A stretch of 64,000 nucleotides of DNA from Trichoplax sp. H2 (Eukaryota), in NCBI GenBank assembly GCA_003344405.1, contig NOWV01000155.1, positions 62,001-126,000 on the forward strand. Direction: 5' to 3'. Each line of letters starts with the position of its first letter. The first letter of the stretch is position 1. Shown piece by piece: positions 1 through 64,000 of the stretch. Position numbers and translations under genes: made by a program. Below the pieces are notes generated by a model that saw only the letters and a list, made by a program, of their open reading frames with translations, had not been told where the DNA came from and made no database searches.

Positions 1-32
1 GAACAGGTAATTAGTCTAATGAAGACTTGCAC

Positions 33-3000
33 CTTTGTGAATAGGTGTGAAAAATTATGTCCTCTTCTCTTAAATATATCTACACTAGAAATGCAATAGT
101 TCAATTACAAATAAATAAATAGTTACAGTTTCATCCATTATAGCTTACCCATCATTTGTATCGTGATCTTCGTTACTTGGATTAATCTTTTCAACTTTTG
201 CAGTATTTTCTGGAGCACTGACATTTTCGCTGCTATCTTGAATTTTTTTAAATTTACTCGAACTTTTCTTCACCGCAGCTTTTTCTGTGACCGTATATTC
301 CTAACCGTTACAAAGTATATATATAAATATATGTATATATTATAAAAAGCATGTTATACTATTCAATTAACGAACAAATTATTCGATCTTTTCAATAGCT
401 TTTCAATCGTACAACATTCTATTATTGATGCTATCGATTTAATTACTGTAATGAATAAATTATTTGGTATTTTGAAGCTTTTTTTGTTGTGAGAATTTGA
501 TATATACTTTATTAAACAAATAATTCATATACCTCAAATTCTGGCCACCTCGTTTCCATTCTCGCTCCAAATTGTTCAGCAAAACCACATAAGTCGCGCC
601 CTGAATCAGCCTTTTCAATAGTTTGTAGCATTTCATTATATATCTTGGAAAAGCTAGAATGATTGATAGATAGAAAGTATCAAGTCAAACATTTGCAAAG
701 CATAGGTTAAGCATCGATAAAGCATATAAACCATAAGCTATACTAGTTATTTTTGATCACGCAATATAGAAATATAGGCGTTAAGAACATATTGGTAATG
801 ACGTTATATCCATGTTTACGATATTGTAATTTATTCGATTCGAAGTACTTACTTAGGATTATCAGCAATATTAACACAATTGTGAATTACTACCAACATT
901 TCTTTAAAAAAGATTAACCGATCTTCTTCAAACGCTTGCCATCTATCGAATTCTTCGGTCATGCTCTTTTGATAACTGTCATTAAAAGTTGTTAAATCCT
1001 CTAATCTTTCTTTATATCTGTCTTTTGCTCGACTAGCTTCTTTACTGGCCTTATCAGCTTTGTCACGAATTTTCTTAACTTGATCAGCAGCCATATTGTT
1101 ATCGCTTTCAGCAGTATTTAGTTGTTTATTATTGTTATCCTCAGCCTTTGCGGCTGAATAATACTCTTTCTTAGCTTTAACCACTTTCTCAAAACGTTTA
1201 GCCCAAGGCTTTTGGATACGGCTAAAATTATCATCACAGTCTCTAGTTTCTTTGTAGTGCATCATTGACTTATGATAATGGTCTTTTTTCCATTTTTTGA
1301 CAGAGTCATAAGCTTTACTTAATAATTTCTCTCTAACGTCAGCGTGTAAATTAGCTACCTCATCAGCTTCAGTAAAGCAGGCCTTCCATGATTCTTCCAT
1401 AGTACCATATTCAGGGCCATTTTGGATACTAGAGCGCCAGTCAGATGCCCAACGCTTTAAACTTCGTGCATATGCACGCTCCAATTCCATACGATCACGA
1501 ATCATAGCTAGCATATCATCGCATAACCTATAACAGCGTTAGATCCACTGTTAGTAACGACATATAATTAAGTCTTGTTACAGTAACTTTCAGAAATTGG
1601 TGATTTTATAAGCATGATAACGGCATTGCGATCATGTTGAACATCTTAAAAAGCCTATTCAATTAGTACCATATTTATAGTGGTTCTCTATTTTGCTGTT
1701 ACGATCATCGTCTCATTCTCAAAGATAGAAATTATCTATTAGTATAGCAATCGAATCAACAACTAAATCGCAATTTTGGAAGTGAAATATTTGTAAACTT
1801 GGCATGCAAAATGTTCTTGTTAGTATTGTTATGATAAAGTGATAATTATTCTACTGTAATTTATTCAGTTTATCAATAGGCGTAATTCCCTATATTATGC
1901 GCCATTCAACGTAAATCAAATAAAGCCCAACCAAAATGACGATTAGCGACCGGTTTCTAAGTTCTACTTAAGATGAAGCTGTACATACATTGATGAAAAT
2001 TAGCAACGGTTAATGTTGATAAACAATTTATATTTATGCAATCTTTGATAGAAGATTATGAATATCAATTGATAATTACTGAACAGGTGGATATCCTTTC
2101 CTACGGCTACTAAAAGTATTCTTCTTGCTGCCAATTATAAAAAGAGATCCACTGAATGATCAACTATGCTATACATGCGACCTAGGTCTACATTATCATT
2201 CCTATTCTTCACATTAAAGATATAACTAATACGCATATTAGTTTATAAATAGGAATAAGCAATTTGAAATCCCATGGAATTAATTCTTAGTATTATACAC
2301 CCTAGACCGTGAACTACCGTACTCCCTTTACCTCTAATAGTTCACAATTAGGCCTAGATCATCTTTCCTGTTATTCATGTTCAAGGAATACCGTAAATAA
2401 AGCATACGGAATGAGTTTATCATCAGCAATAGTCAATCTTAATTCACATGGACAGAATTTTTTCAACATAATTTGCTCTAGGCCTAAATCATTATTCCTC
2501 TTATTTAAGATTTTGCGTCCATCAACAGGAATAGCCAGTTTCAATGGACATGAAATTCATTTTAACATTATTATTTATCATAGGACCAAAGGATTATTTC
2601 TTTATTCCACATTTCCACTCTACATACAAGCCCATGTATTTAAATATATATATTAGATCAGGATCAATTGCTAAGCTGAATGGAATAGCCTCAGGTTAAT
2701 ATGCTAGTAACAGCTACTAAAATCGATTTATTATTGGTCATTAGTCAATCTATTCTCCAAAACGACAAGTATCATGGTAGCCCATTCAGACAGAACATAA
2801 TCTACTACGAATAAAATGAATTTCAACAGCATCTCCATTATTCCATTTTAAAGTAATTGAAAGGCATGAATTAAAATTACCCTCTACAATGCAGCTCTAT
2901 CAATATTGGTTATAATTAGTAATGAATACAATATGAGAAATTTGTACTCTAGCATGCCTCTAGGTTATAAGGGTTTACTACTTTTAAAACGTGTCATTCA

Positions 3001-6000
3001 AATTCTATTTTCCCGTCGTTCAGTGATATGCAAGCTAAAATTAATCAATATAACGAACAAGATGGAAATCGTGCCTAGAATACATTCACAAGCGTTATAG
3101 TTTCGTCCCTATCTGAAATTACTAGTATTTTTGATCGGTCCTTTTCTTTTTCGACTGATCATGACTTCTTTCGCAATCTGGGTATAACCCTAATGTACTG
3201 TATACTAAATAGTAGATCCTCAATTGTAGATGTTGGATTTCGACATGTTGACCACTACAGTACAAATAAGAACTAGAATTTTTAGGCTTGAGTTATAGAG
3301 ATAGTTCAGTTCTTTTAACAATATTTTGGACACTGTAATCAGATTAAAATCGAGATTATTAACAATACTATTTCAGTGCTAGGATCTTCTCTCTAACGAG
3401 AATGTTCTCTCCCGTGAATACATCAGGATTCATTGACAACCATTAGTATCCTACTGCTGGCTATGATTTCTTCTGTCAGTAATAGAATATTCAATTCATT
3501 TTATTCACTTAAATTAAGATACAACCATTCGTATAAGCAGACCAAACCAGGTTACAACATATACTAGTATTGGTATATCAGTTTATAAGGCTATCCAATT
3601 ACAGCCTTACAGCCATCACAACCATTTGCTCTTAATATTGAAGCGGAAACACTGCCTCCACTTTTAGATAGTCCTCCTACATCAGGAGAATTTGTCAATG
3701 CCAGACCGTTGGCTTAACATTTTGTCAACTGTCAGTAAGGTCCTGCATGCCATCGATATGTGCAGGTTAGTGTCTAGATAGTAATAATCGTTTAATTCTT
3801 CTTACGCAATAGAGTGATCATAGCGATTGATCTTAAATGAATTATTTTTGACCTTTTTGCCAATTAATTAACTAATTCTAATTCAATTTAATCTTTAAAT
3901 CTGAGATTGGATAACAAAAATTGGAAAAAATTATCCAACTCCAATTCGTGTTGTATCTAGCGCCAGTCTAATTGTAAAAGCCTAGAGGGTAATGATAGTT
4001 TAGAAATAGGCCAGAAAACTATAACCATAAGCCGAAGCAACGGTTTATAAAGCCACTTACAGTTTATCGTACTGTACACCTGTCTATTTTTGATCGCAGT
4101 AGGGGTAGAAATTGATTATCGCAATAAGAAAGTCATGACATGATTGCGTGCTATTTCAATTGCTAACACCATGCGGTAATAGCTAAACAAATCTACTGAC
4201 TAAACATTAACATCATTTACGGATGGAATTATTAAACAATTCCACAGCAGTAGTCAAAGGACAACTTTAATATGTACCAATGGCTGTATACTGTACTATA
4301 AATGTACACATTTAGAAGAGAGCCAGTTCTGATTACTAATATGTTTAGTCAGTATTCTCAGCGAATTTTTTTTATCATCAAAAGCGCTGCCAATGACAAC
4401 CTAATCAACATTGCAAGTGAAGGAATTCAATCTAGCGTTATTCAATAATGAAATACGAATAATTAACTGTTATTATTACAATGCAATCCAGGCGTAAAAG
4501 CTAACGTCAATATTGGAGAACAGAGAAGGTTGTGGAAATTTCTTACTGAAGAAAGTCAAGAAAATTTCCAGTTGACTTGAACTTCATTTTTGGTCAATAG
4601 AAGCAGGAAAAACAATCTGGCGAATTCTTTTCAAGGATCGGATAAAATAACAACGTCAACAGTACGGATTATATCGTAACGACTGGTTCATTTTAGTAGT
4701 TCAAAGCAATCAACTTGGCCATTGGTAGCCAAGAAAGCGATTGCATTGGTGATAGAGTATTAAATGTCAAGTTTGATGTTGAAAAAGTCAAGTACAATGA
4801 CATCATTTAGAAATCAGTCATAAAAGATTAAAAGCGAACAAATTAGGGAAAGGCATGACTAGCTCGCCAATCAATCCCAGATGTGAAGATTCAATTCCCA
4901 ATCCATTAAAGATAGGACTATTGTAACGACCACTTTGATTCATTTTTAATAGTTCTATATAATAATAATCAATAGCAACACCACAAACTAATGAAGTAGT
5001 GCAGTTAGCTTCTGGGATGGATCAACTTATATGTATTAGCCAATCGGAATGCATTCAAATCATTCCAATATATAAATACGGTAGATTAATTTTCGCTACA
5101 ATCTCCAGCAGGGATGATCGCAATCCCGCTCTTTGTCGATAACACACAGTATGCAAGAATCAAGTATAGAATCAATAAGAGTTTCCATCCCAGTAAGCTA
5201 AAGTTCTTTTTTAATGTAACTGTGGTTGAAAGGTTAGAAATCAAGCAAAACTGTAAAATCATTCTTCGTCCCGAGTGGAATGAATCCAATGTCAATGCCC
5301 GTCGCTATAACTGATTATTTTCTATTACTAATAAATCCATCGTTGAGTAGGCATCCTAGAATCATTAAGGCCAATTTACCTCTAAGTAGGATGATTTGCA
5401 AACCTCTCGAGTGGACAAGTAAAGTTTTGGATTTATGTTGCTTCAAGTTTTCTGACGCTATTAATTGATGAAAGGTTAAAAAAGTAGCACAAACTAATGC
5501 TTCATGTCCACCATGATCTACTTGTATCCAACTATTGCAGAAGGGTTAAATCGCATCATCGCATTTTACCTCTTTCTATAGTTGTCAATTACATCGAAAA
5601 CGGTGCAGTTGCCATCATCAAATAAACTTATATTATTAGAGCCAACTGATCTATCATGGTTATGATTTGTAACAGACAAGTTGAGTTGCAATCGAACGTA
5701 TTCCATTCTTATCAATTCCATATTCATCGGCTGTTGTCATTTTATTGTACAGTACTGAGTAACACTTGCTTTATATTATCTAAAATTATTCTTAGATAGG
5801 AGTCTAATCAAGAATAACGCAACAATGTTATCGAATATATTCCACATTTCCAGTTTAAACATCGATTCGAGCCTTATGCATCCAATCCGAGTACGTCGCA
5901 ATGATGTCATTGTTGATTGGCTAGTCAATATGTTCAAACGGTTTGATGCTAATTATAATTATTACGAGCGGGATTAACTCTGTGATGAGCATGATTCGAG

Positions 6001-7268
6001 AACTTACAATCATTTTAAAAAATCGATCAATGCCTAACAAAAGTCACAACCAAGATGATAGAGTAATAGACGGATAGTTGAAAGGAGCATAAAGTAAAAT
6101 AGTCTCTCCCAAATTGAAGCTTCAAAGTCAATTCATTTACAGCTTGGAAAGTGGAGACGGTGAAAAAAAGGAAAGATACAATGATAACAAAATCTGTTAT
6201 TTGCCTAACTGCAAAAAATACAAATGAACAGAAGTAGGGTGTATCAATCTTAGGTAGATAGATAGGAATGATTGTCTTGTATTTCAAGAAAAAGATGTGT
6301 AACCTAAAGGGGAAATACGAGTATTACTGAATTGTCGTCAAATTCGTTATCAAGATGATCCTATTTGTCCTTTAGAAAGACAAGGTAGAAAGTGATGGAA
6401 AAGCAGCATAGTGTCTCTATTACGAGTATTGATTGTACTCTATTTTAAGAAAGCTTGTCATCGACATGATCGTATCGATATTTTTGTAAACTCTCATAAT
6501 TTCTTCCTATTTTTTATAGTGTATACTGTATTATTGTCTCCCGATGTCAGCATAAAAACTAGGCCGAGATTGTAATAAAGTTATTGAAAAGTATTTCTAT
6601 CTCTACTTGAAGCCATTCCATCATTGATGACATACTACCCCTGTCCATGACTAGAGTAAACTTTGTCCAACGAGTCTCGATTTATTGCAACCAATGGTTA
6701 ATCAATACGATTTGAAGTAGACTAGCGTAGGCCATCCTAAAGGCAATGTCAATGAAAGCTAAGATAGTAATGCAAATATGACATTGGTTAGCCATCATCA
6801 TCACGTTAATGTCGGTGATTACGAGAGCCTTTGCACCCGATCAAAGGAGCAAGTTGATGCAAGAAGAATGCATGATCCAGTATTGAAAAGTTTGAGAAAT
6901 GGATCAAGATGAAAAAATACAATGAGAATGAGAGTGTATCATATCGAATAGTTAGGATTGCAAAGCGATAAAATAGAAGGCTAATTAAGTTAACAGGAAA
7001 GAAGTCATGATGATGATCTAGAATCGACTAGACCTCAACTATCCACTCGTCTTAGTCTACCACTACTCGTTTGCCGCGATGATGATTACACAGCTATCGT
7101 AGTTTACCGTTATTTCTCGTCATCAACTTACTTCACACCATCATCCACTCGCTTGACAGTTCTCTTATAATTGCCAATATCCCAAAATGTACTTGCAGCA
7201 TCTCGGATATTTTCTAAACTAGCATCGCGTCCTTTATTCGACGCGGCTTCCATGTTATAATTCGGCAT
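33..7268 (-). CDS. PACSIN: PACSIN/syndapin F-BAR protein (partial; 3' part with SH3 lies left of the window). Exons 7268-7132, 1527-853, 653-533, 300-149, probably 84-33
   Basis: Exon 1 reads MPNYNMEAASNKGRDASLENIRDAASTFWDIGNYKRTVKRVDDGVK and splices in frame to LCDDMLAMIRDRMELERAYA...GPEYGTMEESWKA...IQKPWAK and ...GARMETRWPEFE, all PACSIN F-BAR signatures. GT-AG junctions have matching phases. Confidence 0.93.
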
Positions 7269-8552
7269 GTTGATTAGTCACACCCTACGCCACCTTGATT
7301 GCTCTACAACAACATTCAAAGGTAAATAATTTGTATGCGATTGGGGTAGCGCTCTTTAACTTAGTAGGTAGTTAGTTGCTGGCAAGTCTGATCGAGCTTG
7401 TACACTGTAAGGATCGAGTACCACCCTCGCCTTAGATCTAATCATGGTGCTGCGAACAAGGATTACTAGAGATCATTGCGTCTTGATTGCGCACCGGTTT
7501 AGCCGGTCATTTCATGGCGCTTTTTGGATTTTTGGGAGGGGAATTTTCCATATTAAACCTCCAACTGGGTAGAATAGAGTACAATGGAAGAGGCTAATGG
7601 AATGCAATCTACTTGCTGGCCTTCCTCTCCATTTTACAGTACACTACAAAATCAATTTGCCAGCTCTTTTAGTCGATAGTCTAGTGTAACAGGATGCTTG
7701 TGGACTACTACCTGCTATTGTAGAAATAACGAGGCTGACTAGATTGATGGCTATCCTTTTGCTGGTCATTTTTACCCAAATGTGCAAGTACTTTCCGACA
7801 TACTGTAGCAGTTACGCCTGTTGATGATCGGATTCAAATCGTCCTCTAGAGAATCGATTGGGGTCAAAATCGAAACGTCAACAGCTGCTACTAACGACTT
7901 GTAAGGGGAAATCAATACCTTTTTGCTATAGTCTGACATCGAGTTTAGTATAGATTGGATGTAGACTGACTTTTGGTGCAAAATGGACTTGCAAAAGACG
8001 TAACCTATACCAGCAAGTGATGACAAAATAACTCCATCGACAGTGCTCATATCGTGAACAGGTCTACAGCATGTCCATTGCACAAAAGATCACACTGTAC
8101 AGTTGGCCGAAGAGACCCTACACTACGCACAGTACGTAGTATACTGTTGGAAGGAATAAAACTTGCAAATCAGCTCCAAGTTTAAATGATCGCTTATGGA
8201 ATCAAAATAGCTTGATCATGGCACTGAGTAAAGTGGTGCTCTCCTCAGCACTCTTTCAAACAATACTGTACGAGCATGGACTTCTGAGACAAATAAAGTA
8301 GTTGTATGACAAGTCCCTGGTACGGGATGATTGATTGAGTTATTAGAAATGAAAATAAATCATGATCGTAATAGTATCGAGCGTCTTTCTCTGCTTCAAA
8401 TCAATTATTAGTGGCTATGACAGTGATTGTCCTAGTTCTTATCCCTGCTATGGATTTCACTATCATGGGTTTTAAAACTTGAACTCTAAAAACCGTCGAA
8501 AAATCGAAAAGTAGTTCATGGAGATCCTTACTATAGAGGACTATCCGGCGGG

Positions 8553-8843
8553 TACGGTACAGTACGGTTCGGTACAGTTATAGTAGTACCGAGACCTAGA
8601 ACGGTTCGGTTCGGTTCGGTTCGGTTCAGTACCCTTAAGGGTTTGCGGTGTACAGTACTGTACAGTACTGTACACTGTACAGTGTACAGTGTGCTGTCCA
8701 GCTGTCTGATTACAGTGTACAGTACTCTATTACACAGTGTACAGTGTACCATAGTACTGTACTGCAAATGGTCCTGCATGGCTGTACACATGCGCATCAA
8801 AATTAACTTCTCTCCCTTTTTACTCGTGGTGGAGAAGAAGACG
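8553..8843 (+). promoter_or_regulatory. RPS10 promoter with TCT/5'-TOP pyrimidine tract and non-coding first exon (~8807-8843)
   Basis: CTTCTCTCCCTTTTT at 8807-8821, then donor ACG|GTAAGT at 8844 and acceptor TGTTAG at 9341, just before the RPS10 ATG. Upstream are TACAGT/ACTGTA clusters and (CGGTT)n. Confidence 0.7.
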
Positions 8844-9351
8844 GTAAGTGAACATGGCTGCGATCAACAGCATAACTCGAATCGTGCTATAATGCTAACC
8901 ATCCGTTGTCTTATTTGGATAATCAATGTAGAAAATAATAGTCTATTTATCACTACAACTAGTATATCCATTTTGTATTCGTTCTTACTTGTGATCGTTG
9001 AGAAATGAAGGATTGTAATAGCGATAGGAAGGATGGCTGACTGATTCCTGTGTCATTAGGATAATCCATGTTACTTTTTGCCTTTGCCATTCTTAAATGC
9101 TCTTTATATACGTGATATAGTACACTAACAGTCTTGCACAAGGAGCTGTGTTTCTTTAAGCTACTGTCTTAAATGCTTCATGGAGTTATTCGACAATCTG
9201 TGCCGATTGCTCACAGCAATCGGTTGTTCTACTATCGATATTTCCTACAAGTAGACAGTGTCGATCGATCTCGGTTAGACCTATGAGTGATCTATTACAA
9301 GGACAGTATGGTGATTAATTGACCTCATTTTGCGTTGTTAGACGGTCTACC

Positions 9352-11123
9352 ATGTTGATCCCCAAGAAGAATTTGATCTTAGTTTACGAACGTTTGTTCA
9401 ATGATGGCGTCATGGTCGCTAAAAAGGATTTTAATGCCCCTAAACATCCTGAACTTGAAACTGTTCCTAACTTGCAAGTCATCAAAGCTTGTCAGGTAAG
9501 GTGATACGCATTAACGACGCAAATTGCAAAAGTGATCATGGACTTGCTGAATAAGTAAAGTTATTGAAGCTCATGAGTAGTAGTTAGATATAATGTACGT
9601 TCAGTGCGTGCAACGTATAGGCTTATAGACGAAAAAATTAAACCTAATTTGGAACCCATTTTAGCAGTAATATTGATCAAAGTACAGTTGTCCTTTAATA
9701 CTGTCAGCGGTTTTCTACAGTTTACTTTCTGTCTAATGAGGCTAACAGTTGAACAATGTCTCAATGTTACTTCCATCTAACGTTGAACATCTACAGTCTC
9801 TTTACAAGGATTCTTACTTATTCCATGGCAAGTCGAGTATTATTGATGCTTTGTAGTATGCAGTACATAGTGTAGCCATGTTTACCTTTGATCGATATGA
9901 AACTGCTAGATGGTGCAACAGAGTTACTATGCCGCGTCATTCGATAACCTGAATTTTTATTCAATCCTCTACAGTCATTAAAATCACGCGGCTATGTAAA
10001 AGAACAATTCGCTTGGAGACACTACTACTGGTCTTTAACCAACGAAGGGATTGACTTTTTGCGCAATTACTTGCATTTGCCAGCTGAAATTGTACCTACT
10101 ACATTGAAACGCCAGGCTAAACCTGAGCCACCTCGTCCTTCCAAAGGATTTTATAGAGGTAAATTATCTTTCAAAGCATCGATTAGTGTACCAAGTCACC
10201 TTGCTTGTTAGGATCAATTCGATTAGACGAATATGATCCGCTAGTTCTTTGTAATAGTTCACTAAGGTAATCATGATGACTCTTTCCTGCTAATCTAGGT
10301 GACGATCGTCCTCGCCGTGATGACAGAGATAGATCAGATAGAGAAGGTTATAGAAGAGGTAAACACTACACACTAGTAGGAAAGGATGATACACACGTGG
10401 ATGCTACTACAATCACAGATTTTAACTTTCTACGTTGTGAAGCAGAATCACTGCTCTTCAACCTCCATAATTTCTATAGACGACACAGGATAGAGTTGTC
10501 GCTCTTACGTTTGCTATAATGCAAGTCAACACTCTATCTTAGTAGACTGCTAATAAGCAGTCCATGATCTGGGTTAATTTTTTGCCTTGCAATAATAATC
10601 CCTGTAATACTCACCGCAGTGCCGATAATTACGTAGGCATTCGCGGTCCATTTGCTAGGGACAGTATCCGTCTCCTTTCATGTATTCATTCTGATTTGTA
10701 GGATGTTGATGGTGAATGCATTTCGTACACGAAATTATTAAAAACCAACTATTAAACAGTTGATCAACTTGCTACATTATATTACTGTCGTGTTTTACCG
10801 TATTCTTAGATGATACGTGTTGATCAATCCTTGGAACTTGCAAATACATCATTTATTATCGATTTAGACATCAGCTAATAGCGATTTATTACATTTTTTG
10901 ATACAGATGGCGGTAAAAGAGTTGGAGCTGGTAGTAACTTTGAACCTCAATTCGTAAGTTCCGAACATGCATTTTCGATACTACCATTATTTTAATATTG
11001 ATATGTACGCGTATAATTGTTAATTTCGTATTAAACTTTGGTATTTATTCCTGCCTTTTTTTTTATAAACAGCGCGGTGGTGCTGGCTTTGGTCGCGGTC
11101 GTGGATTCGGTTCTTCCAGTTAG
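9352..11123 (+). CDS. RPS10: 40S ribosomal protein eS10. Exons 9352-9495, 9975-10158, 10299-10358, 10907-10953, 11073-11123
   Basis: [35 protein letters not shown]...[57 protein letters not shown]...[12 protein letters not shown]; canonical splice sites. Confidence 0.97.
10598..10732 (+). ncRNA. Candidate intronic box H/ACA snoRNA in RPS10
   Basis: Hairpin CCCT..ACCGC-AGTGCC/GGCATT-CGCGGT..AGGG with an internal pocket, then H box ACAGTA (10661-10666). A second stem ATGTATTCATT/GGTGAATGCAT is followed by ACA at 10727-10729. ~135 nt in a ribosomal-protein host intron. No target identified. Confidence 0.4.
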
Positions 11124-12299
11124 AAAGAATTAAACAATGACTAACCGTAACTGTATTTCTACTAAGATCGGTTGTGTATAATACGCTGTTAATAAAAGGA
11201 ACTTGAAATCGTAGATAGTTTTGGCGTGCGTTTATTATTTGTTGCTGTGTGATATCCACGTATATTAGTAGCAATAAGTAAGATAAAATATCATTAGAGA
11301 ATTGACGTAATTTAATTTGCATTCTACTTAAAAAGAGGCCAAATTTTCACTTTTTGATCATAGTTTTAAGATGATTTGGACCACATAATATTTTGATCAC
11401 GCATGACCGCTACGTGTGATTATAATTAATCAATAGTTATGAGTAGGAATCTTTTATAATGGGTAGCAATTATACTTTTCATTTTAAGGGCGATTTTTAG
11501 CGTCCATTTTGCACCGTAAAGAAGGAAAATTATTTGCATTTGAGATGTAAATGTAGTAAATAAGGAAAAATATTAATTTACAAATGTTCCATATCTTAAA
11601 TCTGTACAAAGCATTAGTTATTCATCATCTACACGCGTACTGCACCGGTAATTAATTATATCTTTATAACATAAAGCTTCAAGATGGTAGCAATTAGTAG
11701 AGTGTTTGATCGTGAATATTGCATACTTGTGATCTTTTTAGCAACCATACAGCATAGCAATCTATCAACGCGATCCCTTCAGACATCTTCTAATAACAGA
11801 GTTAACAGCCACGCTCGCCTATATTATCGTAAACTGAAATACAATCTCAATCAAAGCAGAATCAATAAGCGGCATAAGAATGTGTCCATGTCGAAATTTT
11901 GTAGTTAGGATAGCTCTATCGTAACATGTAGTTTCAAGATGAACAGATAAAGGAAAATAACAGCATCTAACTACAGTACTCGTACATGTTGAGATTACAA
12001 ATTAAGTAAAGAGTTGAAATTAAAACCCCTTTTAATCTTGTAGTTCAAGAAGCATCGTGAAGAACCCACTATGTAATAATTTCATTTTGCTATTTATTGG
12101 TGAACTTCGCTTGCAGGAAGAGTTCTCAGTGGCATTGCCAAGCTTGCTATTACGCATTCCGATATCGCATTTGTAAGTATCTACATTATGATTATTATCT
12201 ACTTGTACGAGTATTTATCCTCTTGCTCAAACGCGTCGAGACTCAAGACTGCAGAGTATTCCATGGATCAATACTGCAACAACACCTGTTTCATATTTT

Positions 12300-14151
12300 T
12301 TATGAGTCGTAATATCTTCGTTTCAAGGTGCGATATTTCTTCAGCATATACAATGCTTCAATTTCTTTGATTACAAATTTACCACGATCAATCATCTTAT
12401 GAATGGTTTCAGGGTCTTTAACCTCACGATTTTTCATAAATGCCCGTCTTAAACGCTCGCGAAAGTAGTCGTAACCTGCAGGATAATCACGTCCCAGATA
12501 AAGCATCTGTAAAAAATAAATAAAAATCGGAATAATATAGAAAATCTCTTTGAAGAGGAATAAAAGGTTTAATTATGGCGGATAGTCAAGCATTTACGTC
12601 CTAATTCAAGTGGATAAAATACCCAATGTACTCGAATGGACGTATCTCCATACGTAAGCCGTGCAATGACATACTATACTCTTACTACATGCTATGAATA
12701 CGAAATAGAATAGTAAATCGTGAAAGCGTAGAATAGTCAGATATTTACGCTCAATGTTTTAATCGTGTAGAAATAGTCGATGTATTCGAACGTATTGAGG
12801 TCAATCGTAGCGTACGTACATGGCATACTATACTACGTTCTAGTACAGCAACTGCTTAAAGATATAAAATGAATGCCTGAAGCTACAAGTAGTCAATAAT
12901 ATTATGCTTTACTTCTAATCGCGGAGCAATACCTGATGCATTCGAATATACGCCTACGAGTATATAGGTATACTCTGCAATCGCATACTGTATTACATGC
13001 TATGAATACGAAATTAAAGGAATTGGTGTCTATAGTCAATGCTTCAAGCTGCAAGTAGTCAACAAATTATGTCTTACTTTCAATCGTGAAGAAATATCTG
13101 ATGTATTAAAATATGCATATACGAGACTATACAATGACATACTGTATTACATGCTACGAATGCGAAATCGAAGGAATGGTTGGCTATCGCTCAATGCTTA
13201 AAGCTACAAGTAGCCAACAATTTATGCCCTATTTGTTAAATCGTGGAGAATTATTTAATGCATTCGAACGTAACAGTGACATACTATCTATTTATTACAT
13301 GTTAGTGCTACGATAAGTTAACAATTTATGTCCTATATTTTCATCGTGAAGAAATACCTGATGCATCCGAACTTCCGAACGTAACAGTGACATACTATCT
13401 ATTACATGTTAGTCAATACTTAAGTTAAGACTACGAGTGGTCCTAGTTTTTCGTCGTGAAGAAATACCTGATGCATTTGAACGTAAAAATGACATACTAT
13501 CTATTCCATGTTAGTCAATGCTTAAGCTAAAGCTACGAGTAGTCCATAATTTACGTCCTGTATTTTCATCGTGAAGAAATGCCTGATGCATTTGAACGTA
13601 AAAATATAAAACTATCTATTGCATGCTAGTCAATGCTTAAGTTAAAGCTACGGGTAGTCAACAATTTATATCCCATATTTACATCGTAGTCAACAATTTA
13701 TATCCTATATTTACATCGTAGTAGCAATTTATATCCTATATTTACATCGTAGTCAACAATTTATATCCTATTTTTTCATCGTGAATAAATACCTGATGCA
13801 TTCAAACATACGTGTACATGAGTACACTATAGATTGATATACTGTATTACATGTTGTAAATACGATATTAAAAGCTACTGATAGTAAAGACTTAAAGCTA
13901 CGAGTAGTCACAATTTATGCTTTATTTTTGAATGGTAGTGGAGAAATACCAAATGCATTCGAGGGTAAGTGTCCCCTATATACTATAAGTACAGGTAAAC
14001 TATACGATGACATAATATACTACATGTTATGAATTCAAAATTGCAGCTTTGAAATGATTAGTACCCTTGTCAAGAAAGTAATAGCTTAAGATTATGCTGT
14101 TATCCATACTTGCTTATATAAATTTCTGACTAGAGTTCTTGTTTCAGCCAT
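12300..14151 (-). CDS. LYRM5: LYR-motif protein 5 / electron transfer flavoprotein regulatory factor 1. Exons 14151-14110, 12506-12300
   Basis: [40 protein letters not shown]...[26 protein letters not shown] motif; phase-0 GT-AG intron. Confidence 0.95.
12640..14040. repeat. Degenerate tandem array (~105-190-bp units) with a nested ~30-bp sub-array, filling the LYRM5 intron
   Basis: Recurring ATCGTGAAGAAATACCTGATGCATT(C/T)GAACGTAA..GACATACTATCTATTACATG..AGTCAATGCTTAAG..AAGCTACGAGTAGTC. Sub-repeat GTAGTCAACAATTTATATCCTATATTTACATC occurs about four times at 13653-13780. Confidence 0.85.
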
Positions 14152-14533
14152 CTTTGCTAACGGATTCAGATGGGCCAGTGCTTGACGGTCGCAAAGGTGC
14201 AGTACTACTGGAACAGGAGTCCAGGACTATACTAATAGCACCAGTCAATACAGTACTGACCATAGACCCGAACCTTTCTCAGGTCCAACCTGATTGGGTA
14301 CCCTCATGGTACAGTACTAACTTACTACAGTACTAGTCACGATGTACGCTGTACAGTCAATAACGGGCTGATATAGTACTTAGTATGTCATACTGTACCA
14401 TAGCTCAGACAAACTTAATGTGGCCAAAATAATTCCATACCGTACACTGTACTGTACACTGTAGAGCGTGCACTGGCTAAGATGAATAACACTGCCTGGC
14501 GGTTACTTAGCAACAATTGGAGAACGATGCAAA
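14152..14533. promoter_or_regulatory. Bidirectional promoter region between LYRM5 and CASC1
   Basis: Divergent ATGs only ~380 bp apart; higher GC than the flanks; dense CAGTACT/TACAGT/ACTGTA motifs. Confidence 0.75.
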
Positions 14534-17500
14534 ATGGTGAGTGATCAAGTAGTCGACTTTGCAATGAACAAGATTGATTTATCATCCTTAATTTCATGCT
14601 ATTTATCATTGCTATGTTCAGTCAAATTCATCATTATTTCAGTTCAGCTTTGATGGATTGGAAAAGTTGATAACCTTTGTTAGAATGGAGTAGAGATCGA
14701 TTGAATAATCTCTTCCGTCTTGAGGAAGGATTGATAGATTAATTGCCCGTCGATAACATTGATCCATTGCTTAAGTAGGATAGAAATCAATAGAGTTTAT
14801 AGTTATTCAGTCCTCTTAAATTGATTTCTAGATCGGTAAATCTACATCGTATGCTCCCATAGTGTTGGTAATAACATTCATGATGGCATGACTATCATAT
14901 GTTTCGCCTAGTTGAATAATATTCAATTCTTATTATAATCGATTCATACTGTCCTTGTATCATACTCATCTAAATGATGGTCAACAAGATACTCGGTTGA
15001 TATCATGCATGAATTTTGAATCATCATTTATTTAATTGATAGCCTAGCTCAATTGGAAAAAGGGGCAAAGGCAAAGGTAAAGGCAAAGGCAAGAAAAAGC
15101 TATCTAAGAAAGAGCGAGAACGACTTCGTCAAGAGGAAGCCGAAAGGAGAGCAAGGGAAGAAGGTAAAATTTGTAATCATAACATCACCATCATCATCAT
15201 CATCATAATATCCATCTAGCTATGCCATACACTGTATATAATATTGAAAAAGAATTGATGTATTTGCACTTACATTACAAAAGTACGCAAAATTGTAAAG
15301 TAATTTAAAAGCTTTAATCCGCAATTCTAAAATTTTTCCGACGTTAGTGACCGATATCGATAAATGGCTATGAATACTTGAGCAGTATTGTAGCAACTCC
15401 GATATTGATTTCTAGTAAAGAGAGCTTGTAAATCCCTCATCGATCATGTAATAGTAACAGTTTTGCAACAACTATAATCTATCAATAGAGGAGTTACGCC
15501 TAAGATTAGAACAGGAACAAAAGGAAAGGGAAGAAAAAGAACGACAAGAACGTATTGAAAGACAACGCTTGGAAGAAATCGTAAGAAAATTAGTATTACA
15601 TTAGCAAGATGTTTTTATAAATATATTCCAAAATTAAGTAAGCGTAGTAAAAATTATAAAACTGAGTAATAGTCATTTTGGAGTAGCTTTCATCCAATGA
15701 ATAATTTAATATCGTATTCGTATATTAGGAACGAGCCCAACATGAAGCTGAAATATCGGAATTAAATTCTATCTTAAATGAGAATGAACGAGCACTAACA
15801 GAAGTTATCACAAAAAGGAAACAACAAAAACAGGTAATCTACCAATATCATCTTTGCAATTTACGAATTATATAGATGTAGACTACTTACCTTTTACTGC
15901 ATACCTTTTATGATTCTAATGCCTATTTTATTGCTTACTATTACAGTGGAATCGTTTCATGAGATGTGACGGCAGTCCGAATCCTTTCATTTCTTCCGAA
16001 TTAAATACCTATATGAACCTATGGAGAGAAGATACCGCTATTAAATCCATTTCTGAGGTCCTAAACGAAATTACTGATGGTGTAAATGTAAGTATGAGAT
16101 CTTTTTTAAAGACGCCAATTTAACTTTAATCCATTTCCATCAATTGCGTAATATAGTAAATATACAAGTCTATCAATTATTTTTTTCTAGCTTGTCAACG
16201 AATTAATTGAGGGTATGGATGAACTTTCGTTAAGTGAGGGTGATAATTCTACGGAAGTAAAAGAAGAACGAAATCGACAAGTACTGACGATATTATTATG
16301 ATCTTCTTTTATATCTTCTTGCAATAAAATTTTATTTTGTAAACTACCTATCTAGGCATCTCTGCAATTACAACAGTTAGTTTCAGATAAACTAGATGAA
16401 ACCACGATGTATCAGCTAGCGGTAGGATCATGCGTGATATTGCATATAGATACTATGTCATATTATATAATATAAATTAGATTTTAACTTCCTGTCTATC
16501 ACTCTTTTAGTTTGCACATGAGAATGCCGATCCTGACCAGCTTAATTTTAAACAGTCTGAATCAAGCCATCAAGCTACTATATGTTTATGGGCAAATCTT
16601 AGCAAAAATCCCAGGTAACCCTTGTAAATTACGGTATATCGTAAAATGCTCCTTTCAACAAGTTTGATGGACGGACTTCAAAAAGATTTAATTATCTGTG
16701 ACAATGAATTACTTTGCAGAGTCAAAGCATTAGATTTCGAAGAACGATCATTCTCTATCGAACTTCCAAGATTAATTCTATTAGCCAATATTGGTATTCG
16801 TGTAATGTATACAAAATTTGATTATTTATCGCCGAAGTGTCGAACATTTAACCCTAAACCAAGACGAAAAATTGTGGTATTAATAATTAATTTTACAGCT
16901 ATCTCAATGTCATGGTTCAATACAATAAATAGCATCTATGTTTATCTAGAAAAAAGGCGAAGATAAGGATGAAAGCAATGAGAATGGCAATGAAGCAGAA
17001 GGCCAGATTCAGGATGATGAAAAAAGTGGAACCAATAACGAGGTAAAGCAGTTCATAGCAATTTCTCTATTATTCTATAATGAAATACAAACTGCTACTT
17101 TCAAGTGGGTTCATCTATCGTATTCTAAAGTAAACTATATTTACGTAATCCATAAATTGTACATGTATCATTTTGATCTGTTTATGTAGCTAACAGAAGT
17201 AGAAAAGAAATTACCTAATGAATCGGAAAACGTTTCCAGTAGCGTGCAAATCCCTGCATTAGGTTCATTTGCAATAGATTTACTTTAAAACATCATCTTT
17301 TATCGTAAATAAAACATATAATGCTAACAAGAGATGTTCAATTTTATTAATATTAGATTTCGATCAACTAACTGAGTCTGTTGAGAATGCTGAAAATAAT
17401 GAAAACGTAGATGGAGAACACAACAAAGATATAGTAGCAGATGACGATGAAGAGAGTGTTTATGAAGAAATTGACGATGATCTTCTTGATGATGATGATA

Positions 17501-19909
17501 ATGTAGTTGACTTAAGAGCATATCGAAGTATGGGAGGTTGTGTTTATATCGATCTTATTCAATTACCACCACAGCGTAAAAAAATTAAAAACTGGATTAT
17601 CAGAGAAAGTTAGTAATCACTTGTGTAGCTAACTGAATTGACTACAGATAATTGGCTAAATATATAAATAATTATTAACCAAAATGATACTGATACTTTG
17701 GAATATGCTTTCTGTGCAGCAATTTCTCCTGGATTACAACGTCAAGCCTATCCATTTGATGCTTCCAAACCGGTTACACCTGCTCAAACATCATCAGGCA
17801 AAGAATCTGCCAGCACAAATTCACCATCAACATCTGGCAATTCTAGTGGTTCTCTTTTAACAACTATGCAGTACGTTATACATATAAATCTATCGATTAA
17901 GATTCTAATTGTATAGCCTTAAATAAAGCATTGTATGGCTAACATTTTCAATTTACTACTAACATTAAATATACTGTAGACTACCGCAGTACATGGTTTT
18001 TAGTGAACCCCCACAATTAGCGCGATGGGACGATAAAAATGCATGTTGGCGTTTCGACGGATTCAATGATGTTAAATATGACGAAGCGACCAAAATGATA
18101 GCCTTTAAAATTGATTTTTTTGGCCCTATTGCAATCATGCAGGTGATGGTACTACTAAAAATTCCAGTAGTTACTGGATTAAGATGTCAAATGCACAGTA
18201 TAGTATCAGCGATCTACCAGTGCAAAAATGTTGTTGATCATTGCGATTTCACTAATTCTATTCTGTAGTATCCATTTTATATTCTAAACTGTAAAATTAT
18301 TTAATTTAAATAGGACAAATATTTAAATTTACCATTTCAATTCTGGGAATATACGCCATTAGATCTAAACCACGGTAAATTATTGTTTATGGCTGCCATT
18401 ACAGAATTTGAAGTAGAAATTAAGGTAATCAATTTTGTGCAATTGTTGTACTTCCTCAAAAAGAAATACTACATCGTAATGAGACCGTATGAATACTCCC
18501 ATTACTGACTGTGTCATTATTTTTTATTAAATAAATATCTATCATCGCCATAGTAGTTAAAGCTACAGTATTAATTACATCATTTATTGATAAAGAAACA
18601 TCTTTGATAGTAATTACAGATTGATACAGTATTTATTTAACATTTCTACCGATCTATTTATGATCAAATAATGAGGGCATAAATAATGAGGTCAATGAAT
18701 ACAATTTTTCTCAATAGTTTTATTACCGTTAACACTTCTAGGATGACGTATGTCGCATAAAACTCACTGCAGAAAGTCCTAAAGAGATTGAATTAATAAC
18801 TGATAAATGGATGTCACCACAAGAGTTGATGAAAGTAAATTAAATTCGAGAATAGTGCGATTAAAGAATGTGTAATATACTGCTAAAGAGATTATAATTC
18901 ATCAGGAAGAGCATCACTTGCAAAATTTTTCCAGTTTTAATCGATTTTTTTTCTGTCATATTAAATATCTATATCGAATAGTGTATGGAAGAAATTGGTA
19001 TCGACGTCTTTCCAACAATTGATTCTGACAAATATGTTAGCATTAATCCCAAGGTATTATCGGCATGAAAAAAATTTTATTGGTCTTTATATCAATCTGC
19101 AAATTATTTGCAGTATTCATTACTACAGTGCCATTTTAACAGATCTAAATTTCTGTACCTTTATCTTGATTCTAAAAATCTATTAATGTTCTTATACTTT
19201 TAACAGAAAAAGAAATTAGAATTCGATGTCTACCGACAGATTGCTTTAACAGGATCAGCATACAGTTACTCATGGTCAAAATGGAATACTGAAGCTGATA
19301 GCGGTCGAGATTCAATCATTTTACGAGGCGTGGAGAATTTAACGGCTGAGGAGGCAGTAAGTAGACGTTCTACAAAATGCCTTTATTTGTTTATCTATTA
19401 TAAAACATTACATTTAATGATATTATTTTACAACGATATCTACATACAAGTATATATAATATCCTGTATATGTGCAGATGTATATGTAGTTACATTGATA
19501 AGTCCATAGCTAACTATATAGTGTCTTATAAATTTTTTATTTCTTATGTTGAATTAGCTCGACTACAAAATTTACATGATCAATCGACAAAGAGCAAGTG
19601 AATTAAAAATTACCGAAGAAAGTGACGAATACTCAGAGTCACCAGCTGAAGGCACTCATGTAAGATATGAATTTTAAATTTTATAACTATGGACGCAGAA
19701 AGATTCGTAATTCGATTAAATCTATCAGAACTGGTTTCATATTAACCTGTGTTCACTCTATTTTCTTTTAGTTTCACTCTGATCTTTATCACATGATTAC
19801 TGACGGAGCAACACAAGATTCTTTAACCAGGATAAGGAATTCTTCCTTCTTATTTGTTGACAATCTTTATACTTGGTTGTCTTCTACAAGGTTATTCGCC
19901 TTTTCATAA
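14534..19909 (+). CDS. CASC1: Dynein axonemal intermediate chain 7 (CASC1/Las1/IC97 family), multi-exon
   Basis: ATG-only first coding exon (14534-14536|GTGAGT), then PSSIGKRGKGKG...KKERERLRQEEAERRAREE, WNRFMRCDGSPNP, ICLWANLSKNPRVK, FSEPPQLARWD...WRFDGF, DKYLNLPFQFWE, YSWSKWN, ending FHSDLYHMI...LSSTRLFAFS* (TAA 19907-19909). Confidence 0.9.
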
Positions 19910-20903
19910 TCTGAACTCCTAAATCAAGCTACAGAATCTTACTAGTAAAATCATGATCAATATCACAATAACACAATGGTCAGGATATTGTAGCCATCCA
20001 TGAAACAAATGTACATCAAAATGCATTCGTTTAATTGAAATCTACTCGGATAAAACCATATAAAATTATAAGCTACCACGAAGATTAAAACGACCTACTG
20101 TCTAGATTGTGCCGTGGCTTTATAAATTCAATAATAGAACAATTATCATTTTTTCAGGTGCAGTATCATAACTGCTTATCCATCAAGGATTATTTCTACG
20201 ATTATAAACATTATGTAATCAAATTTATATTTTGAAATGTCGGTAATAAGTAACTATAATAGCTAGCAATCTTTCTAGTTCAAGAGGTAAATGTGCGTCA
20301 AAGCATCCAAGTAATTTTATCCGTTACAATAATAATGCCTCTACATATGTAGGTCAAACATTTATCATCTTTGATAGCACCTCCAACTAAAATTAATTAA
20401 TTTAACTAATCCATAATGTAGATATTTACGAAATTGTCTTACACCCTGTCGTGAAAAATAATAAACTTGATAGAACGTATACAAGAGAGTGTAGGGCTAA
20501 GAAATGAAATAATTCTGGAGTATCAGAAACGGTCAATTCGCAAAATATCTAGCAAATAATAGAATTGATAAAAGTATCAATATTGCCAATTCAATAACTA
20601 TAGCTGCATGCTGAAGCTAGCGATAACAAGATAATAGTTATTCTTCTTATCCTAGTATAACATAAATTTGACCATACAAAGCCGAAGAATATATCGGTGA
20701 TGGGTTACGGTACTGCTTAAAACGGCTATCAAAATTTAGGTATTCCGGTAAATACACGTACTGTACGTACAAGCTTAAGGGAACTACACTCAGTTTATAC
20801 CATCGGACTATAATTAGCTGCAACCTCAACATTTCATACAGTACAATACGCTCAACTCTTAGCATCTCTAAAAGTTACGATCTAGTTCCAACAAATGTGA
20901 TAT

Positions 20904-23900
20904 TTAACGAGGCCTTGGCTTAGGTACAGGCCGCCAACCTGGCGGTTTTGGAGGAGCATGTGGACGCTTCACGGGGATAGGGCGAGCATTGGCAGATTTC
21001 TCAGATTGGCCATCAAAATTCGGACGAGCATCAGCGTAATCCCCAACCTTATTGTCTGTCTGGTCACCATAACTGAGATTTGTGTTACTCTCGTTGGTAG
21101 TGGAATACTCTACCGGCCGCGGTACACCTGACAATACTACGTTATTTGCTGGCTCTGAGATTTCGTGATCATCTACATCAATAGAAATGTCACTTCCACT
21201 ATCATTCTCGATATTTAGCTTACTAATCATTGCCTCTTCATTATCACTAATAGTTTCAAACTCATAGTCCGCTGGATTGGCATTTTCATCACTAGAAGAG
21301 ATCACATCGTCATCATGAATTTGAGTATTCTTATGATACTGAAGATTATCACCTCCTGTTGGTAACGAAGATCGTGATAGATCAACTGCTTGATCATCTT
21401 GGTCAGAAGAATCAGAATTGTAAATTTCAAATTGCACTTGGGATGCTTTATTCATGTCTTGACCATCGCCACCATTTTTACCCGCCGATCGATGATAATC
21501 TTCATCATCACTGGAAGAATTGCTATTATAAGCTTGAAATTGGGTGGTATGCATTTGTGCAGTATCACTAATATTATCTTTAGATCGTACTGGCAACGGT
21601 GGTGGTGCTTTACGACTGATATTAGCCACAGAGGAATTACTGCTGCTAGTTTGAGATACTGTATTTTCATTTCTTTGTATAATATTGTTATTAGCATTCT
21701 CCCGGTAAGGTGGTGGTGGTGCTTCGGATACATTCATTGTACTAGCATACCAAACAGTTAGATCCTTTATATCATCCGAGCTCGATCTTACAACTCCATA
21801 GTCTTGTCGCTGGTGCGATTGATTGCTATTGGCATTGTAATCAAAATCTACTAGAGGGGTAGTCTCTCGCTGTAAATTAGGCCTTGGCGGTCGTGACGGA
21901 ATCGATTTGTCTACCGTAGCCGGCCTAGCAGGTCTTTCCGGAGCAGGTGGTTTCTTTGGTACGGCTGCTGGACGTGCTGCCGGAGGAGGCGGCCGACGAG
22001 GAGCTTCTACGGGTGTAGCTGTATTTAGCGATGACGATGACTTTCCGCCAAAATCGGATGAGCTCTTTGATTGAGGTGGTCTGCCAGGTCTTGGAGGAGG
22101 CGGTGCAGGCCGCTTTATACCAGGGTGCCCAGGAACAGGAGGGCTTTTCTTCTGACCTTGTAGCTGTTGTTCCTGAGCATCGCTCATGAGCCACAAATGA
22201 GACTGTGGTATATTTAGATCTTGGATATTAGCTTCATATGCATCTACTGTATTCTCATCATCATCTAAATCGTAGGTTAATCCTGTTGGGTAAAATTTTA
22301 AATAAACTCGTTAATCTATAGATTCTATTAGATTAATTATCAATATACAGGCACGGTAATTCTTACATTAGCAAACAATTAATCAAAAGAAGTACCAATA
22401 CAAGTATACCGATAAAACGATCACTACACTCGCAAAATTTCTTTATACAATAATAGAAAGAAGTAGTATTGACGTACCCTCACTGTCCTTCCGAAAATCG
22501 CAACGAAGGGAAACTAATGTCTCCTTTCCATCGATCTAAATAGTAACATTTATAAATGTACAGTACATAGTGTTAATAATAGAGTGATAAAAGATAGCTC
22601 TGCAAAATGATGTATGCAACAATACATTTGAAATACTAACAATAGTCTTTTCTAAGATATGAGCCGCTTTAATTGCATCATGACCATTCCAGTACGTTGC
22701 AATTGCGCTACGATAATCTATGGACCTGAAATAGAAAAGATATTAGCCGTCATTAATTATTGAACCGGATACTTATTTAAGATTTCGTTTTGGTAACAAC
22801 AATAACTAAACGTTACCTAATCATTGCAATTTCACCAAAACGCCTTAGAGTAGTATATAGTCGGAAAGTAATAGGTAACAATTTTGTGGAATTAGTTGCT
22901 GACCGATCCGAAATAACTTTTACAAGAATGGACAATGGGAAAGATTTCTGACAAACGGTGTTTGTTTCAGATACATAATTCTGAAAATCAGACTCCATTA
23001 AATTTTGAACGTTAACATCGATAATTGCAGCTACTGGTCGGTGATCAGAAGTCTTTAATTCAGTTCTATCGTAATAAACTAAGTGACCTTCTTTTCGTTG
23101 AGATTCAGTAACATGACTTGTTGTAATCTCTTCTAAATGATTTATGTTCATTAAATCAAGTTTCCTACTAAATTTACGATACGTTTTACTGCCATCCACT
23201 TCATCATCGCTTGAACTGTCATAGCGTTCAGATGGCTCATCACTGATAACAGCTTTATTATTATTAGCTGGTTCACTTGAGCTATCCAGTTTATCAATAC
23301 TTTTGGTGTGGCTCACATTTCCACTTCGAGCTGATTTAAAACGTCTAAATAATTTGGACGAATTTTTTATATGTTTCCACATAACTCGATCTGTCCAGGC
23401 TGGAGTTCGCTGCTTCTCGCTAGTATCGTAATCATCTGAAAATAAATCGTACTTATATGTTGGAGCAAAATCTGGCTTTCCTTCCTTGAAACCTATAAAT
23501 GACTGCAAGCAGTATTATCAAATTAGTGGATAAGGCTGGCACGACGCAAATAAATCATATCATATTTCTAAAAAATTTATTATTACCAATCCACTCTCTC
23601 GCGATTTGATTAATTGGTCCTCTTCTTGCATAGTAAGCCAGCTATTATTCTCGATCATTTTCAGTACCTCATCTCTTGGTAAATCGATACGATAATTTAA
23701 ATCACCACACCAAAAAACATAATCATGAGAATCAACCAGATAAGCCTGTTCAATTAATTCAATTAATCCCATCCATTAGCATAGAGTAAATTGTGATAAA
23801 AATATTTCCATTATAATAATGTACAACAATGAATTATTGGTTAACATACCATCGAACTTTTATCGCATGACGTAATTCCAGAATACTGCAAAAAGGAACA

Positions 23901-26900
23901 GTTAAAATAGTGATAACAATATTATAATAACTTGTTGATTTTGAAATAGTCTTAGGCGTAATTGTATTTAATCTTATTCGACTACATAATATTTTTTTTA
24001 CATTTTATCAATCTTAAATTTAAAAAAAAATTACGTATAAGTGTATTTAGTTAGAATAACATTAACATTTTAATGCAAGTACAAACCATTGGAAAAGTAA
24101 GACCCTCACGAATGTCTTTATAATCAGAATTTCTGTCATCGACGTGATTTTGTCCAGCGGCTAAATGAGAACATATGAAGCAAAAAGTAGTTGAAAAGAG
24201 CTGAAATCTAATGCCAATGCCACCTTTATTTCCTGCCTTTCCTTTTAGACCAGTTTTAACTGTATCGACAGCAACATCTCTACAACAATAAGAATATTCA
24301 GAATCGACATTCAGTATAGTTAACAAGAACAGTTCGGAAGTAATTAAAAATAAATATTAATAATAAATAAATAGTGCAAATATATAGTTGTTACTAACTT
24401 TATGTGTGGCAACAAAGAAACCTTTACAAATATATATAAGCATACACCAACCAACTGCTCCACAGCTACCAATGCATAACTGCTCTCTTGATTTAGGATA
24501 CGTTGCAATTCATTTAGCCACTCATTTTTATTCGTATGGCTAAAAGGTATAAAAATAAGTAATAGATAATAAGTTACATGAGTGGTAATTAGCTGCCGCA
24601 CAGAAAGGAAATCATAAAATATCAAAGCGTATAAAAGTATACTTTACATCATTTACCTAGCACCAAGTATATTAGATGCACTAAGATCTACTAGTTCTTC
24701 AAATCCAATAGCATAAATATCCGGCTTGGTTTGATTAGATAGGTCCCGATTACCTAATCCATCATAGGAGATATATTTTGCTTGCTATGAGATCACTATA
24801 TACGTACAGTAGTATAATCAAAGCTGGAAATGTATTATACCATCCAACTTATTTTACTACAAATTTTAGGGTAAATTTAATATGTTAAATAGATCTCGTT
24901 ACTCCACATTCCGATTATACTTCTTTATCATAGTGAATGTATCTATGTAAGGCTTACTTCGCTGGGCTGCAATGTCTTGAGCATGAACCAGCCAATCAGC
25001 CATAGATTGATGACGAAATGCAATACTACGGAAGTGTTTACCTCCGTTTACATTCCATGTGCCGATAAATACGCGTAATGGTAGTTGCTTTGTAAGGCTA
25101 TCGAGATTTTCACAAATTGTGCTCAGGTATGCCGGAGGATCTGATTAAAACAAAAATTTTTATTGATTATTATCAACGATTAGTAACGGTGTATTACAAC
25201 GTTGCGTGATTCTATATCACTTACGATATCTAAATTTGTTGCTGAGATAAGCATACGAAGTTTCAGCTACATTTCCATAACGTCTGGCATCAATACATCC
25301 ATTAAAAGTGTTGCCGTAACGAATAATATCAAAAGCCTCCTGCTTTACCGTGTCGAGCATATTACTAATAATTGTACGTCCAACTGAACTTGCTGCAACT
25401 TTGACTTTATCCATCTGAATGTTTCGATTTATAAAGATTGTATCATCCAATTGAATGTGAAGATAAAACAGATATCTACAAATATATAAATATTGAACAT
25501 TTGCGATCATCAAATTATATCTCTAACCTTGGATTTGCCCTCCAGCATTTGAGTACCAGCATACATCTTACTTATTCTATTGCCGCTGTCTTTCCATAGT
25601 GGTCTTACCGTCATTGCAAATTTTGAAAGAGTTAGCTTATCAGCTCCAATTAAGGCAATTACCTGTTGTGGCAAAATCTATTCAACAAACGAATTATCGT
25701 TTTAATCAAGGTAGTGTCCATAATTTATAAAGCGCATTGGATTTTTTTTGTCACGGTAATACAAAGTTGAATATATGATCACACCTCGGCTGCTAGCATT
25801 TCCTGAGCTGCGTTAGTTCTATCCAGGCAATCCATACAGTTTACGCGGAAAAAACCATTCTGCAGACTATGTATTAGACGTATGAAATAAGTAATTAGTA
25901 CGTTAACTAATGCACATATATATATATATATGATGCGTTTACTACAAAAGAATGATAGGGTAAAGACATTAAAACTATTCAATTTCATAGATATTTAATG
26001 ACACTCTATAAATAATATCTTATAGAACACTTTACTACCTTTGAACTTCTCCATTTGAAGTGTAGTAAAATCCCATTTGATCAAAGGTCTTTTTAACTTT
26101 CTGCTTTAAGAGATAAGCCTTTTCATTAGCTTTACCAACAGCATGAAAATCGAAAGCAACATAATTTGGCTTCAATTCTTGGGGTAATTCAGATATCATA
26201 TACTGTAAAAATAAATAAAGGCCACCATATAGCACATAAGCAAATCACTTTTCTTGACATAAAAATTAATTACAATATACCTTGAAATTTCCTGATAAAA
26301 TCCCTTCCCCTTCTTTAATACCGAGAAGGTTTAATACCGTGATATTACCATATTTATCTTTGAGTGTTTGAAAATGGCTACAACGATCGAAATAGATAGT
26401 AAAGTAAAACTTACTTGTAGCAATTTTACTAAATATACGGCTTAATTTGGAACAAGTTGTTAGCAAATAATTTGTCATGAAAACTGAGTAACACTATGCT
26501 ACAAAATTCTCGGTAAGTATAGCAAAGGACTCATTATTCATACCTTGTAAATGCTCCTAGCGATGCTTCTGCACTGCGATCTAATTTAATTTTATGACTG
26601 CCAACCTGAGTAAAGGATAATTTAAAAAACGAGTATAGATAATGATAAGATATAATGACGAAAGAAGTCAAGTTGAAACGATAATTTTTGCTACAACAAG
26701 GACTGTTACATACCTGAATTCCTTGTTGCGACCAGAACATCGGCACTGACCCACGCAACATTAGGAAAGATGTAGTTCCAGAATCGGTAAAAATAATCTA
26801 TAGTAGAATAAAGAGCGAGTATAATATAGATATTTTGTTTTGTTAGCAGAACCCGGTAACACCCTTTCGTGTTTAATGAAAACTAGAGAACGGTTATAGA

Positions 26901-29839
26901 TTTTTAATTTATTCATATTTAGCTACTTGTTCAGTTTCGGCAAAATTGGCGCAATTTCCGTAATCGTCAATCCCTCTGACATTGAAGCGAGTGCCATAGC
27001 GATCACAGCTTATTCGTGATAAAATACAAATTCGAGCTTGTTTACCATGGCAAAACAAGGTTCTAATCTCTATCGATCCACAAATTACTTGGATTAGCCA
27101 ATTTTCACAGTCAATACCATACTGATAAAATGGTGACTGCATGCCACGATTCCTAGTAAATTAAGAACCATTTTTGTTGAATTAGGATGCAACAATAATT
27201 TATGGTAAGATAAGATAGAAGCAAGGACGATCGTCTATTCTTATTGGTGGGATAATGGAAACAACACGTTGCATAAAGGCCAAGGGTATTACATGGTAAA
27301 AAGTATATAATTACGGCTACATACCAGTAAAATCGATCATCAGATTTGAGCTGACGAGCTTGTCGTTGCAAGTTGAGTGATAGGTCATAACAATTTGTTT
27401 CTTTACTATAGGAAAAAAAGAATGCGCCAGAACCCAAGATTTTTCTGATTTCGTTTATGCGTTCAGCGTCAACATCAGGTAAATGATTTCTTGCTGTTTG
27501 GACTACTTCGACACCAGTAATGCGATAGATTTCACTTTCGAATATTTTTCCCACTAGAAAATGACTTTTCACAAGTATAAGGTATTGCACACCTTCAGCT
27601 AAAGGAAAGATATATTATGCAATAAAAATGGAATTATTTCTTGATTTCATTGTTTTGCACCAGATCATAGATCAAATTGAAAAAATAGAAATGATGTTGT
27701 TTTATAATAGTAGTCACTGAGTAGTTAGTACACGTTTTACTAGTTCTATTATTTAACCATTCATGTTATAATCCTACCCATTCCGTGTACAATTATAATT
27801 ATTGTTCATAAATGAACATCAACTGCAAAAGGAGAATTAACTACGCTATTTTTATGTCAAGACTGAAAGGAGTTGCAATGAAGGATGAATGCTTGAATTA
27901 GGCATCATGTGCGTAGCATTGGCTTGGTCCAACTCACTATCCTATGGCCCAAATGATCGTACAGTTCTCGAGTCATGTTTTAAATTGCAATACTTCATCC
28001 TTCCATGATGTGATATCTTGATTGAATATCATACGGTAGTACGATTGCATTATCATAATTTAAATTGATTATTATCTAATCCTTGTATGTCGTATCTTGA
28101 TATTGGTACGTCTAAACTGCTTATTTTCTCTCTCTATGCAATATCTTCATTTAATATCATACTAGAATTGGACTATTATTCAATTATTGATTTCCTCTCT
28201 TCATGCAATGTCTTCATTTAGTATTGAAGTTTAGCAAACTTGTCTTGTGATATTGTCAACGAGGCATTTTATCTATTCATGTCATATTTTATTCATTACT
28301 ATTGTACTGTCCTCAAGTCGTACAGTATTATGGCATTATTAATATCGTCTACATCTCTTCATGTAATATCTTAACTTAATATTACGCTGTCGTCAAGTTG
28401 TACTATAACATACTTAATGTTGTAATTCATCTCTTCCTATCCTGATGAACGATCGTCCAACCAGTATTATAGCATTGTCAATTGGTATTTCATCTCTTCA
28501 AGTAACATCTTACTTAATTTACTATTACACTGTTGTCAGATTGTATTCTAGATAGTATCGTTGATGTTGTATTTCATCCTTGGATGTCCTATCGTAATCT
28601 AATATACTGTCGTCAAGTTTGTATGATGGTATTGTCAATCGCTTATCATTGCATGTCTTATTTCGATTTCCTATTTTACGGTCAACGGCATTGTAGCTTT
28701 GTCAATGGGATATTTCATCTCTTCACTTCATATCATCATAAAGTTTGTATTCGACTGTAACACTTACAACTGTGTTATTTAATCTCTTCATATCCTATTT
28801 CTGGTTAATCTGCTACAGTAGTATAGTTGTAGTATGATATCCTTACATATTTTATCTCTATCTATAGCGATGGTGATCTGTTGCAGTTTGTCAAAGCATT
28901 TGATATCGTTATCAATTGGACTAGAAATGGTATCCATTTTAACTTACAGTGTAAACTCTTGATGATTCCAAGGCAACCGTAGACATCGCGTACCTTTTCA
29001 TAATGCCGTTTCAATCCATTGGTTTCTTCACAAGCTAATAAAGTGAAAGTAGAAAGAAGTTTATTACATGCATACTGACGAATCTTGACGCGTATGTTAA
29101 CATTTGATAGTATTGGTCATTGGAAATTGCCGAGTACGATACTTGTCTATCTAGAGTAGAGTAGAGTATTTCTTTTCTTGTAGTGGTTGTAAGTTCTGAT
29201 GATTGTACCGAAGTAATCCATCAGCAGAGTTGATTTGCGAAGCAAGGTAAACTACGATAGCTTTGTACTCTAATCAAAGTCTACGTCAATAAATACTCAT
29301 TGCATGGTAGCATTGGCGACATTGTATCAAGTCGATCTTGCTAAGTAATAGACTGGCAGTGGTAGAGCTATTGTTGGAATTTTCTTGCCTTGATTGTAAG
29401 TTCTGGACGACTGTACTGATTGAAGGCAATGTTCATTTGCCAAAGAAAAGATGGACTGACTACAGCTTGCTATTATGGTATGATGGCAGCAACAAGAGGG
29501 TATGAAAGTCAGCGCAGTAGTGCTAGTTTAGCTGTTGTTGCTTTTCTCTAGTATTGACTGGAAGTTATGGTTGATCATGTTGATTCAGGGCAGCATTAGT
29601 TTGCAAAAAAAGACTAGACTACAGCTTACTATGGCATCATAGTATCGACAAGACTATATGATAGGCCTATGACAATTGAGAGAGGAGCAATTAGCAAGGA
29701 CAACGATTGGAAACGACTTACAGCATTCCACGATAGCACCATCAGCAAATAATAGCGAACAACCAGTACTTTTGTTGATATAGAGAACAGAAAGTGGATG
29801 AATTCGTTGATAGACTGTAAAGTCTTGAGTGAACACCAT
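20904..29839 (-). CDS. SYNJ1: Synaptojanin (Sac1 domain, inositol 5-phosphatase, RRM-like segment, proline-rich tail), multi-exon
   Basis: N-terminus [15 protein letters not shown]; Sac1 motifs [43 protein letters not shown]; 5-phosphatase motifs [28 protein letters not shown]...PAWTDR, SDHRPV; Pro-rich last exon 20904-~22283. SYNJ1 versus SYNJ2 cannot be resolved. Confidence 0.95.
27995..28870. repeat. Highly degenerate ~65-75-bp tandem array in synaptojanin intron 2
   Basis: Recurring TTCATCTCTTCATG.AATATCTT...ACTGTCGTCAAGTT...GCATTGTCAAT motifs at ~63-75-bp spacing. Confidence 0.65.
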
Positions 29840-29876
29840 GTCTTCCAAGCGGATATACAACGTAGACTAGAATAAA

Positions 29877-30397
29877 TAGCGATCCAAGCCTGGAAAATGT
29901 TGAAAAATCAAAGAGACATGGAGGCAATCAAGGCAACTTTTGCTGGGCAATTAGACCAGGAGTCGGAGTTGTTGCTTGTACTGTCGGTCGCCTGTGAGCA
30001 CGGCTGACTTTAGACTTGGGGTATATTGGGGTGTATACGTACAGATGTACAGACGGTATGGTAGCAGGAGGGGGTGTTTACCAGTTTGCCAGCCAAGCAC
30101 CAGTTGCACTTGTCGTCCCCAAAGGAGACCTTTTAGCGATCCAAGCCTGGAAAATGTTGAAAAATCAAAGAGACATGGAGGCAATCAAGGCAACTTTTGC
30201 TGGGCAATTGGACCAGGAGTCGGAGTTGTTGCTTCTACAGTCGGTCGCCTGAGCACTGCTGACTTTAGACTTGGGCTTAGACCTGAATGGGGTGTATACG
30301 TACAGACGTACAGACGGCACGGTCGCAGGAGGGGGTGTTTACCAGCTTGCCAGCCAAGCACCAGTTGCACTTGTCGTCCCCAAAGGAGACCTTTTAG
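29877..30397. repeat. Two-copy ~257/261-bp GC-rich tandem duplication just upstream of the synaptojanin ATG
   Basis: TAGCGATCCAAGCCTGGAAAATG...CCCCAAAGGAGACCTTT at 29877-30133 and 30134-30394; near-identical apart from a few substitutions and small indels. Confidence 0.95.
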
Positions 30398-32608
30398 TCC
30401 ATAGTGGTCCATGGGGCATTTGAATAAAACATGGACGACGAAATGGCCTATGGATGAATTGATGACATGGACAATGAATTCATTAATTTTGAATCAAACA
30501 TTCTTGAATTAATTAATGCATGAATAAATGAATTAAGTTTAGCGATGATACGTCACTCTTCTAGTCTAAGTTCAACGACAATACATTACCCTTGTAGTCT
30601 GCACTTTTAATTGAATGTCCATTTTCAAGACTGCAAGTGTCAAGTATAAAGCCACCTATGCTGAGACAGTGTGTATAATGCCTCATCCGGGGCCTTGATC
30701 GGCTTCATTTATCCATTTTGTAGGCTTAATCCCGAGAAATAGGATTCTCAGATTTTGCACAGTAAGTTGCATAAATGATAACTTTAAAATTTTCCTTGCC
30801 ATATGGACATCAAAGTGGATCTTACTGTATCATGAACTGGACATAAGAGTACAATTCATTTTGGGGGGGGGGGCGATTAATATTCTTCTTCTTCTTCTTC
30901 AAACACGATCCACACGTATTTCATTGGGCCTTGACAGCGACGTCACAAAGTACGGTGCACTACAGTACAGTGTACTGTAGTAATGACCAGCCACAGGGGA
31001 TAGCCTACAGTACTGTCTGTAGTCTGTACTGCCAAAATTGGAACCAGTACACTGTAGGATGTTGGTCCTGTCGTCCGTAGTCTGAACAAGTTGCTGTTCA
31101 GTCCTCCTCATTGATGGATATTTATATAGAGCTCAGCGGCGTGGCTGGTCGAAGCTGTCTGGTCCGCATTACTGGAGTATCGTATTTTGTAGTGAGTCCG
31201 ACTTGTGCAAATTGGAGTCTATTCCCTTTTTGAATATGATCTGTTTTCTTCCAATAGGTTATTGCGATCCATTTTACATCAGTTGACGGTAACATTGCAT
31301 CGAATGTATAATATCGTTGCCCATTGATCTACAAATCATGTACACTAGGTACAGTATAGATTATACATTCATGATGATAATGATAATGCGAGAACCGAAA
31401 CAAGAACAGAATACAACTCGAACCTTACTAGGCTACAATCGATTACATACCCTGTATGTACATGTACATTATACAGTACAGTATACAGTATGTGTCTTTG
31501 CGTATCTCTGCGTAGCAGCATCTCTCTCGATCTAAAATAACTATCTCTCGTCTACTATAAGTAGAAAGACATAGTACTGCGACTTTGACAACGTTTATTT
31601 TGATTCATTAAATTAGTGCCAGTGATTTAGAAAACAGACACGGAAACCCCCTACTAAGTGACCCATTTTTCCATATTGATGGCCTGATTTGGGAAGAAAG
31701 TCCGTCTGTCTGAGAGAGAGTGTTATACTCAATGTACTGTACTGTAGTCTGTAGACTACAGACTGTAGTAGTCCATATTGCAATGACATCATCCGATCAG
31801 TAAGTTAATTTAGAAAAAAAATCAGTCCATTTAAAATCGATCGTCTCCATACTTGAGTAGTGTCATAACAAGGTGTTTGGCACACTATTTTGACGAGATG
31901 ATGCCAACAGTGTCTGCCCGTCCAGGAATGATCAGTCTACTGTACAGTAAGTCTTCTTCTACTAGTAGTCCCACCAGGGACTTGTCATACCAGGATAAGG
32001 CCGAAAAAAATGTCGAAAAATACTTACTCAGTTCTGGGTCTTCCTTGTCTATTTTCTGTTTTCTACACGCAAATCACTCGTATTCATTTGAATAACATGG
32101 ATGATCTAAAGCTAGTGCTTTCAAGCAGAGCTTAGCAACAGGCGATGGAATGCAATACAGTTAGTATTACTTGATTTCGAAAAAATCAGTCCATCCCGAA
32201 TCGATTGCCTCCATACAAAACTACTGGCAGAACCAAGTCTTGACCAAATCAGGCCAGATGTCTGTCCACCCAAAGGCGTGTCCAGTGTCCGCTGTCCAAG
32301 TACGCTTCCAGTAGTCCGTGCCAGTACGGGTCAGTCAGTACTAGAGTCAATCACAAAAGTGTCAAGCGCAATCTCCACCAAGGGAAACTCATCTTTCCCA
32401 ACCCCCACGTTCAAGATCGAAAGTTGTTGTTATTGTCCGGCTGCATTTTAGCTCATTTCTTGCAGCTTTTTAGCTGGCATTTTGAGCTACTTTATGCTAT
32501 CCAATCGAGTTAGAACACTATAAGAAGGTTCAATTTTGATAGTAAATACAACAGTTGTATCGAAATTACGACAAAAGAGCAAAAAACTGAACCAAGGTGT
32601 TGCCAACC

Positions 32609-35600
32609 ATGGTAAGGGACGTTCATCAAGCTAGCCATGGTGATCGCCATCAACCACCTGCAAGCCAAGAATGCTCGTCTTCACCCATAAATTCGCAATG
32701 CCATCCAAGTGTTGACAACATTGACACAACTTGTCAAAATGATCAACAGGGTAATCAATCCAAAAAGCAACTTGTAACCGGTGTACTCCATGATTTTCAT
32801 CCTTTCGATTATGTCCATCATGAGCATAGTTATGTAGCCAATCAACCGATCACCAACCTACAACACGACAAGCAAAATCAATCGCAAAATTTAACATTGC
32901 CAATGGATCAATTTGACAATGGTATCGTTGCGGAAGATATCCACTCTTTCCTACAGCAATATCAGGAATTTGAAAAATTAGCATCAGGTACATTTATTTT
33001 CCTTTCTGTATCCCTATTAAAAAACGAAAGAAAAAAATTGCTGCATACAAGTAATTGCCTTAATTCATGTCGCTCCATGACTGTACTTTGCTATCGTAGC
33101 GGTGCCCAATTGGGGGCCACTTTTTCTCCCCTAGCGCTTGCTAATGCTTCAATGGTAGAGCCATTCTGGAAGCACATTTGTTACAGTATCGACGTGAAAA
33201 CACACACAGCAAAACTAAGCGTAAAACGTGCCACTCGACCGATGTTGTGAACAGGTGATCTAAAAAAACGATCCTAACTACGGTACTCTTAGTATTGCAG
33301 TACCACGGTCCACTAGGTTTACCTTTCAACGATTGAATTACAGCTAAGATTTAGCAAGTTGTTATCATTTCGACGTTTTAGGTCGATTTTAATCTTGTCA
33401 CTACGTGGGGATCCACTATGGATGAGTTATAAGACGACTATCGTATCGTTTCTTCATGGCATACTACTTTTATAAAATACGTACTCTTGTCATGTATGTG
33501 CACATCTCCGGGTACTATTAATAAAGTAACAACTGCTTTCGTATAAAGCACAAGACGCTCTCATTTGAACATTTTAGACTGATTTAAACAGTATCGATAG
33601 GCATATGCTAGACTGTAAAAGGTCCATCACTTATCATACTGTTATTTTGGGCATAGCTTACTGCCTAACGCTACGATCATGGTGTGGACGAAAAGAGCAA
33701 TAATATCTTCTATCACTTTTAGTAGTTTCTGCTGAAAAGCAACGTTGTATTTCTCCCCTCCAGAATATCGACGATACTTTACTAGGTTATCATCAAAATA
33801 GACCTGAGTGATCAAAACGCTAATGGAGCCACCCTCGTCGACGCACTGCTCTTACTTATTTGGACATATTGGATCAATTTAATTGTGCCAGCAGTCTAGT
33901 AGTCTAGGACACCGGTGCATAGCTCTTTGATCTAGCTTGCCGTACACTGAATGAATCCCGTACTTCATCACGAGGTGCTCTTCGCTAAATACTGTCGTAA
34001 TCACTTTTGCATTAATATCATTTTTCAACTCTACCCTGATTAATAGCAAATTAATGACTGTATTGACTTATCTATCCAAATAGATCCTACGTGACGATAA
34101 CGGATAATTAATACTGTATATACAGCATATAATCGCTACATGTGGCATGCACCGATGATGACATTTCTGGAATATCATCGAAATGTCAAAATTGCGATTT
34201 AGACTATCATTGCTCTATCGATTCTGTTGTTCACTTTCTTTTACTTGGAGAACTTGCAATCGGTTATCATTGCCAATACGAGTAGAACTTACTGTAAAGC
34301 AATACTGAATCCGAATTAGATGAGAAATTGAAACGCAATATCTACTGTCGGTAAATGTTGTTGCCAATATTGGCTTGACTACAAGTTTTAATGTTGCCAG
34401 CTAGACATATACTTACAGTAAGATGGCAATTTCATAAAGTAGAAATAATCAATCCCTAATTATTAAAGTTACCCCGCAACGATGCACCTCTTTTAAGCCT
34501 CAAATCTACGATGGAGACAGATATAGTAAATTTAGTGATAAAAATTCATTTTATTCATGAACGACACGGTAGATAGCTTGCAAGAACAAACTGTGAATGA
34601 TAGGCTTGAAAGTCTGCCATAAGCGTACATCTTTTCGTCGTAACTTTTGTCCTACTGACGTTATTCCAGTATCTTATGCCAGCGTATTATGTACAAATAC
34701 TGATGAATGCGTATAGGTCACTAGAATACATTATTTGTTTCTATGTTATTCATATTCGAGAATAAATTGAGTACAGTTGGCAATGTACAACTGTTTTAAG
34801 CATTTCCAGTCAAATGCAGATCGAAATGGCAAAGGATGTGCTGATGGAATTATCATCCACCTGTCTAATGATAAATTAACTTCTTTGGATAGTTCAAAAT
34901 TATTTCAATCTTGCATAATGACTAATGTTCTGCAGTACTGACATTTCCAAGCGATAGCTAAATACTTTGTAATTCTGTAAATTAAAATATTATTTACAGT
35001 TACAGTAATTCCATTACAAATGCTGTCATTAAGGGTACCATCAGCACCTTGTATATGTGGACGTACACTTTCTCAGTTACCCCTCTACAGAATGAAATCA
35101 TAATTGCTTCAAAAATAAAGGAGAAACTGTCTTCTTGTAAGTTACCTTACGACACGGAAACTCTTGTCATTCCATCACTAGCTGTTATTAAATTTCAATT
35201 AAAAACAGCACTTACATACTAATCAGTAATACTTTTCGCTACTCTCCAGCAATAGTACTCATCCATTGAAGGAAAAGCAATTGTCAAGTATCCTTCGAGT
35301 TTACTAGCAATTCGGTGTTATCATACTATGTTTTTCATTTTTGCACTTATAAATCACTTTCACCTTGAGAAAAGGCAATCGGACGGTAATTTTCCAAGTA
35401 CCTCTGTTATAAATATTCACTTACCCGTAAACTATAAGCTATGAACGGTATAAAATCATAAAAAGGACTGGATGTACATAGCTCCAAGTTGTTTGATTCT
35501 ATTACTTACTCTATGGTGATACGTTTATTGCGTTAATCAAGATTGGCATTTTTAATGCTCTAAGAACGTATATTTTATTTTCATTTAGTACCAAGTTCAC

Positions 35601-37299
35601 CCACTTCAAAGTCAGCTGAATCATTACATGCTTCTCTGGACGGATTTTTTCAAGCCACGGAAACATCAAAGCCAAATGGTAAAAAATTAATAACGCTACT
35701 AGGACTATAAATACCTTACGCATAACGTGTATAGCTTAGCAAATCTTCAGCTTTAAATGTTACCGCATATTGAAGCATAGCTATATATAATTAACGATCC
35801 GGCTGATTATGGATGGATGTCTGTCATTGTTTCGTTACAAGAAACATGCTACAGTAGCAAACAGATAATTCTTACGTTCACTAAACTATTATAACAGCGC
35901 ATCGAATCCTATCTCACCTAGATCCATCTACTAAAGAAAATAAGCTCAGCGAAAGCAACAGCCTAGAAAAAGAAAGACCAGAAGCTAAAGCCAAGAATAC
36001 AATGTATGCTGTAGACAAGTAGCATAACTGTCAAATACATATTAAGAAAGAGCATAAAATTAGATTCAATAAACCATAGTAGTTTATCAATATGATTGTA
36101 ACATTGCAGAAAATAAATTGCCCTTAGATTAATAAAAAACGTTTGATGTGCACTACTATTTGTACTCATCTGTAAAGAATGAGAACTAAACGTTGATTTT
36201 TCTGAGTGGTTTATGTAATCCTTAATTCAATTACTGAACGTCATAAGTATACGAATATCGTCTATATTTTATCAAAACAGGGAAGAAAACACAGTAGCTG
36301 CAAGAACAGATAAATGTCCAAGTCGATCTTTTGGTGGCTCTTCACCGTTTTCGACTTTATCTTGTATGTATGCTTTTAATTAGCACATCGTTATTGATTA
36401 CTCACCACTTCAATTTACTGTAAGTGATAAACATGTACGTAGAATCAGTCTTTTGGAACTCGTCACTTCGATAATAAAGTAAACATTTTAGTAGTAAATA
36501 GTTGTTGGATAAGTGTATATATACGCCTGTACCCTGTTAGTTGGACAGAAATAAATTACTTTTCATATGATAGTAAGTATTACTAAAATATAGACAAATC
36601 ACCTCTAGACGAGAAAAAGAGGAAAGCTTCGAATACTTCTTCTAGATCTGAATCCTTTGGTGATAGCGATAATTACGATAGCAGCCCTCATAGATCTCCC
36701 AAGGTATGTTATTGAACGTCTGGACTTTTTTTGGTACGCTTGTGTTTTTCGTTTATAAGTAATTCCCGCGATCTATTACAGAGACCTAAAAGTGACACTA
36801 GTCGTAACATTGTTTATGTCGGCAATTTACCCATGGATACTACGGAAGATAGCCTAAAAATCCTGTTTAATCGTTTTGGGAAAATTGACTCCATCAAAAT
36901 TAGGCGATCCGACAACAAGCAAATTTTTGCCTTTATAACTTATGATTCTACAGAAAGTGCTTTAAGTGCAATTCAAGGTTTTATTACTTTAGGAAATTGT
37001 TTGGCTATACTGTATTTACTTCAAAGTCAAGCTGTTCACTAAATTTCTAAATATCTTGTTCACATGACGCAGGTGGTAAGGAAAAGGGACTTTCACAATT
37101 TGATATTTGTTTTGGTGGACGGAGACAGTTCTGCAAAGGACGATATGTAGACTTTGATTCTCAAGTGGCTAGCAGTGGAAATGTGCGACAATCAAGGAAG
37201 CGCTCTAGCTGTGATTTCGACTCCTTACTTAAGAGAACTCAAGCCGATCAAAAAAAACGAATTCATGTTGATCATCGTAGAAAGTCACATTACGTATAA
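32609..37299 (+). CDS. PPRC1: PGC-1 family coactivator (PPRC1/PPARGC1/spargel-like), ~358 aa. Exons 32609-32987, 35922-36003, 36281-36363, 36594-36703, 36782-36977, 37073-37299
   Basis: C-terminal RRM RNIVYVGNL...FNRFGKI...FAFITY followed by the family signature FDICFGGRRQFCKGRYVDFDS...DFDSLLK. Exon 1 has EHSY ([DE]HxY HCF-binding type). Exon phases chain in frame (1,2,1,0,1). The 3' exons are more secure than the 5' ones. Confidence 0.85.
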
Positions 37300-39228
37300 G
37301 TTTGTATCGTTTTTTATACCCTAATCTCTTAAGAGTATATTCAAACTACAACGGAAGATCGCCAAGTTTATTGATACCGAATTGCCCTAGGTAATTTCTA
37401 GCGGGCATTTTCACCATCGTTAAATATGATTTTACGGATTGTATTTGTATTAGACGGTGAGACTTAATTTTATCAGTAATACATTTTATAAGATAAAATT
37501 TTTAGCGACTGCAATGATCTTTTCGAGATATATATTAACTTGTTATGGAAAAGCAACCTTCCATACTTGCATCTGTACTTTCCGGATACGGAATATCCCT
37601 CCATAATTATTGTACCTATTGTAACTTCATCATCTTGTGAGCCACCTTAATACAGATGAAACATGGGTACTTAATGCTGTTTGATAAATACACACATCGG
37701 CTAAATACTACTTTATACACATACAAATTATCTCACAAAATACAGTATAGTACTTTACTGTGTACACTAACGTAGGCTACGTATATCTCTAAAAGAGTTA
37801 ACAAGATTATTGCTATACTAAGTAGAATGCTGTATTTAAGATTTATAATTCAGTAATTATTATCGTAATACATGATGCTGTTCCTTTAGCACATACTATT
37901 ATGTTATTTTTACGAATTTTCAGTGTAAAGACTAGGGATAATAATCACTGGTGTATACGACGGTTATAGTTATAAACTGCCATCTAAAATTATGATTGTT
38001 TCTCGCTACAAATAAAATTAAAATACTCGGTTACTTTAGCTTTTGTAACTGATGCTTTAGCAATGATAAAATAAAACGCGATATAAACCTGACGATTGGT
38101 TAAACTTTTAATTTTGTTGTAAGCGATTGATTTCCACCTATGCGTATTTAAAAGAAATAAATAAATATCCTTTTCTAATTAATAATTACGGACAATAAAG
38201 CTCATTTCGTATCAAATTCAGATATTAGATATCATGTTTGTTACATTGCTGCGTTAGCATTTTGCTTATGTATGTAGTTATTAAAATTTAGTGTATTTTT
38301 TGTGAAGTGATCAATAGCAGGGAAGATAACTTTCGATAAATAAGTAATTATAATTACTAAGCCATGTATATCAAATATTAAGTATCGTTCCTGTAATGAA
38401 TTTAGTAGCCAAAAATCGTCATGTAGTTACATTAGAACTTAAGCCTTACTCCATTGTACCTACATGATCTTGAAACAATGTAGTGTTCTGCACAGGAATT
38501 GTATATTAAATAAAAAAGTTACAGTACGATTCCATAAAAAAATAGAATCCTTTATACACTGAAATATCTTACTGTAGTATTACTCTATTTACAATAACAG
38601 CGCTCTACCCAATATATTTCATTTTCAGTTTCTGTTGACGTTCGCTGGAATTTCATCAAGAGTAGTACAACTTTCATTCATTCGAAAATCAATTTGGCCA
38701 ATCTTTGATAGAATAACTCCTCAAGATTAATATGATTACATAAATTGTTTATTTAATTAAACTCGTAATTAACTAATTAGACAGTGACAACAATATCGGT
38801 ATAAGATCAAACAATCTATATTTATATATACTGCTGTACACGTGTACATACACAAGATTAATTCTATACCTTTTATTTTATCCATTACCGACTGGACTGG
38901 ACGATAAATAGCTTAAAATTGTTTTACTGTACTTGTAAAGAAAAATTCCTATACCACAAACATTTGTGTCTAGCTGATTTGATGTAATCTCAGTACAAGT
39001 AGCTATTTAAAAAGGCAGCATACTGATATAAGTATAATACGCTCTAGAAGACATTTCTTTTCAATTTTTGCCTACTAAATATACAATTCGATTATTGGCA
39101 TAGTAATAGAGCTAAATTTGTCTATACACATTCTAGAACTTTGGCTTCATATCGAATAGATCTATTTCACAGTCTTAGGATAAAAATGATATTTCATATT
39201 GATTGACTACAGCACTCAAGTAAAAACC

Positions 39229-40926
39229 TTAAACTTTTATCTTAATTAAATAGCGAAGCCGCACTTGGCTCTCTTTATAAACTAAGTATTCACTTTGGCT
39301 AAAGTAACTGTTATTGTACTGCGATCGAGTGATTGGTTTTCCTTGTGGTACAGTAACGGTTTTGCCATCAATTGTTATGGTAACATCCTTTTTAGGATCA
39401 GGTTCTGTCTTGCCTCGAGCAACAACGGAGTCATGGCCTTTAGGAGCAGCAATTAATGAACTATTATCTCTGGTAATAGAGTGTTCTTTACCTAAAGCCA
39501 CTTCAGCTAAAAACATAATACCAATATTTCTAGCTACCCCTATATAACCAATAGATTTACTATTCTCTGAAGCAAAATAAATGCCCTGACCGACTCTACC
39601 ACCACTGTGGGGCATAATACGTAGGCCACTTTTTAAGATTGCAGCAACAACAGCAACATTGGTTCCATGCCACAAAAGTCGACGATTTTGAATTTTATCA
39701 TGAGTAGCAAATCGTTGTCCTTCACCCTCTCTGTCAATTTCCCAAATTCCAAGGATATCTACCGGTTTACTACTATAATAATAGTGACCTCCTGTCTGTC
39801 TTAAGTATGTCTCGATCATCTTGTATGTCTCATCCTTGCGATCAACAACAGATAATCTAGCTTTGAGTGTCTTGTAATTGGCATCCAACGGATGATCAAC
39901 CACTTCAGCTTTACTCTGGTTCTCTTCCTTTTCTTTTTGTAAGCTTTGCGCAACAACAATATCTCCCAAAACAATTAGCATGTCTAACTTTTCTTGCAAA
40001 GTTTCCTGATTTCTTATCACAGGAGGTACTTGTCGACCAAAAGAGTGAGGAATAACCGTATAGAATTGAGATGATAACTGAGATAATACTAAGTTCGATT
40101 TTGCATTGGTAATGGCATCACGGATCTCTTCCAGGACGTCATAGCCACGAGCAATTTGCGCTTTACTTAACTTACCCAGTGGCATTTTTTTAGTATCAAT
40201 TTTAAAGGTTTCCATAGCTTCATTAAACATATCCTGATCAAAAATGAAGCTAACCAGCGATTGAGTTTGTTTATCAAGGGTACATGGTCGTACATTCTTA
40301 GTCGATACTGTGGCATCCTTCTTGACTACCACTTGTTCTTCTTCATCTTCTTGCTCGACCTCGATCAATGTATATTTACCAGAATGAGCGACAAAGTTAG
40401 CCCTATCGGACCAATTATTTTTTGTCTTGTCTTTAAATTTTTTATTAAAAGCACCCTCGGCGGAGCTAGTATCAGAAAATGGGCCCAAAAGAGCGTTCTG
40501 TCCATCTTCACCAACACGTCCCCATCGTGTCCAAACGTAATAAAAACGACCCTGTTGGACCATTTGAATCACATAATATTTATTGTTATTGCCACCAATA
40601 TTGGTTTGATTCAGCATACAATCGAAATCTTGATAGACTTCACAAGGACGAGGTCCGCTGTACAACTTATCCACCGTAGTTGATTTCTTCTGTTTGCTTG
40701 CAGAAGCATCCTTTTTAAATTCTTCAAAGGCTTCCTTAACCGTTTTAAGCTTTTTATCAGCGCTACCATTTTGATCATCTTCTTGCAATCGTAATGCTAA
40801 ATCGGCTTTTTTACCCGATTCATCCAGTCCACGTTTCTTGCATTCTTTCTTCAAATCAGTTACTTTTAATTTATTGTAATCCGTAGTAGAATCATCACTG
40901 GCTGCTGCTTTTCTTTTTCCAGGCAT
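39229..40926 (-). CDS. PARP3: PARP3-like ADP-ribosyltransferase with N-terminal SAP domain; single coding exon
   Basis: From ATG 40926: SAP (LKVTDLKKECKKRGLDESGKKADLALRL), WGR (LNQTNIGGNNNKYY...WGRVG), helical domain (MPLGKLSKAQI), catalytic LLWHGTN...MPHSGGRVGQGIYFASE...SEYLVY with H-Y-E triad. Confidence 0.93.
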   Translation of the reverse strand: MPGKRKAAASDDSTTDYNKLKVTDLKKECKKRGLDESGKKADLALRLQEDDQNGSADKKLKTVKEAFEEFKKDASASKQKKSTTVDKLYSGPRPCEVYQDFDCMLNQTNIGGNNNKYYVIQMVQQGRFYYVWTRWGRVGEDGQNALLGPFSDTSSAEGAFNKKFKDKTKNNWSDRANFVAHSGKYTLIEVEQEDEEEQVVVKKDATVSTKNVRPCTLDKQTQSLVSFIFDQDMFNEAMETFKIDTKKMPLGKLSKAQIARGYDVLEEIRDAITNAKSNLVLSQLSSQFYTVIPHSFGRQVPPVIRNQETLQEKLDMLIVLGDIVVAQSLQKEKEENQSKAEVVDHPLDANYKTLKARLSVVDRKDETYKMIETYLRQTGGHYYYSSKPVDILGIWEIDREGEGQRFATHDKIQNRRLLWHGTNVAVVAAILKSGLRIMPHSGGRVGQGIYFASENSKSIGYIGVARNIGIMFLAEVALGKEHSITRDNSSLIAAPKGHDSVVARGKTEPDPKKDVTITIDGKTVTVPQGKPITRSQYNNSYFSQSEYLVYKESQVRLRYLIKIKV

Positions 40927-41966
40927 GTTGATGTCGATTGATTGAAGAGGTTTCAAGGTATCCAAGATCGGCTAGACAGAGTTGAACAGCCACTTGTATA
41001 GCTCAATTTAACAATTTTCCAATGATGGAGAGCGTTAAATCCTGGCACATTGCCACACAACGTGAAGAAGAATGTCAACTTGCAGCCCTGATCACGCCCC
41101 TATTTATAATCTATGCCAGCTGGATTACCACAACACAGCGATGGAGGCGTTTGCAAATAGAGTCTATTGAACAGTGGCATCGCTCATTCATGGCTTTTGA
41201 CTTCTTACTGGATTCTATCCTATCTTGAAGAAGAAATTTGCATCTTATGTCGATGAAGAGCAGTCTCCATATCCATCATTTCAATTCAACCATGCCCATA
41301 CTCGATCCATTTTACCACCAAGATGAATGAGTATGCTAGCTGATCAACAGCAGGCAAGAGCTTGTGCGAGCCTGTCCAGCCATCTGGACGAGCTTGGACA
41401 AGCATGGATTGCGCATCTCATGAATTACAATACATTCTACTGTAAAGCAACATCCAGTTTTCTACGGTTTGTATGCGATTTTACAATACTTTGTGCTTTC
41501 ACAGTACTAAACACTGTGGAAACGCACTGTATCAATCACATGATCCATCGCCTTTAGACAATAGCCAAAGGCTTGACGTACTGTACATCAACGTTGCCAT
41601 GGTGAACGTTGACATAAGACAAGAAATTGACGAGATTTGTCTCAACCCGTAACGATGTACAACATTGGAAGAATGTCGAGGTGTGAATGGAGACAATTAC
41701 CTTAAGCTTCATGGAATGCATGTCCAAATTGTCCATGAGGCTGATCTAAAAGGGACCTAGTTCAATAATTGATCATGTTATCCATGTCCAATGTCCATGT
41801 AAGGAATGGCTTCTAGGTATCTTGTGGCTAGGCCATGGAATACTGCTCGAAAAAGACCTTAAATAGTGGGTCCTTGGCTAGTTACTGGATAATAATGGGC
41901 ACTGCGGTTGAAAATGAAAAATAATCATGTTATGAATGCCCATTTAAAGCACTGAAAGAGAAAGCT

Positions 41967-42560
41967 GATTGGCATCATTTACTGGGACCAGATGTACAAC
42001 CTATGTAGTAGGCAACGATTTTCAAGATTGCATGTTAACATAGGCACAGTACTATACTGCAGTGATAGCGCATTGGCATCATGTGCTGGGACCGGATGTA
42101 CATTGTACTGCGCAACCCATGCAGTAGACAACGATTTTCATGATCGCATTCGGATAAATGTATGTGCATAGTACTGCAGTAGGCAGCGATCTTCAAGATT
42201 GCATGTTAACATAGGCACAGTACTATACTGCAGTGATAGCGCATTGGCATCATGTGCTGAGAGCGGATGTACAACCTATGCAGTAGACAACGATTTTCAG
42301 GATCACATTCGGATAAATGTATGTGCACAGTACTGCAGTAGGCAGCGATTTTCAAGATTGCATGTTAACATAGGCACAGTACTATGCTGCAGTGATAGTG
42401 CATTGGCATCATGTGCTGAGACCGGATGTACAACCTATGCAGTAGACAACGATTTTCAGGATCGCATTCGGATAAATGCATGTGCACAGTCCTGTAGTTT
42501 TATAGCTCATTGGCATCATGTGCTGGGACCGGATGGACATGGTACAACCTATGCAGTAGA
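41967..42560. repeat. Tandem array, ~160-170-bp unit, about 3.5 copies, upstream of PARP3
   Basis: TTCAAGATTGCATGTTAACATAGGCACAGTACTAT... starts at 42021, 42192 and 42351, with partial flanking copies. Confidence 0.9.
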
Positions 42561-43624
42561 TCAATGTTGTGTGAATGGCTTGAGTAAAGATAGCTTAGCT
42601 GTTTTTGACAAAGCATGTAACATCCTTCATGTAGAGTAATTTAGATAAAGCTTGCAGCAAATCTAGGATACAGTGCTACAGGCTCAATCTACTGTAGACG
42701 AGTTCAAAGAAAGCTTCGAGTAAAAGAAAAACTTCCCTTCATTAAAATCAAATCAATGATATAGTGCCTGTAGAGTAGTTCAAATAAAGCTTCGAGCACA
42801 GTAATGTGCAGGAGTTGAAAGAAAACTTGCAAATTGCAACTAATAAATGATACAGTAGACAGTAAGTAAAATGGCCTTGTTGTAGCCTTTCTTGGCGCTC
42901 AATGGAAAGTAGTTCAAAGAAAGCGTTAGGGAAAATACGTGTAAATGATAGAGTGGTACTAGATGTTCAATGGACCGTACATGTACACATTGTACAACAG
43001 TAAACGCCTCATGCAAACTAATTGAAAGAAAGTTTCCATCAAATAAATGATACTGTAGTGGCGCTGTTGTAGCCATATCAAACGGTCAATCTAAAGGAGT
43101 TGCAAAGAAAGCTTACAAAACGCATTGCACAGTAGCTCAAATAAGGTTTCCAATATCATTTAGAGCTTTACTTGCACTTTCAATGCATGGATAATATCAC
43201 TACGAGCTGTAATATCATACCATTAGTACCAAACATACGTGATAATACCACCGTCATGGAAGCGAACTAAAGCATCAAGTAAATAAATGATTTCCCAACA
43301 CCAACATTGTTGATCGCTTCTTGTAGAGAACTTTATAATGACCGCGCTTCAGCCATTAGACCTACTACGGTCGCATCAACAACTAGTATACTAAAAAATG
43401 AGAATCCTGGCTAGTAACATACTATAGGTCATTCATATGTTTTTGCAAGGTCAAATGATTGTGCAGTCCATGGCTCACCAAAGACTCAAGTATACTGCTA
43501 TGAACTACTTACACATACCGTTCGAAAAATTATAATGATTCATTACGTACACTACTGTACATTAAATAATGATAGAATTAGCTTTTTAAATAACATAAAT
43601 ATTTAGAATTAATTCAACTCACCA

Positions 43625-45236
43625 ATAATAATACTGTAGGCTTGGCCAGGAACTGACCAGAAAATGGCCGCCATTTTAAAATAATAAATGGAATGCAATA
43701 ATCAGCGAAAATATCTTGATCCATTCTATTCGAATTAGACTAATAGGTTTGATTTGTACATGGGAATCGAATCGACTCAAAAGGTATACTGACCCTTTAA
43801 TCGTTCCTTGTTTATGAGACTATGTAGGGAAAATGAATATTTTCCCAACTATTTCAATTGCTGATATTTATCGATCGATCTTAGAATTCAATCTCAAGTG
43901 AAAGCCAATTTTCTAATTGCTCGTATAGTACTCTACCAGCCATAGATAGAGAAGACCTGGACCCACGCGAAAAATAATAACAAAAAGATAATAAAAGGAA
44001 ATAAAAAATATAACACTAAAAATCGAATATATACGCCGCGCGAGCGCAAAGAAATATATATATCGTTTCAACTCTGTAATTTTCTATATATTTTTATGCA
44101 ATAATGTATGCGCGATTCGCGATTATTGCATAAATATATATAGAAAATTNNNNNNNNNNNNNNNNNNNNATAATAATACTGTAGGCTTGGCCAGGAACTG
44201 ACCGGAAAATGGCCGCCAGTTTAAAATAATAAATGGAATGCAATAATCAGCGAAAATATCTTGATCCATTCTATTCGAATTAGACTAATAGCTTTGATTT
44301 GTACATGGGAATCGAATCGACTCAAAAGGTGTACTGACCCTTTAATCGTTCCTTGTTTATGAAACTGTGTAGGGAAAGTAAATATTTTCCCAACTATTTC
44401 AATTGCTGATATTTATCGATCGATCTTAGAATTCAATCTCAAGTGAAAGCCAATTTTCTAATTGCTCGTATACTACTTTACCAGCCATGACTTGAAGAAA
44501 TGAATAAATTATTATAATAAAGAATGGCGAGATACCTTTTGTCTTCTACCAATTTGACTTAATAACTACATTGCACAGTTGTAGAGTATGCTTTCCTCTC
44601 TAATGCTATATGCGTATATACAGCAGAGTTGCAGATCTACTGATATGTAGTAACTGTTTTAGCCTAATATTCTCTATTCGATAAACCAGCAATGCTAAAA
44701 GAAGAGAAATAATNNNNNNNNNNNNNNNNNNNNAACACTAAAAATCGAATATATACGCCGCGCGAGCGCAAAGAAATATATATATCGTTTCAACTCTGTA
44801 ATTTTCTATATATTTTTATGCAATAATGTATGCGCGATTCGCGATTATTGCATAAATATATATAGAAAATTACAGAGTTGAAACGATATATATATTTCTT
44901 TGCGCTCGCGCGGCGTATATATTCGATTTTTAGTGTTATATTTTTTATTTCCTTTTATTATCTTTTTGTTATTATTTTTCGCGTGGGTCCAGGTCTTCTC
45001 TATCTAGCCATGACTTGAAGAAATGAATAAATTATTGTAATAAAGAATGGCGAGATACCTTTTGTCTTCTACCAATTTGACTTAATAACTACATTGCACA
45101 GTTGTAGAGTATGCTTTCCTCTCTAATGCTATATGCTTATATACAGCAGAGTTGCAGATCTACTGATATGTATTAACTGTTTTAGCCTAATATTCTCTAT
45201 TTGATAAACCAGCAATGCTAAAAGAAGAGAAATAAT
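43625..45236. other. Probable assembly bubble: two haplotypes of one locus placed in tandem around two 20-N gaps (44150-44169, 44714-44733)
   Basis: 43625-43943 matches 44170-44488 (about 10 substitutions); 44489-44713 matches 45012-45236 (about 4). The gap-bounded middle piece lacks the palindromic insert. Confidence 0.8.
43944..45005. mobile_element. ~340-bp fold-back (palindromic) non-autonomous element with 6-bp TSD AGCCAT, split over 43944-44149 and 44734-45005
   Basis: Termini AGATAGAGAAGACCTGGACCCACGCG...CGCGTGGGTCCAGGTCTTCTCTATCT; AGCCAT at 43938-43943 and 45006-45011; empty site with a single AGCCAT at 44483-44488. Confidence 0.88.
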
Positions 45237-47341
45237 ATAGCCAATCTCCAGTTGAACTCAAGTCTATATCAGGGCTTTAGTTTAACAGCGGGCTGCAAGG
45301 CATAACTAGGGCAATTGCAAGTTATAAGTTTAATTTTTGTAAGGATTAATTAACCCAATACACTGTAGTTTAAAATTTCAGACCATATCTTAATTTCACG
45401 CTTCTGAGCTACTATACAGTATTATTAACCTTTAACAATGAGTCAAAAGCAATCTTTCATATCAGTTTAATATTGCTATGTTTGAATGTTATCATATAGT
45501 ATTATCTCCATAAGGTATTGCATAGTATATATCTTGCTGCCGTAGGATATTGGTATACTGATATAATGATATAAATTTATCATTTGTAGAACATGTTACA
45601 TGGGGCATATTTATCGTTATAGTAAATAACAACCGTTGCTATATACGCGTAAAGCCCTGATATTTAGAAATGAAGTGAGATCTGTTCTACAGGATTCAAG
45701 AGTTAAGTTGTATTACCCATTATGGTCTAACTCTTAACAAATATAAAAAATGAAATGAAACGATGTTATTGTAAGAATAAATCGAGTACACCATAGTTTG
45801 TATACTTGGGATCTTCCAACTAGATAGAGATAGAAGTTAAATGTGGTAAATGACTTCAAGTTTTGCTTTCAACTTGGAACGAACATTAATGTCTTCCACG
45901 AAATGAATCAAAAATACTAAAAAAATAAAAAAGTCATTTAGCAAACCTTAAGTTAAATCTTTATTACTGCTTTCGATTAGCGGCTCTATACAAGTATTAC
46001 AAATTGCCGCCAATTAATTAATTACTGGCATAATAAGTTTGATTTTTGTAAGATTCACTAATACACCTTACTGTAACTTCAAATTTGATGAAACTCTTTC
46101 TTCCTCATTTCTAAGCTACCACATAATTGTAAGAGGCAGAAATAGCAGCCATTTTATTCGCTTAAACATAAGTAGATCTTGACCATTTATTCCAATTTTA
46201 CGTAAAACTAATCGATCCCTCGCTCGTACATTTGTATACTATACTTGTACCTTCTACTTTACATGATATTGAGCGATATCATGGGTTGCGTTATTAAAAT
46301 CGATCAATGTAATTCAGGAGTATTCATTATGCTATAACTGATTGTGATATATCTCTATATGTAGTCTATTGATAGATACTAAAAAAGCGTCGTGTCATCG
46401 CCATATTAAAGTATCTGTCTATAAGCTGCATATAGTGTGCAATGTGTATTTCAACACACAGCTATGATTGGATAGATAGCTTATACTATAGCATTTGCAT
46501 GCTATAACTAGTTCGATTAAATTATGTACGTGCATAATATCATTATTATCCAAGAATAAATCAAAAATATCATGATTTTCATATGGAAGGCCTTAGATTG
46601 ACTTTAAAGTTGGTAAAACTAACTATTGCCGACCTACCTTTCAAACGTACGGCCAGAAAAAATGCCCTGCCAATACCAGTACTATAATCTGTTCAATATG
46701 TTTACAGCATATCTATATATGTATTATTTTCTTATTTGGAAATTCAATATTGAGGCATGTTTATTATTGTAATAATGATGTGTAGTAGTACACTGTTGTA
46801 AATTCGATCCCTTGCTCAATAAAAATTACACTTTGCGTACTTTACATTATCAATATGTCTATCATTGCCAAGGAAAAGTCAGTGCTGGTACAAGTTGTAC
46901 TACAGTATATGCCTTACTAAAGTTTAAAAACCCTAATCCCACCATACAATCTCTATCCTTACTAACAAATAGAATCACACTCAGATTACGCTACCAGAAT
47001 GAACGCAGTTTCTAAAATCATTCCATTTCTTTATTTGCAAACGCACATAGGCTGTAAAATGAAATAGATTGTTGCACATTGATAAGCGTAGAATGGTTAT
47101 AATTTACAATGACAGACTTTGATAAATATTAATCTCTTTTGCAGCGATATGCAATAATGTTGTAATGTAATATGAAATTTTCTCTCCAATGTACTTTCTA
47201 ATGATATAAAACTGCATTATTAAACAAACCATTTACAATACATAAAGTAGGATTTATTTCGGTATACTATATAAAACAACAACATCCGACATAGATCATA
47301 GCAATGTGGTATGTACGAGATTATTAAGAGCAATCATTGAA

Positions 47342-48739
47342 CTAGCTACAATGCTGTTCCTTGCTTCCTTCTGATTGTAATTCCATCGTATCCTTGGATT
47401 CTATTTCGATATAATTCCTACCGTTTAGAATATCTTCCTGGAAAGCATCATCAGTAGACAACAATAATTGAGCAATTGGTACTAATTCTTTATCAATGGA
47501 GTGTTTACTCAAAGACGAACATCTATACATGATTGTATCCAAAGAGCAGCTTAGTATTGCAGCATTTTCGGCAATAATTTGATGAGAATAACCCATTTTC
47601 TTTATTAAATAATCACATTTTCGTTGAAGAGAATTTTGACTGTGTCCTAAAATGGATGGATTGAGGTCGAACATCATTCTACTTTGCTTTTCCGTAAATT
47701 TGAGCTGAATTAATGAATGAAGTTGATTAGATAGAACTTCATGACCATGTTGCAGATAGGCAGGATTGGATACCCATATCCGGCGTATAAAGTCTATATC
47801 AATTCCTAAACTTTGATAATATCCTACTGTCTTGGCTAACGATTTTGTAGTCATTGCAAATGCTTTTGGATAGCGTAACATGATGAAACCTATCTCAGCA
47901 TTGGATAGCCTAAGCCAATGGTTCAACCAATTTGCAATATTAGCTATAGCAACGTAAGTTAATAGTAGTATTGAAGGATGATTCGATATTATATCTTGAA
48001 TGCTAGCTTTATCAGATTGATATAAACTAATCACGTCAATGACTTTTTTCAATTGTGGAATAGGTAACAATAAAATAGAAGTATGATGGGTGATTATATT
48101 ATTGATATCCAAAGGGCTTAGACCGTTATCCTTCAATAACTTCACCGTATGACGGAGATTTTGAGCGCCAACCAGAATTAATCGTGGACGCTTTATGATA
48201 ATATCCCATGCTTTAAATTTATTAAAATCGCGAGACTGTAAAAAGCTTAGTAGATTTTGGGCATCTGATTCTTGATACGTCAGAAGGAAAGAATGCTCGG
48301 AGAGTAGCTTACTCAATTTGCTTTCAGTTAAGCCTAAACTTTTAAGAAATACTAATCGAATCTTTAAAATATCTTCGTTCATGTTTAGAATTCGTGGTCT
48401 ATAAATGATCATTTGACAAATAGAACTCTTTTCTATACCTGCTTTCAATAATATCCTTATTTTTGGTTCAATGACGTCTAGCGACCAAATTATTCTATTG
48501 CGAAAAGTTTTATTTACTTTGCCGAGGTCGACACCTAATGATTGTAAATAGATTCTGCTTTGATCATCTAATGATGCATTTTTACCGGAGAAATAGGTAC
48601 GTCGTACTAAGACTATTGGATAGCATTGGGTGCATCGACTTCCAAGTAACTGCCCACAATGAGTATACATCGTTTTCTTAAACAGGTATCCAGTCATACG
48701 TGTAAAATTGGCTTGAAATAACGAGCCTATGATCAGCAT
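47342..48739 (-). CDS. mTERF-family mitochondrial transcription termination factor-like protein, intronless (start ATG uncertain)
   Basis: ~32-35-aa helical repeats with a conserved Pro (MIIYRPRILNM, IIIKRPRLIL, IISNHPSILLL, IMLRYPKAF, MFDLNPSILG) and FLKSLGL; basic, presequence-like N-terminus. Confidence 0.85.
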   Translation of the reverse strand: MLIIGSLFQANFTRMTGYLFKKTMYTHCGQLLGSRCTQCYPIVLVRRTYFSGKNASLDDQSRIYLQSLGVDLGKVNKTFRNRIIWSLDVIEPKIRILLKAGIEKSSICQMIIYRPRILNMNEDILKIRLVFLKSLGLTESKLSKLLSEHSFLLTYQESDAQNLLSFLQSRDFNKFKAWDIIIKRPRLILVGAQNLRHTVKLLKDNGLSPLDINNIITHHTSILLLPIPQLKKVIDVISLYQSDKASIQDIISNHPSILLLTYVAIANIANWLNHWLRLSNAEIGFIMLRYPKAFAMTTKSLAKTVGYYQSLGIDIDFIRRIWVSNPAYLQHGHEVLSNQLHSLIQLKFTEKQSRMMFDLNPSILGHSQNSLQRKCDYLIKKMGYSHQIIAENAAILSCSLDTIMYRCSSLSKHSIDKELVPIAQLLLSTDDAFQEDILNGRNYIEIESKDTMELQSEGSKEQHCS

Positions 48740-49736
48740 TGTGCCAGGAAAGTTTGCCTTCAACGATTACGTGTCAATTTCTACGTATTCTTGCTATCAT
48801 CCCTACTACCAGCTGATTTTATCCTACAATCTTGCAAAGTTCATTTAACACAATATTATGCATTTTTTTTTTCAATTGAAGGAGAATGAAGTCATTGTGC
48901 ATGACTACAGCAGTATCCTAGGGGGGAAATAAGCAAAGGGAATCAAAGATTACCTGATTCTATCCAGTCTGCAATCAACTTGCGACCATCATGGACATGA
49001 GCCAAACCACAAATCGGCACACTAAATGATCTCGTACCCACGTCGTCTACGTTCCAAGATGGAAGATGGCGTCAGTAGATGGCTAATACTAGTCTATCTT
49101 GTACAGCTACGATACTAACAATATTATCCTATACTAGAATAGTTATTCTGTATATCAAATTAGCCTATGCCACTTGGATCAGCTATGCAATACAGCCAAC
49201 GATGATTTATTTCAACACTTTGTGGAAGGATTTTCTACTGCAGCATGCTTCTGAGCTCGCTGTGGCTGCTTCGTAGGATAGTGTATGAAAGGGTAGTCTA
49301 CTCCTCTACAGGACTATATCGTGTAATACAGACTGACAAGATGGAAGGACATGGAGCTGATCAAGCCTAGTCTAGTTTTTCACACCCTACCAGTTAGCCT
49401 ACTGTAGCCAGTGATGGAAAGTAGTGTATGGGACCTACAAGTAGCAACAGGATGTGGAAAGGCAGTATGCTGCATTCAGCTGCGGCAGTCCAGCAGAGGT
49501 GCAAGCTAGCAGCTGCAAGTTCCAGCTTTCCAGCTCGAGAAATCGATCCAATTGGCAATAGTGGCGATAGTACAATATTATTCAATCGATGAGGATCAAC
49601 ATGCAACATTGAAAAGGGGAGAATACTAGCGAATTGATTGCTATACTACGCTACCAGTGGTAGACGGTTTTATTTTCTGGATAGGTGTGTGCTGCAATGA
49701 TATTGAGCGCATCCATTTTCAACGTGGAAGCTTAGC

Positions 49737-50216
49737 GACAGAGATCAAGAAAGAAAGCAACATTCAAGGAGCCTACAAGCAATCTAGAGGTATCACCAGG
49801 GACAAACGTTAGTCAACGCATTGGAAGTGATTTGTAATTGAAGCCATCGATCATCAGACGGAGATCGAGAAAGAAAGCAACATTCAAGGAGCCTACAAGC
49901 AATCTAGAGGTATCACCAGGGACAAACGTTAGTCAACGCATTGGAAGTGATTTGTAATTGAAGCCATCGATCATCAGACAGAGATCGAGAAAGAAAGCAA
50001 CATTCAAGGAGCCTACAAGCAATCTAGAGGTATCACTAGGGACAAACGTTAGTCAACGCATTGGAAGTGATTTGTAATTGAAGCCATCGATCATCAGACA
50101 GAGATCAAGAAAGAAAGCAACACCCAAGAAGCCTACAAGCAATCTAGAGGTATCACCAGGGACAAACGTTAGTCAACGCATTGGAAGTGATTTGTAATTG
50201 AAGCCATCGATCATCA
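49737..50216 (+). repeat. 120-bp x4 near-perfect tandem repeat ending at the start codon of the second mTERF gene
   Basis: Units start at 49737, 49857, 49977 and 50097 with few substitutions; the last A of unit 4 is the A of ATG 50216. Confidence 0.97.
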
Positions 50217-51310
50217 TGTGGCAGCTTGCAAGATCGATCATGACGATCGGCCGGTCATTAAGACATCATCAATGCAATTATGTATGGCTAGCAAAACGAA
50301 GCCACTTCTTTAAAAAGTTGAAAAAAATCACCCCTACAACTCAATATTTATACTCATTAGGTGCTGATGTGGAGAAATTGCTATTACAAAATGCTCCTAT
50401 AACCAAGAAAAACGTAGATATAGTTCAAGATCATGTTGCATTCTTGCAAAATTTAGGCATCAGTGAAGACTCGTTAAGTATCGTTATAACCAAAGGCCAT
50501 CGTTTTATATTAGCAGCAAGGCCTGAATTGCAACAACGTATCGAGTTTTTCACCGATTTAGGCATGACAAAAGACGATGTGGTCGGAATGATTGTTACCT
50601 TTCCTAAATTAATGACGATGCATACAGAACGCGAGATACTACCTCGTATTGATTACTTGCGATCAATCATCTCAACCGATAAAGCGATAGCTACCATCAT
50701 TCAGAGCAATCCGACATCTTTAAATTATTCCCCATTGAAATTGCAAGAGCGAATTGATATTTTCCGAAATGGCTTTTTGAAATTCGATGTTCAAGATATT
50801 GAAAAGATTATTATCGATTGTCCACGATTATTATCCATCAAGAGCAGTTCTTCGACACGTTCCTTACTTTGGTTGAAAAACAATTATTTTAGTCAAGATC
50901 AAATACAACAAATAATCCTAAAATATCCTTGCTTCGTAACCCTCGACTTGGCCAAAATTGATGCCATTTGGAAATGGATGAATAAGACTGGTTTAATCTT
51001 TACTAACAAGAAGAATGATAATCCTCATCGTAAACAGTCAAGATCACTTATTCAACAGTTACAGGAAAAACTGAAATCACCTTATGAAGTTAGAGATATC
51101 GTCGAATATCCGAATGTATTTGGTGAACCCCTAGAAAAACTTCGAAATCGAATTCGATATGTAACCTCATTACAGATTCTTGATGAGAAACTTATTCCAT
51201 TTGAAGATTTAGTTAAATTTGATGATCGAGCATTTGCAGAGACAATAGCGGAATCGAACTACAAAAGTTATCAGCGATTTGTGGCTAGTCAGTCAGTACA
51301 TCCTTGGTAA
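50216..51310 (+). CDS. mTERF-family protein, intronless
   Basis: MWQLARSIMTIGRSLRHH (presequence-like), YLYSLGADV, FLQNLGIS, FFTDLGMT, MIVTFPKLM, IIIDCPRLL, IILKYPCF: mTERF repeats. Confidence 0.88.
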   Translation: MWQLARSIMTIGRSLRHHQCNYVWLAKRSHFFKKLKKITPTTQYLYSLGADVEKLLLQNAPITKKNVDIVQDHVAFLQNLGISEDSLSIVITKGHRFILAARPELQQRIEFFTDLGMTKDDVVGMIVTFPKLMTMHTEREILPRIDYLRSIISTDKAIATIIQSNPTSLNYSPLKLQERIDIFRNGFLKFDVQDIEKIIIDCPRLLSIKSSSSTRSLLWLKNNYFSQDQIQQIILKYPCFVTLDLAKIDAIWKWMNKTGLIFTNKKNDNPHRKQSRSLIQQLQEKLKSPYEVRDIVEYPNVFGEPLEKLRNRIRYVTSLQILDEKLIPFEDLVKFDDRAFAETIAESNYKSYQRFVASQSVHPW

Positions 51311-53096
51311 TTGAGGTCTTTTACCGCTATGATTTTGCATCCTATGCCAACCCAAACTACCAGACTATAATCTACTTTTTGAAAAATTTATTCTATTTAT
51401 TACAGCGCTTTCCAAATTAGTATACATGTCATATGAATATGGTAAATAACTCAAAAGCTATCAACTATAATGTACAGGCGATTTATTAATGCCATTATAT
51501 CTGACATCTCTCTTGAAATCATTTCTGATTTCGATTCTACGCGTACAAACATTACAATAGTTTTAGGATGGTGAATTACAGACTTAACTTAATACCAAAT
51601 ACATGATTTATCCTTGCAAGTTTCTGGTAACGTCATGACTTTACTAAGCAAGTTTCCTATAGCTCTACATCTCTATCCTCTATTGCTCATTATTCTACAA
51701 GCTATCCCACAAGTGATCCTATTTGCTAATACATGTTGGATACATACAGGCAGAATTATAACGTATACACGTATTTTAAAAATGAATTGAAATATCCATT
51801 TTCTCTCTATGAAGTTCTTATTACACTTAAGAGCCTGCACTCATTAATACATGAAATAATTATGAAATGATATACAATTCCAATATTGATGGCAACTGGA
51901 TCAGCTGATCTTTGTTACAAGAAATAAAACCGATTTAGCGTAAGATATCTTCAGAAATATGATAAACTATTATTAGGTTAAGTCATCCACTCATAGGTAT
52001 GAAGAAAGTAACCGTATCGCAAATGATGTGATGTACTATTTTCACTATATCTTAAACTAATAACGTTTGTACACTACTTATATATAGGGTATGGGTACAT
52101 ATGGGCAGTTTTTTGTCTTTAGAGCAAAAATTGATCAATGTCATTCAGTTTATAAATATCTTTTCAATAAACGATTTATTTTATTATTGAATACATCGTA
52201 ACAACATTGCTATTCAATTACAAATTAGGTAGCGTCTGTACAGTATAGCATATACGAGTAGGAAATATTGAAATAAAGTTGATTGCTATTTATAACTCTG
52301 TATTTCTTCACGCAGATCGCATGCATTGTAGCACTGCATGTGATATATTTGCAATGCAATCAAACTATTTCTACTCAATACATACGTGCATACTATTAAT
52401 AGCAGCAAGTATGGTAGCGTTAGTGCTTCTACATTAGTCAATGCTGTGTAGCTTGGACTTTTTCACCTACAAACGATTGCTGTCTATTTTTAACTGGTAA
52501 TTCATTTTTTTCCGGTGGATGTCAAAGTTTTGACCGTCCGTTCGTTAGTACCAATGACGATTTGTAAATTGATTATGATGTCTAAAGTGAATATCGACAG
52601 TCTACTTGCAAGTTTTTATGCCATCTTACAGTCTAAGCCTGGCTAGCTCGTGTTCTGTCAGAATTAGTTGTATGTTCGTCAATGATGAGCAATCGCAAAC
52701 GGTGGAAAAGCTCTCCCATTTTTAGGAATAGATATGCGTAGTAAGTCGATTCCTACAGTATGATGTTATACTATATTATGCTTACTAGGCAAAAAAATGA
52801 GCTTTGCTGTAACTAGTTTGCAAGATTTATACCTGTACAGTTTGAGCTAAGTCGAGTTAGCTATTGGCAATCAGCAGTGCAAGCAAAGCAGACTGTTTTG
52901 TATCCACAATATAAGTACATACTCGTAATATTGCATATTTACTGTGGACGATGATGAGTAATCGCCAAATGGTAGAAAATGCCTTTAGGTTTTTCGAGGC
53001 AGATACCATACTATAAATAGACATGTGTAGTTTGTAAAGTATGATGCAATATTGCGTTTACTTCTGTTTTCAGCCGACTCTTTTACTACCATTGAC

Positions 53097-53932
53097 GTCG
53101 ATGTTGCAAACTTGGACGCTTCTTTATAATTCTAATCTGAGCGAAGCTAAGCTAGTTAGTGGCAAGGACAACTATATCTATGTCGATGTTACAAACTCGT
53201 ACGCTTCTTTATAATTCTAATATGAGCTAAGGTAAGCTAGTTAGTGGCAAGGACAACTATATCGATGTCGATGTTGCAAACTTGTAGCCTTCTTTATAAG
53301 TCTAATCTGAGCTAAGCTAAGCTAGTTAGTGGCAAGGATAACTATATCTATGTCGATGTTACAAACTCGTACGCTTCTTTATAATTCTAATCAGAGCTAA
53401 GCTAAGCTAGTTAGTGGCAAGGACAACTATATCTATGTCGATGTTGCAAACTTGTGCGCTTCTTTATAATTCTAATCTGAGCTAAGCTAAGCTAGTTAGT
53501 GGCAAGGACAACTATATCTATGTCGATGTTGCAAACTCGTACGCTTCTTTATAATTCCAATCTGAGCTAAGCTAAGCTAGTTAGTGGCAAGGACAACTAT
53601 ATCTATGTCGATGTTGCAGACTTGTAGCCTTCTTTATAATTCTAATCAGAGCTAAGCTAAGCTAGTTAGTGGCAAGGACAACTATATCTATGTCGATGTT
53701 GCAAACTTGTAGCCTTCTTTATAATTCTAATCTGAGCTAAGCTAGTTAGTGGCAAGGACAACTATATCTATGTCGATGTTGCAAACTTGTAGCCTTCTTT
53801 ATAATTCTAATCTGAGCTAAGCTAGTTAGTGGCAAGGACAACTATAGCCGATGTTGCAAACTTGTAGCCTTCTTTATAATTCTAACCTGAGCTAAGCTAG
53901 GCTAGTTGGTGGCAAAGACAGCTATATCTATG
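53097..53932. repeat. 85-bp minisatellite, 10 copies (two shortened to 80 and 75 bp)
   Basis: GTCGATGTTGCAAACT...CTTTATAATTCTAATCTGAGCTAAGCTAAGCTAGTTAGTGGCAAGGACAACTATATCTAT at 53097, 53182, 53267, 53352, 53437, 53522, 53607, 53692, 53772 and 53847. Confidence 0.97.
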
Positions 53933-54605
53933 TAACAAAGCTGACTATATCTTATTCTACTGCTACAACTCACAATAAAGTTAGACAAAATCAATTTGAG
54001 ATCAAATTCCGCTCACTAATAGTTTACAAAGATTGAAGGTTGGTGTAAACTAGTGTAAAATAAGCTAGAACAATTTTTCTAGTCAATCAATGTCTTCCTT
54101 CTCTACTCGCAGGCTCGATGTTCTACATCAACCTTGGTTTGATAATTTCCCCTGGTACAGTAGGTCAATTCCTACATAGATCATCCATCTAAACTTAGCC
54201 ATGATTCACCTTGACTGCAAGCAGTGATAGCATAGTACAACATGGACTCATACTCTCTCTTTGAAGAGATTTAATTTCAAGCTTAGCTACGCGTTGCCAT
54301 CGAGATTTGGCAATCGATGAGACCTTGCCAGTTCACTTTATACTGGCGCACTCTACTACCCCAAACAGGACTATAGCGTCAAGAAGATATCGCATTCAGT
54401 AGCGCTCGATTATAGAGTTTACTGCATGTTGTAACAATTCTGTAAAGTGTATCAATAACAATAATGCTTCGTCAGCAATCTCCCTCAGGCTACCCAACCA
54501 CATATAAACGCTAGTATCGTTCTGAGTCAGACTCCTATCAGCCATATTACTTCAGGAAGAACCTCCATCAGATTGGCAATAGCTCACTGTCCAAGAGAAA
54601 TAAGC

Positions 54606-57600
54606 ATGGCTTCAGGAGAGAATCCAAGCAAGAATCATGACCACCGTGATAGCCATAAGGTAGGACAAGATGATACAGAAGAACTTTCCTTCTTTCTCAG
54701 TTTATAGCCAATGCTAAAAGGTAGTCCAATCGAGGCAAGAGTTCTATGTTGGTGTGATGAAGATGCGAGGCCGATGGTCAATCAAGCAATGTTGCTAATG
54801 TGTAGTTGGTCGACTTGTATTTTCTACATTAGACAGTCTATTAGATCTATTATACATTCATGGAATCTGGGTATTAAATTATTGCTGGATAGGAATCCTT
54901 TCAAATGGATTAGATGCGCATTTTACTATAGGATAGATGCTCTAAAGTAAACCATATATAGACCGAATACAACATCTAGAAATAGTGACACAAATAAATC
55001 AATTTCTATTTGCGAGAAGCAACTTGCAAGCGATGGATTGCTACCCTATCTGGGCCTACAGCAATGACAACATTCACGTGTATATAGCGGCTGCAATAGG
55101 CTATTTAGCGTCCTTTCCCAAGCATCAGATACTATCTTCGATTCTATCATTATAACAAATGCCTTTTCTTGCTTTTAAGACCTACAGTATATACAAGGTA
55201 TACAGTATTTAATAACACGGTCAGAAGTAAACAGATATGCCAGGCAATACTCTGTTTGATGAACAAAGTTGATAGAAGCCCTACTGCATTTAGCAATGCC
55301 GACCAGAATAATAGTATCAATCTTAAATGTCAGAAGCAAACAGATATGCCAGACAATAACCTATTTCATGAACAAAGTTGATAATGCCCCTGGTCGGCAT
55401 TGCTAAATGCCGACCAGAAGGATAATATCAATCTTAAATGACTACCTTACCACAAGTAAAATAGCGCAACTTATATTGAAATTGCAATATCAATACTGCT
55501 CTTAGTTGCTTTACTTATTTTTATACTTCAAAATGACATTAAATACCTAATTTAAAATATCCACTTTGGTAGAAGATGAATATGGAGGAAAAATAGTTGT
55601 TTTATCTTGATGGTTCCATTTGAATTAATAATTACTGATATGTTGAATTCAATTTGTAATGGACAGTAAGCTAACTACAGTATTATCACTAAATTATAAA
55701 ATATACTTACAGGTCTTTGAAGAATATTGGCCAAAAGAAGCCGTAAAGAAAGGAATCAAGAAAGGAGATTTAGTAAAAGTAAAACACGATTGTCAATACA
55801 AACTAGCAATTACCAGTGTGTTATAGCATCAGAATTCTATGCAATCATACTAATTAAACTTTCAATATGCATTTATATCGTGCTAGGGCCCTATTAGGAT
55901 CAATCTTAAAAATTACAAGGAAGCTTTCGTGCAAAGAGAGGTAGAAATGATCATCGTTAGAATAAATTATTCCCCCATTGAATTTGTTCTTAACATGCTG
56001 GATGTTGCTCCTTCATAGAGTGCGCTAAATATTATTCAGACATTCAGTAAAACTGTTGTATACATGGTATAGTGTAAACTGCGATATAGCATTACAGTAG
56101 AATACACTAATTTGATATTCTATTATAACAGATATAGGACAACCTATCTGTTTCTCTACCGACATATCAATATTGTAGGCTACTGTCATGGTCGTATAAT
56201 TGTTGTTATTGCTAATACGTATATTAATGGATGCACTGCCATTGCAGAAGTAAAGTACTACCGTACGGTACTTGATCCATTCCACTATTAATACTCGTAT
56301 AGCACTTGTAAAGATAAATTTGGTAAATAACGTCTATAAAATGATATCAAGTTATAAAATACTATCAGACGATATACCAAATTAATGGAAGTACTTTGTA
56401 ATCTCCTTCATTTGTAATTATTCTTTAATTTCTCCTTAACCAATAATGTAAAGTCTGTAATTTTAACCATGATCAACAATATCGGCCTTCCAATTTTAGG
56501 GAGAAAAAGACATATTCATTGATGGATTTGCTGCCAGAAATAGGGCTTTAGAAGGTGACATTGTGGTAGTACAAATTAATCCTAAATCTGAATGGAAGGT
56601 AAAAACTACATCATTGTATCAATTATGAATTTAGTTTGCTCATGCTATTTTAAAACGGATTGATGAGGATATTTGAAGCAGAAGAAATGGGTCGCCTTTT
56701 CAATGTCTTCAATCTTTTTTAACAGACAGTTGACAACTTTGAATTTCCGATAAGCGATGTTGAATATTTAAGCCAGCCTATGGAAGATGACCATGATGCT
56801 TCTGCGTTATCTGCTCAATTGCAAAATAAATTAGCTCTAGTTAAGAATGACTCTGAACCAACTATCAAAAATGATCAACCATTGCAAATGACTGGCAAAG
56901 TACGCATAAATGAATCAAATTGTTATCTCAAGACAAAGAATAGCACTAAATGGATAAAAGCTTAACTTATTATTTGTACATTATACTGATCCATGACTAG
57001 TAATATGAATACTTTCTAGCATTATCGTAACCCTTGATAAATAATGATTTAGGTGATATACATCAAAGAAAAAAAGCGTTCACGGAAAACCTGTGGCCTT
57101 CTACGGAAAGAAAAAAAGGTAAATTGCAATTATGACTGGCCATATTTAGTTATGCAGTAATTCTGCACTACTTCATTATTATGATCGGTATCTAACTTTA
57201 AATTCCTAACTAAATCAATTGCTAGTTATGTGCTAAATGATTGTCACAAAGTAGCTCTATGAACTATTCCCAAACCAATTCACTTTGGAAGGCTTTCCAA
57301 CTAACTTAGGAAATTTACAGTATGGAAAACGAACTTATTCCTTGACTTCAGGGAATAGTCCAACTAATGCTAGTGGTTAATTGCTTTTATTTTACTAGTC
57401 TTAATAATCCTAAATGATACTACTGTACGCTATATAACTCACAGGGAATTCAGCTTATTAATTAGCTGGTTCTTCTTATATAGTGCATGATCAGATCCCT
57501 AGTGCAAAAACATCTTTCATAGATTATTTAATTTATATACTTCAGTATAGGAAATATATTGCAATATTTGGTATAACAAAATAATAATCAAATGTTGCAA

Positions 57601-60600
57601 GGTAAACTTATTAGGTTATTATTTAGCACTTCATTAATTAGCACATAAACTTCGCAGTTCAGTAATTAGTATCAAACAACAATTGCCGCTTTACATATAT
57701 TAGAGTAATCGTAATCGATTAACAACTACCATTTGTTATCTGGCTCCGATCAGCACATCAATCTATAACGAAGTATTGTTTTTCTTTATAATAAAAGTAT
57801 TTTATCAAATATATGGAGCGAGCTCCGTAATAATGATGTAATCACAACTTTTTCTCCTACAGCCTAACGGACACGCTCTATTTATACCACGCGACCATCG
57901 CATACCGCGTATTAGAGTGCCCTTAACTCAATGCCCAAAAGGTAAATCTAGACAGATACGACATGATAACTTATTATTACTGCTATAATCAACCTTATTA
58001 TCGATGATTTAGATTTTCAGAAGTCATCAGAGGAACCCTATCCAGATTTATTTTTTGTGGAAATTGTTGAATGGAAAGCAACAACTCATTTTGCTTTGGG
58101 GTACAACCTATCTGTATTACTATCTTATTAAATATCCATCATTAATGTTGAACCATTGTTACAGAAAAGTGCTAAGACGATTTGGGCGAGAAGGTGAAAT
58201 AGACTCTGAAACGCAGGCTATCCTAGCAGAATATCAAGTAGATACATCTCCATTTTCGGATCAAGTAAGCAATTAAGAAATGACCGTATTGTCTATTCGA
58301 CATCGCTGTTACACCATCAAACCATGTCTAATTATAGTCACTGCTTATTCTATCTCTCTAGATTTTAAAAGATTTGCCCTCTGATTGGCAAATATCGAAG
58401 GTATATAGATTTCCTACAGTCGATAAGTGAAAGCTTACTTTGCTTTGATCAATCCGAAACTGATATTACTGTTGTCATAAATCTTGCATTTAGAAACAAT
58501 TAAAATGCCGCAAGGACTTACGCTCATCATGTATATTCACCATTGATCCAGCAACAGCTAAAGATCTTGATGATGCTCTATCATGCGAGCCGTTAGAGAA
58601 TGGTATTATATACGTAGTTTATGATTATTATATTATACAGTACAGAAAGTAATCACTATGTTTTTGACAATGTGTAGGTAACTTTGAAGTGGGCGTGCAT
58701 ATTGCTGATGTCAGTTACTTTGTTCGAGAAAATACCCCAGTTGATACGTTAGCAAGCAAAAGAACACTGACATTTTACTTAGTTCAAAAGGTTACTTCTT
58801 CTACTACTATGAGTATATACTCATTTTAAATTTTGAACATACTGATTTAAAGCAGGTAAAGATTAGTCTAATGCTTTTTTTATACAATCTACATTTTATG
58901 TTTTAGGCCATAACTATGCTACCTCCAGCACTATGTGAAAATTACTGCAGTCTTAATCCGGGCGAAGTAAATATATTCGTCTATCATTTCATTTTGGCAC
59001 AATTCAATACTTGGATTTACCCAACGTTTAACATTGATTTTTCTAAATATAGATAGATTCCTAATAATAGAATAATTAGCTTAAAGTAAATCGGCACGTT
59101 ACTATACACAATATTAATGATAATATGTGTTTGTTTCTTGCTCTACAGGACCGTTTAACATTTTCCGTAGTTTGGGAATTAACGCCGAACGGAAAGGTAC
59201 TTACAAAACTTTATAGTTATGAGAATTACGCAAGTCAAACTGTAGCATCTACTTTTGCTATACTATCGATATTACACTGCATTTTTGAAGCTAAAAATCT
59301 CATCAAAATTTTCATCAACTGTGGTGTATAGATAGTAAAGGAATGGTTTGGGAAGTCAGTTATACATTCATGTTGTAAAATGAACTACGACCACGCACAG
59401 GTAGAAATTTTAAATTAGATTGTTAGACATTTCTATTTACGCCTCATATTATTCTTCGCTATTCTAAGAGTGTTCTGGATAATCCATCAAAAACCTGGAC
59501 ATCACAAGACTTTCCTCAAATATATGGTGAAATTGCTTATACTATCAGATTTTACTTCATTATACATCAAGTGTAGTGATATCTTGATTCTATATCATAG
59601 CCTCTGTAACGAGCGACGAGTAAAACTAATAAGTATAAGTAAGCATTAAAAGTATTTCCTCATTTTCAATAATTAGGTGACCATACAATATCAAAAATTG
59701 TCAGTGTCATATTAAATCTAAACAAGGTAAACTAAAAACAAAAGTATTATTTCTTTCACTATACACTCAAAGTTTCTTGCTACTATTTCACAAGCTAATC
59801 TGTAAGTCCTCTTTTGAAGATTGCTCAAGAATTACTGAAAGGAAGGTTATCATCCGGAGCCATAGAATTGAACCAGGTATTTCATAATTCCGATAAAAAC
59901 TAAAGTGATATTATAAATTGAATGGATGTCTTCTACATCTTGGTCTACTACGAGGCCTTCAATAGTAATGTAAACCCTAACAAACGTATGTAATTTAGCC
60001 AAAACAATGGTTCTCGCTTGACAGCGATTCTGGCTATCCAACGAGCTGTAAAACATATGAAATGAAAGAAAGTAATGGGTATTGAATACTTTCTAATATG
60101 ATCAGTATTAGTTGAAAAACTTTTATCAATATTTGACGACTTTATAAAATGTTGCTATGTAAATGTTCTTTCAGATTGGTAAAAGAATTTATGCTTTTAG
60201 CTAACATCTCAGTAGCTAAAAAAATCCTTACAGGTTTTACTAGCACAGCTTTCCTCCGTCGACAGCCATCGCCATGCGCTCAAATGATATCGAAAGTGGT
60301 TAGTAAGATACCCTACAAAATCGAAACAACGATATTAAAATTTAATCTAAATTTTATATGTACTATTTTTGCAGACTAATTACTGCAAGAACTTTGATAT
60401 TCACTGTGATGGCGATAACTATCGTAGTCTTCAGGTTAAATATTTGGAAATTTTTATTGACTTAAAACCGTTACTGATGTCAATAATTGTAAAATTATAA
60501 TGCAGGCTTCTTTATTAGCGATCGGAACGAACGATAAAGACGGTATTCACACTCAGGCTGTGAGTCATATATTCTTAAGGGCTATGACGGTAAGCCTATA

Positions 60601-61664
60601 CTACGGTACATGAGGAAATATATCGTACACTAAATAAATGACTTAACACTTTCAAATTCGTATGATTTACAGAGAGCGGAATATTTCTGTAGTGGAACAT
60701 TTGAATCTCATGATAGCTTCAAGCATTATTGTCTAAATATTCCGTTATATACACATTTTACGTCACCAATTCGACGTTACCCAGATATTATCGTCCATCG
60801 ACAATTATTTAACTTATTAGGTAAACTTCTACTACTATGTTAATTTAAATAAAGCGGTGAATAAACTTTTAGTATTCAAATTCCACCTCACTAGATAATG
60901 CTATAATGATATAATCACTACCTTTTAGAAGGGAAATCACAAGATAATTCTATGATCACGAATACAGCAAAACTAGAATCTATAGCAAAAGTTTGCAACG
61001 AACGAAAGCTAGCTCAGTTTAATGTTGGCAAAAAGAGCTCCGAATTGTTTTTCTCCTTTTTTGTCAGAAGTTGCGAACCTCTACATGAAGATGCAATAGC
61101 TATATCTTTATTAGATAGTTCTTTTGATGTTTTATTAGTTAAATATGGCTTAGTTAAAAGAGTTTATTGCAACGTAAGTAAAAGTGATTCGATTTTGATA
61201 TTTGTAAATGTTCATTGATTAAATCATATTAAGGATTACTGCTATTTGTAAATGACCTAACTTAGGTATCATTTCATGCTTTCAGAACGTTCACCTGGAA
61301 AACTGGAAGCTGACTCGAGTACGTAAAAAAGCTAAACTAATTCTATATTGGAAAGCAACATCAACTAGCAAAGGATTTTCGCAGGTTTCAACCGTATTAT
61401 TCAAAATAAATAATGCACAAGCATTTCCTTCAGTCTTAACAAAACTTGACCGTCTATTACATTTCAGGAAATTTCTCTATTCTCGAAATTAAACGTTATC
61501 GTTGAAAGTGATCGTCAACAAACACTCGGATTCATGGTAACACACGTTTATTCATTTGAGTAGTAACTGCTGAGCGAATAATTATATCACTAGTAACGTT
61601 ACTCCTGATGTATTTCCCCCTTTGCATTTAGGTCCATTTACAGCATCCTAAAGTTACTGCGTAA
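54606..61664 (+). CDS. DIS3L2: DIS3-like 3'-5' exoribonuclease 2 (RNB family), multi-exon
   Basis: [27 protein letters not shown]...[106 protein letters not shown]; no PIN domain. The first exon is inferred from phase fit. Confidence 0.92.
55220..55439. repeat. ~110-bp two-copy duplication in DIS3L2 intron 1 with a local inversion/hairpin
   Basis: GTCAGAAG(T/C)AAACAGATATGCCAG...ATCAATCTTAAAT occurs twice; copy 2 contains CTGGTCGGCATT-GCTA-AATGCCGACCAG. Confidence 0.8.
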
Positions 61665-62108
61665 GCATAAAACAAAATCGAACATTCATATATTTAAATG
61701 AAAGCAGATATGAAATAAATAAACTCCAACTCAACAACATTGGCTTATCAAGGACGTATGGCATACATTCTACAACAAGATTAAATAGTAATCCTATGAA
61801 TACGTAATTCCGGATTTATCCTACAATCGGTCTCGTTGCAGTCACACCAGCATAAACATTTCTTGTAAATCATTTCATCCAAACTTTATATTTCCAAAAT
61901 GTTGTTATGTTTATTTAGTTTAATAACATTACATTTTATTGCAATGAAATAAACTATAGGTGACTAATGTACAAATAAAAATAGCTATCTATGATCCATA
62001 CGATAAGAACTTCCCGATGAAGTTGATAATTTTATTGCCACTTCTGCATCTCGTTTTAATGTCTGTCTTCTCATTCGGTGTACTAATTAAAATAGTCTAT
62101 TAAACTTC

Positions 62109-64000
62109 TTATCGATTTCTTCGGACTTCAACACCCAACTGTAATTCGACAGCCGATCTTACGCGGTCCTATTTAGCAAGAGAAATATCACATAGAGTAA
62201 AGCCAAATTTACAATAATAAGTATTATCCACTTTCCAATATTTTCTAGAATTTTAATACTTGACTCCTAAATATCAGTATCGTAATAGCGCTCAAACCTG
62301 TATTACATTCATTTCTTCATTCGTAAGCGTCCTTCAATAGCAAAGAAAAAATAAGTATTCTACAAGTAGTTGAAAGATTCGATATTTCTTCAAAATACAG
62401 AAATTAATCGTACTGTACCTATCCATAGATCGATATGTTAATCTATAGCAATGACTTTGTCGTCCGGTCTTAGCATCAGTATAATCATCAACCTACAATA
62501 CGATTGAAAACAGCTCTGGTTATTTCATACGACTAAAAAATTGATGAAGTTTTAGTGTTAAATTTTAACAAAATAGCTTCCATTACTCACTAATGAAACT
62601 TGTTCTACCAAATCACCTCCGACGCTTCTCACTACGTCACAGAAACTGAATAAAATTACATCAAATTAAACTTTACAATTAATACACCATTAGTTGCATT
62701 ACGTATGACAGAATATGACATACTTATTTAAAGAAAATGCTGGTGATAGCCAAAACGAAATATCATTGTATAGAGGTGGATGTATGCTAAAAGGCTACAA
62801 TAAGAAAAATAACAGTGTTAATCCAGCAAGTTATTGTTAAATCGATCTCGAGTTGAATCAATTAGAACAGGGCTAACATCACGCTATCTGACCTTAAACT
62901 TGACATTGCTAATGACATCATCCACTTTAAACTGCGATAAAAAACGCTCGTCTTTGCTACGATAAGTCAGCAATAATACGTCATGAAATATATAATCACC
63001 CAAAATCAAAACATAAGTAAAAATTAGCATTATAGCAGTACCTCCAAAATAATCTGATATCTGGAATATCAAATAGAATCATTGCTATCCTTTCGATTCC
63101 AATTCCAAATGCCCAACCTATCCATTAGGAGCAAATTTATAATATCGCTAATCATAGTACGGTAGAAATTAATTGTATAATATCATGACGAATACTTTAA
63201 AATATTAATGAATAACGTTAAGCAGAAGTCAAGTACCAATTTTGTTAGAAGCTCCTATAAATAAGTAAGTAAACACGTAGTAAATTAGTCTATATCAATG
63301 AAATCATATAATACTGCTTTATATCCTATCTTGCCTCCTTTTACTAAAGTGTTGTGGCTCATTATGCCGCAGCCTAAAACTTCCAACCAATCGCCTTGAA
63401 ATTTAATTTCCATCTCCCATGATGGATGTGTGAATGGAAAATACTAAAAGATTTTATACAATAAATATTTCTATTAAGAACGATATACTGTAAGATATAA
63501 TAATATCAAAAATTCGTTAATTTCTGAAACCCTTTACCAAATGGTTAGATTACAGTAGCGAAGGCATACAACCACAACAATAAAACATGTATTATATATG
63601 GTAGCAAAGCAATAATCTTACCGCATCAACAAATCTAGTTTCTATATTACCAAACAGGTTATTCATAATTCCTGTGTAATAAATAGATACTTTGACTTAG
63701 CAGGCAAACAGCTATATGCCTTAAAATTGAAAATTATGCTTAAGTGCCGGCAGTCATACCCATTAAAATTTCTTTTAAATCATTCTCTACAAATTTTACA
63801 GCTTCTATAAATCCGATAATATAAGTCTCAGTTTAACAACAAAATACACCATAATTTTAAAGCAAAGATAATGCTTAGAAAAGTAACAACTCTATACGCA
63901 CCCAAGCTATGCACAGCCTGTTTCTCTTCAGTTTCTTGCATGGAATTATCGAAAATGTCTAGATTTTTATCTTTAGTAAAAATCTAAGTATACGAATAGT
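62109..64000 (-). CDS. FARS2: Mitochondrial phenylalanyl-tRNA synthetase (partial; 5' part right of the window)
   Basis: [84 protein letters not shown]..., LGVEVRRNR* (FDX-ACB-type C-terminus). Confidence 0.95.

Follow-up and report, generated by a model that had tools for sequence, protein, structure and literature searches.

A 340-bp insert in the genome of Trichoplax sp. H2 is confirmed as a real mobile element, a non-autonomous, multi-copy fold-back DNA transposon, and the assembly preserves the same locus both with and without it. We studied the insert within a 64-kb stretch of DNA (the window, to which all coordinates refer). Its surroundings are free of genes over 6.3 kb, with a PARP3-like gene on one side and an mTERF gene on the other, both on the minus strand. 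The intronless PARP3-like gene (39232-40926), with SAP, WGR, PARP_reg and PARP domains, is separated from the element by approximately 3 kb, the element being upstream of it; the mTERF gene (47342-48766) has the element approximately 2.3 kb downstream. A search with the PARP3-like protein returned a top match of 78% identity, and among named relatives a sponge protein (57%) and a jellyfish protein (54%) come closest. The flanking genes are animal genes, and the host is an early-branching animal with AT-rich DNA. The window contains no perfect (ACAGT)3 array or longer one.

Only two runs of N occur in the whole window, at 44150-44169 and 44714-44733, and these 20-N gaps split the locus into three contigs, with the empty allele in the middle and one half of the filled allele on either side. 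The first (contig A, ending at 44149) runs from the left flank through the hexamer AGCCAT into 206 nt of foreign sequence. The second (contig B) presents the left flank again, a single AGCCAT and, directly after it, the right flank. The third (contig C, from 44734) begins within the foreign sequence, closes with ...CTATCT and continues through AGCCAT into the right flank. The end of contig A and the start of contig C are identical over 138 nt (44012-44149 and 44734-44871). Between the two copies of the left flank (43625-43943 and 44170-44488), 10 of 319 nt differ (97% identity), and between those of the right flank (45006-45236 and 44483-44713), 4 of 231 nt differ (98% identity). Because both flanks recur in the middle contig around one AGCCAT, this contig represents the empty allele. 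The features of the locus are as follows.

43938-43943, no strand: left copy of the target duplication, AGCCAT (GCCA at 43939-43942 if the duplication is 4 bp); the same hexamer is found at 45006-45011, and once in the empty allele.
43944-44149, plus strand: filled allele, element positions 1-206, with the contig end inside the palindrome, from repeat and inverted-repeat comparison.
43944-44105, plus strand: the whole left arm, within element positions 1-206, which also hold the first 28 nt of the right arm after the centre.
43944-43995, plus strand: conserved family terminus of 52 bp that starts AGATAGAGAAGACC and includes a CCACGCG box, from high-depth unitigs in all four runs.
44106-44121, plus strand: asymmetric centre, a GTATG bulge and the CGCGATTCGCG mini-palindrome at the hairpin tip, from self-complement comparison and folding.
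44150-44169, no strand: scaffold gap of 20 N that separates contig A (filled allele) from contig B (empty allele).
44170-44713, plus strand: alternative haplotype with an empty site, both flanks contiguous, from the 97% and 98% flank repeats and run contigs.
44483-44488, no strand: unoccupied target site with one AGCCAT, in the empty allele.
44714-44733, no strand: second 20-N scaffold gap.
44734-45005, plus strand: filled allele, element positions 69-340, comprising the inner left arm, the centre and the right arm (44844-45005).
45006-45011, no strand: right copy of the target duplication, AGCCAT.

The scaffold is a filled allele broken inside its palindrome, with the empty allele stacked between the two halves. 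A preliminary description of this DNA had proposed filled and empty alleles, and both are indeed present in the scaffold, with AGCCAT doubled in the first and single in the second. A gap of 20 N is the minimum placeholder of Celera-type scaffolders where contigs abut or overlap. The locus illustrates how an assembler can stack both haplotypes in tandem at a heterozygous palindrome, with approximately 550 bp falsely duplicated.

We rebuilt the insert computationally by merging the exact 138-bp overlap of contigs A and C. The product begins AGATAGAG, finishes CTCTATCT and is bounded on both sides by AGCCAT, as the preliminary description had stated. Each arm is 162 nt long, and the two arms form 148 perfect pairs, one T:T mismatch (positions 149/192) and 13 further pairs. 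The perfect stretch is therefore 148 pairs where approximately 149 had been reported, and the single mismatch, the 13 additional pairs, the GTATG bulge and the tip stand as reported. In a comparison with its own reverse complement, the insert matches throughout apart from positions 149/192 and the 16-nt centre (GTATG followed by CGCGATTCGCG). The complete insert folds as a single hairpin of -187.8 kcal/mol (DNA parameters); no other perfect hairpin stem in the window exceeds 14 bp.

Within the window the element stands alone. Its terminal 26-mer, for which the chance expectation is 0 matches, was found only at the two element ends, even with up to 3 mismatches allowed, and blastn of the arm plus centre against the window gave chance matches of at most 17 nt. 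A repeat comparison across the window showed that the arms are without internal repeats. The open reading frames of the element are short and AT-rich, with none noteworthy, and it thus has no coding capacity. Its GC content is 30%, yet it contains 22 CpG dinucleotides in 340 bp. The CpG observed/expected ratio is 2.95 in the arm plus centre versus 0.89 in the remaining window, which upholds the earlier remark that the insert is CpG-rich against an AT-rich host; the CpG count of the arm plus centre is equalled by 4 of 699 window tiles of 178 bp.

Several other identities were considered for such a hairpin. A search of Rfam gave 23 microRNA-precursor matches at E ≤1, all under the gathering threshold (best score 73.2 versus 160 bits). 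We rejected a microRNA gene, as these sub-threshold matches are a generic signal of AT-rich hairpins. An internal eliminated sequence was dropped because DNA elimination is not known from the host, which is an animal, and a Helitron was dropped because a target duplication is present.

The region is contained in 14 public DNA sequencing runs that carry two organism labels and come from four studies. Logan contigs of four of these runs, one per study (X1, X2, X5 and X6), were aligned to 43625-44149 at 85% likeness, which yielded 117 aligned contigs (26, 17, 45 and 29). The flank is represented in each run by one Logan contig with a depth of 20.2-30.1. All four runs contain short unitigs (48-52 nt) whose first letter is exactly 43944 and whose depth is 203-504, and the summed depth over 43949-43966 amounts to 1340-3471. 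The main interior unitig, which extends from 43966 to 44098 or 44105, has a depth of 268-578. At 43940-43944 we observed at least 11 loose-end rows (at least 21 contig ends) whose flanking letters are unrelated. Family variants diverge from the sequence of this copy after 43973, 43986 and 43996. Two deletion derivatives are also present: in one, 43998 is followed directly by the 12 terminal nt of the right end, and in the other, 44124 is followed by the 10 terminal nt of that end, beyond which lies a different flank.

The depths correspond to 50-115 arm equivalents per unit of flank depth, although the depth of a Logan contig is not a copy number and element counts derived from it are rough. 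The family comprises roughly a few tens of copies, of which about half have the long-arm interior of this copy. Firmer evidence for a family than depth comes from the sharp boundary and the many flanks. The claim of a mobile element made in the preliminary description is borne out by these data, in which four independent runs all show the ends at high depth, bounded exactly at 43944 and next to many different flanks. The element has the properties that characterize MITEs and fold-back elements: it is short and non-coding, has TIRs and a target duplication, and is found as dispersed copies and in filled and empty alleles. Known elements of similar build are Drosophila FB, Galileo and Tm1 of root-knot nematodes, which are Mutator- or P-related and have 7-10-bp duplications and internally repetitive arms. 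Like these fold-back or long-TIR MITE elements, the Trichoplax element consists of nearly nothing except inverted arms, is non-autonomous and multi-copy, and has size-variable derivatives. It differs from them in its duplication of 6 (or 4) bp and in arms that lack internal repeats.

Flank contigs in all four runs read GACTTGAAG... after 43943, which is the sequence of the empty allele, and where contigs A and B differ they agree mostly with contig B. Across the run data the empty allele is widespread. The flank contigs show differing mixes of single-nucleotide differences; these may be mosaics made by bubble popping and were not counted as separate haplotypes. The filled junction, leading from the flank of contig A into the element, is not among the listed Logan contigs of the four runs, which is not proof of its absence because Logan contigs drop minor branches. 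An 80-nt contig of run X5 with a depth of 23 is the sole match to 44100-44149 with zero differences.

The missing filled junction, together with the breaking of contigs inside the palindrome, could be read as the mark of a fold-back chimera created during assembly or amplification. Such an artefact is extremely improbable. The arm is unrelated to the local flanks, high-depth ends with a sharp boundary recur in four runs from four studies, the duplication is exact, and the filled-allele contigs overlap identically over their 138 nt. The sharp boundary and the many flanks therefore exclude a chimera for practical purposes.

Within this assembly the element is present on one haplotype only. The earlier statement that it inserted recently has a single bound, the separation of the two haplotypes, whose flanks are 1.7-3.1% apart. 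The locus shows that at least one transposon family moved after the two haplotypes split. The polarity of the change could also be reversed, the palindrome being old and the 'empty' haplotype having lost it precisely through slippage between the AGCCAT repeats. Long perfect palindromes between short direct repeats can undergo precise deletion; the divergence of the haplotypes would moreover have given time enough for a loss. We nevertheless judge such a loss very unlikely. The empty state occurs in contigs of all four runs and under both organism labels, a weak argument given that these contigs may be haplotype mosaics, and the many family copies with other flanks make a new insertion the simpler explanation.

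Comparison of this copy with the family gives a view of how the two arms change. At 44010, 44011, 44026 and 44070, all aligned contigs of the four runs differ in letter from this copy, and the main family unitig differs from it at 6 sites in 133-140 nt (approximately 4.5%). All of these variant sites fall where the arms of this copy pair perfectly (positions 1-148). The two arms, with 1 mismatch in 162, are thus closer to one another than either is to the dominant family variant. Independent mutation cannot yield mirrored differences, which means that one of the arms must be a copy of the other. Their evolution is concerted, and the near-perfect match of the arms therefore does not date the insertion. 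Arm identity might be kept by snap-back or panhandle synthesis whenever the element moves. Repair inside an extruded hairpin would be another route by which one arm could be copied, and a third would be that the palindrome formed recently out of a single arm.

We consider it highly probable that the insert belongs to a multi-copy family of fold-back DNA transposons that are short and non-coding and consist of TIRs only. An enzyme supplied in trans would recognize the conserved terminal 30-50 bp, cut the target with a 6-bp stagger and join the AG...CT ends to it, after which gap repair would yield the target duplication. The length of that duplication comes from a single copy, the only one with both flanks visible, and can be read as 6 or 4 bp; the preliminary description had already pointed to this ambiguity between a 6-bp duplication with AG...CT ends and a 4-bp duplication with TAG...CTA ends, and the sequence does permit both. 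The 6-bp reading with AG...CT ends is probably correct. It is favoured by the unitig break, which falls at 43944 and not at 43943 in all four runs, and by the lack of a T before AGATAG in 6 of the 21 listed contig ends. A T precedes AGATAG in the other 15 of the 21, which exceeds the expectation from base composition; the same loci were probably counted in several runs. This excess fits a TAG...CTA terminus or a target preference.

The shorter reading underlies an alternative in which the insert is a MITE of a cut-and-paste DDE superfamily, for example one related to Ginger or to IS3EU/GingerRoot, with TAG...CTA ends and a 4-bp GCCA duplication, its all-TIR structure having arisen by internal loss during gap repair. 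Apart from the T excess, this explanation gains from the standing of Ginger as the largest class of DNA transposons in both Trichoplax genomes, at 0.3%, according to PMC6057997. Published accounts add that Ginger2 elements have TSDs of 4 bp and TIRs of 50-180 bp (PMC2836005) and that IS3EU/GingerRoot termini are TA..TA (PMC10045372). The latter source gives TSDs of 4 bp for Ginger1, 4-5 bp for Ginger2 and 6 bp for IS3EU/GingerRoot. These groups, with DDE enzymes related to retroviral integrases, TSDs of 4-6 bp and TIRs of 40-270 bp, do resemble the element in outline. Their particulars do not match it. The TGTNR ends of Ginger1 and Ginger2 and their CCGG/CCGT or RTATAY targets, as given in PMC2836005, are absent here, where the element has AGATA or TAGAT at its ends and AGCCAT or GCCA as its target. 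IS3EU/GingerRoot elements pair TA..TA with 6 bp (PMC10045372), whereas TA..TA ends here, formed by T 43943 and A 45006, leave a TSD of 4 bp, and a 6-bp TSD leaves AG..CT ends. With the T missing from some contig ends and the high-depth unitigs beginning one letter after it, we regard a DDE MITE as rather unlikely.

If the insert is a fold-back element with AG...CT ends, as we favour, its termini and its 162-nt arms correspond to the ends of Polintons, also called Mavericks. Polintons were reportedly described by Kapitonov and Jurka in 2006 with a 6-bp TSD, an AG-type 5' end, a CT 3' end and long TIRs, and all of these, the TSD under the 6-bp reading, are likenesses to the element. The suggestion in the preliminary description that AG...CT ends with a 6-bp TSD are a Maverick signature accords with published data: in PMC8097293, intact vertebrate Mavericks have 6-bp TSDs, TIRs of 46-1,447 bp and ends of the form (AGT)2//(ACT)2 or (AG)3//(CT)3, and PMC10045372 also gives 6 bp for the Polinton TSD. 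The purine-rich AG-type terminus AGATAGAGAAG of the insert resembles the (AG)3//(CT)3 form. Attribution to Polintons/Mavericks from this end signature is a reasonable hypothesis. That their integrases are what moves the family, as a special case of the explanation we prefer, is a tentative proposal to which we give clearly less than even weight.

A more specific proposal is that the insert is a TIR-only 'snap-back' derivative of a Polinton/Maverick or of a polinton-like virus, moved by a retroviral-type integrase and with its arms rebuilt by protein-primed or panhandle replication. The 6-bp duplication left by the AG...CT boundary, the repeat boundary at 43944 in all four runs and the mirrored arm differences would all be in keeping with it, and so would the occurrence of Polinton fragments in T. 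adhaerens (PMC2871265) and the assembly of a polinton-like 'Trichoplax MELD virus', in which an S1H helicase replaces PolB, from Trichoplax H2 data (PMC8502044). Both are published candidates for a partner element. The fragments, which make up 10 of the 139 TE hits in T. adhaerens, are nevertheless described as degraded (PMC2871265), and the length of the duplication is supported by a single copy. Polintons are moreover defined by their genes. They are 12-25 kb long with PolB and integrase, whereas the element here is 340 bp, non-coding and ambiguous in its TSD; these 340 bp contain no protein-primed PolB, rve-type integrase, capsid, ATPase or protease. With no Polinton genes, the element can therefore be at most a non-autonomous derivative. 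Exact scans for two terminal motifs gave 0 matches in viral_contigs and 0 in metagenome_contigs, which are collections without animal genomes as such. A keyword search of the open-access literature found no short TIR-only Polinton derivative, the term 'non-autonomous polintons' referring there to Tlr1. Derivation from a Polinton or polinton-like virus is accordingly possible but doubtful.

Transposons have been surveyed in placozoans before. In T. adhaerens the TE content was put at 0.13% with no active element (Wang et al., 2010; PMC2871265), and the same survey mentions one MITE family of approximately 20 copies and five non-autonomous DNA transposons from Repbase Reports 2009. Kamm et al. 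(2018; PMC6057997) state that transposons have had no significant shaping role in two Trichoplax genomes. The MITE family of T. adhaerens resembles the element described here in coming from the same host group, in consisting of small elements with TIRs and a TSD, and in having a copy number of the same order. Because the rough copy numbers agree to this extent, the element may well be the reported family of approximately 20 copies, the two being compared by description only. The sequence, TSD and TIR of that family are not given in PMC2871265 or in the supplements searched, and the terminal motifs of our element have 0 matches in the first 400 characters per cell of 6 supplement files. A keyword search of the open-access literature on Trichoplax MITEs and insertion polymorphism returned no description of an element like this one. 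The proposal of a 'new fold-back family' is thus sustained as to a fold-back family that is multi-copy in the runs, but 'new' is doubtful, since a MITE family and non-autonomous transposons had been reported already (PMC2871265). What is new is the filled/empty polymorphism in a genome held to be without active transposons, the mirrored arm differences and the 52-bp probe.

According to earlier work, placozoan genomes contain hardly any transposons and no active ones (PMC2871265; PMC6057997). The polymorphism at this locus, together with tens of near-identical ends, implies that a family has moved in such a genome, and the 52-bp terminus offers a concrete probe for a partner that encodes the enzyme. 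One further possibility goes beyond derivation from a Polinton, namely that these self-complementary, TIR-only elements live as parasites of a polinton-like virus or Maverick that is still mobile in placozoans. An integrase would insert them with a 6-bp stagger, and snap-back or panhandle synthesis would rebuild one arm from the other at each round of copying. We think this improbable. If true, it would account for the mirroring, on both arms, of differences from the family consensus; it would amount to recent mobile-DNA activity in a genome described as lacking active transposons, and no smaller derivative of this virus-like class would be known. Should the partner be a Maverick or polinton-like virus, the family would provide a simple system for studying how an integrase recognizes its ends and how inverted ends are kept identical.

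The insert lies between a PARP3-like gene and an mTERF-domain gene, and the surrounding features of the window are as follows:

20904-22310, 22813-23514 and 27153-27614, all minus strand: pieces of a synaptojanin-like gene
39232-40926, minus strand: PARP3-like gene, a single 565-aa ORF read as intronless
42113-42498: tandem repeat in the region upstream of the PARP3-like gene (period 159, 2.4 copies, 94% matches)
47342-48766, minus strand: mTERF-domain gene, one long ORF
50198-51310, plus strand: mTERF-domain gene, one long ORF

The PARP3-like protein has the domain order SAP-WGR-PARP_reg-PARP, with SAP at the N terminus. Among the protein matches listed for this ORF, vertebrate PARP3 proteins are recorded without a SAP domain, whereas those of sponge, cnidarian, horseshoe crab and lancelet are recorded with one. 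The tandem repeat upstream of this gene also has a weaker 55-nt sub-period. Motifs of the CACAGTAC/TGCAGTA type occur in its units and resemble the ACAGT repeats that have been described in Trichoplax promoters. The window as a whole has no perfect (ACAGT)3 array.

The two mTERF-domain genes are arranged head-to-head, spaced by ~1.4 kb. The synaptojanin-like pieces carry one SacI and one 5-phosphatase domain, and they include a long tail exon of 468 aa that is rich in proline and has no Pfam match.

Across 43625-43943, the mix of haplotype A and B letters at eight listed variable sites differs in each flank contig from four public DNA runs (X1, X2, X5 and X6, one per study). The explanation is either recombination that has produced several haplotypes, or heterozygous clones whose contigs are mosaics.

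At 43625-45236, the two haplotypes of the heterozygous indel are placed in tandem in the window, in the order contig A (left half of the filled allele), 20-N gap, contig B (empty allele), 20-N gap and contig C (right half of the filled allele). Because both haplotypes are stacked in this manner, ~550 bp of flank is present twice, in copies that are 97-98% identical. The doubled flank is a false tandem duplication, which would misguide the annotation of repeats and genes.
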